Shown here piece after piece: positions 1-64,000 of a stretch of DNA of 64,000 bases. This DNA is from a virus (lineage: Duplodnaviria > Caudoviricetes), in the IMG/VR virus record IMGVR_UViG_3300043414_000372, positions 32,001 to 96,000 of that record. One strand, written 5' to 3'. The translations under genes and the position numbers were made by a program. Each line of letters begins with the position of its first letter. Within the stretch, counting starts at the first letter, position 1. Below the pieces are notes generated by a model. The model was not told the origin of the DNA. It saw only the letters and a program-made list of their open reading frames with translations, and ran no database searches.

Positions 1-55
1 TGATTTCGTCAGGTGTAGCTGTTTTACTAACACCCAAAGTATTGTAATGATCCAT
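1..55 (-). CDS. dnaJ: J-domain (DnaJ-like) chaperone, 5' end only (runs off window)
   Basis: Manual translation from ATG at 55 gives MDHYNTLGVSKTATPDEI, matching the J-domain start D-Y-Y-x-x-LGV-x-x-x-A-x-x-x-EIK; not in the ORF track. Confidence 0.8.
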   Translation of the reverse strand, partial: MDHYNTLGVSKTATPDEI

Positions 56-61
56 TCAGTT

Positions 62-90
62 AGTATAGCATACTTTTATGCTATTGTCAA
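62..90 (-). promoter_or_regulatory. sigma70-type promoter for dnaJ
   Basis: TTGACA-17 nt-TATACT, 6 nt before the ATG; the spacer holds an 8-bp inverted repeat. Confidence 0.8.
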
Positions 91-94
91 CACT

Positions 95-736
95 TTAGTT
101 AACGCCGGCAACCTTTTCTTTAGTTCGGCCGTACGCGGCTATACCCAATACTGCACCCATTGCAATATGATATAGTCCAGCACCTTGCAAGGTTAACGGT
201 TGCCACTGACTAGTAACTTGCCCATGATTTAATGCTTGTAATAGACTCCAAAGAATCGGAAACAAAATAAAATCCACAAAACATGTAGACATGTATAACC
301 ATCCCATCATAGGGCGCCATTTTGAATTTATCCAATGCTCACTTTCTGCATCATTGGCAACTAATATTTCAGCACCTTGCGCTGCATTAGATCCTGCGCC
401 GGTTAATACTGGATTATTACCGACGCTCATGTTCATGTTACTTGTGCCGACTGAACCCATGTTGTTTGTTGACCCACCAAAACTTGTTGATCCGAACCCG
501 CCTGGTGTTGAATTGAAGCCCGGTGTTGGTGAACCAAAACCACTGGTTGATCCAAAGCCTCCTGTTGGTGTAGCGCCAAATGCTGAAGGCCCGCTTGAAA
601 ATGAGTTGGTTGAGCCATAAGTACTTCCTTGTGGAAATTGTGATATAGTAGGATCGGCCGCTAATATATCGTGGTGATCATCGCTCTTTGCTATTGCTGA
701 ATCTGTTGTTGCTTTCTGTGCTAATATAGTTGCCAT
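95..736 (-). CDS. Holin-like membrane protein (3TM GTA-holin-like C-terminus) with low-complexity FG-rich N-terminus
   Basis: C-terminal W-RP-x-x-GW-Y motif, hydrophobic helices and LG-x-x-x-YGRT-x-EK tail; Gly/Ser/Phe-rich N-terminal half; TAATG overlap with upstream gene. Confidence 0.6.
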   Translation of the reverse strand: MATILAQKATTDSAIAKSDDHHDILAADPTISQFPQGSTYGSTNSFSSGPSAFGATPTGGFGSTSGFGSPTPGFNSTPGGFGSTSFGGSTNNMGSVGTSNMNMSVGNNPVLTGAGSNAAQGAEILVANDAESEHWINSKWRPMMGWLYMSTCFVDFILFPILWSLLQALNHGQVTSQWQPLTLQGAGLYHIAMGAVLGIAAYGRTKEKVAGVN

Positions 737-1284
737 TATAAACCTGCCATTGATATAAATGCTTTTAATTCGCTATCTGGTTCACCGTGTAAATTAACTG
801 TGTCTAATCCTGCACGATGACGCATCTCGTTTAATTCTTCTTCATCTTCGTTTTGTTCACGATATTCATGCGGGCTAATAGTAATTTTTTGTTTTAATAT
901 TTCAGCATCCGCATCATAATCTTCTTCATCAATATTTATAGTCCACTCATTTACTTTTAAATCTGTTAATGTTTCTAAATCTTCTATCAATTCTACAATA
1001 CGTGCTGGAACTTTTGTTCTACGTTTCATCTCAACAAATACTAGATATTTTCCAGGACTTAATTCACCTTCACTAATACTAGCATCAATAATCCAGTCAT
1101 ATCCTCGCTCAAACCAATCAACTAAATCATCACCTGCTGCTTCACTATTAACAGTAAATGCCAAGGTGACTATATCAGCATCTCTCCCCGCCTTAGCAGC
1201 ATATTCATCTACGGAAACAGTAGGTTCAATTTGATCTACCATATCCAAATAGTCTAAGCCTTCATTAATGATTCTTCTAGTCAT
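736..1284 (-). CDS. Hypothetical acidic protein
   Basis: 182-aa ORF coupled to the next gene; starts MTRRIINE. Confidence 0.75.
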   Translation of the reverse strand: MTRRIINEGLDYLDMVDQIEPTVSVDEYAAKAGRDADIVTLAFTVNSEAAGDDLVDWFERGYDWIIDASISEGELSPGKYLVFVEMKRRTKVPARIVELIEDLETLTDLKVNEWTINIDEEDYDADAEILKQKITISPHEYREQNEDEEELNEMRHRAGLDTVNLHGEPDSELKAFISMAGL

Positions 1285-1292
1285 AATATACC

Positions 1293-1898
1293 TTACATTG
1301 CGGGGGCAGGTGGTGCACCTGGTGGCATGCCGCCCATTCCTGTACCAGCATCTTGTTCTTGTTCTTCCTGATCAGTAGTAGAATTTTGATCCAAATCGTC
1401 ATCGTATGAATCATCTAGTTCTTCCAGATCAATTGTTTGGCCAGCTAAGTCAATAGAACCTTCTTTAATATCATCTAATAAATCTTTTGGTATTTCAATG
1501 TAAACAAACCAAATTTTCTTTGGTGCCATCTTTGGATAGCGTGTTCCAGGGACATAATCTTCGTAGTCTTTAACTTCTACTGGAACTTCAATCTCTGATT
1601 TAGCAAACTTGACTTTACATCCAACTGCTACTAAACGTCTAGCACCCTTAGGATTGGGCATTAACTTATATGGCCACATGAATACGCAGCTAACAGTATA
1701 GCGTTTTACGTTAGGACCTTGAACTAATTCACCCAATTCCCAATTACGATAAGCGTAAAGATCGGATTCGTCTAGTACTCGTTCAAAGTCTAGTAGGGTG
1801 TTCATTGACCCGTCACTGGTAAATATACCCTTTACGGTGTCTACAATGCTGACATAATCAACATTATCAAAGAAATTGTCGGCGGTTTCGTGCTTCAT
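1293..1898 (-). CDS. Hypothetical protein with acidic and Pro/Gly-rich tail
   Basis: 201-aa ORF, 5 nt downstream of GATAAATA. Confidence 0.75.
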   Translation of the reverse strand: MKHETADNFFDNVDYVSIVDTVKGIFTSDGSMNTLLDFERVLDESDLYAYRNWELGELVQGPNVKRYTVSCVFMWPYKLMPNPKGARRLVAVGCKVKFAKSEIEVPVEVKDYEDYVPGTRYPKMAPKKIWFVYIEIPKDLLDDIKEGSIDLAGQTIDLEELDDSYDDDLDQNSTTDQEEQEQDAGTGMGGMPPGAPPAPAM

Positions 1899-1903
1899 TA
1901 ATA

Positions 1904-1911
1904 TATTTATC
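1904..1911 (-). promoter_or_regulatory. T4-like late promoter octamer GATAAATA
   Basis: Resembles T4 TATAAATA; recurs before many structural genes. Confidence 0.65.
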
Positions 1912-2070
1912 TTTTATTGATTAATAGCACTATTTCGATATTTCGCAGTTGAGCCAAGTATTTAGTCTAAAATATTGCGTTAAAAGTCTGATACATTACA
2001 GCATGGGTTTTACTTTAAATAATATTGAGTATTATGAGTACTCACCCGCTCTTATAAAGGAGAATTTACA

Positions 2071-2856
2071 TTGAGCAAACGGAAAACCAGTGCTTTACGC
2101 ACTACTCAGCAAGATCCACGCTTTTCAAGCAAAAAACAAACAAATCAAACTTTTTACATGAAAGAATCAAAAACAATAGATTTCTCGCAAGCACAAAAAT
2201 CTGTAAGGATCAATAAACGACCCGTACAGTTAGTACCTAAATCCCTGAATCAAGAAAATTACATTATCGCTTTACTAGATGAGGACACGGATATTGTTGT
2301 TGTCACTGGTCCGGCTGGTACGGGTAAAACTTATTTAGCAATGCAGGCTGCTATAAAAGCAATGCGGAATGGAGAATGTGATAGAATCATATTGTCTCGT
2401 CCCGCAGTAGGAGTAGATGACGAAAAACATGGCTTCTTGCCAGGTGATATCAATCAAAAGATGGAACCATGGACAAGACCTTTATTAGATGTATTACGTG
2501 AGTATTACACACAAGCAGAAATAACCCACATGTTGGACGAACAGATTATAGAGATTGCTCCATTGGCATTCTGTCGTGGTCGTAACTTCAAACACAGTTG
2601 GGTAGTGTTAGATGAAGCGCAAAATGCAACACCTGGTCAACTCAAAATGATTATGACTAGAATCGGCGTTGGCAGTAAGATTGTAATTACTGGCGATATT
2701 GAACAAGCCGATAGAAAATCAGCCGACAATGGGCTACTAGACTTACAAAATCGATTGAGGAAGGGGGTGATACCAGGGTTGCAGTTATGTACTTTTGACA
2801 TCAAAGATGTTCAAAGACACCGCATCATTGAACATGTACTAAACTTGTACAGTTAA
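2071..2856 (+). CDS. phoH: PhoH-like ATPase
   Basis: Walker A GPAGTGKT, SRPAV, GFLPG, RGR, DEAQN and GD-x-x-Q-x-D motifs; AAGGAG RBS before a TTG start. Confidence 0.95.
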   Translation: MSKRKTSALRTTQQDPRFSSKKQTNQTFYMKESKTIDFSQAQKSVRINKRPVQLVPKSLNQENYIIALLDEDTDIVVVTGPAGTGKTYLAMQAAIKAMRNGECDRIILSRPAVGVDDEKHGFLPGDINQKMEPWTRPLLDVLREYYTQAEITHMLDEQIIEIAPLAFCRGRNFKHSWVVLDEAQNATPGQLKMIMTRIGVGSKIVITGDIEQADRKSADNGLLDLQNRLRKGVIPGLQLCTFDIKDVQRHRIIEHVLNLYS

Positions 2857-2880
2857 AAAGAGGGGCACTGCCCCTCTTTT
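2856..2880. terminator. Bidirectional intrinsic terminator
   Basis: Perfect 11-bp inverted repeat aaaagaggggc-act-gcccctctttt between convergent genes. Confidence 0.85.
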
Positions 2881-3148
2881 ATTTCTTCTGAATTTCGCTT
2901 TCAGTATTATTCTTTATTAATTGGTCTATCAATGTTGGATATACTCGTCGGTAATATTCAATCATTTTATCCCAATCACTATCTACTACCTTCCCCTCAA
3001 CTACGCATTTGTCAATGTTCTTTTTATTAAAATCTAAAATGACATTGCACGTTTGAATGTCAGAGTTCCGTACTTTTTTGCTAATACTAACTTGTTCATC
3101 AATCTGTCCATTGGGTTTACGAACAAAAGTAATCAATAAATATCTCAC
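2879..3148 (-). CDS. Hypothetical protein
   Basis: 89-aa ORF overlapping the clamp-loader stop by 4 nt. Confidence 0.7.
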   Translation of the reverse strand: MRYLLITFVRKPNGQIDEQVSISKKVRNSDIQTCNVILDFNKKNIDKCVVEGKVVDSDWDKMIEYYRRVYPTLIDQLIKNNTESEIQKK

Positions 3149-4071
3149 GATGTTAACTCCACTAATGTTGCTGCTAGACTAATCTCAGGGATTCCAACTA
3201 ATGGCAAGTTTGCTAATCCATTACGAATGACAATGATACTAGCATCACGTTTTTCTTGTTGCTTGCCCCATAAGTCTAAGTTGTCATACATCCACTTATA
3301 AGTATCTTCAATACGTGTTGGGTACAACGCAATGTATTGCATCAGTTGCTGGCGTCCCTCAAGAATCTTGCCAGCTTTAAACAATGTTGTTGCTTCTAAC
3401 AACAATTCATGTTCACTGTTACCTTCTGATTGTGGGGGCAATAGTTTTCCTGTGCTGCTATTGACTTGTAGTTGATTCAAGCATTTACGCAAGTCTGGAT
3501 ATGCTACACGAACATAGCTGTCTAATGTATCCAAGTCAAACTCAATACCCTCAGTTACAAGAACAGTTGCTGCCCTTGCTGTATATTCTGTGCGATCAGG
3601 CTTAGCGATATGAAATTTGTGGCAACGACTTTCACGCAATGCTGGAATGATTTTGTGTTCATAGTTACAAGTAAGAATGAACCTTACTGTATCAGCATAT
3701 GCTTCCATATCGTTACGCAATGCTGCTTGAAACTCTGGACTTGTATAGTCAGCCTCGTCAAGTAAAATCACTTTAAACTTACCGAACGGCATTGTTTGTG
3801 CGAATCCATTAATCTTATCACGCACAACTGCTACACCATTCTCGCGGCTCGCATTGATTTCTAATACATCATAATCTTCTACACCAAGTTCATTAATTAA
3901 AACTTTAGCAAGAGTAGTCTTACCAGTACCCGGGTCGCCACTTAGTAATAGATGTGGGATAGAGCCATTGGCTATCCAACCTTCTACTTGTTGTTTTTGT
4001 CGTTCATCTACAAAGACATAATCTGTTACAGATTTCGGACGATACAACTCAACCCATAATTTATTTTTCAT
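3145..4071 (-). CDS. Sliding-clamp loader AAA+ subunit (gp44/RFC-small-like)
   Basis: LWVELYRP box II, GDPGTGKT Walker A, INAS, LLDEAD Walker B, TCN sensor, SRC motif. Confidence 0.95.
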   Translation of the reverse strand: MKNKLWVELYRPKSVTDYVFVDERQKQQVEGWIANGSIPHLLLSGDPGTGKTTLAKVLINELGVEDYDVLEINASRENGVAVVRDKINGFAQTMPFGKFKVILLDEADYTSPEFQAALRNDMEAYADTVRFILTCNYEHKIIPALRESRCHKFHIAKPDRTEYTARAATVLVTEGIEFDLDTLDSYVRVAYPDLRKCLNQLQVNSSTGKLLPPQSEGNSEHELLLEATTLFKAGKILEGRQQLMQYIALYPTRIEDTYKWMYDNLDLWGKQQEKRDASIIVIRNGLANLPLVGIPEISLAATLVELTS

Positions 4072-4373
4072 TTTCTTAGCATTTCAAGAGTTATAATATG
4101 TGCGATACCTTGACCCAAGTCTTGGTCACTATTAATGATATGCAATGCTGAATTGCGTTCATCTGTTCTAGGATCATATTTGTTGTACTCCATTACATAT
4201 CCACCGTTCGCTGAATGTATCGTAAAGTTCATACCATTTGGCTGATCCATCCTACGACCTGAACTAAGAGTAGCAATAGTTTTTGATGTAGCTATCACAT
4301 CACCGTCTGAACGGACTTTATTCCAATCTTCTCTAACCCATTGAATAACTTTTTGCTTAAACCAATTTATCAT
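4068..4373 (-). CDS. Hypothetical protein
   Basis: 101-aa ORF with ATGA-type overlap. Confidence 0.7.
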   Translation of the reverse strand: MINWFKQKVIQWVREDWNKVRSDGDVIATSKTIATLSSGRRMDQPNGMNFTIHSANGGYVMEYNKYDPRTDERNSALHIINSDQDLGQGIAHIITLEMLRK

Positions 4374-4754
4374 TTAATATACCTTATCACTCCAAGTTTC
4401 GTCTTTTAATTTCTCGTCAGATATAAGTAAAATATCTGCCGGATCCACTCTGCGAATAGTCTTTGGTCCTTCTTCATCTTCGATATCTATACCACGAGTC
4501 CAACGACCATGACTAATCATAATCCATTTACCAATCTGATATTCTGGGTCTGTGTTAGTAGAACCGATAGCATAAATCTTCCCCCAACGAGGGCGAATAC
4601 CTGCGCTTTTCATATCGTCATTGGGTAATAGAATACCGCTGCTGAGAATTCTAACATCAAAATCCATATCACACACTATGATATGGGCGCCGATTGGCTT
4701 GAATTGGCTCTTGTTAAAACGATGTGGTTCGAATGCTAATTTCTTTTCTTCCAT
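4374..4754 (-). CDS. GroES-like co-chaperonin (start revised to M18 of the listed ORF)
   Basis: KPIGAHIIV, mobile loop SSGILLP, G-x-I-x-A-x-G and D-I-L motifs; ATG 1 nt after the upstream TAA. Confidence 0.85.
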   Translation of the reverse strand: MEEKKLAFEPHRFNKSQFKPIGAHIIVCDMDFDVRILSSGILLPNDDMKSAGIRPRWGKIYAIGSTNTDPEYQIGKWIMISHGRWTRGIDIEDEEGPKTIRRVDPADILLISDEKLKDETWSDKVY

Positions 4755-4755
4755 A

Positions 4756-5133
4756 TTACTTCTTCTTTGTTGATTTTTTAATTTCTTCTTCTTTGATTTT
4801 TTCAATTTCTAAATCATCTTCAAATGATTCTTCTAATTCTAATTCTTCAGGAAGAAGTTCTGCTACGTCAATCTTTGCTGGTTTGGTAGCATCAGGTTGT
4901 AATTTTTGCTGAGATTTTTTAGTTACTTGTGCGGAACGATTACCTACTGTTTTGGTATAAGCGTTATTTACTTTGTCTGTTACTGGTTTTACGACTCTAC
5001 CAAATGCATCAATTGTGTCTCCGCGGGCGTTAAGATTCTTAACATTCCCCACTGCTCGTGTTTTTTCATTTTTTTGAATCATGGCGCCCATGTCCACGCT
5101 TTTACCCATTGCTGATCTGTATATACTTGCCAT
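4756..5133 (-). CDS. Hypothetical protein
   Basis: 125-aa ORF preceded by GGAG RBS. Confidence 0.7.
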   Translation of the reverse strand: MASIYRSAMGKSVDMGAMIQKNEKTRAVGNVKNLNARGDTIDAFGRVVKPVTDKVNNAYTKTVGNRSAQVTKKSQQKLQPDATKPAKIDVAELLPEELELEESFEDDLEIEKIKEEEIKKSTKKK

Positions 5134-5144
5134 TTTTAATCTCC

Positions 5145-5654
5145 TTATTTTAAGAATTCGTCTACCGATAATTGATAGTACAAACTATTTATACGATGAA
5201 TCCCGATCAAATACAATACATAACTAGCTACACTACTGCCACGACCTACACCCCATACTATGTTATTTCTACGCATTGTATCCACAAGATACTTTAGATA
5301 CTTCAATAATGGGAACATATTCCTATCATGGAATTTTAATAGTTCATCCCCTGCACGTTGCAATTCTTCTTCGTTTTTACATTGATCCAATACCCATTTA
5401 GCAATGTCAATTTCGTAGTATTCTTGGGGCATTTGCCATTGTGATTGATTTAGTTCATCAAATTCTTCTAGTGATAGTTTGGTATCAACATATTCTACTA
5501 GTGTGGGTAGATTTTCATCTGAGAGAAAGATACTATCCAAATTGATTTGTTTATCTACGAAACATCCTTTGATAGTGCGTATAGGATCACGCATATACAA
5601 GTCACAGAGGTCATTTTCTGTGAGGATAATTTGTCCGTAATTGTCAGTTTTCAT
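5145..5654 (-). CDS. Family-C (DnaE-like) DNA polymerase, N-terminal palm fragment
   Basis: WGVGRGSSVASYVLYLIGI...YYQLSVDEFL matches DnaE GPGRGS-x-AGS-L-V-x-Y-x-LGIT...Y-x-L-x-FERFL. Confidence 0.85.
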   Translation of the reverse strand: MKTDNYGQIILTENDLCDLYMRDPIRTIKGCFVDKQINLDSIFLSDENLPTLVEYVDTKLSLEEFDELNQSQWQMPQEYYEIDIAKWVLDQCKNEEELQRAGDELLKFHDRNMFPLLKYLKYLVDTMRRNNIVWGVGRGSSVASYVLYLIGIHRINSLYYQLSVDEFLK

Positions 5655-5660
5655 CTATGT

Positions 5661-5689
5661 ATTATAACATAGACTTTTGTGTAAATCAA
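5661..5689 (-). promoter_or_regulatory. sigma70-type promoter with extended -10
   Basis: TTGATT-17 nt-TATAAT with TG-n before the -10; 6 nt before the ATG. Confidence 0.65.
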
Positions 5690-6295
5690 CTATATTGGTT
5701 GTTTTTCATGGTCATTACTGAAAATAATTTCAGTAGTAGTATATTCTTTTTGTTCCCAATCTAACCCAACACTTGCCCAATCGCTATGTTGTTTTACCAA
5801 TCTAACAATTTTATCCTTTTTGTTAGTCTTGAGTATGTCGGACATGTTAGTAGAACTATCACTCCACCAGCCTTTGTTACCAAACGGGTGATTAGCAACC
5901 GTTTCTATATCATATACAAATTTAACATCATCACTTAATCCAGACATAAGTGAAAGATCAGTAATGTGTAATTTACCTTCTGTTATTGCATTTAGTTTTA
6001 GTAACAACAATATGGTTATGATTTGGTCGTATGGTTCATCGGGCAATGTACAGACTTTGATATCAGCCTGCATATACTTTTCTATAGCTTTTTTTTCTGA
6101 ATCTTGTACAAAAACACTATTACCCAAACATTCATGTAAGAAGTAATGTATCCTATCCATAGCTATATTTTGTTCTTTAATAGATGCTGTATCGACTTCC
6201 ATTTTTAATGCAAGTTCGTAGATGGTCATTGAGAATTCACCCTCAAAGTAAACCCCAGCTTGGAATGCGAATTCACGTTCTATTTTTGTTGCCAA
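5690..6295 (-). CDS. Hypothetical protein
   Basis: 201-aa ORF with GAGG RBS. Confidence 0.75.
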   Translation of the reverse strand: MATKIEREFAFQAGVYFEGEFSMTIYELALKMEVDTASIKEQNIAMDRIHYFLHECLGNSVFVQDSEKKAIEKYMQADIKVCTLPDEPYDQIITILLLLKLNAITEGKLHITDLSLMSGLSDDVKFVYDIETVANHPFGNKGWWSDSSTNMSDILKTNKKDKIVRLVKQHSDWASVGLDWEQKEYTTTEIIFSNDHEKQPI

Positions 6296-6536
6296 TTTGA
6301 TCCTCTTTTTGTATTGATACTTGACCTTGAATGTTTTGTTTTTTCATAACCTCGTCAAGTTTTTTGCTGGCTTCATTACGATATGTTTCAATTACCATAT
6401 GAAGCTGATTGATTAATGGTCTATTGCCCGTGCGATGGGCAAAGTTTAGTTTATTCATCAGACCAGTTAAATCAGTCTGAATTTCCTCTAATGTCTTTTC
6501 AGACAATGCTGCTCTGTTTAAGAATGGATGTTCCAT
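6273..6536 (-). CDS. Hypothetical helical protein
   Basis: 87-aa ORF, 5 nt after AATAAATA (6542-6549). Confidence 0.7.
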   Translation of the reverse strand: MEHPFLNRAALSEKTLEEIQTDLTGLMNKLNFAHRTGNRPLINQLHMVIETYRNEASKKLDEVMKKQNIQGQVSIQKEDQIGNKNRT

Positions 6537-6547
6537 TCAGATATTTA

Positions 6548-7837
6548 TTACCAAGATTGTAGTGCTAATCTTTTCCAAATATCATTGCCAACATAATATG
6601 TTGCAGTGGTTGCATTTGAATTTGTACTTAATCCTACTGTTGTTCCGGATACACCATTTGTTCTGGATTGGCTAACTGTGATATTTGGGCTAGCAACTGT
6701 TTTGATATAATAAACTGTATTCCCAATCAATCCACCCATATTAGCAGTAAAAACAATAGGAGCATTTACTGCGCTAGTCAAACTACTCAAATTGCCTGAT
6801 AATGTGATAAGATTTCCACTAGCGAATGTGTTTGTAACGTTGGTAACGCAAGCTGTAGCATTATATGAATCAGTAGCTATATATACATATGATACCGGGT
6901 TAGCAAACATAGTAGTACCTGAAGCATTTGCACCAATAGCAATATTAGCCCCGCCAATAGATGATGACACGGTGAATGTATTACTTGACACCACGTTTCT
7001 TACATAATATGTAGTTCCTACTACAATATTACCTGCAAGTGAAGTTCCAGTAAAGACTACTGGTAAATCAGTATATAATTGTGATGTATTACCAGATGTA
7101 GTAAGATACGGGTCTGTGTTAGCTGTTATAATTGTTAATTGATTAAACGACGGGCTAACTGCTACATCACCGTTAACATCACCTTGCAATCCAGTTGGAG
7201 GAACAAGGCGTTGTTGTATTTGTGTTGTTATTCTAGGTCTATTGATTGGAGTAATGTACAATGTGTTTCCGCAATCAGTTGTACTTACCATGTAGTTAAG
7301 TTGAGTTACACCATTTGGAACCGTTACTGCTAGATTGCCACTACTATTAGAATAGTTTTCAAGTGTAGTTGCGCCTGTGTCAGGAGATAATGTTACACTT
7401 GATGGGAATGTGATTACAGCATTAGCTGCATTAGCTGCTATTGAAAGGTTAACTTGTACGTTACTTTGAGTGCCGGTTGGTGCCCAGCTACCAAAATTAA
7501 TCGTAGTGTCTCCTGCAACTGTACCATAATGTACATCACCCAAAGACACATTTACCAATACAGTGCCTGATAATGCGTTACCCAAATTATAAGTGGTTGC
7601 TCTAAAGCTACGTGTACTTGCGTTACTGATAAGGGTGTTAGCCATATCATTATTAATAGTTGTACCAATTAATGCTTGTTTAACTACTACTTTGTTTTGT
7701 AGGTCAGTTATTTCATTGCCAGCAGCATTTAAATTGTTTACGATAGAGGCAAAGTTATCTCTGAAGCCTTGGCTGTTGTTGTTCACGCCCGGGACAGGAT
7801 AATTTACATTTATTGCGTTTGTGTTGATTGTACTCAT
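6548..7837 (-). CDS. Virion structural protein (baseplate/short-fibre-like)
   Basis: Thr/Asn/Gly-rich; N-terminal SQGFRDNF coiled segment; two copies of a P-x-V-F...G-x-x-YY-x-x...TVS module. Confidence 0.65.
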   Translation of the reverse strand: MSTINTNAINVNYPVPGVNNNSQGFRDNFASIVNNLNAAGNEITDLQNKVVVKQALIGTTINNDMANTLISNASTRSFRATTYNLGNALSGTVLVNVSLGDVHYGTVAGDTTINFGSWAPTGTQSNVQVNLSIAANAANAVITFPSSVTLSPDTGATTLENYSNSSGNLAVTVPNGVTQLNYMVSTTDCGNTLYITPINRPRITTQIQQRLVPPTGLQGDVNGDVAVSPSFNQLTIITANTDPYLTTSGNTSQLYTDLPVVFTGTSLAGNIVVGTTYYVRNVVSSNTFTVSSSIGGANIAIGANASGTTMFANPVSYVYIATDSYNATACVTNVTNTFASGNLITLSGNLSSLTSAVNAPIVFTANMGGLIGNTVYYIKTVASPNITVSQSRTNGVSGTTVGLSTNSNATTATYYVGNDIWKRLALQSW

Positions 7838-7859
7838 GTTTGTATTCCGTTATATATAT

Positions 7860-10340
7860 TTAGTATTGCGTTTCATCCGGCAAAATTGTTTGTCTAGGGA
7901 ACAACACATAGAAATCTTTGCTATTTATTGGGTCAGGCACTGGAGTAGCACTGGGCAATCCTGACCATGCAGGTGGACTTAATGTATTTTCCCAATTGTA
8001 AGTGATACTCTTGTTTACCGTAAATCTATCTATATTGAAGTTAATTTGATTAAGAGTATAAGGCCAATTTGTTTCTATATTTGTTTTAACAGATTTGGCG
8101 TATCCTGGTAATGTATAACATATTACCCAAGCCTGAGTATAGCCCAATGTACTACCGTTTTCTTGTTGACTTGTCATCCATAATGGTAGTAATGTACTAT
8201 CAAATACTTGTCCTAGTACATTGGATACTCTAGTACGCATATTATATAAACTGTTTGGATACAATGTTCTAGCATATCCCGGTGTTCTACTTGTATAATA
8301 GCCTGGCGCTAACTCTTTATTATAACTAGTAAAGATATCAGTTATGCTTGTATACCAAGGACCCAAACCCAAGTCAATTGGTACTTGCCAGTATATACTA
8401 CTAGGTACGCTTTGTCCTTGTGGATTGATTAAGTTGTCAATTACTTCACTATATACTACTTCATAGATGATATTACCATTAGCATCTTTAGCTACCGCAG
8501 TTTTTAATTCACCTAATGTTATGTTTCTCCAATAGTGATTTCTAGTAACGGCGGCAATATATTCTTCTAAACCACTAGCGTATATTCCGTAAGCATGTTC
8601 GTAAATGATACTTGTAGCTTTTCCAAAGTTTGAATCATCCGGTCTGTACAATGAATCAGTAGGAATTAAATTTGAGTCATCTAATAATGTGCTCAATATA
8701 TTTCTATCATTAATACTTGGTGCAGCTTGAATATAAAGAATATCAGTTGGTTGACTATAGTTTTGATAAACTGTTACCTCAAATGTTTTACTTGATGTTA
8801 CGACAGGATACGTGGGTGAGTATGCTTGTATTGTAACACTAAAATTTGTAGTGTCCCCGGTATTTAAAAATACATCAGATGGTTGATTAGCAACCACCCC
8901 GGTTATTTCACCGTTAGTTAATAAAGTTAGATTAGGCGGCAATGAACCTGACGTAATTCTGTATAACAACGGTACATCTGAGTCTGCTACAACCTTTAAT
9001 GTACTTAATGTTCCATTGTATATAGTTCCCAAATTTACTGGGGTTATCCAAGTAATGACTCCAGTAATATCTAAACTTAAAGTAAATGCAAAGTTAAAAT
9101 TAACACTAGATATGCTACCATTGTTGATTTTACGAACACTTACAGTAAATCTATAACTGTTGATACCCGGAGAAGCAAGATATGGATCGCCGGTAATCCA
9201 TCCGGTAGTAGTATCACCGGTCAACCAATTTGGTAAATTAGAATATACGTATGTAAGCAATCCGCCATCAAAATCATGTCCTATAACTTTAAATGCAAAA
9301 TAATTATCACTTAAATAATTCCCCATTTGGGCACTTGCAGAAGGTGATACTGGAGGTAAAATATAATAACCATAATATGGATCTGTATCATTTACTGTTA
9401 TTGTTAATGGGCGAGTATTTAATATAGTAGGAATTCTAGTATTAAGTGCTTTGCCCGGGCCACCCTGACTTGATGATAAATTTTGATTGATAACTGTTAT
9501 TGAATAAGACGAGAAATTACCACCCAATGCACTAACTAATTTTAATACAAAATTATAAGTCCTACTAGTAGGTTGTCCTACTGAGACAGAAGGCAATGTT
9601 ACAGTCATTGCACCAGAATCATCAGTCAATTGTAATATACTACCGTTTTGCGTAACAGATATTGCAAATGCATTGTTGGTTATATCTATTTCTCTTATGT
9701 AATATGTCACACCAGCTACAATATTACCAATTGGATTAGTAAATGTCACCGGTCTTCCTATTGTTATACCTAACACTGATATACAATATATATAATCAGT
9801 TGATGCAGTTGTAGTCAACCCAACTGTAGTTATTAATGGTAAATTAACTGAGGTTGTAGGTGGTGACGCATAACCCTGTATCATTCCAGTTGGTGATACT
9901 TCAATTCCGGGGGGTAATGATCCTGATTGCAATTCAACGGTTACTACATTATCAGCAGATGGATTAGAATATGTTATTTGTTGTTGAACCCAAATGCTAT
10001 CTTGAGTACTCAATATCAAACCAGATTCTGTAGTGAATTGCGGAATAGCACTTCCAGTAACTGTCATATTAAAAGTTCTATCACGCAAGTTTCCTAAATT
10101 ATCAGTAGCACGAATAGTAAATGCTGTTACTGTATTTTGTGTTACTAGGGTAGGTATACCGGTTAATATACCATTATTTGAATTCAATGTAATATTAGTA
10201 GGCAAATTGCCTGATATTAAAGTATATATTATACTAGTAGCAGGTGCTACTGGCGATGCTGATAAAACAAAGGTCATTGGAAGTCCATAAGGATAACTTC
10301 CTATAGATCCGGCTGACGTATTCCAAGTTGGTTGTGCCAT
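7860..10340 (-). CDS. Baseplate/tail protein with repeated Ig-like domains
   Basis: Repeated SG-x-LP-x-x-x-x-x-x-x-x-G-x-I-x-G motifs typical of putative Ig domains; lies among tail genes. Confidence 0.7.
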   Translation of the reverse strand: MAQPTWNTSAGSIGSYPYGLPMTFVLSASPVAPATSIIYTLISGNLPTNITLNSNNGILTGIPTLVTQNTVTAFTIRATDNLGNLRDRTFNMTVTGSAIPQFTTESGLILSTQDSIWVQQQITYSNPSADNVVTVELQSGSLPPGIEVSPTGMIQGYASPPTTSVNLPLITTVGLTTTASTDYIYCISVLGITIGRPVTFTNPIGNIVAGVTYYIREIDITNNAFAISVTQNGSILQLTDDSGAMTVTLPSVSVGQPTSRTYNFVLKLVSALGGNFSSYSITVINQNLSSSQGGPGKALNTRIPTILNTRPLTITVNDTDPYYGYYILPPVSPSASAQMGNYLSDNYFAFKVIGHDFDGGLLTYVYSNLPNWLTGDTTTGWITGDPYLASPGINSYRFTVSVRKINNGSISSVNFNFAFTLSLDITGVITWITPVNLGTIYNGTLSTLKVVADSDVPLLYRITSGSLPPNLTLLTNGEITGVVANQPSDVFLNTGDTTNFSVTIQAYSPTYPVVTSSKTFEVTVYQNYSQPTDILYIQAAPSINDRNILSTLLDDSNLIPTDSLYRPDDSNFGKATSIIYEHAYGIYASGLEEYIAAVTRNHYWRNITLGELKTAVAKDANGNIIYEVVYSEVIDNLINPQGQSVPSSIYWQVPIDLGLGPWYTSITDIFTSYNKELAPGYYTSRTPGYARTLYPNSLYNMRTRVSNVLGQVFDSTLLPLWMTSQQENGSTLGYTQAWVICYTLPGYAKSVKTNIETNWPYTLNQINFNIDRFTVNKSITYNWENTLSPPAWSGLPSATPVPDPINSKDFYVLFPRQTILPDETQY

Positions 10341-10341
10341 A

Positions 10342-10962
10342 TTAACTTGTTAAATAATGCATCGCTAATTCATAGTGATGCTTTCTATCTTCTAAACCAA
10401 TTGTACCACCATTGATACGTTTAGTTAATGTTACAAAATCACCACTATCACAGTATTGATTTAGTTTGTTATTATCCCAGAACCATCCTGCACTTGCTAC
10501 AGCACCATTTGGTGTTTCTAAGTAAGCTATTGTATCTTCTAAACTCATATTCAAATCTTGTGCGAATTTAGTATAATTAGCACGACCAGTCAATTGAATT
10601 AGTCCACGTCCACAGAAGCGATATCCATCACCTGATTCTTCTGGTCCATTACTCATACGATTAGCATAGACACGATTAGCAATCATTTCTGGCTTTTTAG
10701 CATAATGACTTGCTATTTCATCATTGGGGAAATATTTACCAAATGTACCGCGTAATCCTTTAGCACTATAGTTTAGATTTTCTTTGATAGCAGTAAACCC
10801 ACCAGATTCATGGGCGCATTGTGCTATGAATCCTGCTAGTCTTGACGGATTAACATTCATGTCATAGTATTCAGCCACTGTGTTTAGTGGTTCCAAGTAT
10901 CCCTCAAGCACACTTGCTTTGGTTTTGGGACACATATGTGTTAATAAATCTAGGGTTACCAT
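10342..10962 (-). CDS. Glycoside hydrolase family 19 endolysin
   Basis: AQCAHESGGF, ENLNYSA, GRGLIQLTGRANY, SAGWFW and TKRINGG motifs. Confidence 0.95.
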   Translation of the reverse strand: MVTLDLLTHMCPKTKASVLEGYLEPLNTVAEYYDMNVNPSRLAGFIAQCAHESGGFTAIKENLNYSAKGLRGTFGKYFPNDEIASHYAKKPEMIANRVYANRMSNGPEESGDGYRFCGRGLIQLTGRANYTKFAQDLNMSLEDTIAYLETPNGAVASAGWFWDNNKLNQYCDSGDFVTLTKRINGGTIGLEDRKHHYELAMHYLTS

Positions 10963-10980
10963 AATACTTCCTTATTATAG

Positions 10981-10988
10981 TATTTATC
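10981..10988 (-). promoter_or_regulatory. Late promoter octamer GATAAATA (endolysin)
   Basis: Exact motif upstream of the GH19 gene. Confidence 0.6.
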
Positions 10989-11013
10989 GTTTTGATTGAA
11001 GGTTGTTGATGAC

Positions 11014-11862
11014 TTACATATTCTGTGTATTTGTTGATGGGAATTGACGAGATGTTCCTGGCCAGATAATACGAACTGCACCGGGGATTGCAAAACTATT
11101 TACTCCACCGCGCATACCTCCACCGTATGTATTTAAAACAAATGGATCTGTGGTGTATTTGTTTCCGCCACTACCACCTCCACCGTTTTGACTATCTGCG
11201 ACTCCGGTGTTCATGCCGCCTGCACCATTACTACCTTGTCCTAAAATTCCAACTCCACCTCCAAATCCCCATCCCTGCGGGCCGGCACCACCACCACCAC
11301 CACCGCCCCCTGCGCCAGCTTGTCCGGCACCATTTACACTGTCGGAGTTTTGACCAAATCCATTACCACCTGCGCCTGAATATCCACCAGCACCACCGCC
11401 GCCGCCGCCCCAATAATTACCGTAACCCGGGCTTCCGCCCGCGCCACCGGGATATCCCGTGCCGTAAATAACACTTCCCCCGGCGCCACCACTAGCGGTG
11501 CCAATTGGACTGTCTAATCCTCCACCCGCAGCACATGTAGTAGTATTGAAACTAGCATCACGGACATTAGCACCACTATTAAGTGACGGGACAACAACTG
11601 TATATCCTTGCCCCGGTATTACTGTAAAATTATTTACATATGCCAATGCCCCGCCGCCGCCGCCAGCAAAATAACTATTTGTCCCGTCATAATATCCTGG
11701 ATTCCCTGCACCACCTGCACCTACACAAACAACACTTACACTAGTTACACCGGTAGGTGCAACCCATGTATATGTACCTGGCGTAGTATATGCCTGTTGC
11801 CCGGTTGGTTCTATTACCGCAGTAAATCCCGATATTCTCATTGGTCCAAATGATATTCCCAT
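11014..11862 (-). CDS. Glycine-rich tail/fibre-associated protein
   Basis: YTTPGTYTWVAPTGVTSVSVVCVGAGG start, poly-Gly runs and GAVRIIW end, typical of phage Gly-rich domains. Confidence 0.75.
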   Translation of the reverse strand: MGISFGPMRISGFTAVIEPTGQQAYTTPGTYTWVAPTGVTSVSVVCVGAGGAGNPGYYDGTNSYFAGGGGGALAYVNNFTVIPGQGYTVVVPSLNSGANVRDASFNTTTCAAGGGLDSPIGTASGGAGGSVIYGTGYPGGAGGSPGYGNYWGGGGGGAGGYSGAGGNGFGQNSDSVNGAGQAGAGGGGGGGGAGPQGWGFGGGVGILGQGSNGAGGMNTGVADSQNGGGGSGGNKYTTDPFVLNTYGGGMRGGVNSFAIPGAVRIIWPGTSRQFPSTNTQNM

Positions 11863-11873
11863 ATATTACTTCT

Positions 11874-12260
11874 TTAAGGTTTAGGATATTTTGCTTTAAC
11901 GGCAAGACAAGCATCAATATAAGCCTGTATTTGTGCTTGATCACCTTTGACTATGCCATCAATATAATCGGTCATCGGTGGATATTCTGCGGCTCTATCT
12001 CTTTGGTATTGAGTTTTTGCTAGTTCAGTTTGCATTGCTATATATGAGTCAATTAGTACAGTGGGTGCTTCCTTAGCAACAAACTGACCATCAATATATG
12101 CCCACCCGTAAGGTGCAGAGCCGCTTGGCTCACCTTGAACAATGAATGCCTCCAACGCCGTGTTTTTAAAAACCTGCTCTATGCCGCAGGTGTAGCGGTC
12201 TTCAAGTTCAACAACGTCACCAAAAAATACTACGTTAGTAGCGTTAACTAGGGTACTCAT
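11874..12260 (-). CDS. Small tail-fibre-associated protein (chaperone-like)
   Basis: Follows an adhesin gene; C-terminal YQRDRAAEYPP...VKAKYPKP module common in phage tail clusters. Confidence 0.55.
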   Translation of the reverse strand: MSTLVNATNVVFFGDVVELEDRYTCGIEQVFKNTALEAFIVQGEPSGSAPYGWAYIDGQFVAKEAPTVLIDSYIAMQTELAKTQYQRDRAAEYPPMTDYIDGIVKGDQAQIQAYIDACLAVKAKYPKP

Positions 12261-15103
12261 ACGATTGCTCCTTGGGAGAAGTACACACGGCCTTCATAAA
12301 GTTCATTATTTTGCATTGAACTACCAGTTGCGGTATTTGAGTACATTAAAGCCGCTTTACTTGCTGTTGGGAACGCAACTGGGTTTGGCGTAACTAAAGG
12401 AGTTGCAACGATTGCGAGTGCGCTAGTGATGTTTGTTGTCAAGGGTTTACCAATAATTGGCGTACCGTTGACGATTGTGTATGGGGCAATGTAACCAGCC
12501 GACAAGTAAGTAGCGTTAATGGCATCCCAAGTTCCGACAAAAACAAAACCTTTAGATGCAGAAAGCGGCGACAAAATAGCCAAGTTGTTTCCACCTTGTG
12601 GGGAAGTAGAAAATGCATTTACAGAAAAATTTGTTGAAGCAAAAGTAGGCACTAAGTTTGCCAAATCAACACAAAACATACCTACTGTTCCAGCGCCAGC
12701 ACTAACAGCAATTGCCCTTGTTGAACTTACTGCTACTGCGTAAAAATTACCTCCATAAGTCATAGCAGCACTACTGTTTAGAATTAAAGGCCCATAAACA
12801 GTAGGTAGTTGGAATGTCCATGTTCCACCAGATACGCTAAAACCAATTGCATACATATAGTTAGAAGAACCATTAGTTGCAAAAATAATTCCAGTGGTTG
12901 CGGTTAATGCAACAATGTTACCTCTACCTGCTGTACCTGTACTAAAAGATGTTTGAGTTCCAGCAGTGATAGCTGTACCACTTACTGTAATTGTATTAAC
13001 ATACGCCGATCCTCCAAAACCTGCAACTACCGCTGATGTACTTGATGTCGCCGCAATAGATATGCCATAAGTCATATTTCCTGCAAGAGTTATTACTGGT
13101 GTACCAATCGTTAAAGTAGAACCAGAAATATTTAAAGTAACTGTGTAACCATTTGTGGTAGTTCCATAAGCTATAACACACTGAGTTGATGACAATGCAC
13201 ATATTGCCATTTTGTACCAAGTAGGAGAATTGGCAGTAGTAATTCCAAAATTAATGCTGCTTGTTACCGCATAACTTGTGCCAGTAATCGTAATTAATTT
13301 AGCAACAAGAGGGACTGCTGATAAAGTTGGATCAATATTAGGCTGATAAAGAAGTATTGCTTGTGTCGGACTTATAGAAACAAACGTAGGAACCATATAG
13401 GTGCTGTTAAAGATAGCACTAGAGCCCACTTGACTTCCCACCCACAGTGGGTATGCGGTTCCTACTGAAGAATTACCCCCAGTAATAACATTTGCCGCGC
13501 TGCTACCGGCGTTTCCAACGTACCCAGAGTTATAAGCATAAATGCAAGTTGATGCGCTTGGTGTTGCCACAGCAGGTGCTTGCATAGCACAAGAACCAAC
13601 GATACCGTAGAAAATTTGAGATGAATTAACTATCGTTGTGTTTGATTTCGTGGTAGTTGTTCCACTAATTGTTAAATAATATGAAGTAGGATAAGGTGTA
13701 TAATTGTTGGAAAAAAGCAATGCTTGTGTTGCGGATATTGCAGAAATACTTGGAGCATAATAACTGCCTCCAGAATCAATAAATAACTCATTGCCGGCAG
13801 TAATAGTAAATCCGCTTACACTACAAGTCATTGCATAAAGGGCACCAGCACTATTTGCATAATAAGAAACAATAAATTTTGTTGCGCTTAATGCTGTTAT
13901 TTGTGCAGAAATAGCATAGTTTGCCGAATTGATGGTAAGGCTATTAACATATGTTGTCGTAGTTCCTGATATTGAATAAAGCCCAACGGCAATCTCTGTA
14001 CCAGATGCTGGACTATATACAAAAGCCACTAAAGTAGAGGACAAAGATACACATTGACCTCCCCACGCAGCTGTAGAACCATAGGTTGTTAATCCGTTAT
14101 TTATTGCGCCGTACGTTAAAGTTGAGCCGCTAATTGTTGCAACTAATGCATATTGAGTTCCAGAACCGTATACCCCAGTAGCCATAATCAGTGCCGTAGT
14201 GGCAGTTAACATTGCTATAGATGGGTTATATACATAATAATTATTAGCATTCGTACTCAAAATTGCTATTGATTCTGTGCCAACAGTTATGGTCGTTCCA
14301 GATACTGTAATAGGTACAGCAGAAATACTATTAGGAGTGTTTTGGCCAGAGTTCCAAGCAATAATTCCTGTTGTGGAACTTAACATTTGTATGGTGGCAT
14401 TTTTTCCACCAGAATAATACATTGACCCAGAAACAAATACAGGGGTACTCATCGTAAGTACACCAGAATTGTTTGTAACTACTGCTGCATAAATAGTAGT
14501 CGTACCACTATATGATCCAGTAGTGGCTTTTAACAGGTTAAACACATACACTGCTTGTGTTGAACTAATTGCGGAGATTTGAGTCCCACCACCGGGGTAC
14601 ATATTTCCTTTAGTAATACCTTGTATGCTTGTAATAGAAGGGGCGCTATTAACAATATCAGACGGAAAATTTCCAGTTGTCCAAACACCCGCAGCGGTAG
14701 ACACATCAATTGCCCACATATAGTAGCCAGTGTCTGGGCCAATAGCTAACAGGTAGTTTCCTGCGTTGTCGTTGACAATTAAGGTGTAGGTCTGGCTCAA
14801 ATTTTTGAGCATGAAATTAGCCAGAGTCAAAGCCGATGCAGAAGGTAAAGTGACCGTGATGTCTGCTGTGGGGGTAATTGCTACGTTGTTGCCGCCTACT
14901 GTTGTTGGAAGTGTTAAATCACTTGCTTGTGCGGGGTAATTTACAATACCACCGCTGCCCGGGCCAGTAGCGCCTGCAATACCAGTGGCACCTGTTGGTC
15001 CAGTAGCACCACTTGGCCCAGTAGCACCAGTTGCTCCCTGATCACCAAGACTTGCTGGATCCCATGTGCTTGTGTTTGTGTTATAATATTTTAGTACGGA
15101 CAT
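12257..15103 (-). CDS. Receptor-binding/fibre protein B (short collagen stub plus about 13 beta-propeller-like blades)
   Basis: [13 protein letters not shown] stub; repeated blade motif like I-x-A-L-S-x-T-x-A-I-I-x-Y separated by TISGTTIT linkers. Confidence 0.7.
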   Translation of the reverse strand: MSVLKYYNTNTSTWDPASLGDQGATGATGPSGATGPTGATGIAGATGPGSGGIVNYPAQASDLTLPTTVGGNNVAITPTADITVTLPSASALTLANFMLKNLSQTYTLIVNDNAGNYLLAIGPDTGYYMWAIDVSTAAGVWTTGNFPSDIVNSAPSITSIQGITKGNMYPGGGTQISAISSTQAVYVFNLLKATTGSYSGTTTIYAAVVTNNSGVLTMSTPVFVSGSMYYSGGKNATIQMLSSTTGIIAWNSGQNTPNSISAVPITVSGTTITVGTESIAILSTNANNYYVYNPSIAMLTATTALIMATGVYGSGTQYALVATISGSTLTYGAINNGLTTYGSTAAWGGQCVSLSSTLVAFVYSPASGTEIAVGLYSISGTTTTYVNSLTINSANYAISAQITALSATKFIVSYYANSAGALYAMTCSVSGFTITAGNELFIDSGGSYYAPSISAISATQALLFSNNYTPYPTSYYLTISGTTTTKSNTTIVNSSQIFYGIVGSCAMQAPAVATPSASTCIYAYNSGYVGNAGSSAANVITGGNSSVGTAYPLWVGSQVGSSAIFNSTYMVPTFVSISPTQAILLYQPNIDPTLSAVPLVAKLITITGTSYAVTSSINFGITTANSPTWYKMAICALSSTQCVIAYGTTTNGYTVTLNISGSTLTIGTPVITLAGNMTYGISIAATSSTSAVVAGFGGSAYVNTITVSGTAITAGTQTSFSTGTAGRGNIVALTATTGIIFATNGSSNYMYAIGFSVSGGTWTFQLPTVYGPLILNSSAAMTYGGNFYAVAVSSTRAIAVSAGAGTVGMFCVDLANLVPTFASTNFSVNAFSTSPQGGNNLAILSPLSASKGFVFVGTWDAINATYLSAGYIAPYTIVNGTPIIGKPLTTNITSALAIVATPLVTPNPVAFPTASKAALMYSNTATGSSMQNNELYEGRVYFSQGAIV

Positions 15104-15108
15104 TTATT
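15006..15108. repeat. 103-bp direct repeat, copy 1 (5' end of fibre B)
   Basis: Matches 16855-16957 with 2 mismatches. Confidence 0.95.
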
Positions 15109-15334
15109 CTTTCCAGGCTGGATCTATTGTCCATGTTCCGTTATCGTACAAATATTTATTTCCAACCCAGTCCTCAGGTGGAGTAACGTTTTCAATAAGT
15201 TGAGCATTGGATGCGTTCAAATCACCAATGTCGTAACCTGGCGCATGAACTCGGTCAGTGCCAAAAGTTATGATTTCATTATCATTCCATATATATTTAG
15301 AACGTTTTGTTTCAGTGTGAATTAGTGTTTTCAT
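15104..15334 (-). CDS. Small tail-fibre-associated protein (chaperone-like)
   Basis: 76-aa ORF directly after adhesin A; TPPEDWVGNKYLYDNGTW motif. Confidence 0.6.
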   Translation of the reverse strand: MKTLIHTETKRSKYIWNDNEIITFGTDRVHAPGYDIGDLNASNAQLIENVTPPEDWVGNKYLYDNGTWTIDPAWKE

Positions 15335-15335
15335 T

Positions 15336-16952
15336 TTATCCTTTAACTAGAATGTTTGTTGATGTTAAAGCCAGTCCAGCATACGGTTGTGAACTTGCTG
15401 AAGATGATAGTGTGCCATCTGGAGCAACATAGTATTTAAGACCCGGTGTTAGACTAGATTGTGAATTGTTCGTGCCGCTTACAACATTTATGGTAGCGGT
15501 TTGACCATTTGTATACGCTGCACTAGAAAACCCAAGAAAATTACTAGTGGACAAAGTTCCAGCGTATGCGTTATATCCAACTACAGAAGGATAAAAACTT
15601 CCAGTAGTATTAAGCCCTGCTATAATTATTAAATATAAATTATCAGCAATACAACCTTGAATGCCTTGTCCTGAGATATTAGGCACTATAGATGCATAGT
15701 CTGTTGATGTAAAGGTTGTTCCAGAAATAGATGTTATTACTACAGGAATAGCGCCACAGATAAAAATAATTTTCCCAGAAGCCGAATAATAAAAACCAGT
15801 ATACCCTTGATAACTTGCGTTTCTAGATACGTTTAATGTTGCTGGAGTTCCAAAAGTAATTGTAGACCCCGAAATTGAACCAACAGCAGCATACACTAAA
15901 GACCCCGCCGCTGAACACCAACAAGCCATGACTTTCTGGTCGACAGGAGAGTACGCTAATCCAAATCCATATCTATAACTAGTACCAGACGATGATTGCA
16001 AAACAACTTCTGACCCAACGAAAGTTAACGTTGTTCCCGATAATGTACCTATTCTTACTGTTGGATAATAAGAACTATTAAAACTACCAACAATAAATTT
16101 ATTATTAACAGTATCTTTTGTAATTGCAGTCCACATTGTTTGACCCGTACCATTTATGGCGGTTGTTGTACTTCCTATAGATATAGAAGAAGTTGTAACC
16201 GTAAGAACGGTTGCAGTAGTAGCACTAACACTTGTGTCACACGTAACCCATATTACTTTTTGACTTGCAGAATCATAATAAAGTGATTGTCCATAATTAT
16301 TAGTACTTGTAGTTGATACAGCACCTTGCGCGCCGGCTGTTATGCCTGTGCCAGATGTATAAGCGCATATAACATAAGGATAACTATCAGAATTTTGACT
16401 AAAAGCAAACATATGCTGAGAAATGTGCGATATGAATGTTGCTCCTGTTCCTGTTCCTGAACCTAAACTTACATTATTTGAATAAATTACTACAGGAGTA
16501 CCAAATGTAATACTGTTTGAGGTAACAATACCAGCCGCAGCCATTAAATACAAGGTAGTAGGCTGCATATACCAAACTACAACAGTATTTTTAACCGGGT
16601 CATAAGAAGCATTTATAAAAGAAACATATCCGTTAGCCGCCGATGTTGTTGACGCATAGGTGAGACCAACGCCTACGGTAGCCGCAGATGATGTGATGGC
16701 AGGTACGCTCACCGTACCATCGCTATTCAAGATAACAGTCGCACCATTTCCCAATGTGCCTGATGCCACAGCGGTGACAGTTCCTGCTGATGCACCAGTA
16801 GCGCCTGCAGGACCTGTAGCGCCAGTTGTACCGTTTGACCCAGTAGCGCCAGTTGCACCACTTGGTCCAGTAGCACCAGTCGCTCCCTGATCACCAAGAC
16901 TTGCTGGATCCCATGTGCTTGTGTTTGTGTTATAATATTTTAGTACGGACAT
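15336..16952 (-). CDS. Receptor-binding/fibre protein A (collagen stub plus about 7 propeller-like blades)
   Basis: Same first 35 aa as 12257..15103; blades such as SYDPVKNTVVVWY, YYDSASQKVIWV and AYSPVDQKVMACW. Confidence 0.7.
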   Translation of the reverse strand: MSVLKYYNTNTSTWDPASLGDQGATGATGPSGATGATGSNGTTGATGPAGATGASAGTVTAVASGTLGNGATVILNSDGTVSVPAITSSAATVGVGLTYASTTSAANGYVSFINASYDPVKNTVVVWYMQPTTLYLMAAAGIVTSNSITFGTPVVIYSNNVSLGSGTGTGATFISHISQHMFAFSQNSDSYPYVICAYTSGTGITAGAQGAVSTTSTNNYGQSLYYDSASQKVIWVTCDTSVSATTATVLTVTTSSISIGSTTTAINGTGQTMWTAITKDTVNNKFIVGSFNSSYYPTVRIGTLSGTTLTFVGSEVVLQSSSGTSYRYGFGLAYSPVDQKVMACWCSAAGSLVYAAVGSISGSTITFGTPATLNVSRNASYQGYTGFYYSASGKIIFICGAIPVVITSISGTTFTSTDYASIVPNISGQGIQGCIADNLYLIIIAGLNTTGSFYPSVVGYNAYAGTLSTSNFLGFSSAAYTNGQTATINVVSGTNNSQSSLTPGLKYYVAPDGTLSSSASSQPYAGLALTSTNILVKG

Positions 16953-16957
16953 TTATT
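16855..16957. repeat. 103-bp direct repeat, copy 2 (5' end of fibre A)
   Basis: Matches 15006-15108 with 2 mismatches. Confidence 0.95.
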
Positions 16958-16969
16958 AATCTACTCTAT

Positions 16970-25546
<8,577 letters not shown>

Positions 25547-25569
25547 GTTAGTGTTACCTATTTATAATG

Positions 25570-25577
25570 TATTTATC
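25570..25577 (-). promoter_or_regulatory. Late promoter octamer GATAAATA
   Basis: Exact motif upstream of the giant fibre gene; a TATAAATA lies just downstream. Confidence 0.65.
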
Positions 25578-25599
25578 GTTATTTAAGAAACGGTGACCC

Positions 25600-25630
25600 A
25601 AAAAAATACCCGACTACTGCCGGGTATTTT
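25600..25630 (-). terminator. Intrinsic terminator
   Basis: aaaatacccg/cgggtatttt 10-bp stem followed by a U-tract on the minus strand. Confidence 0.8.
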
Positions 25631-25644
25631 AAATTACGATTCTA

Positions 25645-28506
25645 TTATAGACCGCTTAATTTTCTATAGTCTTTTAACAAATCATTAGACTCTTTCATTG
25701 GGCTACCTAAACCATCAACGCCCATACGACTCTTTTGACCATTAATAACTGGGATAGTTGTTTGACCAGTAGATTTTTGTTTATTCAATCCACCACTGAT
25801 AACTTTAGTCATAAAGTCAATGTCAGCTTCAAAAGTATCATCTGCGCTATTAGCGTATGATTCATCTACTTTTTTGTCTTTCTTGTATTTCTCGTCTTTC
25901 TTGTCATCATACTCTATGTCTTTAGTAACTTTCTTTCCTGCTTTTTCTGCTTTGTTGTCGTCTTTGCCTTTATGACCTTCATCATATTCAATATCGTTAG
26001 CAACTTTTTTACCTGCTTTTTCTGCTTTCTCATCTTTCTTTTCAGTTGATTCTTCTGAAAGCATTGATATTTTTCTGAAAAGATTAAAGAAACTTGATTC
26101 TGACATTGTTTCACATTTGCAAGGATTGCAATCACATTTTTTACAAGTGCCTTCATCTAATTCTTCTTTGCCGGCTTCTTCACCTGTAGTATCTTCTTTG
26201 CCTTCAGACGGGCTTGAATATGTTTCACCTTCTTCTTCATCTGCACCTGCATCTGCTGTTGCTAATGCTGAGTTAGCCGCATCATTGCCTTGTGTAGCAT
26301 TAGTAGAGTTAGCTGAACCATTATCAGGAGGATTATCTTCAGCTACATTGTAAGCCATTTGATCTTCTGATTCTACTTCATCAACAACTTGTTGATCACC
26401 GGATGGCTCACATCCACATTCCATCATTCCGCATTCATTGCAAGGTTCTTCACCTTCATGTGAATGACCTTCTTCACCGTGACCTTCTTCGCTTTCATAA
26501 TCACCACCACTTGGCATATCACCGCCGCCTGACAGTTTTCTCATCAATGCCATCATACCGTCATGGTCATCAACTACTTCAATTCCACCAGGAGCTTGTG
26601 TTGAGCCTTGTGGTGCGCCATAACCGTTTTGTTCGTCGCCGCCAAACAAGCCCATGCCTGCTGATTTGATGATAGATAATAATTGATCTGCTTCACCATC
26701 TTGTGCTGATACACTTACTGAATCAGGAGATCCTTGTTGACCTTTGCTGATAGAAACAGTCATACCTTCAGTAACGTCTTTACCTTCAAGTAAAGCATTT
26801 AATTGCTTGTCTAATGCTTCAAACGCAAATTCTTCTAAACGTGAATCGTAGTTTGAGTTATCAGTAAATGAACTTCCACCTACTTTAAATTTACCACCAT
26901 GTGGTGTCTTAGCAAGACCAGCAGTGAAAGCATTGCCTTCGTCCATCTCATCATGTGCGCCATAGCTAGCCATTGTGCCTACTTCAGGAGATACTTCATC
27001 AACTGCTGTGCGACCTAGTATTGGCATTTGACCATAGCACTCGTCTAGACCTTCTTTGAAGCCATCATGGTAGCAACGTGCTTCTTCCATATCATCGTGT
27101 GTACAATTGTATGGCATTTTTCTTAATGCGTGACTCTTACCTTCAAGTCTTGCTGCTTGTAAATGATGTTCCATACCTTCTTTCACTTTCTTTTTCTCAT
27201 CTTTTTTAGCAAAAGGATTTACACCTTTCTTAGGTGCTTCACCTTTCTTCTTTAAATCATTTTTACCTTTACCATCTTCAGCATAGTCAGGGATGTTGTT
27301 GTTATTTTCATCTGGCTTTTTCTTAGTATCTTTCTTAGCAAAAGGATTAACACCCTTCTTGCTTTCTAATACACCGCGATTAGCAGTACTTAGTGGGCTT
27401 GATTGAGCAAAGTGTTGTGGTGCTTCTGCTTCCTTCACTCCGTGTTGGGCAATGTTGGTTGGTTCTTCCACCGCGTGTTTTGCCATTTTTAATAATGGAT
27501 GATTACTGTCATATTTTAATTGTTGCCTTTTACCATTGATATCAATATCTAAATTACCAAAATAATCGTCATACTCAGCAGTACCTATTTCTTTGCCGTT
27601 TTTTAATACTTTGAATGTACTAACATTCATCGTGCTCCAACCTTCTGGATCATCTTGTTCTTCACTGGATATTAATTCTAATGTGTAAGGAGATTCACCT
27701 TGAGATTCATGCATCTTGCTTAATGTTTTAGCAAGTTGTGCTTGCTTTTCTGTCTTAGCAGGATAATCTTCTTTATGTGCTAACACCTTTGCTCTAAACT
27801 GAGCAGGAGTCATATCATGTGATTTTGCTTTTGCAGTGAATGCACCTTTATTTTTTGTAGCATCTTTGATCCAATTATCGCCTGTTTCTTTCATTGGTGC
27901 AACTTGTGAGCCTGCACCTGCAGCAGGTGCAGCACCCGGAGCTGGTTGACCAGTTGGAGCAGCGCCTGGCTTTTGCATTGACATTGTACCATTCTTAGCT
28001 GCTTGAACTACTGCTGGATCTTGTGTAGTGATTGCTGGCATTGAAGGATTAGCAGGATCTTTAATCATAAAAGATGGCTTTGTTGCCATTTGCTGTTGTT
28101 GCTTTTGTTGTGGTGTAGCTGGCATTGGCTGTACTGCTAAACCTGCTTCACTTAACGCTTCATCCATTTGGTCAAAGTATTCTTTAAGACTATGCTTAAC
28201 ACTAGGCTTGCCACTTGGTTTAGGTGCTTTACCTATTCCCATTGCTTTGTTTAATGCTGTGCTATCATACTCTTTTGCTTTGTCAGGATTTGGTGGACGA
28301 CCTTTGCCACGCTTTGGCTCATTTTGAGCACCAAGTTTTCCTAGACTCATACGACCAACTGGCTTACCATACTGGTCTTTAACATCTTCTGAACCGTGTT
28401 TGTTTCCATATCCACCTGGCTCTGATTTATGAACTGTACCTTTATCAGTAGTGGTTGTTGCTTCTGATAATTGGTCGAATGATTTTAATATATCTCTGAT
28501 ATCCAT
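25645..28506 (-). CDS. Large low-complexity protein, probable internal head/core polyprotein
   Basis: Many short modules delimited by (L/V/M)-x-E motifs; internal repeats and Cys clusters. Confidence 0.6.
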   Translation of the reverse strand: MDIRDILKSFDQLSEATTTTDKGTVHKSEPGGYGNKHGSEDVKDQYGKPVGRMSLGKLGAQNEPKRGKGRPPNPDKAKEYDSTALNKAMGIGKAPKPSGKPSVKHSLKEYFDQMDEALSEAGLAVQPMPATPQQKQQQQMATKPSFMIKDPANPSMPAITTQDPAVVQAAKNGTMSMQKPGAAPTGQPAPGAAPAAGAGSQVAPMKETGDNWIKDATKNKGAFTAKAKSHDMTPAQFRAKVLAHKEDYPAKTEKQAQLAKTLSKMHESQGESPYTLELISSEEQDDPEGWSTMNVSTFKVLKNGKEIGTAEYDDYFGNLDIDINGKRQQLKYDSNHPLLKMAKHAVEEPTNIAQHGVKEAEAPQHFAQSSPLSTANRGVLESKKGVNPFAKKDTKKKPDENNNNIPDYAEDGKGKNDLKKKGEAPKKGVNPFAKKDEKKKVKEGMEHHLQAARLEGKSHALRKMPYNCTHDDMEEARCYHDGFKEGLDECYGQMPILGRTAVDEVSPEVGTMASYGAHDEMDEGNAFTAGLAKTPHGGKFKVGGSSFTDNSNYDSRLEEFAFEALDKQLNALLEGKDVTEGMTVSISKGQQGSPDSVSVSAQDGEADQLLSIIKSAGMGLFGGDEQNGYGAPQGSTQAPGGIEVVDDHDGMMALMRKLSGGGDMPSGGDYESEEGHGEEGHSHEGEEPCNECGMMECGCEPSGDQQVVDEVESEDQMAYNVAEDNPPDNGSANSTNATQGNDAANSALATADAGADEEEGETYSSPSEGKEDTTGEEAGKEELDEGTCKKCDCNPCKCETMSESSFFNLFRKISMLSEESTEKKDEKAEKAGKKVANDIEYDEGHKGKDDNKAEKAGKKVTKDIEYDDKKDEKYKKDKKVDESYANSADDTFEADIDFMTKVISGGLNKQKSTGQTTIPVINGQKSRMGVDGLGSPMKESNDLLKDYRKLSGL

Positions 28507-28516
28507 TTTCTTTTCC

Positions 28517-29146
28517 TTAACGGTTATATGCTGCGCCAGTCTTTGGCTTAGGTGGCATCTTTATAGTACTCATTGGGCTCTTATCACCCAACTTCTTATC
28601 ATCTAAATATGGCTTGAACGGATCAAACGCATCTTTTGTTCTTGTTCCTGCATATGGAATATCAATCTTAGACGCTTTGGCTTGGTCTTTGATTGACTGT
28701 AAATATGAATCGCCATATGCTTTACTTGCTTCTTTGGCACCAGGTTGCTCACTCATTTCTTCTTTGTCAAGTAATGGACTATTTTTCATTTCATTCTCAT
28801 AGCCAGCCATTTCACTATCAATGCTATCATCAAAATGAGTTGCTATCATTCTGACCATGTTAACGTTGTAACCTAATAGTTGAGCAAGTTGTTGTACCAT
28901 TGGTTCTGTAGCTGGGTATCTAAACTCAACTTTGATCAATGTAACACTTTCATTCTCTAAATTAGGAAATCCGTATGGTGTTTTTTGTATCGGTGTGCTT
29001 TTAGGCTCACTGATTTCCACTGGGTCAAACTTGTTTAGATTGTACTTAAACATATCTATAAAGTCTTTATCAATGGTGCCGGCAATTTTGATAGTGTACT
29101 TGTAAGTCTTTACACTTTCCATAATATGTTGTTTAAGGCTACGCAT
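28517..29146 (-). CDS. Hypothetical protein (start revised to MRSLKQHIMES)
   Basis: AGGA RBS and GATAAATA (29167-29174) precede the ATG at 29146. Confidence 0.7.
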   Translation of the reverse strand: MRSLKQHIMESVKTYKYTIKIAGTIDKDFIDMFKYNLNKFDPVEISEPKSTPIQKTPYGFPNLENESVTLIKVEFRYPATEPMVQQLAQLLGYNVNMVRMIATHFDDSIDSEMAGYENEMKNSPLLDKEEMSEQPGAKEASKAYGDSYLQSIKDQAKASKIDIPYAGTRTKDAFDPFKPYLDDKKLGDKSPMSTIKMPPKPKTGAAYNR

Positions 29147-29177
29147 TTTTTTATTCCTGTATATATTATTTATCTTT

Positions 29178-29654
29178 TTAGTCGGATTTCGCTGCCAACA
29201 TCTTAAGTAACTCGTTTCTGTCAAGTTCTCTACCCTCACCCAACGGGGTAGCCTCAATCTCTTTGTCTCTACTTGCTTCTTTTTGATCCAATTGTGCTTT
29301 TTTTAGTTGCAAATCAATCATTTTTAACTTCTTATTTAGTTTAGCAGTCTTTGCTGTAATAGCATGACCTAGCATAGTTCCAGCAACATTGAATATCTCA
29401 CTAGCATATCTACTATCAACTTGCATACCCAAGTCCATTAAGTCTTTGTAGCTATCTTGTGCTAATGTAGCAAGACTATCCATCTCGTCATCGGCAGCTT
29501 CTAATCCACGTACTTGGGGTAATGCTTGTTCTATTTTTGATAGACTATCTAATGCTTCTGTGGTGATTTCTTGTGCGTTCTCTGGCGTCGGTTTTGCCAA
29601 AGTGTCTATTTCATTTTGGGGAAGTTCAAAAAGTTCTTCTAGCTTTTTTGTCAT
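29178..29654 (-). CDS. Helical protein, possibly terminase small subunit-like
   Basis: Helical/coiled-coil pattern, next to the gp4-like gene; 5 nt after ACTAAATA (29660-29667); function is a guess. Confidence 0.35.
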   Translation of the reverse strand: MTKKLEELFELPQNEIDTLAKPTPENAQEITTEALDSLSKIEQALPQVRGLEAADDEMDSLATLAQDSYKDLMDLGMQVDSRYASEIFNVAGTMLGHAITAKTAKLNKKLKMIDLQLKKAQLDQKEASRDKEIEATPLGEGRELDRNELLKMLAAKSD

Positions 29655-29666
29655 AAAAGTATTTAG

Positions 29667-30104
29667 TTACTTTCGTGACCCGTTTCTAAAAAGGTCATCT
29701 TCAGTTATGACTCTAAAAGCAAAACCTTGCATTTTACAATATGCTGTAGCAGCAGCCCATTTCGCATGATTTACTGCAACCACTGCTCTATCTCTTGCAC
29801 TTGCTGCACGGCTTTCTATAAGACTTTGTTTTTTAGGTTTAATCTCTACAACTTCAGCAATTGCTTTCCCAAACTTGTTTTGATAAACAACAAAGAAGTC
29901 TGGAATATAGTTATGCACTTTACCATCCAATGGACTACGATATGGTATAATTAATGATTCACTAGCCCAATGTGTTACATTTTTGTGTGTATCACAAAAG
30001 GTCATGAATGTTAATTCCCAGCCTGATCTATATTTAGGCTTATGTTTACCTACATATTTTTGTGGGTTTTTAACAGTATATATACCTTGAGCCCAGTTAG
30101 CCAT
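29667..30104 (-). CDS. Head completion nuclease (T4 gp4/TnsA-like)
   Basis: QG-x-Y-x-x-KNP-x-KY, YRS-x-WE, WASE, Y-x-PDF, E-x-KP and F-x-VITE motifs. Confidence 0.9.
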   Translation of the reverse strand: MANWAQGIYTVKNPQKYVGKHKPKYRSGWELTFMTFCDTHKNVTHWASESLIIPYRSPLDGKVHNYIPDFFVVYQNKFGKAIAEVVEIKPKKQSLIESRAASARDRAVVAVNHAKWAAATAYCKMQGFAFRVITEDDLFRNGSRK

Positions 30105-30106
30105 AT

Positions 30107-30466
30107 TTATTGTACGATGTTACGTGCCACAGGTTGATTTGATCTCGGAATAATAGATATACCATACAATGTTGTTTTACTTTTGAAACTGTTAAGATAA
30201 TAAGCAAGAGTTTGATTTATTTCCATCTTTTTCTTGCCTTTAAGTTGATCCAACAAATCTAATGCAGGGATTCCTGTTTCTTGTGCTATTCTAAAAAAAA
30301 CAGCAGTGAAGTTATCCGCAATATTGACAGTATCACAGATAGATACAAAATATGAATGAACTATATCATACTCAGCACCATTAATTATAGTGTTGAATGA
30401 ATAAAAAGAATCAAAAATTCTAACTGTTTGATCCAAAGATGTACGGTTATCTAAAATTTGTGGCAT
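30107..30466 (-). CDS. Hypothetical protein
   Basis: 119-aa ORF in the structural operon. Confidence 0.7.
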   Translation of the reverse strand: MPQILDNRTSLDQTVRIFDSFYSFNTIINGAEYDIVHSYFVSICDTVNIADNFTAVFFRIAQETGIPALDLLDQLKGKKKMEINQTLAYYLNSFKSKTTLYGISIIPRSNQPVARNIVQ

Positions 30467-30479
30467 TATTTAACTTTCT

Positions 30480-31700
30480 TTATCTTCCACGGGGACCGGA
30501 TGGTCCGTTTGGAAGTTGTTGTCCGGGATAAGGATTAGTACCAACCGAAGCAGGAGATGCTGTACCTGCATTAGGTACAGTTGATCCTTGTGCGCTATAT
30601 CCTGACCCACCTGAGCCGCCAAACACAGGAATTGAAGTAATTATATTTCTGTTTGGTGTTTGCCCTACATAATTTATTGCAGCATTTGTGACTTCAGTAG
30701 TTGCTAGTTTAGATAGATTAACATTTTTAAATGTGTTATATGTAGTTCCGGCTGCCTGAACAGCACCTAATATATTTCCATTAGACAACGCACTAATTGC
30801 TCCCCCTACACCATCAACTAATCCACCTTGACCTAATATATTTTTATTGGCGCCTGGTCTAGCTATGGGACTTAATGTTCTGTCATAATTGGCATCTGAT
30901 CCAAATCCAGTGACAATGTTATCAGGAGATTTGCCATCAACCGCGCCTTCATTATAAACTACGGTTTCATAATCTAATGTCATTTGCATTTCCATAGTTC
31001 CGTTGCCTTGATTATAATCATATGTATCATGGCTACATCTAGTTATCAATGGATTTACCAAAGTATAAGCAGCAAAATTATGTTGATTAAATCCAAATAT
31101 AGTTATATTTTTAAAGAAAGGTATTTTCTGCCCAGTTGGATTAGCTGTTTCTCCAACATACCCCCAATCATCATTGCCAGTTATTGAAGGCTGATATTGT
31201 GTACGTGAGTTATAGGTAGCATCACTAGCAGTAGATACGCCGCCGCCAGCGTTCGCTTGTGCTGCTGGGTTTCCACCTCTTGCTCCTGCAAATTCTACTT
31301 TAGGTTTTCTACCATCTGCATAATAATAATTGTAATATGCTTTCCACATTGATCTAATAGCATTGCCATTGTCATCATGGAAAGTAATATCTACATTATC
31401 ATATTTGATTTTTGTTTGTACAAGACGCTTACGATTATATTGATTTAATTCAACAGTATTAAATGTATAACTAGGTAGTTTTACTGTTTTTACCATTAAG
31501 CCATAATTAAAAGAACTTGCTCCTGGATATGCCTCTGGATTTATATCAAAATATACGTGAAACAGATATTTAAACTTAGGTGCGTTTTGATATGCGTTGG
31601 GTCTAAATGTCTTACTAGCATGAGTGTAATCACGTAGGAAATCGCTGCCGAAAAATGTTCCGGCAGCGCCCTGTAGTAAGTCTTGAAAAAATCCAGCCAT
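30480..31700 (-). CDS. Tail-tube-fold baseplate protein (gp19/gp54-like)
   Basis: KTVKLPSYTF...NQYNRKR...KY-x-x-V-x-ITFHDD and TL-x-YE tube-fold motifs; follows the tube gene. Confidence 0.75.
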   Translation of the reverse strand: MAGFFQDLLQGAAGTFFGSDFLRDYTHASKTFRPNAYQNAPKFKYLFHVYFDINPEAYPGASSFNYGLMVKTVKLPSYTFNTVELNQYNRKRLVQTKIKYDNVDITFHDDNGNAIRSMWKAYYNYYYADGRKPKVEFAGARGGNPAAQANAGGGVSTASDATYNSRTQYQPSITGNDDWGYVGETANPTGQKIPFFKNITIFGFNQHNFAAYTLVNPLITRCSHDTYDYNQGNGTMEMQMTLDYETVVYNEGAVDGKSPDNIVTGFGSDANYDRTLSPIARPGANKNILGQGGLVDGVGGAISALSNGNILGAVQAAGTTYNTFKNVNLSKLATTEVTNAAINYVGQTPNRNIITSIPVFGGSGGSGYSAQGSTVPNAGTASPASVGTNPYPGQQLPNGPSGPRGR

Positions 31701-31729
31701 AGCTTAGATTTTGTTAAATGTAGTTCTTA

Positions 31730-32362
31730 TTATAAAGAACCACCGATACCAGTAGCAATTGAACCAGCTGTTCTACCGATAGTAGCACCAACACCAGAAC
31801 CAATTGGAGATTGAATTGCGTTATCATAACGTAATGTTAATGCAATCGTTACTGCTTCGTTAGTTGCATAATTCAAGGTATTATAGTTAGCTGATTGTAA
31901 GAAGCATCCATATAGTTCCCATGTCTCTAAAACTATAGGAGCATTTGTACCGTTACCACCGTCTAAAATTTCAATATTAGTTTGAAACTTATAGTCTTGA
32001 CCAGATGCAGCACTTGCTTGCTCAACAAAGTCCATTTGCTTCTGTAATTGTTGACCAACTAACTTAGATACACTGTTTGATGCATCGTCACGAATATTGA
32101 TTGCCAATGTTTGCCATGTTGCTTTTCCAGCCAAATACATTGTTGAGTTGTATATTGGTATAGTAATTTCTTGGAACTGTACTTGCGGTCTAGCGCAATC
32201 AATAACTTGTTTTGTTAATTCTACTGTGCTTGTGTCTGTTCCAAAATTCAAAAAGTTTACTCTGAATCTGAATTGTAGTTTTGGCATTAGTAGGCCCTGA
32301 TTGCCACCGGCGTTATCAGATGCTACTGTCATGTTGAACAATGATTGTGAGGCTGTTGCCAT
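31730..32362 (-). CDS. Tail tube protein (gp19-like)
   Basis: PKLQFRFRV, RPQV-x-F, YLAGKATW, IRDD, W-x-L-x-GC and LTLRYDNA motifs; follows the sheath. Confidence 0.9.
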   Translation of the reverse strand: MATASQSLFNMTVASDNAGGNQGLLMPKLQFRFRVNFLNFGTDTSTVELTKQVIDCARPQVQFQEITIPIYNSTMYLAGKATWQTLAINIRDDASNSVSKLVGQQLQKQMDFVEQASAASGQDYKFQTNIEILDGGNGTNAPIVLETWELYGCFLQSANYNTLNYATNEAVTIALTLRYDNAIQSPIGSGVGATIGRTAGSIATGIGGSL

Positions 32363-32384
32363 TTTATATATCTCCTGTTAATCT

Positions 32385-32392
32385 TATTTATC
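32385..32392 (-). promoter_or_regulatory. Late promoter octamer GATAAATA (tube)
   Basis: Exact motif upstream of an AGGAG RBS. Confidence 0.65.
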
Positions 32393-32403
32393 TTAAATAA
32401 ACA

Positions 32404-32425
32404 GATAACCCCTTTCGGGGTTATC
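32404..32425 (-). terminator. GNRA-capped hairpin after the sheath gene (terminator or processing/stability site)
   Basis: gataacccc-GAAA-ggggttatc 9-bp stem; weak U-tail. Confidence 0.6.
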
Positions 32426-32433
32426 CTAGCTTA

Positions 32434-35400
32434 TTATAATGCTGCTATCTCACCTGTATTTAGAACACGAACCGGAACGTAGATGAATTCAGCAGCTTTC
32501 ACTGGTTCAAGCGCAACGTCAACCCAAAGTTCATTTCTGTCTATTCTAGCTGGTGTGTTGTTACTTTCGTCACAGATTACCAAGTAGTCATAGATACCAC
32601 GTTTAGCAACTAAATCAACCATCAATGTTTGAATTACACCAGCGATTTGATTACGTGTTAACGCATCGTTAGGCTCAAATACGAACGGTCTTGCTGCTAA
32701 TGTCAATTGTCTACGAACGTAAGCAATTAATCGTGCAACGTTAGTTCTATCTAATGCACTTGAACTGTTAAAACTTGTCTTATTACCATAATTTAGTAAT
32801 CCAATTCCAGTGAAGAACACTAATGGGTTAATAAAGTTAATATACAATACATCACGAATACCAATACGTGTTTTAGTAGTTACAAACTCACCCGTTGCGT
32901 TGTCAATATAACCAATGTTTGTAGCATTGTCAATATTACCTCTACGTGTACCTGCTGCTGCTAACCAAGGATAAGCAATGTTATCATTTCTAATGAATGT
33001 ACGCAACATCATATGACTTGGTGGAACCGCAACTAAGTTACCACTTAGGTCACTTGTGATACCGCTTGGATAGAACAAGCCTAAGTATGTATTACGTGTT
33101 ACTAAACCTTCTTCGCCGGTTGCAGTCGCGCCTGCGGTATTATTTGCCCATGCTTGAATTGCGGTAGCATCAGATGGCAATCTCATTGGAGTGTCACCTA
33201 TGATGTAACCTGTTTCACCGCGATCTGCATTCAATACAACCATGTTAGGTTGTAGTTCTGGATAGTTAGGTGTAGCCATTAAGTTGAAGAAGTTATCTTC
33301 ATCACGAATGTCATAGTTAGTATCAACTGCTGAACGTAGTGATTTTACAACCATGTTACGTTGTGCCTGACGGCCCATATATGGACTACCGTTAGATTTT
33401 AAACCACTTTCGCTTAACCATGTGGCTTGTTCTAATGGTATTGTCTGATCAGGATATTTAGTACTTGTAAAATAGTTAGATTGATATGATTTAACATTAT
33501 AACCCGAACGGCGTGTGTTGAACAACAACATACCTGTTGGATATAATGATGGACTAGGTGCGTCTAAATCTAAGTAATCACTGGTTAACAAACTAGCAAT
33601 ACTTGGAATAGGATCATTAACAATATTTGTATCACCATTGGTTGCCCAACGTGCATCAGCAAACAATACACCCTTACTATCGGTTTGGTCAGCATTATCT
33701 ATTAACACCCATTGATCTACTCCAGATACACTTTGCCAACGACTAATCGTTGGATATAGTTCTAAATCAGTGGTATCAATCCATAAATCACCGTATGCCA
33801 ATGCTGTTGTACCATCACTTTGAGTTGTTGGCTCAGTAGCAGCAACAATTGGTCCGTTTGGATCAGTTAAACCAGGGGTCGCTGCCGGTGATGGGAAACC
33901 AGAACTGTCATAACCAATATTAGCATATCCGTTCCATTGACCACCAGATTGAACCATGATATCAACTTGATCAACAACACTCCAGAACCAATTTTGACCA
34001 TTAGCTGGCATTCCTACTGGAGCGCCTTCATTAGCAGTAAACATTAATCCGACCCAATTACTAATCTGTACACCCACCCAATACAATGGATTTGTGGCAC
34101 CAGATACGTAAGCAATGCTTGTTACACCGCCGCTTCCATCAACAGAAGCTACACGTACTACTAAATTGTTTGACGGAGTAGTACCTCCCAAAGAAACGCC
34201 AGGAATTGTTATAGTATTTCCTACTGCATATCCTGTTCCTGGAGTACCAACACCGTCTAATATATAAATTCCATTTAAAACATTTACATTTATAACAGCG
34301 TTAATACCAGTTCCTGAAGTAGCAGATTGCGTTACATTAAAATAACTTTCGGCTCCGTCTTGTGCCCATTTGCAATATGCAGTTTCATTTGCAACAAATC
34401 CTGCACCTGTTAATATTCCAGCAGAGAAACCTTGATTGGCTCCTGGAGTTTGAATGTTATCAGACATAATTATTTCGCCGCCCTGTGTGTGAGACAACAA
34501 CACAGATCCGGTCGCAGTTACTGATGCAACTGTATACTCAATATTTGCCGCTGACCATGCAGTTACAAACTGTGTTGGTGTGCAACCGTCAGGGATAGTG
34601 ACTTCATATGTACTTGATAGTGAATCACTATTTGGGATACTTGTTTGAACATACAGAATTGCTGATGATAAACTATTGTACAAACTAATAGTAAAATCAG
34701 TTTCTGTTCCTGTCGCTACAGTAGGACCTGTAACCGCTCTTTCATACAAATACGTAGGATACATAATTGCTACTGGATTTGAATTATATGTATAGGCCCC
34801 ATATATTGTTCCTGCCGGTATTGCTTGCCCACCGGTAGAATCTATCATGGAATTTACACTCCAATCATTAGGTGCCAATGTAACATTTTTGGCTCTCCAT
34901 GAACCAGTAGCTATACTATATTCAGACACCACTGGATTAGCACCTTGACCAGAACTACCAACCTTAACCCAAACCGAGCCAGTTGGGTGCGGCATATCTT
35001 GACCAGCACTCCATAGTGGCATTTCCGAAGAACTGCCAATTGAAACTGCCGGTTGATAATAATCACCGGCTGTTATTCCCAATGCACTTAATACATTATT
35101 TCCTGCCCCGCCGTCATCGATGATTGTTATCATTGCATCAGCATCTGATGTTATTAGATTAGGTTGTGAAGAATATATGCACAATTTACCTGATGTTACA
35201 CCTGCTGTTAGATACCCAAATCCTTTTGCATTAATTGCTGCTGCAACACCTGTTACAGTATTATTAGGGCCAGCTGGAACAGTAATTTGTGTAGTAGCAC
35301 CTGCTATTGAAATACTGAATGTATTTGCGGCTGTCAATGAAGGACTAGAATTAGTTCCTTGTACAGTAGGCCATGACTTTGCCCAACCAGAACCGGCTAG

Positions 35401-36033
35401 CGTTCTCCAAACATTAGAAGGAGATTTGTAATAATATTGGTTATATAAACTTGGGTATTCAATTGTAGCGTTTATTGCATAGTCACCGATATTACCTATG
35501 CTAGCAAGTGGTGTTCCGTTAAGTAAATACGCAGTATCAGTTATAACTATAGGAGTTTTATTAGTGAATTTAGCAGTAGTTGCATTCCATTCAAATATAC
35601 CCCAAGTAGAAGTAGTAGTATCTAACCAATAGTCACCGTTAGTTGGAGCACTTGACGGACGACCAACAGAGCCAACTAAACTTGACAAATCAATGTCAGC
35701 ACGTAAAGTATAGCAACGATTAGTAGCACCCAATAATGAATAAGCTGCCAATAGCCCATATTCATTTAATTCATAACCTTGTATTGGGGTACCAGCGGTT
35801 GTGTTATAGAAGAAAGGCACACCATAAAAATCTACCAAATCTTTCTGACTTGTCATTTGATATAATTTATTTGCGTTAGCCGCAGTAGTACCAGCGGCAA
35901 CGCCCGTACCAGATGGATTAGCTTTATTTTGTGCTGTTGCGAAAATTATAAGCGGAACAGTGCCGCCTGGGGCTGGTAAATATTGACTCTGGTCAATGAT
36001 CGTTACTTCTACGCCTGGTGATGTTAATGCCAT
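32434..36033 (-). CDS. Contractile tail sheath protein (gp18-like), enlarged
   Basis: MAL-x-SPGVEV-x-I-x-D-x-S start, YGVP-x-F, VPPS, AG-x-x-RG, RLIAY, FVFEPND-x-x-TR and P-x-KA-x-EFIY motifs. Confidence 0.95.
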   Translation of the reverse strand: MALTSPGVEVTIIDQSQYLPAPGGTVPLIIFATAQNKANPSGTGVAAGTTAANANKLYQMTSQKDLVDFYGVPFFYNTTAGTPIQGYELNEYGLLAAYSLLGATNRCYTLRADIDLSSLVGSVGRPSSAPTNGDYWLDTTTSTWGIFEWNATTAKFTNKTPIVITDTAYLLNGTPLASIGNIGDYAINATIEYPSLYNQYYYKSPSNVWRTLAGSGWAKSWPTVQGTNSSPSLTAANTFSISIAGATTQITVPAGPNNTVTGVAAAINAKGFGYLTAGVTSGKLCIYSSQPNLITSDADAMITIIDDGGAGNNVLSALGITAGDYYQPAVSIGSSSEMPLWSAGQDMPHPTGSVWVKVGSSGQGANPVVSEYSIATGSWRAKNVTLAPNDWSVNSMIDSTGGQAIPAGTIYGAYTYNSNPVAIMYPTYLYERAVTGPTVATGTETDFTISLYNSLSSAILYVQTSIPNSDSLSSTYEVTIPDGCTPTQFVTAWSAANIEYTVASVTATGSVLLSHTQGGEIIMSDNIQTPGANQGFSAGILTGAGFVANETAYCKWAQDGAESYFNVTQSATSGTGINAVINVNVLNGIYILDGVGTPGTGYAVGNTITIPGVSLGGTTPSNNLVVRVASVDGSGGVTSIAYVSGATNPLYWVGVQISNWVGLMFTANEGAPVGMPANGQNWFWSVVDQVDIMVQSGGQWNGYANIGYDSSGFPSPAATPGLTDPNGPIVAATEPTTQSDGTTALAYGDLWIDTTDLELYPTISRWQSVSGVDQWVLIDNADQTDSKGVLFADARWATNGDTNIVNDPIPSIASLLTSDYLDLDAPSPSLYPTGMLLFNTRRSGYNVKSYQSNYFTSTKYPDQTIPLEQATWLSESGLKSNGSPYMGRQAQRNMVVKSLRSAVDTNYDIRDEDNFFNLMATPNYPELQPNMVVLNADRGETGYIIGDTPMRLPSDATAIQAWANNTAGATATGEEGLVTRNTYLGLFYPSGITSDLSGNLVAVPPSHMMLRTFIRNDNIAYPWLAAAGTRRGNIDNATNIGYIDNATGEFVTTKTRIGIRDVLYINFINPLVFFTGIGLLNYGNKTSFNSSSALDRTNVARLIAYVRRQLTLAARPFVFEPNDALTRNQIAGVIQTLMVDLVAKRGIYDYLVICDESNNTPARIDRNELWVDVALEPVKAAEFIYVPVRVLNTGEIAAL

Positions 36034-36085
36034 TTTATTTTTCCTTTAGTAAAATTTTGAGGTTTACAACCTATTTGCATACTAT

Positions 36086-36093
36086 TATTTATG
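36086..36093 (-). promoter_or_regulatory. Late promoter octamer CATAAATA (sheath)
   Basis: Variant octamer upstream of the sheath RBS. Confidence 0.55.
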
Positions 36094-36147
36094 AATAAAT
36101 TGAAAAAAGTCGGTATTACCGTACCTTCGAAGGCAACTAAATATAAT

Positions 36148-36501
36148 ATGCTTCTACAAAGACCTATATGCAAACAGTGTAATAAGAATTACACCGCCAT
36201 AAATTACAAACGTAACGGTATTACACATTATAGAAGCACATGTGATGAATGCGGAAGAAAAAAGAATAAACTAAAGCCCAGAAAGGCTAACTGGACTAAC
36301 AGTGGGTACAAGAAAAAAACTGCATGTGATTTATGCGGCTTTAAGAGTCTATTCCCAACACAGATAACCGTGTTTCACGTTGATGGAAATTTAGAAAATA
36401 TTGAACAAACCAATCTACGCAGTATTTGCTTAAACTGCGTAGAGGTTGTCAAAAAGAAAGAGGTTACTTGGAAGAGAGGCGATCTACAGATTGATTACTA
36501 A
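36148..36501 (+). CDS. Zn-binding HNH-like protein (start revised to MLLQRPIC)
   Basis: Four CxxC pairs and H-V-D-G-N-x-x-N-x-x-x-x-NL motif; ACTAAATA at 36136-36143 precedes the ATG. Confidence 0.65.
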   Translation: MLLQRPICKQCNKNYTAINYKRNGITHYRSTCDECGRKKNKLKPRKANWTNSGYKKKTACDLCGFKSLFPTQITVFHVDGNLENIEQTNLRSICLNCVEVVKKKEVTWKRGDLQIDY

Positions 36502-37102
36502 TTATACTGTACATTGTATTGTGCAGCGCATCAATGGTTCCGTTGTTCTCTACAATAAAATCATAATTTAACCCTACACTACTGTACTCACTAGCATGGA
36601 TATTTAAATATTCAAGTGCTGCTTTATCACCCAATCCTCTATTATATGCTACAGCAGTATCATACCATATTGGATCTGGACCTCGTTTTACCCTGAGTAC
36701 AATCCCACCCGCATTTCTAATAGCGATTACTTCATTTGAAAATCTACAGTCTGTGATTACAACATCTTCTTTGGTGTTTATTAGTTTGTTCTCTAAACTT
36801 GCTACCCAAATATCATTGTGAAAGTGATTGCGACATACATCAGTTCCCCAATACTGTAGTATCCATCGTGGGGTAATATCCATTCCCAAACGATTGCTCC
36901 ACCACTCATCTTTTTGTTCACGCCAAACTCTGCTGGCTTTTGTTGTACCCTCAAGGTATTCACGATTCCACCCAAAGATTACTGCTATTGCATCTTTAAG
37001 ACTAGATGCAAAACTGATACGTTTAAATCCATGATGTGTAGTAAGATAGTCGGCAATAGTGTCCTTGCCCGACCCGATTAGTCCGGTGATTCCGATAATC
37101 AT
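36464..37102 (-). CDS. Deoxynucleoside monophosphate kinase (T4 gp1-like), start revised to MIIGITG
   Basis: GLIGSGKDT P-loop, SFA-x-x-LKD, TPR-x-x-LQ-x-x-GT, D-x-RF-x-NE and H-x-SE motifs. Confidence 0.92.
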   Translation of the reverse strand: MIIGITGLIGSGKDTIADYLTTHHGFKRISFASSLKDAIAVIFGWNREYLEGTTKASRVWREQKDEWWSNRLGMDITPRWILQYWGTDVCRNHFHNDIWVASLENKLINTKEDVVITDCRFSNEVIAIRNAGGIVLRVKRGPDPIWYDTAVAYNRGLGDKAALEYLNIHASEYSSVGLNYDFIVENNGTIDALHNTMYSIISNQSVDRLSSK

Positions 37103-37165
37103 AAATGAAAATGCTCCTGAAGTACTTATTATACTACAGGAGCAACACAAAATAAACTGTTTAGG

Positions 37166-37963
37166 TTATCCCTGTACCCATGTCAATGGTTGACTGTAAT
37201 CTACATATTTCTTCAATTCTTCAATCAATAATTCCATTCCAGCTTTACCCTCTGCTTTCATAGCAGTACCATTCAATGTTGTACCACCACCTGGACCGGC
37301 GATAGTGCCAAATTTCTCACGGGCTTCACCAATCATAACTTTAAGATTAGCTAAAATAAAGTCACCAATCCATACTCCAGCACCCGGATCTTGTAGTAAT
37401 ATTTCTTCTGTCTTTTGTACATCAGCCCATATCAATACACGTTCACCAGATCCTTTTGGATCACGAACAATACGCAATATTTTAGATACTGGGTTGAATG
37501 TGTATGTTACATAACCACCGAACATACGTGCTGCTAATTCAACATAACCTGCATAAAAGTCATATGTTGCCATACCACCTGCATAGTTATAGTTCAATAA
37601 GTATGTGTTTAGGATCGCACTAGAGAACGGATCAAAAGAACTTGCACCCGGACCAGTTTCTAAACCAATTGTTCTACGGAAAATACTTCTTACATTGATA
37701 AACTCAGCAGGTAGAGTGTAAGTATCTACGTTCTTTTCAATGGTCATTAGAATATAAGATTCTTCTGTAGCGGCTTGTGCCCTTTGACGATAGACCTTGA
37801 TAGCGTAATTGTACGCTGCTTCATAATGTTGAGGATCCAATTCAATATCAATCATCCCGTCACCGAGACGATATCTAAGATTACTGAATAGTGCCTCTTT
37901 TAACTCTGATAGTGTTAACCCGGTCGGGGTTGAAAGAACAGAAGCGGTTGGATATGTTGACAT
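37166..37963 (-). CDS. Neck/head-tail adaptor protein (gp13-like)
   Basis: LG-x-x-x-I-x-IEL-x-x-x-x-Y start and GEAR-x-KF-x-x-I-x-GP-x-GG-x-x-LNG motif. Confidence 0.8.
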   Translation of the reverse strand: MSTYPTASVLSTPTGLTLSELKEALFSNLRYRLGDGMIDIELDPQHYEAAYNYAIKVYRQRAQAATEESYILMTIEKNVDTYTLPAEFINVRSIFRRTIGLETGPGASSFDPFSSAILNTYLLNYNYAGGMATYDFYAGYVELAARMFGGYVTYTFNPVSKILRIVRDPKGSGERVLIWADVQKTEEILLQDPGAGVWIGDFILANLKVMIGEAREKFGTIAGPGGGTTLNGTAMKAEGKAGMELLIEELKKYVDYSQPLTWVQG

Positions 37964-38012
37964 AAGTGTTACCTAATAATACTATTTATCAGGTAACACT
38001 ATGGTTCGTGTA

Positions 38013-38459
38013 TTACAAGTCGCCGTCTTTACGATTTTCGCTGTAAAATGCGTCAAACTTTCCACCGGGATAGCGTGACTCTAACTTGCGTATATTCTCA
38101 GCAATCACTTCGTTGGGGTCAAGATTCAACGCACGACATGCATTGACCCAGTACCACATAATGTCACCGAGTTCACGTTTCATATGAAATACATTTTCAT
38201 CAGTCAATGATTTACCCTGAAAAATGATCTTCTTGGGCACTTCAATAAATTCACCACTTTCAGCCGCTAATCCAAAACATGCTGTGATTAGTAGTGGAAT
38301 ATTAACATCAGGCCCATGCTTCATCTGATTGTCTGCTAAGTCTAGTTCATAGTTAGCATCTAACCGATCTATCGTATCATGGAATGTAGTCAAGTCATTA
38401 CTTGCTTGGCTTGTTACAGCCTCTACAAATTCTTGGTATTTATTTAAATCAATTTTCAT
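38013..38459 (-). CDS. mazG: MazG-like nucleotide pyrophosphohydrolase
   Basis: GL-x-x-E-x-GE-x-x-E-x-x-KK, ELGD-x-x-WY and N-x-x-KL-x-x-RYP motifs. Confidence 0.9.
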   Translation of the reverse strand: MKIDLNKYQEFVEAVTSQASNDLTTFHDTIDRLDANYELDLADNQMKHGPDVNIPLLITACFGLAAESGEFIEVPKKIIFQGKSLTDENVFHMKRELGDIMWYWVNACRALNLDPNEVIAENIRKLESRYPGGKFDAFYSENRKDGDL

Positions 38460-38632
38460 GGTGTTGTTGCAGTATCAATTCCGATGACACCCCCCAAGAA
38501 AATTTGTAGCCAGCCATTCGCATTTTGTCCGCTAACAAGCAAACTCAGCCCGCTCAAAATATTGAGCCCGGCAACTGCATATCCAATCGTTTTGCGGTTA
38601 CGATCAAACCATATAAAAAATTTATCTGACAT
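38456..38632 (-). CDS. Small 2-TM membrane protein (58 aa, below the ORF-track cutoff)
   Basis: Manual translation MSDKFFIWFDRNRKTIGYAVAGLNILSGLSLLVSGQNANGWLQIFLGGVIGIDTATTP; fills the gap; ATGA overlap with mazG. Confidence 0.75.
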   Translation of the reverse strand: MSDKFFIWFDRNRKTIGYAVAGLNILSGLSLLVSGQNANGWLQIFLGGVIGIDTATTP

Positions 38633-38634
38633 AA

Positions 38635-39801
38635 TTAAAACGCTTTCAAAATAATCATATTCTCATTAAAGCGACCATTCGGGACTGCCCCTACTGCTTT
38701 AATATCTTTGAAATACTTACGTGCTGCTGGCTTGCTTCCCATCACTTCTTTGATTTGCTCACCCGGTTTACGTAATGTTTTCATCTCGCTAGTATTTGCA
38801 TCAAACCCTAGCAATGTGTTACCTTTAACACTGAACACTTTGCTATAATCGTCAGCAATGTAATGATGTAATTTACGCTTACCTGTATCGTAAACCCACG
38901 CCTCACTTGCACCGTGAAGTTTTGTGGGATGCACACTAACTAAATCAAGTTTAGACTGAACATCCTTGAACAACTTCAAGTATTTCAGTTTAGCAACAAT
39001 CTTTTCTACAGGTACTGCTTTGCGTTTACGCGGAGCCTTGCTTGCTTTCTTAATGCTAATGTAACTATTCAAGTCACCTAGTACCCCGTCAATGAATTTG
39101 AGAATGTTGCGAATCTGAATCTTACCTAGGAACGCATATCCCTCTTTTAATGACTCGTCACCATCACTTAGTCGTTGAAATTCTTCTTGCTTACGCTTCC
39201 AAATATCAACAATGATTGGGATATGTTGCGGCATGACATTGTATTTTGCAACAATATCAACTGTCTTTTCTGACGCCTTGCCCTTAGTAACAAAATCGTC
39301 AATCATCCCTTCCATTTCACCTGCGGCATCTCGTGCTTTTTCTTTCAGAATTTCCTGAATGTTGGGACGTATTGCAACCACTTCTTCTTTTACAATACTT
39401 GTTGCGCTAGTTTTTACCTCAGTCTCTGTCAATGATTTTACAAGTCGGGTAATATCATTTTGCAATGTCAGTTCCTCATGCTCGGTTAATTCTAGTCCGC
39501 GCATTGTCATACGTGCTACCCAGCACAATGTAATAATGAATTCACTTTCATGGACCTTACGAATCTGTTTAGCTTCATCAGTTCGCTTATTGTAATCCAG
39601 ATATTGACACAATAGTTCTTTTGCGTCTTTTTTAGTATAGAAACGGGTATACCATGTAAAACTTCTAGCAAGTGCTGAAAATCTTGCTTCGAGTTCGGGC
39701 TGTATTGGGAAAAAGGGTTCTTCGCCCATATACTTTGTATCAGCGTCCCGGGGGTTTAGTGCTTTGACAAAATGATCGTCTGTATGCTTACGTGTAGCCA
39801 T
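38635..39801 (-). CDS. Hypothetical early protein
   Basis: 388-aa ORF with consensus sigma70 promoter and GGAG RBS. Confidence 0.8.
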   Translation of the reverse strand: MATRKHTDDHFVKALNPRDADTKYMGEEPFFPIQPELEARFSALARSFTWYTRFYTKKDAKELLCQYLDYNKRTDEAKQIRKVHESEFIITLCWVARMTMRGLELTEHEELTLQNDITRLVKSLTETEVKTSATSIVKEEVVAIRPNIQEILKEKARDAAGEMEGMIDDFVTKGKASEKTVDIVAKYNVMPQHIPIIVDIWKRKQEEFQRLSDGDESLKEGYAFLGKIQIRNILKFIDGVLGDLNSYISIKKASKAPRKRKAVPVEKIVAKLKYLKLFKDVQSKLDLVSVHPTKLHGASEAWVYDTGKRKLHHYIADDYSKVFSVKGNTLLGFDANTSEMKTLRKPGEQIKEVMGSKPAARKYFKDIKAVGAVPNGRFNENMIILKAF

Positions 39802-39831
39802 GAATTACTCCAAAGTTTCAATTGAATACGT

Positions 39832-39860
39832 ATTATAGCACAAGAACCATTTAATGTCAA
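39832..39860 (-). promoter_or_regulatory. Consensus sigma70 (early) promoter
   Basis: TTGACA-17 nt-TATAAT with TG-n extension. Confidence 0.9.
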
Positions 39861-39892
39861 GTTTTTGGTAATACGCCGTCGTCTGTATTTAC

Positions 39893-39900
39893 GATAAATA
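39893..39900 (+). promoter_or_regulatory. Late promoter octamer GATAAATA (divergent, neck genes)
   Basis: Exact motif before the ATG at 39921. Confidence 0.65.
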
Positions 39901-39920
39901 AGTAATAAAGTGAATTAACT

Positions 39921-41624
39921 ATGCCTAGACTCTCGCTTTGGCGTCCCAATAAAACTAATGATTATAACTTTTTTGATAAGATAATATCAGAACAGTTCAC
40001 CGCAGGTTCCACGGATTTGTATGTACATAAATATATGGGTCCGACAAGCCAAGGTCCATCTATAGATGCCACTCAGCCACAATATGATGTATTAGCACCA
40101 ACTAACATACAAGATTTGTTATTCCTAGAAAACCGTGACAGAACATATGACCCAAATGTCTATCGTTTACGTGGACATTATAATGTACAGAATTTAGATT
40201 TTGATTTAAGTCAGTTTGGTTTGTTTCTAAACAACGATATCATTTTCATTACAGTTCATTATAATGATATGATTCAAATAGTTGGTAGAAAACTAATGGT
40301 AGGTGATGTAATAGAGTTGCCTCACTTATTAGATTACAATCCATTGAATGAAACTATACCCACTGCACTAAAACGTTTCATGCAAATTACTGATGCTAAT
40401 TATGCTAGTGAAGGATTTAGCCCAACTTGGTTCCCACATCTATGGCGCATCAAATGTGAGCCATTAGTTGATAGTGAAGAATTTACTCAGATATTAACTG
40501 CTCCAATTGACCAAGATACCTATCTTGGTATTTGGGACAAAGATAAAACATATCCTGCAGGGTATGTAATTACATACGGTGACAAAAATTACAAAGCATT
40601 GATTGATGTTCCTGCAGGGATATATCCCCCCGACCCAACATATTGGCAATTAGACACTGCGGATAACCTTAAAGATATCCTCGCTACTTACAATAAGAAT
40701 ATTGCAATCAATGATGCTGCACTAAGAGAAGCAGACCGTCTTGTACCTAAAGCAGGTTACGACAGAAACAATCTATACATTGTACCTACATATGGTGAAT
40801 ATTCAAGCGACGGGGTTTTCTCAAACGCTATAAATAATCCTGCACCCCCAATAGGGGTCAATACAAACGGTGGCACACCTACAACAACTGGCACTGTAAT
40901 GATGATTCGCAGCCCCAATTACAGAACCCCTAGTACTGTAATTAAAATTCCAAAAGCAGCAATAAAAAGTATTTGGGATATGACCTCTGATATGGGGTAT
41001 GATAAATTAGAAGTTTTCAACACTGCTCATTTAGAAACAATAAGACTAGCACCGGAAAGAACTGATACTAATTCAGGACCGGTTAGAGGTGATGTGATTT
41101 TAACAGTGGTTTCTAGTGGAACTATCACTGGTCCATACGGTACTGCGGATAACACATATGCCACTGCTGATGCTAACCCAGAACTACCCGGATTCACCGG
41201 AACAATAAGTCAACAAATGGATTGGAGAGCAGATTGTGATCCGGCATTCCAATTCATTGCACGTAGCAGCCCAAGAACATTTGGTTATAGCACAGGTTAT
41301 TTAGATGGAACAGCAGAAGCACCAAATGGATTCCCAACTGGTGCGGGTATAAGTTTCCCACAAAATCCACAAGTAGGAGATTACTTCTTGAGAATCGATT
41401 ACTTCCCACAATTATTATATCGCTGGGATGGTAAAATGTGGGTTAGAATTTCACAAAATGTAAGAACACCTACAGGAATGACAGCAGCAGATCAATCACA
41501 GAAGTCTAGTTTCATTAATGACAGGACAGAAACAAAACTTACAGATGGTACATTTGTGCCGCAACGACAAGCATTGTCAACTATATTAGGTTTGACTCCG
41601 GATCCCCTTCCACCAGTAATTTAA
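39921..41624 (+). CDS. Neck protein (gp14-like), extended, with an inserted CBM5/12-like module
   Basis: LLFLENRDR-x-YD, DFDLSQFG, GDVIELPH and W-x-x-HLWRIKC motifs; insert W-x-x-x-x-x-Y-x-x-G-x-x-I-x-Y...W. Confidence 0.7.
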   Translation: MPRLSLWRPNKTNDYNFFDKIISEQFTAGSTDLYVHKYMGPTSQGPSIDATQPQYDVLAPTNIQDLLFLENRDRTYDPNVYRLRGHYNVQNLDFDLSQFGLFLNNDIIFITVHYNDMIQIVGRKLMVGDVIELPHLLDYNPLNETIPTALKRFMQITDANYASEGFSPTWFPHLWRIKCEPLVDSEEFTQILTAPIDQDTYLGIWDKDKTYPAGYVITYGDKNYKALIDVPAGIYPPDPTYWQLDTADNLKDILATYNKNIAINDAALREADRLVPKAGYDRNNLYIVPTYGEYSSDGVFSNAINNPAPPIGVNTNGGTPTTTGTVMMIRSPNYRTPSTVIKIPKAAIKSIWDMTSDMGYDKLEVFNTAHLETIRLAPERTDTNSGPVRGDVILTVVSSGTITGPYGTADNTYATADANPELPGFTGTISQQMDWRADCDPAFQFIARSSPRTFGYSTGYLDGTAEAPNGFPTGAGISFPQNPQVGDYFLRIDYFPQLLYRWDGKMWVRISQNVRTPTGMTAADQSQKSSFINDRTETKLTDGTFVPQRQALSTILGLTPDPLPPVI

Positions 41625-41634
41625 AGAGTATATA

Positions 41635-43011
41635 ATGGCAGATTTTTTCTATGATAATCAGATACGCAGATTCTTAATTCAATTTGCAAAAATTTTTAGT
41701 AATTGGCAAGTTACTAAAGGTAAAGACCCGGCAGGTAATGAAATATTAGTTCGTGTACCTGTTATGTATGGCGATAGCAGTAGACAAGCAGCAACTATTA
41801 TTGCTAATAATAGTGCCAGTAACTTACCAAGTGCCCCTTTAATTACATATTACATAGGGGGATTGGAATATAATCAAAAGTGGACACAGGATCCAACGTA
41901 TGTAGATAAAATTAATGTGCGACAAAGAGCATACAACCCTGATACTCAAGAATATGACACTGTGCAGGGTCAAGCATTTACTATTGAAAGATTAATGCCC
42001 GTACCTTATACATTGCGTATTACTGTAGATTTTTGGACTACAAATTATAATCAAAAATTACAATTGATTGAACAATTAGGCACATTGTTTAATCCTGCAT
42101 TAGAAATACAAAGTACTGATAACTTTATTGATTGGACTTCACTAAGTGTGGTATATCAAGATGGACTAACGTTCAGTAGTCGTAGCATACCAGTTGGTAC
42201 AGGCAATCCAATTGATGTTATGAGTTGGAAATTCTCAATGCCAATATGGATTAGTACGGCAGCTAAACTTAAGAAGATGGGGGTAGTTGAGAAAATCATT
42301 ACATCTATCTTTAAGGGCACTGCCCTAACAGATATACAAGATGATGATTTGTTATTGGGTACTAGACAAAAAATTACACCCTATGGATATAAAATATTAT
42401 TGTTAGGTAACACGTTGCAAATATTGCCCCAAGCAATTGCATTTGATCCAACTAATGTTAATTTAGAGTTGCCCCCAAATCCAGATACAGATATATATTG
42501 GTCTAGTGTATTAAATGTATACGGGGCTATTAAACCGGGCATTAGTCAAATTTGGTTAGAAAATCCATACATGACAACTGATATTGTAGGTACTATAGTA
42601 CCTAATCCAAATGATGACAGATTGTTAATCTATAATATTGACCCAGACACATTGCCACAGAATACGTTATCACCAGTTGACGGAGTAATTAATCCTCAGT
42701 TGACGGGGCCAAACGCAGGATTACCCGGACCGGTTAATGGACGTAGATATTTGTTAGTAGACAATATAGGTTCTCCCGGTGATAGTACAGTTGCATGGGG
42801 TACTGTAGTTGCTTTTGCTAATGATATTATTGAATACAATGCAGGAACTGGACAGTGGTTTGTTAGTTTTGATAGCACTACAGCAACACCAACTACATTA
42901 GAATATGTAACAAACTTGACAACTAATGTTCAATATCGCTTTGTTGATGATACTTGGATGAAATCGTATGAGGGTTGGTATGATGCCGGGGATTATTCTA
43001 TAGTCATCTAA
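41635..43011 (+). CDS. Tail completion/sheath stabiliser (gp15-like)
   Basis: FFYD-x-QIRRFL-x-QF-x-x-x-F start, VPV-x-YG, PVPY-x-L and Q-x-x-EQ-x-x-x-x-F-x-P motifs. Confidence 0.8.
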   Translation: MADFFYDNQIRRFLIQFAKIFSNWQVTKGKDPAGNEILVRVPVMYGDSSRQAATIIANNSASNLPSAPLITYYIGGLEYNQKWTQDPTYVDKINVRQRAYNPDTQEYDTVQGQAFTIERLMPVPYTLRITVDFWTTNYNQKLQLIEQLGTLFNPALEIQSTDNFIDWTSLSVVYQDGLTFSSRSIPVGTGNPIDVMSWKFSMPIWISTAAKLKKMGVVEKIITSIFKGTALTDIQDDDLLLGTRQKITPYGYKILLLGNTLQILPQAIAFDPTNVNLELPPNPDTDIYWSSVLNVYGAIKPGISQIWLENPYMTTDIVGTIVPNPNDDRLLIYNIDPDTLPQNTLSPVDGVINPQLTGPNAGLPGPVNGRRYLLVDNIGSPGDSTVAWGTVVAFANDIIEYNAGTGQWFVSFDSTTATPTTLEYVTNLTTNVQYRFVDDTWMKSYEGWYDAGDYSIVI

Positions 43012-43030
43012 TACTGTGATAAATCATAGT

Positions 43031-43447
43031 ATGAGCAATACATCCGCAGGCGTTTTCTTTTATAGCAATAAAACAAATCGCTACTTATATCTATTACGCA
43101 CAGACAACAAGAACCCAGGAAACTGGGGTATTCCTGGCGGCAAGATAGAAGATGATGAAACTCTCTTTGAGGGTATTGCTAGAGAATGTCAGGAAGAGAT
43201 TGGACTATTCCCTGACAATGCAAAACTAATTCCCATACAAAAATTTATAAATCACACATTTACATATCATACATTCTTTTGTGAAATAGCAGATGAGTTT
43301 GTTCCTGTACTGAATGAAGAACATTGCGGATATGCATGGGTAGGGGATAATCAATATCCTAAGCCATTGCATCCCGGATTGTTTAGTACAGTAAATTTTG
43401 ATGTTGTACAAGAGAAGTTAAAGACACTTACAAAAAAAGAGACCTAA
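43031..43447 (+). CDS. Nudix hydrolase (start revised to MSNTSAG)
   Basis: Nudix box GGKIEDDETLFEGIARECQEEIG; 5 nt after GATAAATC (43018-43025). Confidence 0.92.
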   Translation: MSNTSAGVFFYSNKTNRYLYLLRTDNKNPGNWGIPGGKIEDDETLFEGIARECQEEIGLFPDNAKLIPIQKFINHTFTYHTFFCEIADEFVPVLNEEHCGYAWVGDNQYPKPLHPGLFSTVNFDVVQEKLKTLTKKET

Positions 43448-43459
43448 GTCCCTTTTTTT
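43432..43459. terminator. Terminator between convergent genes
   Basis: A-tract, gagac-ctaa-gtccc, T-tract; pairs fully (with one G-U) on the minus strand. Confidence 0.65.
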
Positions 43460-43772
43460 ATTTTAGTAATGCTGACACTGTATTGAATCCCAGTGAGCCG
43501 ACTATTACGCCTGCTCCCATCATCATCCAGCGCCATTTTTCTAATACTGAAATCTTACCAGCTAATTCGCCATGTTCCTTAACATCTTGTTCACGCATAG
43601 TTTTCAACATTTGTCTAGTTTCTTCTGCGTTCTCATCTAGGGTATCACGAATTGACTTCAAGTCCTGTCTAATCTCACCGATTTTATCTTCGATGTTTTT
43701 AACTTGGACTTGAAGTACCGCAATTTCAGTTTCAGGTTGCATTTTGGCTACTTTACTTGATGCGGTTGCCAT
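43458..43772 (-). CDS. Coiled-coil protein with C-terminal TM segment (possible lysis accessory)
   Basis: Heptad N-terminus followed by LEKWRWMMMGAGVIVG hydrophobic tail. Confidence 0.55.
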   Translation of the reverse strand: MATASSKVAKMQPETEIAVLQVQVKNIEDKIGEIRQDLKSIRDTLDENAEETRQMLKTMREQDVKEHGELAGKISVLEKWRWMMMGAGVIVGSLGFNTVSALLK

Positions 43773-43774
43773 GA

Positions 43775-45049
43775 TTATGCGCTTGCAATAGTTACGATTG
43801 CGTAAGGTTGACCGTTATCTGCATTAGCAACTGCTGCTGTATTGAATGTTGCAAATACCGGAGCAGCATTTTGGAACACGATATTACCAGTAGCAATTGG
43901 GCCTGAAGTAGCAGTAAACAACTCACCAGTGTGGTCAGAAAGACTTTGAACTGTTTGAGTAGCACTATTAGCATATGTAGCAAGAATACGCATTGTGTTT
44001 GGTGTCAGTGCTGTATTTGCAAGATTTGCTGTATAACATTGATTTGTTAAACCAGTTACTGTTCCTGTTACTAGATATTTTTGTTTACCTTTTTGACGTA
44101 CAATATATCCTGCTTCATCATTTGCATAGACAAATGCTGCATTGCTAAAAGCAATTGGGCAGTTAGCATTTAATACGACACGATTGTGAATTGCATTACC
44201 AGTAACACTTGCATTAGATGTAATAGCTTTTGGTGCACCACCCTGAGTAGCAGAAACAGTAAATGCAGTTGCATTAGCTACAGTTTTAACAAAATATGTT
44301 GTACCTGAAGTTAAACCACCAAATGATGCATCAAATGTTAACGGCATATCAAGTTCTAGCAGTTGTGCATTACCTGATGTTCTAATAACATTGCCTGTTG
44401 CTGTCGTATTAGCAACAGCTACAGTAATATTACCATGTGTTCCAGATGCGAAACCAATGTTGGTATAGTCTGTAGTTCCATTATTATTTGCAACAGCAAC
44501 CTGAAGTGCTGCACCTGTAGCTAAATTAGCTAAGTCAGTACCTACTCCAAATACGCTTGCATTGGTGTTAGCTGCCAAATAGCTATATAATGTACCTGTA
44601 CCATTAATACCAATAGCAACTTGTGCTAATACTTGTTTACCAATGATTGCTGTATTACCACCAACTACAGAATATGTGTTACTGTTCGTAGTTGGGAAAC
44701 CTGCACCACCAACTGGGTTGTTAAAATATGCATCGACTACTGCAACAGATGCTTTAACTGATTGAGCAGATGTAGTTGTTAGTGAAGCAAGAACACGAGG
44801 TTGTACACTTAATTGTGTTGTTGATACTGTAAATGTATGATTGCCTGTGATAGCGTTAATGTAATAAATTGTGTTAGCAACTAATCCACCAACTGTAGAA
44901 GCAACTACGAATGGCATACCAACTGCTACACCAACAGTTGGTTCTGTAGTTAGATTATCTGATACTGTTACATTAGCACCTGAGCCTGAACCAGTTGCTG
45001 TGATTGTTAAGACTGCTTGAGCCTTTGCGATTTTTAGAGGACGTCCCAT
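43775..45049 (-). CDS. Virion structural protein
   Basis: Thr/Ala/Asn-rich beta protein; two GGL-x-x-x-T-x-Y(Y/F) modules; strong RBS and late promoter. Confidence 0.65.
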   Translation of the reverse strand: MGRPLKIAKAQAVLTITATGSGSGANVTVSDNLTTEPTVGVAVGMPFVVASTVGGLVANTIYYINAITGNHTFTVSTTQLSVQPRVLASLTTTSAQSVKASVAVVDAYFNNPVGGAGFPTTNSNTYSVVGGNTAIIGKQVLAQVAIGINGTGTLYSYLAANTNASVFGVGTDLANLATGAALQVAVANNNGTTDYTNIGFASGTHGNITVAVANTTATGNVIRTSGNAQLLELDMPLTFDASFGGLTSGTTYFVKTVANATAFTVSATQGGAPKAITSNASVTGNAIHNRVVLNANCPIAFSNAAFVYANDEAGYIVRQKGKQKYLVTGTVTGLTNQCYTANLANTALTPNTMRILATYANSATQTVQSLSDHTGELFTATSGPIATGNIVFQNAAPVFATFNTAAVANADNGQPYAIVTIASA

Positions 45050-45126
45050 TTTTTTCTCCTTGAAATATTAGTGAGTTCTAGTCACTACGCGGCGGGGACC
45101 GCATAAACTCGCCGAATGCGAATGTA
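45050..45126 (-). ncRNA. Candidate structured 5' leader RNA (three hairpins)
   Basis: GC-rich island with stems that pair via G-U only on the sense strand; lies between GATAAATA (45132-45139) and AAGGAG. Confidence 0.45.
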
Positions 45127-45148
45127 TAATATATTTATCTTAGAGGGT

Positions 45149-45174
45149 AAAAAAAGCGACCTAAGTCGCTTTTT
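45149..45174. terminator. Intrinsic terminator
   Basis: aaaaagcgac-ctaa-gtcgcttttt perfect 10-bp inverted repeat. Confidence 0.85.
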
Positions 45175-45175
45175 A

Positions 45176-45706
45176 TTATAGCATGTATCCATTTGCCATG
45201 TTAGCATGTGGCATACCCAATTCAGTAATACTGAATTCAGCAGGGGTTGCTGCGCTAGCTGTTAAGAACGCTACTACATTGCCTTGTCCACAATAAACAG
45301 TATTATATGATCCTACTGCATATGAATAAATTTCTGTATTTTGAGTAGCAATTGCGTAAGGTATACCGGCATTATTAAATGTGTAAGTTGTATTAGATAT
45401 TGCAACTCCGGCATTAGCAGTTAATGTTAAACTAGTAGCATTTGCAATATTTGATACAATTCCTACTGTAGTTCCGGTTGTGTTACCTATCCATGCACCA
45501 ACTGTCAGTTGTGTATTAAATGCTGTTCCCACTCCAGTGACTGTTTTGGAATTAGTTGCAGAAGTTGCTGTTCCAGTACCAGCTACTCTAGGGTAACCAG
45601 TTACAGCATGAATACTGGATGTTGTTAAAGATATTCTAATCTTATCAGTTCCTATATTTGCTGATTGTTGCGATACTGAATTCGCGGTATATACGTATGA
45701 TGTCAT
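45176..45706 (-). CDS. Probable virion structural protein
   Basis: Thr/Asn/Gly-rich 176-aa ORF in the tail cluster. Confidence 0.6.
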   Translation of the reverse strand: MTSYVYTANSVSQQSANIGTDKIRISLTTSSIHAVTGYPRVAGTGTATSATNSKTVTGVGTAFNTQLTVGAWIGNTTGTTVGIVSNIANATSLTLTANAGVAISNTTYTFNNAGIPYAIATQNTEIYSYAVGSYNTVYCGQGNVVAFLTASAATPAEFSITELGMPHANMANGYML

Positions 45707-45733
45707 TTTATTATTCCTATATCTTATTTATTA

Positions 45734-48700
45734 TTAAAGTCTGCCAACTGCTACTTCAATAACGCCTTCGCCTTCAAAGTTTTCTAATGATTTGCCGATT
45801 ACTGAACCAATATATGGGTGAATCATTGGTCTCGCATAACCTTCTCCGCCGCTTACTAGCATATCACCTTTATGTATTGTTCCGCGAACTTTAACTGGTA
45901 CACGACCTTGTAATGCTAATGCTACAATATGTTCACCTTGACATTGTGAATTCATTACATAAGCTGGATCAGTTGATACTACCCCTGCAACTCTTGTTGT
46001 ACCATCTTCAGCGATAGTAACTTCTTTGTCACCACCAAACTCTACAACAGTGCCAGGTTCATATGGCTTATCTGCTTCATAATATTCTGCTAAGTCAGCG
46101 TATGTTGCATTAAGTCTTGAGCCTGTACTTAACGAGAAATTACCAGTAAATGTACCAGTGTTTGTGTTTGATCCAACTGAAATTATTGCAGCATTCGTTA
46201 GTGTTAATCCGGTCAATGTACCCACACTAGTAATATTTGGTTGTGCATTAGTTGTAACTGTACCCGCTGTACCTGAACTTACTGCGTAGGTTGCGTTTGC
46301 TACAGTACCGGTTACGTTAGCACCAACTAATGAACTTAATCCATTACCATTGCCAGTAAACACCCCTGTGTTAGCTGTAAATGCTACTGCGGTTACTGTG
46401 CCATTTACGCCGAGTGATGTTAGTGTGCCAACTGATGTAATATTAGGTTGTGCATTTGTTGTTACCGTACCCGCTGTACCTGAACTTACTGCGTAGGTTG
46501 CGTTAGCTACTGTGCCTGTTACGTTACCACCAGTGATTGAACTTAGATTAGCACCATTGCCACTTACATTAGTAAACACACCATTGGTTGCACCTATGTT
46601 ACCAACATTAGCATTACCACTTATATTTGCTGTGCCGGTGATATTAGCACCAGTACCAGTTACTACTAGTGTAGTGTTTCCTGCTACAACAGTGTTTACA
46701 TTTCCGCCTGATGCAGGTATACTCACATTACTTGTACCATTAACAATGCTTGTCCCGGCAGATATATTAAGGTTGGTGATATTACTGCCGTCACCTTTTA
46801 AGTAAGTTGCACTTAATATTGTAGTAGATAAATTACCAGTCGCGGCATTGAATGATAAGTTAGCATTTGCGCCGTGTGCTAAATTACCCGATGTTGCATT
46901 GACAAATACTGGATAGAATGTGCCAGTGCTTTGTACAGTTACTGCACCGTATGTTGTGACATTTGCATTTGGTACAATGCCGGTAACATTACCTCCAGCA
47001 AGTGCGGTTAATGAACTACCATTACCAGCGAATAAAGTCGCACTTAATGTACCAGTTGTTGAATTGAATGATAAGTTAGCATTGCTTGCCAATTGATAAT
47101 TAGCAGTAGTGTTGCCAGTAACAAATGTTGGATACCAAGTTCCATTTATATTAGTTACAACATTAGCATAGTTTGCTATATTAGATTGGTCAACATTTAA
47201 ATTAGCAACACGAGTTGTGCTAGTTACTGTAAACGGTGCAGTTCCGGTTGTTATCGTAGATATGATCTGTCCTGCTGTACCCAAGTTACCAACATTTGCA
47301 TTACCTGAAATGTTTGCTGTACCAGTAATATTTGCACCAGTATCACTAATAACCATTGTGCTATTACTCTTGGCTGTAAACGTAAGATTAGCGTTAGTTG
47401 TTATGGTAACATTGCTATTTCCATTCTGTAGTAACCCACTATTGATAGTAGTGATGTTGCCCGTAGTAGCAATTAAAGTTGTTGTACCTAGATTACCAAC
47501 ATTTGCATTACCACTTACATTTGCCGTACCAATAATATTCGCACCAGTATCACTAATAACCATTGTGCTATTACTCTTAGCTGTAAAGGTAATGTTTGCA
47601 TTTTGCGTTATAGCAATATTGCTATTGCCATTTGCATGCGGTCCAACTAAATTACCACCGGTGATATTACCAGTAACTGCTAGACTAGTTAATGTTCCAG
47701 TACTTGTTATGTTTGGCTGTGCTGCTGTTGTTAATGTACCAGTTAATAATGTTGCACTCAATGCACCAGTCGCAGCATTGAATGATAAATTAGCATTGGC
47801 TCCTTGTGCCAAATTGCCCGATGTAGCGTTTACAAATATTGGATACCATGTTCCAGTTGTTGTTAGTGCAGTGTTAGCATATTCAGAAACATTAGCCCTT
47901 GCTACATATAAATTAGGAACTAGTGTTGTACTTGATACTATTAAAGGTATATTACCGGAAGGTATATTTGATACGAATACCGGTGATGTAACACTGTATG
48001 ATGCATTTACATTTGCGGTAATAACATACCCACTAGCAACTGTTAGTGTGTGTGTTGACTTAACAAATGTAAAATTAGAATCACCTTGTATGAGACCGCC
48101 GTCATTGAACTGAACCTGAGTATCTGCACTAGGACCAATGTTTCCACCTCCGCCGGCAGAGGTTGTTGTAGCAATACCTGAATTTGCCACGTAACTAGCT
48201 ATCCCAGTACCCGGTACCGGATTACTGTTTCCTATATAATATAAAGAAACATTTCCAGTTGTTGGATAATTAGATGCCAACAGTATTTTAAATGCTTGTC
48301 CATTAACAATTGTGTTTGAAACTGAATTAACCCCTGTTATCGTAACTTCAGCATTATTTGTATATGGTGTGGTCGGGCTCACTGTCATTACAATTGGAGT
48401 AGCATTTGATAGTGCTATGATTGGAGTATATAGCGTACCCTGAGGAGTCCAAGATAAATTACCTGAACCGTCTGTCTGTAACACATATCCAATAGCTCCG
48501 CCTGTCATTGAAATGTTTGCTACATTACCTAATTGTAGTTTAGTCCCGTTAAGTTGAGAACTATTACCTTTATAATTTTCCCATGTATTTGTACTAGCAA
48601 CATAAGTTAGTATTTGTCCGGTCGACGGGGAAGTAATATTAAAATTACCACCACCGCTGCCGTTGATTTGACTAAAACTAATATCAGAATATGAAGTTAA

Positions 48701-48856
48701 TACTTCAATATTTTCGTCTGTATAGGTATTTCCTGTTCTTCCAATGAAAAGTCTATTTTCATCGGTTGCCCAGCCAAATTCACCGTTGTCTAATTGTGGT
48801 AAGTCAACTAGGTTACCTGCTCGTTGCTGTATCTTTGAGATTTGTACTATGGCCAT
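45734..48856 (-). CDS. Tail fibre/spike with Mtd-N-like N-terminus and C-terminal intramolecular-chaperone (peptidase G2-like) domain
   Basis: IQQRAG...L-x-x-GEFGWATD-x-x-RLFIG start; ADLAEYY...GVVST-x-PAYVMN...AL-x-GRVPVKV-x-G-x-I-x-KGD end. Confidence 0.8.
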   Translation of the reverse strand: MAIVQISKIQQRAGNLVDLPQLDNGEFGWATDENRLFIGRTGNTYTDENIEVLTSYSDISFSQINGSGGGNFNITSPSTGQILTYVASTNTWENYKGNSSQLNGTKLQLGNVANISMTGGAIGYVLQTDGSGNLSWTPQGTLYTPIIALSNATPIVMTVSPTTPYTNNAEVTITGVNSVSNTIVNGQAFKILLASNYPTTGNVSLYYIGNSNPVPGTGIASYVANSGIATTTSAGGGGNIGPSADTQVQFNDGGLIQGDSNFTFVKSTHTLTVASGYVITANVNASYSVTSPVFVSNIPSGNIPLIVSSTTLVPNLYVARANVSEYANTALTTTGTWYPIFVNATSGNLAQGANANLSFNAATGALSATLLTGTLTTAAQPNITSTGTLTSLAVTGNITGGNLVGPHANGNSNIAITQNANITFTAKSNSTMVISDTGANIIGTANVSGNANVGNLGTTTLIATTGNITTINSGLLQNGNSNVTITTNANLTFTAKSNSTMVISDTGANITGTANISGNANVGNLGTAGQIISTITTGTAPFTVTSTTRVANLNVDQSNIANYANVVTNINGTWYPTFVTGNTTANYQLASNANLSFNSTTGTLSATLFAGNGSSLTALAGGNVTGIVPNANVTTYGAVTVQSTGTFYPVFVNATSGNLAHGANANLSFNAATGNLSTTILSATYLKGDGSNITNLNISAGTSIVNGTSNVSIPASGGNVNTVVAGNTTLVVTGTGANITGTANISGNANVGNIGATNGVFTNVSGNGANLSSITGGNVTGTVANATYAVSSGTAGTVTTNAQPNITSVGTLTSLGVNGTVTAVAFTANTGVFTGNGNGLSSLVGANVTGTVANATYAVSSGTAGTVTTNAQPNITSVGTLTGLTLTNAAIISVGSNTNTGTFTGNFSLSTGSRLNATYADLAEYYEADKPYEPGTVVEFGGDKEVTIAEDGTTRVAGVVSTDPAYVMNSQCQGEHIVALALQGRVPVKVRGTIHKGDMLVSGGEGYARPMIHPYIGSVIGKSLENFEGEGVIEVAVGRL

Positions 48857-48881
48857 AAGTGTAATTCTTCACGTTTACACT

Positions 48882-48889
48882 TATTTATC
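48882..48889 (-). promoter_or_regulatory. Late promoter octamer GATAAATA
   Basis: Exact motif upstream of the fibre gene. Confidence 0.6.
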
Positions 48890-48907
48890 ATAATTATGAC
48901 TTAACCA

Positions 48908-49594
48908 CTATAAGAATTTCATGTAATATTGCTCTACACGGTTAAACCACATGTCACTATACTTGTCAAATTCACTGCCCTCAATGATGAATTCCTGATA
49001 AACAACATCTGCGGTACACATGAAAATTACACCTTTACGTATTTTAGTCCCGTGTACTTCATTGTGTGCGTTAGCATATGCTGCTAATTGAACAAAGTAA
49101 TCATCAATCCACTCACGCTTTTTAAACTTGTTAGATTGCTTGTGGTCCATAATAGCATCACTCCCATCATGTACTCCGCACAAGTCAGTTGTACCAGCAT
49201 AGATTTTAGGGAAGTATAAAGGAACTTCTGTTCCCCAATATTCATTGCATTTCACTAAACCCTGTTCAATAATTTGCTTTGCCATTTTGTGACTTTGAAT
49301 ACTGTAGGGGTTAGAGCCTGGTTCGGTAACTATACCTGTCTTGATATAATCCTCAAGAAACTTGTGCATTCGTGTTCCTCGACCCGCTGCCTCAGTTGTA
49401 ATCTCTTGTGCTTTTTGAACCCCAACACGTTTGCGCCAGTTCTGTAATGCTTGTTTACTTTCTTCTGACTTGGTTGCGTCTAGTATTGTTGTAACGCTTG
49501 GAAGTTTCTCACCATCTGGTGTAGCATATCTGCGTTTACCTTCGATTTCTACCCTACTCATGGGTATATAGTTGTATTTGTTTGGATTGTACAT
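48908..49594 (-). CDS. PD-(D/E)XK-superfamily exonuclease (start revised to MYNP)
   Basis: PSVTTIL, RGT-x-x-H, E-x-x-L, YAG-x-x-D, D-x-K-x-S and QLAAY motifs. Confidence 0.88.
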   Translation of the reverse strand: MYNPNKYNYIPMSRVEIEGKRRYATPDGEKLPSVTTILDATKSEESKQALQNWRKRVGVQKAQEITTEAAGRGTRMHKFLEDYIKTGIVTEPGSNPYSIQSHKMAKQIIEQGLVKCNEYWGTEVPLYFPKIYAGTTDLCGVHDGSDAIMDHKQSNKFKKREWIDDYFVQLAAYANAHNEVHGTKIRKGVIFMCTADVVYQEFIIEGSEFDKYSDMWFNRVEQYYMKFL

Positions 49595-49602
49595 TATAGT
49601 CA

Positions 49603-49631
49603 ATTATAGTTGATTATAATACTAATGTCAA
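49603..49631 (-). promoter_or_regulatory. Consensus sigma70 promoter
   Basis: TTGACA-17 nt-TATAAT, 8 nt before the ATG. Confidence 0.85.
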
Positions 49632-49952
49632 TTAGATTCGGAAACTTTCTCCGCAACCACATTTATCACGTTCATTTGGGTTAAGAAACTCAAATCCTTC
49701 ATTAAGACCATTGCGGACATAATCTATTGTCATTCCTTGAAGATAAGCAGAACTCTTTGGATCAACATACAATGAGCATCCATCACATTCTATCTTTAAA
49801 TCTTCTGCCATTGGTTGATCAACGTATTCAAGTACATAGGCTAAACCAGAACAACCTGTCGTTTTGACGCCTATTCTGATTCCTAATCCTCTACCTCTTT
49901 TAGCAAGAGTTTGTTTTACTTTATTTGTTGCTTTATCTGTAACTGTTATCAT
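49632..49952 (-). CDS. iscA: A-type Fe-S cluster carrier protein (IscA/HesB family)
   Basis: G-V-K-T-x-GCSG-x-x-Y and terminal CGCGESF; closely resembles proteobacterial IscA. Confidence 0.95.
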   Translation of the reverse strand: MITVTDKATNKVKQTLAKRGRGLGIRIGVKTTGCSGLAYVLEYVDQPMAEDLKIECDGCSLYVDPKSSAYLQGMTIDYVRNGLNEGFEFLNPNERDKCGCGESFRI

Positions 49953-50281
49953 TGTGTTGGCATAGCACTTTGTGCCATTTGTTGTACAACTTGTTGACTT
50001 TGTGATTGATCCTGCGCAGGTTGTGTTTCTTCTTGCCCTTTAAAAATTACTTGATCACCTTGAATATTAGATATAACGGTGTTTAACGGAGGGTTCTTTA
50101 TCATATCATACAAGTCGGTGACATCTAAAACGATATTACCTTTATCTTGTAAATAAGTTAAAAACTCTTCCGTCGTGTAACTACTAGGATCTATTATACC
50201 GTTATCTAAATCAGTTTTAAGTTGATTGACAAGAACGATAAGTTTAGCACTCGCCGGATCAGCAAGTTCAAAAAGAAACAT
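49949..50281 (-). CDS. Hypothetical protein
   Basis: 110-aa ORF, start MFLFE, ATGA overlap with iscA. Confidence 0.7.
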   Translation of the reverse strand: MFLFELADPASAKLIVLVNQLKTDLDNGIIDPSSYTTEEFLTYLQDKGNIVLDVTDLYDMIKNPPLNTVISNIQGDQVIFKGQEETQPAQDQSQSQQVVQQMAQSAMPTQ

Positions 50282-50282
50282 A

Positions 50283-51005
50283 TTATCTCTTTGCTCTGCC
50301 TACACCACCTGTCGGTGGCATTTCTGGTTCTTCTTCTGGGGGCATATCAGCGCCCATGCTCATATCAGCATCTACGTCAGCGCCGGCGTCTAATCCTGCG
50401 TCCATTCCAGCATCTACACCTGCTTCTGCTCCCATGTCAGCACCAGCATCAAATGCTGCATCTACTGCTTGACCAGTAAGACCATTCAACGCATTTTTCA
50501 ATGCAGTTGATACTTCTTTCAATGAAGCAGATAATGTATCTAGTTGACCAGAAACTTGATCATTGTATGTTTGACTTTCGTTAACACCAATTTCACTTTC
50601 AATGCTTGATACCAATGCAGGTAATTCTTTAACTTGCATTTGACCTACATCTTCAAGCATCTTCTGTACTTGGTCTACCATATCTTGTGCTGCTAGTACA
50701 ACTTGTGACTTCTCCACTTCTTCATTCTCAACCATGATTCTTGGCTGTGGAAGTGAACGTAATTCGTTGTAGTGGTCACTAAGTGCTTGCTCCATAAACA
50801 CCAACTTCATATAAGAATTTGATGCTTGACTATTGTGATAGTCAGGAGATTGCTTTGACTCACTCAATAAACCACGTACTTTTTGGAGCATAGTGCGGGT
50901 AGATGACATAGACATATTATCTACATTGAATGAAGTTTCATACTGTTCTTTCAATACTTTAGTAGAGAAAGAGCGGCGATTGTGGTTTAGTTCGGTTAGT
51001 TTCAT
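50283..51005 (-). CDS. Hypothetical (probable internal head) protein
   Basis: Start MKLTE; acidic DAG-repeat tail; GATAAATA at 51033-51040. Confidence 0.65.
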   Translation of the reverse strand: MKLTELNHNRRSFSTKVLKEQYETSFNVDNMSMSSTRTMLQKVRGLLSESKQSPDYHNSQASNSYMKLVFMEQALSDHYNELRSLPQPRIMVENEEVEKSQVVLAAQDMVDQVQKMLEDVGQMQVKELPALVSSIESEIGVNESQTYNDQVSGQLDTLSASLKEVSTALKNALNGLTGQAVDAAFDAGADMGAEAGVDAGMDAGLDAGADVDADMSMGADMPPEEEPEMPPTGGVGRAKR

Positions 51006-51053
51006 ATTTGTATTCCAGAGAAATATATAATATATTTATCTTTTCTTTCTTTA

Positions 51054-51527
51054 TTATGCGGATTTGTTAAATCGTTTATCTTGCCAAATTCTGGAACTAT
51101 TCACATAACCCGCTAATTCGTCGGTTATCTGCTTACGTTCCATCTTTTCTTCACCTAATTTAGCTAAGTAAATTAGTTTTTCTTCTAAGTTTTTAGCTTT
51201 TTTTACTAATTTCTGGTGCACTTGAATCTCACTATCCACACTAGCTAATCTAGTATCCAAATCTAAAATACGATTAGATTCGTATATGCTGTTCCGTTTG
51301 TCAAAGGTGCACCAAGATACAGCATTTTTTAATACGTTGAAGGTTTTAGTTCCTGCAATAGTATCCTTTTCTACTGTATAACAATCGTTATTCTTTTTAA
51401 TTGAATATTTGTTGAATAGATAATAAGAACCATCTGGTCCTTGAATTATAGTTAATTCACTTAACTTTTCCATTTCTTGATTGGATATAGTTTTTGTAAA
51501 TTTGTGTAGTAGTTTGTCGCTTATCAT
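51054..51527 (-). CDS. Hypothetical protein with C-terminal coiled coil
   Basis: 157-aa ORF, ATGA overlap. Confidence 0.7.
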   Translation of the reverse strand: MISDKLLHKFTKTISNQEMEKLSELTIIQGPDGSYYLFNKYSIKKNNDCYTVEKDTIAGTKTFNVLKNAVSWCTFDKRNSIYESNRILDLDTRLASVDSEIQVHQKLVKKAKNLEEKLIYLAKLGEEKMERKQITDELAGYVNSSRIWQDKRFNKSA

Positions 51528-51970
51528 TTGGTTAACACTTTAAAATATATGTTTCTTAACTCATCACTGGTATCTAAAAAGGTGGGTAATTGATCCCATA
51601 CAGTATGACATTTAATCATTGGGACTTGGTCACAATCTCTATATAACGCTCCCAACTCACTTACCCCATCATAAAATACACTAGGATGCTGCACTGCAAA
51701 ATCAAAATACCAACATGGATAAGTCTCTGTATCTTGTTGCTCAAATAAGAATCCAAACTCAGTGAATTCGTTAAATCTTATTTCTATTTTTTCAGGGATA
51801 CGAACAAGTTCAGGCTGACTACGTAATGAGATTGCTTGTTGCACCGTATCAAAATTACTTTGTGTATTGCGTTTATGATGCCATTCTTTATCCATATCAG
51901 GACGATGGCGGTTTGGTACATTAGTTTGCGTAATATCAAATAACGTGTAGCAAGAGATAATGTAACTCAT
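51524..51970 (-). CDS. Hypothetical protein
   Basis: 148-aa ORF, 5 nt after GTTAAATA (51976-51983). Confidence 0.7.
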   Translation of the reverse strand: MSYIISCYTLFDITQTNVPNRHRPDMDKEWHHKRNTQSNFDTVQQAISLRSQPELVRIPEKIEIRFNEFTEFGFLFEQQDTETYPCWYFDFAVQHPSVFYDGVSELGALYRDCDQVPMIKCHTVWDQLPTFLDTSDELRNIYFKVLTK

Positions 51971-51989
51971 ACTACTATTTAACAGAGGT

Positions 51990-52020
51990 AAAAAAACCCT
52001 AGAAAATCTAGGGTTCTTTT
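51990..52020 (-). terminator. Intrinsic terminator
   Basis: aaccctaga-aaa-tctagggtt 9-bp stem with U-tract on the minus strand. Confidence 0.8.
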
Positions 52021-52033
52021 ATACAGATATTGA

Positions 52034-52423
52034 TTAACCTGTGAATGTAGCTGTAGCTGTAGTAACAGTTGTGTTACCAACACCACCTGCTGTCAATTCA
52101 GCAATGATAGCTGCGTTCAATGTAGTAGTTGTCCAAGCGCCAGTTGGATACACAGCCATTGCCAATGTATCAGGACCTGCAGTTGTAAACTCATAGATGT
52201 AAACTGTAGCTAATTGTTGTGTAGCTTGGATGATCAAGCTAACTTGAGTACCAGAGAAAGCACCTGAACTAGCTGCTGTAACTGTGAAGAAGTCTAGTTT
52301 AGGACCTTGAGGTTGTACTGTAGCAGCAGAACTAACTGCGTTTGCACCACTGTTGGTGTATGAGAATGAATCATAGTTGATTACCGGTAGAAAGTCACCG
52401 TTTGTTTTTGTAAATTGTGCCAT
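52034..52423 (-). CDS. Small abundant structural protein (head-decoration-like)
   Basis: Own late promoter, 5' hairpin and terminator; Thr/Ala-rich 129 aa; function inferred. Confidence 0.5.
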   Translation of the reverse strand: MAQFTKTNGDFLPVINYDSFSYTNSGANAVSSAATVQPQGPKLDFFTVTAASSGAFSGTQVSLIIQATQQLATVYIYEFTTAGPDTLAMAVYPTGAWTTTTLNAAIIAELTAGGVGNTTVTTATATFTG

Positions 52424-52468
52424 TTTGAAATGCCTTTAAATAAGTTGAAGCCTACTGCTTCATATATT

Positions 52469-52476
52469 TATTTAGT
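52469..52476 (-). promoter_or_regulatory. Late promoter octamer ACTAAATA
   Basis: Overlaps an AATAAATA; ACCGAC-T7 element lies upstream. Confidence 0.6.
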
Positions 52477-52504
52477 CCTAGTACGAAAAAAAGTCGGTTT
52501 TGGT

Positions 52505-53656
52505 TTAGCGGCCGGCTAGATTTTGGCGACTAAATCCCATTCTATCAACGAATTTTAAGCCATTTGATACGAAACCTTCATGTGTTTCAGTTCCATCATC
52601 TAATTGCCCTTTGACAGGACTTGCTTCTGCTGCTTTATTAAGTTGGTCTACAATAGACATTTTTAACTTATACATCTCTACCCAAATAGTAAATGCTCCG
52701 GCTAATCCTGCTTGATTATTTGTAAGATGTTCAACTATCTTAGCTTTCATTTTATCTGTCATTGGTCTAGCTTCTACAAAATCCATAAAACCATCAAGCA
52801 TATTATTTAAATCACCAGCTACAATTTTTTTGTTTATATAAACTGTAAATAACTGATTAAATGTATTACGTGCTTGAGGTGCAGTATCCATCATTTGATC
52901 CACTGCTGCTCCGTACTTTTTAATAGCATTTTGAGTACTTTTAACTAATGCTGTGTCAATTTTCATTTTAGGAGTAATTGGCATAGCACTGGGAACAATA
53001 GCAACATTGCTATTATTTTTAAGTTGACCTATAGAACCATCTAATGTAGTAGCATCATCTGTTGTCATAGCGTTAGGTGCTAGATATTGATGTACCGCAA
53101 TACCCCCCTGTTTGCCAGCCATCAATTGCCCAATATCACTATCAGCAACTACTTTATAAGTAATACCGTTTGGATTTGCTTTGAATACATATAACCCATT
53201 CTGTTCCTTCAGTGGCTGACTGAATAACAAATCTCCCCAATAATATCCTTTAGCACCGGTTGATGCTTTTGTTAATCCAGGCCATAATTCTGCTATCAAA
53301 CCATATAATCCCGCACGGTTAACACCTCTGGCTTGATCGTATTGAACAAACTGTTCTGGACTGAATACTTGTCTGCCTGACCCGTCTTTCTTGTTGAACA
53401 TATGCTTGTCCATAATAGAAAACTGTCCACGACTATTACGACCAAATATCAATGCAGGATATCCGTCCCACTTAATAGTAACAGTCTTGGGATTCTTTAC
53501 AGTAGCTATACTTGCTTGTAATGCACGATTTGCACCCTGACTACCACCCAAAAATATCAAATCTTCAGGATGATCTAAGTGACCTTTATCTTCTTTTAGA
53601 GAAGATATCTTATCTACTTTGTCTCTAAGTATTGCTAACGATTCAGATAGGTTCAT
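52505..53656 (-). CDS. Ligase/nucleotidyltransferase-superfamily protein (resembles DUF6267-type phage proteins)
   Basis: H-x-x-HPED, motif I KWDG, motif III-like WGDLLF, motif IV EGFV, motif V LKFVDR. Confidence 0.6.
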   Translation of the reverse strand: MNLSESLAILRDKVDKISSLKEDKGHLDHPEDLIFLGGSQGANRALQASIATVKNPKTVTIKWDGYPALIFGRNSRGQFSIMDKHMFNKKDGSGRQVFSPEQFVQYDQARGVNRAGLYGLIAELWPGLTKASTGAKGYYWGDLLFSQPLKEQNGLYVFKANPNGITYKVVADSDIGQLMAGKQGGIAVHQYLAPNAMTTDDATTLDGSIGQLKNNSNVAIVPSAMPITPKMKIDTALVKSTQNAIKKYGAAVDQMMDTAPQARNTFNQLFTVYINKKIVAGDLNNMLDGFMDFVEARPMTDKMKAKIVEHLTNNQAGLAGAFTIWVEMYKLKMSIVDQLNKAAEASPVKGQLDDGTETHEGFVSNGLKFVDRMGFSRQNLAGR

Positions 53657-54684
53657 TTGCCTTGTGCCGCCATTGCTTGTTTAACTTTTTCATCAAACTT
53701 TGCTTGTTCTTCCGGAGTAACTCCACCTTCTCTAGCTGCTCTTACCTTGCCTTTTGGCATTCGTATAGTGTTATCTACTGGAGGGGATGCCGGAGGCGCT
53801 GCCGGCGAAGGTGTTTTTTGATTAGCAGTATGTACTACCCCGGTAGGTGTCGTTGTAGTTGACCCGCCGGTTGATGATTGTTTAGTATTTGATCCGGATA
53901 ATTGCCCTGCCATTTGTCCAAATGCGTTATTGCCGGCAGCCGGTGCTGAGGTTGCAGCAGTGGGTGTAGCACCGCGTCCTGCCAATGTATTATCAATATT
54001 TTTCTTAACACTTAACAAATCACGTTTACGCAATGTAGGTATAATCTTATTAATTTCTCTTACACCAACTTTAGATTGTCTTTCTGCTTCAGGAGAAACA
54101 GTCGGTGCAGGAGCCGGGCTGCTCTGCGGCGCTGTATTAGTTGGTGCTCCGGCGGGAGTAGTATTACTCAATCCGCTGCCTGCTCTTTGTTGTTTAGCTT
54201 GTTGAAATGTGTTCCATGCCCAAACTCCCATATTCTGTAGTGCTGCACGGCCTTTATCTCTAGGATAAGTTTTTTCTACTTCCTGAGCAAATTTTTGAAT
54301 CTCTGCTATATGAGCCGGATCTTGAAAAATAGGACTATTCATCTGCTTAATAAAATTCTGTGCTACCAAGTCACTCATTGATTGTGTAATACCTGTATTC
54401 TGAGCATTAGCTGCCACTTGATTTCTTCTACCTTGTGGAGTAAAGGCTTCATCAATTATACTTTCAAAAATATTATTTAATTTTTCAAATCTCTTACTCT
54501 CGGGGGTTACAGTTGGTGCTGCGGGAGCAGTAGCAGGAGCAGCAGGTCGCTGACTTAAACTAGGTTTTCCGGTTCTAGCCTGATATGATTTATCTATTAT
54601 TTTACCCAGTTCATCAACTAAATCATCTATAAATATGATTCTAGCATCGGAATCTACCGATTCTTTTAATTCACGTAATTTCAC
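53653..54684 (-). CDS. Low-complexity probable internal head protein
   Basis: Start MKLRELKES; Pro/Ala/Thr-rich linkers. Confidence 0.6.
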   Translation of the reverse strand: MKLRELKESVDSDARIIFIDDLVDELGKIIDKSYQARTGKPSLSQRPAAPATAPAAPTVTPESKRFEKLNNIFESIIDEAFTPQGRRNQVAANAQNTGITQSMSDLVAQNFIKQMNSPIFQDPAHIAEIQKFAQEVEKTYPRDKGRAALQNMGVWAWNTFQQAKQQRAGSGLSNTTPAGAPTNTAPQSSPAPAPTVSPEAERQSKVGVREINKIIPTLRKRDLLSVKKNIDNTLAGRGATPTAATSAPAAGNNAFGQMAGQLSGSNTKQSSTGGSTTTTPTGVVHTANQKTPSPAAPPASPPVDNTIRMPKGKVRAAREGGVTPEEQAKFDEKVKQAMAAQGK

Positions 54685-54920
54685 GATTTTTTCCTCAATG
54701 ATTTGGAAAATCTCTGCTGGTCTTTGCTTTTAATAGCACTTAGCAACTTCCGCTCCAATATTTGTGCCTGTTCCTCAGGGTAATGTTTGTTAATTAACTC
54801 AAGTAAATTAATAGCACTAGTTATGATATTATGGGCTCTACTCTCAATAATGTGGCTAGTGTCACGGTTATTTCCAAGTGCTTCTAATTCCTGCAAGAGG
54901 GAGCGGGTTTGTTTTTGCAT
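54681..54920 (-). CDS. Hypothetical helical protein
   Basis: 79-aa ORF after CATAAATA (54937-54944). Confidence 0.7.
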   Translation of the reverse strand: MQKQTRSLLQELEALGNNRDTSHIIESRAHNIITSAINLLELINKHYPEEQAQILERKLLSAIKSKDQQRFSKSLRKKS

Positions 54921-54959
54921 ATAATTATCCTACTAGTATTTATGCTATTTCCAGAATAA

Positions 54960-56402
54960 TTATTTCTTTAATGAATTCAATAAAGACTTAAACTTTGAAC
55001 CCTGTACATCAGCATGTACAGTCCTAGTCAAGGGTTCCATAGTGATTTCACCTGTAGTTTGATCAACTGTATAATCAGTTACTGTAGCTTGTGGTTTTAA
55101 GGTACTCATAATGTCATTTGCGCTTGGCTTAGGGGTATAACTTTGTTCTCCGTCAACTCCAGGATCACTTATACGCATAGTCTCAACATCATATTCTAAA
55201 TCAATCTTCATGCCCACACCCGTTGAACTACGACTTTTCATACATTGTATTTGATACTTGCCACGCTCACGCATACTGCGACTTGTGAAAATACCAAACA
55301 CATTGTCTGCTGTGTTAATCTTACTAATACCACCTGCAATGTGACTATGATCAAATTCAATTTCATCAACTGCACTACGATTCAATTGACTTGCAGTTAC
55401 TAATAGTATCCCAAGTTCCTTAGACAGGTTACGCAATTCTTCAGCAACATATTTGTCTTTGATAAACTGATCGTTTGGATTGACCTTAACAGACACTGGC
55501 ATAACTAAATCTAAGTAATCTACCATTACAAAATCAATCTTGATTCCAGTCTGAATCTGTACCTCTTTCAAATAAGCACGAATGTCATTGACATTACTTT
55601 GTGCTGGTAAATTCTTAACACGATACTTACCGGCCTTCTTTCCTGCCATCTTAACTCTAAGTTCTGTTGTGTCAATATCTTTGCGAATTGCTTTTGTTCC
55701 CATCATGGTTAACATTGCATCAGTACGCAAACTTGTTAGTTCTTCACTCAACTCTAAAGTGATATACACACCACTCATTCCCATCTGTAACCAGCTTAGT
55801 GCAATATTCATCATCACCAATGATTTACCTGAACCTGAACCACCTGCAAAGATATTCAACTCACCTCTACTCATGCCACCATACAGAATACGATCCATCT
55901 GAGGCCAGCCTGTACTTACTTGACCACCGCTGTTAAAGTATTTGTTGATACGACCTTTAGGATCAGCAAAGTAATCTGTACCCATGTCTTTCTGCAAACT
56001 AATCTGTACTGCATCTTTGATTAGTTTCTCAACTGGTTCAAACTCACCTTTCTCAAGTAAATCCGCTGCTTTGAGAATTGCTCTTTCTAGTTCTTGTCGT
56101 TTAGTAAATGATTCAAATTCATCAAAGAACCATTCATAATGCCCATCATTCAAATCAGGCACTGGGTCAATCTCTATTCCAGTTGTTGCTTTAATTTGTG
56201 TTGGGTCCGGTAATACTCTATATTTGTCTGTATGTGACTTAAACAATTCAGCCACTGGTCTGAGTGATCTATCAAAGTTCTCGCTATTCATAATATTCAT
56301 AACACGGGTATACAATTCCGCGTTAGTAACCATCATTCTCAGGAACAATTTCTGAACTTCAGGTGTATAATCTAACTGCTTTTTAGTTTCTTGTTTTGCC
56401 AA
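54960..56402 (-). CDS. Replicative DnaB/gp41-like helicase
   Basis: GGSGSGKS Walker A, YITLELSE, VDYLDL, TASQLNR, S-x-x-x-x-x-TAD and KSR motifs. Confidence 0.95.
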   Translation of the reverse strand: MAKQETKKQLDYTPEVQKLFLRMMVTNAELYTRVMNIMNSENFDRSLRPVAELFKSHTDKYRVLPDPTQIKATTGIEIDPVPDLNDGHYEWFFDEFESFTKRQELERAILKAADLLEKGEFEPVEKLIKDAVQISLQKDMGTDYFADPKGRINKYFNSGGQVSTGWPQMDRILYGGMSRGELNIFAGGSGSGKSLVMMNIALSWLQMGMSGVYITLELSEELTSLRTDAMLTMMGTKAIRKDIDTTELRVKMAGKKAGKYRVKNLPAQSNVNDIRAYLKEVQIQTGIKIDFVMVDYLDLVMPVSVKVNPNDQFIKDKYVAEELRNLSKELGILLVTASQLNRSAVDEIEFDHSHIAGGISKINTADNVFGIFTSRSMRERGKYQIQCMKSRSSTGVGMKIDLEYDVETMRISDPGVDGEQSYTPKPSANDIMSTLKPQATVTDYTVDQTTGEITMEPLTRTVHADVQGSKFKSLLNSLKK

Positions 56403-57357
56403 TTTTCTTCCTCTGCATTTCTATTTTGATTTTACTATTTGTTGCGCTACGTAGTATACTCAATAGGGTAGGTAACTTACCATATTTTACTACTGCATCA
56501 TTTACATCTTTTACATGATCATCCCAATCCGGCAAACTAACACTATAGCCTAATTCTAATGCTCTATCACACAATGCTAAACCTGTCTTATCTCTATCTG
56601 GAACTAAAATAATTTGTTTATTCAATGTGCTTAATAACAATGCTTGGTCACTATTAATGTCATCATGCATTACCGCTACACCATCTATGCTTAGTGCATC
56701 AAATATACCCTCGGTTACAATACATACACTCCATTCTGCTTTCTGCATGTCTATATTAAACACATACCCGTGTTGTTGCTCATTAATGTATTTGGGAGTT
56801 TTATTGTCCAAGAATCTACTTGTGTGTCCTACAATTTTATTCTTATATGTATAGGGGATGATTACCCTGTTGCCCATCCTACCTTTTTCATACGGAGTGA
56901 TCAAGAAAGGATAGTCACTACTATCTATCTTCCTCGATTGCAGATACTCTGCGTATACTTTGTGTAATGGGTTATTGCTATCCACAATCTCACCCTCTGG
57001 GAGTTTGTGTTCATTGAATTTGATTTTAATCTTTTGTTTTGCTGGCTGTGTAAAGTCTATCAAGTCTTTATGTTGTAAACTTTCTAAACTCCATCTTTTA
57101 ACTTGCTGGTCATCTATACCACACCATACTAATAGATTGCGAGTTTTACTAGTGATTGTTCTGCCCAATACAAAGTTGCACTTGAATCCACAATTGAAAC
57201 AATGCATTGACCAGTTAGTGCCATCAAACTTGATACCACCGCGCATTCGTTTATCTTGTCTATGACCAAAGTGGGTACAACAGATAGCGTTAAAGCTAGT
57301 CCAGCCAGAACTTGTTTGTTTCTTTTTACCAGGTAATATAGACAGGATATCAAACAT
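56383..57357 (-). CDS. DNA primase (gp61/DnaG-like)
   Basis: N-terminal Zn finger with HCFNCG; TOPRIM VTEGIFDA and LVPD-x-D-x-x-G; KD-x-ND. Confidence 0.9.
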   Translation of the reverse strand: MFDILSILPGKKKQTSSGWTSFNAICCTHFGHRQDKRMRGGIKFDGTNWSMHCFNCGFKCNFVLGRTITSKTRNLLVWCGIDDQQVKRWSLESLQHKDLIDFTQPAKQKIKIKFNEHKLPEGEIVDSNNPLHKVYAEYLQSRKIDSSDYPFLITPYEKGRMGNRVIIPYTYKNKIVGHTSRFLDNKTPKYINEQQHGYVFNIDMQKAEWSVCIVTEGIFDALSIDGVAVMHDDINSDQALLLSTLNKQIILVPDRDKTGLALCDRALELGYSVSLPDWDDHVKDVNDAVVKYGKLPTLLSILRSATNSKIKIEMQRKKIGKTRN

Positions 57358-57363
57358 CTATTG

Positions 57364-57392
57364 ATTGTAACACAATCATAATGTTAAAGCAA
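57364..57392 (-). promoter_or_regulatory. sigma70-type promoter with extended -10 (primase-helicase)
   Basis: TTGCTT-17 nt-TACAAT with TG-n; 6 nt before the ATG. Confidence 0.65.
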
Positions 57393-57393
57393 A

Positions 57394-58158
57394 TTATCTG
57401 GTCAATAAATTAGCCACTGCGCCCGCATTGCTAGTAAATTGCATACGAACATAAGGATGGAATCCTTCAATTACATAACCAACCGTTTGTGTAACATTGG
57501 ATACTTCCTCAGTAGTTACAATGTCATACCAATCATTATCAACGATACTGCTACCTTGAATGGTTGTGTTTCCATAGAATTCAATGTATTCAGTTTGGAT
57601 AGTTAGTATTGGATTGTTATTGGTGCTCAATACGCTAGTAGTGTATGTGATGCTACTTCCATTAGCATTGGGACTATTAGGAAAGGCTTGTCCAGTTGGT
57701 ATCGTGATTTCGTATGATGGAACAAAGTTAGGCAATACACTATTAACAATATTCATCTCACCACGAGCACCGGCATTTTGATCAACAAACACAGGGAAGT
57801 CAAACTCATTAACCGGGATTTCTAATGTGTAATAGCATTTTTGAGCCTGAATATTTTCAAGGTCTGCTGCATTTAAATATAACGCACAAATACCAGTGGC
57901 AGCAAACTGCAAGGTTAATGCTTTCTGTATTAAGATTTCACTGCCGGTATAATTTAATATACGGCAAGTGATACTCTTTCCCGTGATATCTATGGGTTTT
58001 TGCTCCTGATTCAGGAATTGAAACTGGATTTGATTATCCACGCCCTTATGCAGGGTTAATGGTTTGGCATAGACTGGCATATATCTCCTCGGTGAATAGC
58101 CTGACAATAACACAACAATGTTGCGCTGAACGTAATAAAATACTGATGTTGAATACAC
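57394..58158 (-). CDS. Probable structural protein (BppU-N/Ig-like N-terminal domain)
   Basis: L-x-KG-x-DN-x-I-x-F-x-F-x-N-x-x-x-KP-x-D-x-T pattern; GTG start with GGAG RBS and ACTAAATA (58179-58186). Confidence 0.5.
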   Translation of the reverse strand: MYSTSVFYYVQRNIVVLLSGYSPRRYMPVYAKPLTLHKGVDNQIQFQFLNQEQKPIDITGKSITCRILNYTGSEILIQKALTLQFAATGICALYLNAADLENIQAQKCYYTLEIPVNEFDFPVFVDQNAGARGEMNIVNSVLPNFVPSYEITIPTGQAFPNSPNANGSSITYTTSVLSTNNNPILTIQTEYIEFYGNTTIQGSSIVDNDWYDIVTTEEVSNVTQTVGYVIEGFHPYVRMQFTSNAGAVANLLTR

Positions 58159-58245
58159 AAATGTAGGCTCCTATAACGTATTTAGTCTATATATTTTAAT
58201 TTAATTAACTTTGGTTACCCGATAAATAAACAGTTAACTAAAATA

Positions 58246-58626
58246 ATGATCCAAAACGAATTCTTTAAACGATTGACAGAAAATCATCCGTTCATCACAG
58301 TATGTTCATATGCCAACCAAGATTATGTTGGAATTGTTCAAAACCGTGATGAGATGGTGACCACTATCTATGATTATGGTGCTATCACAGATAATACAAT
58401 CAAAGAAAAGTTTCTCTCCCTAGGAGAAATATGGTGGTGGGAATCCAATAGACTAATCCCCATTAATCTGTTTTTAAAAGAAGATTGGATTCCCTTTAAG
58501 CCCTATCTCAGGACTTTCACTAACAAAAGTCTAATAGTAGTACACGGTCCAACTTGTAGTATGGCCGAATTAGGAAAACGTAGAAGTAAACGCCGTAGCA
58601 TCACCCTCGTCAAGCGTATGCCCTAA
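58246..58626 (+). CDS. Hypothetical protein
   Basis: 126-aa ORF with WWWESNR-x-IPI motif after GATAAATA (58221-58228); 3' overlap with the polymerase fragment. Confidence 0.75.
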   Translation: MIQNEFFKRLTENHPFITVCSYANQDYVGIVQNRDEMVTTIYDYGAITDNTIKEKFLSLGEIWWWESNRLIPINLFLKEDWIPFKPYLRTFTNKSLIVVHGPTCSMAELGKRRSKRRSITLVKRMP

Positions 58627-59181
58627 CAAATTTATGTGAACAACTACTAATTGTGCATATGCAATCGCATGTGCTTTCTTAAACACATAACCATCAGTTC
58701 CCTTATCCCATACAGTTCTATTAATCTCTGACCAGACTTTCCCAATCAAATGCTTTTTGCCAGGACGAATAACTGCTAGAAACATTGCTAATCTTGGGAT
58801 GCTGTCTATAGGTTCTGGCATCTTCTCTAAGTTATAGTACTGATTGTTCAAGTGAATCAGTTTCTCAACAAAAGATTTATCCTTAAGTTTACTCCAATCA
58901 GGCTCAACCATCAATTCAGTTAGATGTTGTTCATCTCTGACATTCTCATAGACATGAACATTTAGTAAATCTAGTTTGAAGTACCCACGCTTCTCTGCTA
59001 CTGTATAATCAATACTTGCTATATCATGTATCGGGTCATAGGGAATAGGTGTAACATATACACCAGTAGCATGTTTACGAATAGGATTGACATTACGCAT
59101 TGCCGCACTTGTGTGCTTAATCAATTCAAGCAATTTATCTCTTGAACCAAAATCAATGTCAATGTCACTATCTATTCTCAC
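58570..59181 (-). CDS. Family-C (DnaE-like) DNA polymerase, catalytic fragment
   Basis: SDIDIDF (catalytic D-x-D), KHATGV, KLDLL (third Asp), AVIRPG and YVFKKAHAIAYA correspond to DnaE PDIDIDF, HAGG, KFDFL, ALYRPG and YGFNKSH. Confidence 0.88.
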   Translation of the reverse strand: MRIDSDIDIDFGSRDKLLELIKHTSAAMRNVNPIRKHATGVYVTPIPYDPIHDIASIDYTVAEKRGYFKLDLLNVHVYENVRDEQHLTELMVEPDWSKLKDKSFVEKLIHLNNQYYNLEKMPEPIDSIPRLAMFLAVIRPGKKHLIGKVWSEINRTVWDKGTDGYVFKKAHAIAYAQLVVVHINLLGHTLDEGDATAFTSTFS

Positions 59182-59726
59182 GGTGCCATTACTCCTGCTT
59201 TGATTAGTTTAGTATACGCTTTTTGTACAACAATAGCTTGTCTTTCGGCATCTTCTACTGCTTTGTGACTAGTAGAATGCCCGCCGTCACTTAGTTTGAC
59301 GCCTGCAACTTCATACAACGTTCTAGTGTCTCGTACGGTATAGAATGGCCACGGTATTCGCATTCCAAGTTGACGCCATGCGGTTTCCGCAACAACGACA
59401 TCAAATGAAGCCCCATTAGACCACACAGCGCGGCGATTCCAACAAAACTTATAAAGGGCTTCCATACATTCGCTATATGAAATACGTCCCTGATCTCCCA
59501 TTGCTTCTTCTCTTGCAGCTTCGGACTGCTCTCCCCACCATCTAATAGTATCTTCATTAATAACCCTATCATATTTTTCAGTTTGTTCATCAATCGTAGG
59601 ACGCAATTCTAATCGTTCTACTACACCATTCCCTTTAGGATCAAACCGTACAGCTCCTATAGTTAATATAACACAAAATGGACTTGTGTCAAGTGTCTCC
59701 ATGTCAATCATTATATCATTTGCCAT
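59178..59726 (-). CDS. DEDDh 3'-5' exonuclease (start revised to MANDIMID)
   Basis: Exo I IDMET, Exo II WSNGASFD, Exo III HKAVEDA; TAATG overlap upstream and GTGA overlap downstream. Confidence 0.88.
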   Translation of the reverse strand: MANDIMIDMETLDTSPFCVILTIGAVRFDPKGNGVVERLELRPTIDEQTEKYDRVINEDTIRWWGEQSEAAREEAMGDQGRISYSECMEALYKFCWNRRAVWSNGASFDVVVAETAWRQLGMRIPWPFYTVRDTRTLYEVAGVKLSDGGHSTSHKAVEDAERQAIVVQKAYTKLIKAGVMAP

Positions 59727-59998
59727 TACATTTGCCACATTTCATACATTGTTATTAATCTATCATCCCACAACTCTATTGTAACACATCCTCCAACTAA
59801 GGAGAAGTCCCAACCTTGGTGTCTTTCACCGAAATTTCTTCTCATCCATTTTACAATGATAGATGGATCTTCTTTGTGATATTTACAGTCTCTGTTGTAG
59901 ACTGTTCTGTTGCCATTTTTATATTTGTTATCTCTACAACCATTGATATAGACAGTCGGGGCAGCTAGGCCAAATGAGCCAGTGTTCATGTATGCCAT
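59726..59998 (-). CDS. Small array protein (divergent member)
   Basis: KWMRRNFG...GWDF...MYEMW. Confidence 0.65.
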   Translation of the reverse strand: MAYMNTGSFGLAAPTVYINGCRDNKYKNGNRTVYNRDCKYHKEDPSIIVKWMRRNFGERHQGWDFSLVGGCVTIELWDDRLITMYEMWQM

Positions 59999-59999
59999 A

Positions 60000-60269
60000 T
60001 CATCCCCATTTCAATAAAAATATTAAGTAGAGTTTTTCATCTACTACTTCGTACCCATCAGTGATGTTACCATTAACTATATTCATTTTTACGCCATACT
60101 TCTGTTCTAGGTAATCTTCAAAATCATATGCGTCAAAATTAGTTTTGTTTTCCATGTACTCTACACGAACTTTTTTCAATGCTTCCCAATACTTCCAACG
60201 ATTCTTTCGTTGATGTAATGCTGGATCATCGTCATCATAATCTTGAAATGATTTTGATATATTGGTCAT
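60000..60269 (-). CDS. Small array protein (ends FLLKWG)
   Basis: Terminal motif; ATGA overlap. Confidence 0.7.
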   Translation of the reverse strand: MTNISKSFQDYDDDDPALHQRKNRWKYWEALKKVRVEYMENKTNFDAYDFEDYLEQKYGVKMNIVNGNITDGYEVVDEKLYLIFLLKWG

Positions 60270-60469
60270 ACCCATCTCAATGCAAAATAGGTGCTATATT
60301 CTTCTTTATAGAAATTAAATACTGCGCGGCGATCTCTTGTATCATATGTAGAAGAACGATGATATGCCCAATCAAAATCTACTCCATCAGTCCAGCCGTG
60401 TGCTTGCATTTGATGTACTATTTCTATTACTTCATTTGCGCTTTTGCCGTAGATGGTTACAGATTTCAT
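60266..60469 (-). CDS. Small array protein (ends FALRWV)
   Basis: Terminal motif; ATGA overlap. Confidence 0.7.
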   Translation of the reverse strand: MKSVTIYGKSANEVIEIVHQMQAHGWTDGVDFDWAYHRSSTYDTRDRRAVFNFYKEEYSTYFALRWV

Positions 60470-60711
60470 TCCCAGCGTAGCAAAAACAATGTTAAATCTT
60501 CAGCACGGGTAAGCATTATCTCACACTGCTTAATGTTATCTACCCAACGATTACTTCCAGTTTCATCATCATAGCCTGAATTGCCATAATTCTTTTTACA
60601 CCATTTCTTTATTTCTTTAGTGTCAACATCATCTTGGTTCTTCCAAGAGATAGTATGTATATTAACTTTGCTACCGAAATAGCGTTCTGTTTTGTGTGTA
60701 AATTTACTCAT
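60466..60711 (-). CDS. Small array protein (ends FLLRWE)
   Basis: Terminal motif; ATGA overlap. Confidence 0.7.
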   Translation of the reverse strand: MSKFTHKTERYFGSKVNIHTISWKNQDDVDTKEIKKWCKKNYGNSGYDDETGSNRWVDNIKQCEIMLTRAEDLTLFLLRWE

Positions 60712-60950
60712 GACCACCTTAAAATAAACCATGCTGCCAATTTGGGATCTTTAACTGTGATAGTAGGCACATATCTGAGTCCCATGTTACGAGGGTCAAA
60801 CACTTCATGTCCTTGTGGATAAACACACTCACTCTTGTAGAACCAGGCATAATTGTCGCCGTCAGCGCCAATCATATTGCCCTTGCCCACATGCTGGTTC
60901 AACCATTCGGTACAACCTTCGGGCACCCCTTGTCTAAACTCTACTCTCAT
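60708..60950 (-). CDS. Small array protein (ends FILRWS)
   Basis: Terminal motif; ATGA overlap. Confidence 0.7.
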   Translation of the reverse strand: MRVEFRQGVPEGCTEWLNQHVGKGNMIGADGDNYAWFYKSECVYPQGHEVFDPRNMGLRYVPTITVKDPKLAAWFILRWS

Positions 60951-61198
60951 GACCATCTCAATAAAAAAAATGTAGCATCACTACCTTCTTTGAAAGCAAT
61001 CGTGCTGTCCCAGGAATCATATTCAATTTTAGCTTCTTTTAACCAATCTTTCACATTACTAGACACACTAGGAATGTACCATGGATGCGGTATATTAACA
61101 ATAGTCCAACCCATAGCATTGTATAATACTTCTTTGTCAATGCTATCAGATATTTTTTTGGCAACTATATCAAGAATGTGTTGTTCTATATCCATCAT
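60947..61198 (-). CDS. Small array protein (ends FLLRWS)
   Basis: Terminal motif; ATGA overlap. Confidence 0.7.
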   Translation of the reverse strand: MMDIEQHILDIVAKKISDSIDKEVLYNAMGWTIVNIPHPWYIPSVSSNVKDWLKEAKIEYDSWDSTIAFKEGSDATFFLLRWS

Positions 61199-61434
61199 GA
61201 CCATCTCAATATAAAATGTGTAGCATCTTTTGCGTCTAAGAAATAGAATGTACTACCAGCCCACTCATTTTTTTGCAAACAACAATCACGCTTATGTTCA
61301 CTAACCCACCTAACCATTTCTGCAACTTGATCACACCAATCAGTCCAATCCATTCCCGGGCGTACTGTAAGATGTACCTTGTGATAATTCTTGTCAATAT
61401 CACGTTTTGCTTTTCTACGCTGCTTGCTATTCAT
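61195..61434 (-). CDS. Small array protein (ends FILRWS)
   Basis: Terminal motif; ATGA overlap. Confidence 0.7.
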   Translation of the reverse strand: MNSKQRRKAKRDIDKNYHKVHLTVRPGMDWTDWCDQVAEMVRWVSEHKRDCCLQKNEWAGSTFYFLDAKDATHFILRWS

Positions 61435-61733
61435 GACCATCTCAATATGAAAAAGGTTCTATCTTGTTCATCACGGAACCAATACTTACGATTACTGCCT
61501 ACCCACCGAGCGTTTTCTTTATGCCAATTATTATCACCCATTATGTTTAACAGCCATTTGTCCATGTCATACCACTCTTTTTCATCATAGTTACATGGAC
61601 GCACCCAGTAGGGCCATTTAGGTTGATTGTCAGCGTAACCAGTTTCAAGGCGTTTCATGTTGATTTCATCTATCCATTGATTTGCTAAATCAGTTACCCA
61701 TCTATTGTTAGCCATAGCACGTTTCTTTATCAT
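61431..61733 (-). CDS. Small array protein (ends FILRWS)
   Basis: Terminal motif; ATGA overlap. Confidence 0.7.
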   Translation of the reverse strand: MIKKRAMANNRWVTDLANQWIDEINMKRLETGYADNQPKWPYWVRPCNYDEKEWYDMDKWLLNIMGDNNWHKENARWVGSNRKYWFRDEQDRTFFILRWS

Positions 61734-61963
61734 TGCCAAACCAATCCAAACCAAGTTGCATGTTCAGGGGTATCAAAATCTACTGTAATAACATTATTAC
61801 CTATAGCACCGCGTGGTGCTACATCTCGTCCCATTTTCATATGCCAGCCTTTACCATGCCAAAAGATTATTGGTTTACTATTTAATAGTGGACCAATGTT
61901 TTCTTGCAGCCAATGTAATATTGGTGCCCATTGTTTGCCATAAACTTTTACAGTAGCGGTCAT
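61730..61963 (-). CDS. Small array protein (ends FGLVWQ)
   Basis: WLQENIG...KP-x-x-x-W-x-G-x-GW motif shared with its neighbour. Confidence 0.7.
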   Translation of the reverse strand: MTATVKVYGKQWAPILHWLQENIGPLLNSKPIIFWHGKGWHMKMGRDVAPRGAIGNNVITVDFDTPEHATWFGLVWQ

Positions 61964-62208
61964 TCAACCCAGTCTTTTTCCAAAAGTTTTAAATGTTTTT
62001 TCATTATAAAATGTATATCACAATAAGGATCACCATGGTTACCTTGTACTAATGTCATATACCAACCCTGTCCTTCCCAGGCAACAATAGGCTTAGCGGC
62101 AACTAATTTGCCTATGTTTTTCTGTAGCCAAATTAACAGGGCGGCATAGTCTGCGCCCCATAATCTGGCCACATATTTGTAAGTCACTTGTTTTGTTTTT
62201 GTTACCAT
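61960..62208 (-). CDS. Small array protein (ends LEKDWVE)
   Basis: WLQKNIG...KP-x-x-x-W-x-G-x-GW, close paralogue of 61730..61963. Confidence 0.7.
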   Translation of the reverse strand: MVTKTKQVTYKYVARLWGADYAALLIWLQKNIGKLVAAKPIVAWEGQGWYMTLVQGNHGDPYCDIHFIMKKHLKLLEKDWVE

Positions 62209-62417
62209 CTTAAACTACAAAAAATGTAGTCTCGTTCATATCTAAATTTTATTCTTACTTCAAATTCATCCCAGGTGCACAATGTGTGCCTTTCATAATT
62301 TTCAATTTTATTACATAACCAATCTATCACTTCAATACGATGCAGTTGCCGGCGATTTTCATCTAGTTTAATAACACGTTCATGCCAACCCGGTCGTATA
62401 TCTTCCCATCTTCTCAT
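62202..62417 (-). CDS. Small array protein (ends CSLRW)
   Basis: Terminal motif; ATGA overlap. Confidence 0.7.
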   Translation of the reverse strand: MRRWEDIRPGWHERVIKLDENRRQLHRIEVIDWLCNKIENYERHTLCTWDEFEVRIKFRYERDYIFCSLRW

Positions 62418-62650
62418 AACCATCTTAAACTAAAATGTATCGCATCACGCTCATCTTTAAATACAAAATCCATATAATCTTCTGTCATGTGTGTGTAAAA
62501 CTTCTCACCCGGCAAATCAAATTGTTCTATTGCCCAAATACAAGTTTCATCCCAATCACTAATTGTATCACCCTTCATCCAAGGGATACGAACCCTAGTA
62601 CCCTGCTTCGCCGAGGGTGTCTTTAATTCGTTTCGTAAGTTCTGCATCAC
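62414..62650 (-). CDS. Small array protein (ends FSLRWL)
   Basis: F-x-F-x-D-x-x-DA-x-x-F-x-LRW ending. Confidence 0.7.
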   Translation of the reverse strand: MMQNLRNELKTPSAKQGTRVRIPWMKGDTISDWDETCIWAIEQFDLPGEKFYTHMTEDYMDFVFKDERDAIHFSLRWL

Positions 62651-63299
62651 GTTTAAACCTTATTGCCCACTGTTCTGGATTCACATAATCAATGATCATT
62701 TTAACATGGCCTTCATTTAATGTATCTAGAAAACGGACACCGCTGTCGCTTTGATACAACAGCCATGGACTAATCTTACCCGTTGTTATCGCATAACAAA
62801 TCTTATTTGCATTCCCATATCTTAATATGTCATGTGGTAATATTTTGGCATCAGTTGCCATTTCCATACAATACTCAATACTACGATGAATTGCATCAAA
62901 TGCATCTTCATGTCGCAAAAACTCAATTAGATATTTAGTATAGGTACTATCACTGCACCAATTGTCAATCTTAACTTGATTCTTTAACAACCAATCAACA
63001 AATCTTGGAATATTTATCGCATTGATATTGACACAATAATTACCAAACTTAACAAAAGCAATGTAATATGGATTCTTAATGAAATCTTCTTGCTTAAGGT
63101 TTTTTCTTTTTGATGTATTCTTTTTATAAAACTCTAACCAACATTGAAACCCAATTCTATTTCCATGATTATCTTTATCTAACCATCTACGTTTTGGTTC
63201 GCATACATGACTAAGCGTGGTTGATTCACGCAAAAACTCTCTCTTGCAAAAATCACAGCCATACTTTGCTGTCTTTTTAATTGCCGAGGTCTCTTTCAT
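62595..63299 (-). CDS. Hypothetical protein with N-terminal C2HC-type Zn finger (start revised to MKETS)
   Basis: C-x2-C-x3-F-x8-H-x-C. Confidence 0.65.
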   Translation of the reverse strand: MKETSAIKKTAKYGCDFCKREFLRESTTLSHVCEPKRRWLDKDNHGNRIGFQCWLEFYKKNTSKRKNLKQEDFIKNPYYIAFVKFGNYCVNINAINIPRFVDWLLKNQVKIDNWCSDSTYTKYLIEFLRHEDAFDAIHRSIEYCMEMATDAKILPHDILRYGNANKICYAITTGKISPWLLYQSDSGVRFLDTLNEGHVKMIIDYVNPEQWAIRFKRDAELTKRIKDTLGEAGY

Positions 63300-63870
63300 A
63301 TTGCTTAAGTTGTTCTTCAGTAATAGTGTCATTTAATGTCTCAATGTCTGTTAGTTTCATATTAGGAAACAATTCTGCTAATTTAAGTTTGCGTTTTTGG
63401 TTAACTACAAATGCTTCACTTACTGCGTCAATATCATCACTATCTGCCCTAGGATATATCTTCTTGTAATACTCTTTGATATCTTTTAATTTTGCCGGTA
63501 CTTGTAACTTGCTTACTTTGGGACTGATGTTAGGTATCCACTGATGAAATTGTTTACCAACTCCCGGACTACTTGCACACATCATCAACCATTGTAGTTT
63601 AGGATGCTTCTGAATATTCTCATTGAATAGATACTTGTTTGCATACTCAGCCGTACTCATTACATAATATCTGCTCAGTCCTTCGCTACCTTTAATAGCA
63701 CTAAGCCATTGAATCATTGTAAACGGGACAAACTTCTTTTGTTGTTCAGGGCTTAGTCTGTCAAAGAAATCATAATCTTTCTTATCTAATGCGGCAAGGA
63801 CCTCAAACAAGTCTAAATCTTGTTTGTCAAATTTCTCATCAACGGGTACTGCTGCTTTTCTTGTTGCCAT
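63277..63870 (-). CDS. Possible clamp-loader small subunit (gp62-like)
   Basis: P(F/Y)-x-x-x-x-W-x-S, helix with AN and P-x-LQW pattern reminiscent of gp62; weak. Confidence 0.4.
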   Translation of the reverse strand: MATRKAAVPVDEKFDKQDLDLFEVLAALDKKDYDFFDRLSPEQQKKFVPFTMIQWLSAIKGSEGLSRYYVMSTAEYANKYLFNENIQKHPKLQWLMMCASSPGVGKQFHQWIPNISPKVSKLQVPAKLKDIKEYYKKIYPRADSDDIDAVSEAFVVNQKRKLKLAELFPNMKLTDIETLNDTITEEQLKQYERDLGN

Positions 63871-64000
63871 TAGAATGCCTGACTATAATCTATTATCTCA
63901 CAATTACGACTAATCTCTTTTACAAAATATACACATTCGGGTTTAGGTCCATCATTCAATGGTACACATAGAAACTGTCCATTCTTTAATCTAGGAGCGT
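63870..64000 (-). CDS. 3' end of a hypothetical gene entering from the right edge
   Basis: Open frame ...APRLKNGQFLCVPLNDGPKPECVYFVKEISRNCEIIDYSQAF*, TAATG overlap. Confidence 0.7.
   Translation of the reverse strand, partial: APRLKNGQFLCVPLNDGPKPECVYFVKEISRNCEIIDYSQAF

Follow-up and report, generated by a model that had tools for sequence, protein, structure and literature searches.

Two-gene polymerases are known from several sources. In cyanobacteria, a C-family polymerase is produced from two distant genes, dnaE-n and dnaE-c, the break lying far downstream of the palm and being flanked by intein halves which ligate the chains. Family B polymerases encoded by two genes and lacking inteins are also known, such as the PolB of Methanothermobacter and gp43A/gp43B of some T4-related phages. 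The closest described system is the "minimal, split DNA polymerase III alpha" which Iyer, Anantharaman, Krishnan, Burroughs and Aravind reported for the group 2.2 jumbo phages, among them Rak2, PA5oct and Atu_ph07 (Iyer et al. 2021, Viruses 13:63, PMC7824862). Two proteins were recognized there as the NTP-binding and the Mg2+/template-binding subdomains, with a family B polymerase alongside and the other Pol III domains absent, and the split enzyme was proposed as a model for the ancestral Pol III module (PMC7824862). Earlier, the paper on CBB had called the homologue of the first of these proteins a "truncated" Pol III alpha. Literature searches for experiments returned only Iyer et al. 2021 and this remark on truncation, no biochemical or genetic study being found.

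The locus described here belongs to a 229,851-bp linear IMG/VR viral contig with a CheckV completeness of 61%, the source of which is an uncultured aquatic jumbo phage. Bases 32001-96000 of this contig, a stretch of 64,000 nucleotides referred to as the window, had first been read from the sequence alone, and that sequence-only reading proposed that the palm of a DnaE-type polymerase is divided between two ORFs which, without an intein, would form a non-covalent heterodimer. Both ORFs are as it described them, the first (N-half) of 169 aa with the C-terminal end YYQLSVDEFLK before its stop codon, the second (C-half) of 203 aa with the N-terminus MRIDSDIDIDF. They share the minus strand and are 52.9 kb apart, the C-half being upstream of the N-half with respect to transcription:

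5145..5654, minus strand: N-half of the minimal Pol III alpha, 169 aa, assigned by Pfam, PHROG and the AlphaFold2 structure
58570..59181, minus strand: C-half of the minimal Pol III alpha, 203 aa, GTG start, assigned by PHROG and a DnaE profile match

With a probability of roughly 85%, a single minimal nucleotidyltransferase of the C-family (Pol III alpha/DnaE type) is encoded by these ORFs, one chain by each. The computational observations which bear on this reading are homology, tiling along DnaE, catalytic residues and a breakpoint that are both conserved, genes that occur together, and natural fused forms. The N-half matches the Pfam family PF07733 (DNA_pol3_alpha) with E=1.6e-8, above the gathering score, its residues 90-168 lying on profile positions 16-94 of 260, and PHROG 11127 (171 positions, annotated as DNA polymerase) is matched end to end with E=1e-39. 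Its AlphaFold2 model has a pLDDT of 90.6, and residues 73-169, the N-terminal palm, align structurally, in VIA-align, with residues 279-393 of E. coli alpha at Z 9.5-10.9 and with M. tuberculosis DnaE1 at Z 11.4, the range for DnaE palms being Z 9.5-11.5; for residues 1-69, the structural alignments show nothing comparable in DnaE. When the model was searched with Foldseek, DnaE/PolC chains took the top 14 ranks, with weak E-values no better than 2e-3. The segment G135-V-G-R-G-S-S141, which includes GRGSS as G137-R138-G139-S140-S141, is invariant among 59 N-half sequences, and a Pol-beta-like palm with the G-[GS] loop for the dNTP phosphates is present in this protein.

The C-half alone gave no Pfam match, and a single-sequence search of solved structures was also empty; PHROG 11778 (197 positions) is matched end to end with E=2e-55. 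A full-library search returned 374 representatives at 50% identity, nearly all of 185-215 aa, and a profile was made from 81 representatives which are 30-55% identical to the window protein. Among the solved structures, this profile matched E. coli DnaE (5fku_A, E=1.2e-5) and also the DnaE chains of M. tuberculosis and T. aquaticus. In the profile alignment, D6-x-D8 falls on E. coli P400-D401-F-D403, i.e. on D401/D403, K69-x-D71 on K553-F-D555, and F167-K-K-A-H171 on F756-N-K-S-H760, the last residue of which is the steric-gate histidine of DnaE. All three catalytic aspartates of the C-family (E. coli D401, D403 and D555) are present as D6, D8 and D71, and these, together with K69 and P140, are invariant among the 81 homologues; the protein also carries R139-P140-G141, the RPG and FKKxH motifs being nearly invariant. 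The GRGS, D-x-D and K-x-D residues to which dNTP binding and catalysis had been attributed are, in fact, conserved in the homologues of both halves (59 N-half and 81 C-half sequences). The AlphaFold2 model of the C-half (pLDDT 93.0) aligns over 191-198 of its 203 residues with PolC 3f2b at Z 9.6 and with Taq DnaE at Z 9.5, and with residues 397 to ~790-796 of E. coli 2hnh at Z 8.0, the next unrelated match having a Z of 3.5. In Foldseek, the 16 best-ranked chains for this half were all DnaE/PolC, the E-values being weak here too and no better than 2e-3.

Some 394 residues of E. coli alpha are thus matched by the 203 residues of the C-half. The stretch 418-537 of the E. coli protein (~120 residues, containing the thumb, with domain borders as in 2hnh) corresponds to ~33 residues at profile positions 21-53, and the thumb, which in DnaE separates the DxD strand from the K-x-D strand, is missing. 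Of the fingers, the segment from RPG to NKSH, ~100 residues long in E. coli, is represented by ~27 in the profile alignment. The Pol III finger domain PF17657 found no match in the 229.9-kb contig, yet the C-half model aligns up to E. coli ~790 and retains RPG and FxKxH, which indicates a reduced finger module. The chain ends at the equivalent of E. coli ~790, the beta-clamp motif, the OB fold and the tau-binding domain being absent, and the PHP domain PF02811 had no match at E<=1 in the 229.9-kb contig, the control being positive in 14/14 genomes. The pair is a minimal core rather than a full DnaE, lacking PHP, thumb, clamp- and tau-binding parts and with trimmed fingers. The last ~15 residues of the C-half are disordered, of low confidence, variable and shortened by stops in relatives. 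A clamp-binding tail at this end (ATAFTSTFS) was considered and found no support, the segment being variable, stop-interrupted in relatives and overlapped by a convergent gene. An intact family B polymerase (PolB) of 903 aa is encoded by the same contig outside the window, at contig positions 13819-16527 on the minus strand, and its C-terminal tail is aromatic, ending in FDDLFTFG.

Owing to the reduction of thumb and fingers, DNA binding and templated synthesis could be weak or altered. This opens the way to a reading in which the two proteins do form a heterodimeric nucleotidyltransferase of the Pol-beta fold, but no templated DNA polymerase, its reaction being untemplated nucleotide addition, extension of RNA primers only, or synthesis of a nucleotide product. 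The missing thumb, the deletion of much of the fingers and the failure to find a clamp-binding part all suit such an enzyme, as does the invariant Glu E166 of the N-half, which in the structural alignment occupies the position of the E. coli arginine R390, and the genome already has a complete family B replicase. Nevertheless, a near-invariant FKKxH helix which aligns to E. coli FNKSH760, an equally near-invariant RPG and the location of both genes within replication modules (clamp loader in one case, primase-helicase in the other) are hard to accommodate in it, and it is considered unlikely, if deserving of attention. That the paired enzyme is specifically a DNA-templated DNA polymerase is moderately favoured.

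The two proteins had been claimed to be consecutive segments of DnaE, and they tile it closely: the N-half stops at E. coli ~393 and the C-half begins at ~397, leaving a gap of no more than three residues. The site of the break is also conserved, as a survey of relatives proposed in the sequence-only reading could establish. The N-half stops at EF[LI][KR] in 80/80 IMG/VR relatives (48-93% identity), directly after this motif in 77 and after one additional Asp in the other 3, so that the breakpoint is identical throughout the set. On the other side, the start codon of the C-half has the same position in 80 relatives (ATG in 59, GTG in 18 and TTG in 3), five residues ahead of the first catalytic Asp, the proteins of C-half relatives in general beginning 4-6 residues ahead of DxD.

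Such a small gap bears directly on whether the chains might be joined covalently after synthesis, be it through a split intein of the kind known from cyanobacterial DnaE or through RNA trans-splicing. Apart from the precedent of dnaE-n/dnaE-c, everything observed is contrary to this explanation. A gap of three residues or fewer on the DnaE structure leaves no room for intein fragments of ~100 and ~35 aa; neither ORF has a Hint/intein Pfam match or any spare length, in agreement with the intein-free split first proposed; the C-half starts with M-R-I-D-S, with no Cys/Ser/Thr nucleophile at +1; and both genes have a start and a stop of their own, which are conserved. Moreover, with the C-half upstream of the N-half on the minus strand, the order is wrong for cis-splicing. 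The probability left for covalent joining is close to nil.

The alternative to a covalent link is an association of two separate chains, and a complex model of the N-half with the C-half reached an ipSAE of 0.90, against 0.00 for the best control. In the benchmark, the same mark was attained by 58 of 80 solved complexes and by 2 of 110 mismatched pairs. At least 94% of the contacts (165-173) were common to the runs, the partner pLDDT being at least 86, and the contacts of lowest error join N-half residues 134-136, in the strand before GRGS, to C-half residues 9-11, in the DxD strand; further ones join N-half residues 66-74 to C-half residues 43-46 and 65-67. The interaction predicted for the halves thus passes its controls. 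Since these are halves of a fold which has been solved as a single chain, the pass may partly reflect the predictor's familiarity with single-chain DnaE structures, and the complex model would be taken to say that the pieces complete a DnaE-like palm, rather than as a measured binding.

According to the mechanism which these models suggest, the N-half would supply the first part of a Pol-beta-like palm, a strand-turn-helix in which GRGSS holds the dNTP phosphates, and the C-half would contribute the adjoining strand with the metal-binding D6 and D8, then the third aspartate, D71, with K69, and a shortened set of finger helices (RPG, FKKAH). Because the break lies inside the catalytic sheet, neither chain would be active alone. 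Most likely, the halves would fold together, the N-half strand W134-V136 pairing with I9-F11 of the C-half, and we infer a physical binding whose product would be an obligate non-covalent heterodimer, intein or splicing being unneeded. As PHP, thumb, clamp- and tau-binding parts are missing and an intact family B replicase stands alongside, an accessory role is the most likely one, and the enzyme would probably act as a distributive accessory DNA polymerase, used to fill gaps, in repair or in some specialised reaction at the fork.

Another possibility is that a formerly intact dnaE is decaying and the two ORFs are its relics, or that each fragment works alone or not at all, as the term "truncated" used in the CBB paper and the distance between the genes might suggest. 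No intact full-length DnaE was found, either in the phage's own 61%-complete contig or in two relatives rated 100% complete. The PF07733 search of the 229.9-kb contig gave a single match, the N-half itself. The two complete relatives (359.6 kb, and 352.8 kb with terminal repeats) likewise have one PF07733 match each, which is again the N-half and is confined to profile positions <=99, and each carries an intact PolB of 890-929 aa. In pairwise comparisons with close relatives, dN/dS is 0.06-0.10 for the N-half and ~0.11 for the C-half, ranging from 0.06 to 0.13 across both genes, and both are under strong purifying selection. Values of ~0.1 in both genes, together with invariant catalytic residues and a breakpoint identical in 80 of 80 relatives, are not those of decaying genes; besides, with the break inside one beta-sheet, a lone N-half would be without metal ligands and a lone C-half without the dNTP loop.

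The distribution of the genes is equally at odds with decay. At least ~8000 metagenome clusters at 90% identity exist for each half, and tblastn located the N-half in about 95 phage records; for the C-half the number is 96 and the tally of organisms is identical, these organisms including RaK2, K64-1, GAP32, CBB, PA5oct, MIJ3 and Atu_ph07, as well as Phosso, SCTP-2, XaC1 and RsoM2USA. The window copy is at most 50% identical to any copy from a cultured phage. Among large metagenomic contigs bearing the N-half, the C-half was also present in 5/5, 37-256 kb away. The co-occurrence which the sequence-only reading had put forward for checking therefore extends over ~95 cultured jumbo phages and these five contigs. 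In PA5oct and XaC1 the halves are ~44 and ~33 kb apart, in Atu_ph07 and Phosso ~182 and ~224 kb, and at none of 160 loci (80 N-half and 80 C-half) was the other half found within 2.5-3 kb. Given this strict co-occurrence and the existence of fused forms, the relic explanation is very improbable, and the reading of the two ORFs as one enzyme in two chains is retained.

Natural fusions of the two halves do occur. In P0281, a protein of 375 aa from the full-library search, residues 190-371 match the C-half and the first ~186 residues align with the N-half end to end, the junction running from KEFIK through a ten-residue linker to DFDID; the Pfam PF07733 match spans this junction. Two further fused clusters from other samples, P0391 and P0392 (376 aa), are 78-81% identical to P0281, and in P0392 PHROG 11127 covers aa 8-180 and PHROG 11778 aa 190-375; all three fused proteins match the two PHROGs end to end. 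A maximum-likelihood tree calculated from 94 C-parts places the fused clade (support 100/100) within well-supported clades (100/92) of standalone C-halves whose N-termini lie just ahead of DxD. The fused gene has the surroundings of a C-half, being followed by the convergent PHROG-11637 gene and a structural protein. (When fused and split forms were aligned jointly with MAFFT, N-halves were misplaced on the C-part, and this alignment was excluded.) With the fused clade nested among split forms, a secondary re-fusion at the locus of the C-half explains the pattern most simply; as the tree is midpoint-rooted only, repeated splitting may have occurred instead. Whichever the direction, the fused proteins are, in the Rosetta-stone sense, evidence for the halves acting as a single unit.

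Both genes lie in replication modules, and the genes of their surroundings, including the convergent gene mentioned above, are as follows:

59178..59738, minus strand: DexA/Rv2179c-like 3'-5' exonuclease (Pfam PF16473, E=4e-34)
58246..58626, plus strand: small conserved convergent gene of PHROG 11637, 126 aa, overlapping the last 57 nt of the C-half gene
56383..57357, minus strand: DnaG-like primase (Toprim), from weak Pfam Toprim and DNAG_N matches and synteny
3145..4071, minus strand: RFC/gp44-like clamp-loader subunit, from its ORF and P-loop sequence

The TGA stop of the exonuclease gene overlaps the GTG start of the C-half (GTGA), and AGGAG stands 10 nt upstream of this GTG, so the two genes are probably co-transcribed and translationally coupled. 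The exonuclease adjoins the C-half in 55/69 close relatives; as a dedicated proofreading partner it was rejected, as it is not adjacent in PA5oct, Atu_ph07 and GAP32 and its family is present in 593 diverse phages. After the C-half, the order convergent PHROG-11637 gene, virion structural protein, primase and DnaB helicase, with the primase two genes downstream, is common to the window, PA5oct, Atu_ph07 and GAP32. The convergent gene follows the C-half in these three phages as in the window, and follows the fused form in L174. On the other side, the clamp-loader gene is four genes downstream of the N-half, and the order N-half, x, co-chaperonin-like gene, x, clamp loader is shared by the window, SCTP-2, PA5oct, Atu_ph07 and K64-1.

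The N-half had also been assigned a sigma70 promoter of its own, and this proved to be conserved in relatives:

5689-5661, minus strand: sigma70-type promoter of the N-half, with a -35 TTGATT, a 17-nt spacer and an extended -10 TG-n-TATAAT

The site matches 10/12 consensus positions, and its -10 hexamer has its end 6 nt upstream of the N-half ATG, with no Shine-Dalgarno sequence; with the -10 abutting the ATG in this manner, a leaderless mRNA would be expected in the window's lineage. Promoter-like sites in the region as a whole show no excess (8, against 7.8 expected from shuffles), and therefore the case for the promoter rests on its conservation. A promoter of at least 9/12 with its -10 end 4-8 nt before the start is found in 47 of 78 relatives, against 14/3900 shuffles, and in 38 of these 47 the -10 ends at exactly 6 nt. 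The relatives that bear the promoter comprise 42 distinct upstream 60-mers with diverged spacer sequences, and a motif resembling a Shine-Dalgarno sequence precedes the N-half in only 4 of the 78. Seven genes in the contig have the same layout, with the promoter abutting the start. Unlike in the window's lineage, the N-half overlaps the upstream gene in PA5oct, Atu_ph07 and K64-1; the promoters of PA5oct have been described as TTGAC/TATAATA. For the C-half operon, no convincing promoter was found. The T4-type late motif TATAAATA has 5 matches in the window, 9 being expected, and is uninformative. A look for RNA data covering window positions 5000-5900, with the leaderless start in view, gave no RNA data set; three aquatic runs have just 7-12% of the words of this segment, as contigs only.

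These arrangements suggest a speculative meaning of the split, namely that it is an ancestral and selected state in which the placing of the halves in separate modules and expression programmes acts as an AND-gate on the accessory polymerase. The N-half would then be expressed next to the clamp loader from the conserved leaderless sigma70 promoter, and the C-half within the primase-helicase operon. Active enzyme would form only with both programmes on, which would amount to a temporal or spatial control, and the rare re-fused clade, having lost the gate, would serve as a natural control. This proposal is a tentative one, with a low probability of being the actual reason for the split. Independently of it, the pair represents the smallest known core of a C-family polymerase, 372 aa in two chains cut through the catalytic sheet, and, with its at least ~8000 clusters per half, is very widespread in metagenomes. 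It raises the question of whether a DnaE core devoid of thumb and PHP can polymerise, and what its job would be beside a family B replicase; the fused forms P0281, P0391 and P0392, the exact breakpoint and the confident complex model are handles for experiment.

When compared with known systems, the pair resembles DnaE/PolC (PDB 2hnh, 5fku, 2hpi, 5lew and 3f2b) in having a palm with the GS motif, the Asp triad, K-x-D and RPG, and a finger helix with a conserved His, these chains being its only significant structural matches (Z 8-11.5). Unlike bacterial DnaE, with ~1160 aa in one chain, it has 372 aa in two chains; its split core is without PHP, thumb, beta-clamp motif, OB fold and tau-binding domain, its fingers are much shorter, and it is not the sole polymerase of its genome. 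The break differs from that of cyanobacterial DnaE in that it separates the GS loop from the DxD strand, within the palm itself, and, as no intein is present there, the chains must stay non-covalent. A precedent for a non-covalent polymerase made of two separately encoded pieces is given by the PolB of Methanothermobacter and by gp43A/gp43B, which are of another family and fold and whose genes are adjacent or have only a mobile insert between them; the halves described here, unlike gp43A/gp43B, are in different replication modules tens of kb apart.

The full match is with the split Pol III alpha of group 2.2, with homologues in RaK2, K64-1, GAP32, CBB, PA5oct, Atu_ph07 and SCTP-2. Both systems share the same two families (PHROG 11127 and PHROG 11778), the same division into N- and C-parts, distant genes, a PolB alongside and the absence of the other Pol III domains, and this kind of enzyme is therefore already known: the pair in the window is a member, from an uncultured phage, of the published group 2.2 split Pol III alpha. 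Compared with the cultured phages of the group, the window's lineage is distinguished by the sigma70 promoter of leaderless type and by the stop-start coupling of the C-half to the exonuclease gene. Fused forms, the breakpoint at residue level and its conservation are not mentioned in PMC7824862, and the points added to that description are a conserved breakpoint defined to the residue, re-fused forms and a conserved leaderless promoter.

The minimal Pol III alpha, normally split into two genes, as in this phage with its N-half (169 aa) and C-half (203 aa), also exists naturally as a single chain:

L004:1066-2193 and L174:519-1649 (loci in relatives): natural single-chain minimal Pol III alpha, proteins P0281 and P0392; also P0391

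P0281, P0391 and P0392 measure 375-376 aa. In the tree they are nested among standalone C-halves, and they occupy the syntenic context of the C-half, so that they look like a secondary re-fusion. Such forms are absent from the 2021 description of the split enzyme (Iyer et al. 2021, PMC7824862).

The surroundings of the C-half comprise a nuclease gene and small ORFs upstream, and a convergent gene at its 3' end:

59178-59738, minus strand: DexA/Rv2179c-like 3'-5' exonuclease gene
59726-62650, minus strand: array of small ORFs in close succession, lying immediately upstream of the exonuclease gene and the C-half
58570-58626, minus strand: C-terminal tail of the C-half (codons ~185-203); also in the relatives' loci L089 and L090
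58246-58626, plus strand: PHROG 11637 conserved gene of unknown function, 126 aa

The exonuclease gene is stop-start coupled to the C-half (GTGA) and adjoins it in 55 of 69 close relatives, the remaining ones carrying inserts of ~310-830 nt between the two. Most of the small ORFs share the ending ...F(F/I)LLRW(S/E/V/G).

The length of the C-half differs among relatives through its tail (191, 194, 195, 198 or 203 aa), which is predicted to be disordered, is shortened in some of them by in-frame TGA stops, and is encoded within the overlap with the PHROG 11637 gene. This gene always runs towards the C-half, and the 3' ends of the two overlap, by 57 nt in the window, by 14-17 nt in PA5oct, Atu_ph07 and GAP32, and by 9 nt with the fused form. 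The constancy of this link across such distant phages suggests that the two genes are connected, functionally or by (antisense) regulation.

Expression of the N-half was considered from its promoter:

5661-5689, minus strand: sigma70-type promoter of the N-half, with 6 nt between the -10 hexamer and the ATG
Contig starts 32055, 81594, 96370, 123600, 146353 and 173431, minus strand: other genes with this promoter layout

No Shine-Dalgarno sequence precedes the N-half ATG, and the promoter is kept in 47 of 78 relatives (at least 9 of 12 positions matched, -10 hexamer ending 4-8 nt before the start codon); taken together with its 6-nt spacing, this implies a putatively leaderless mRNA. Across the 229.9-kb contig, six further genes have a promoter abutting the start in this way.

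Outside the window, the contig also encodes an intact polymerase of another family:

G000:C1:13819-16527, minus strand: family B DNA polymerase, 903 aa

This protein, which is likely the main replicase, ends in the aromatic tail ...FDDLFTFG; in T4-type polymerases, tails of this kind bind the sliding clamp.
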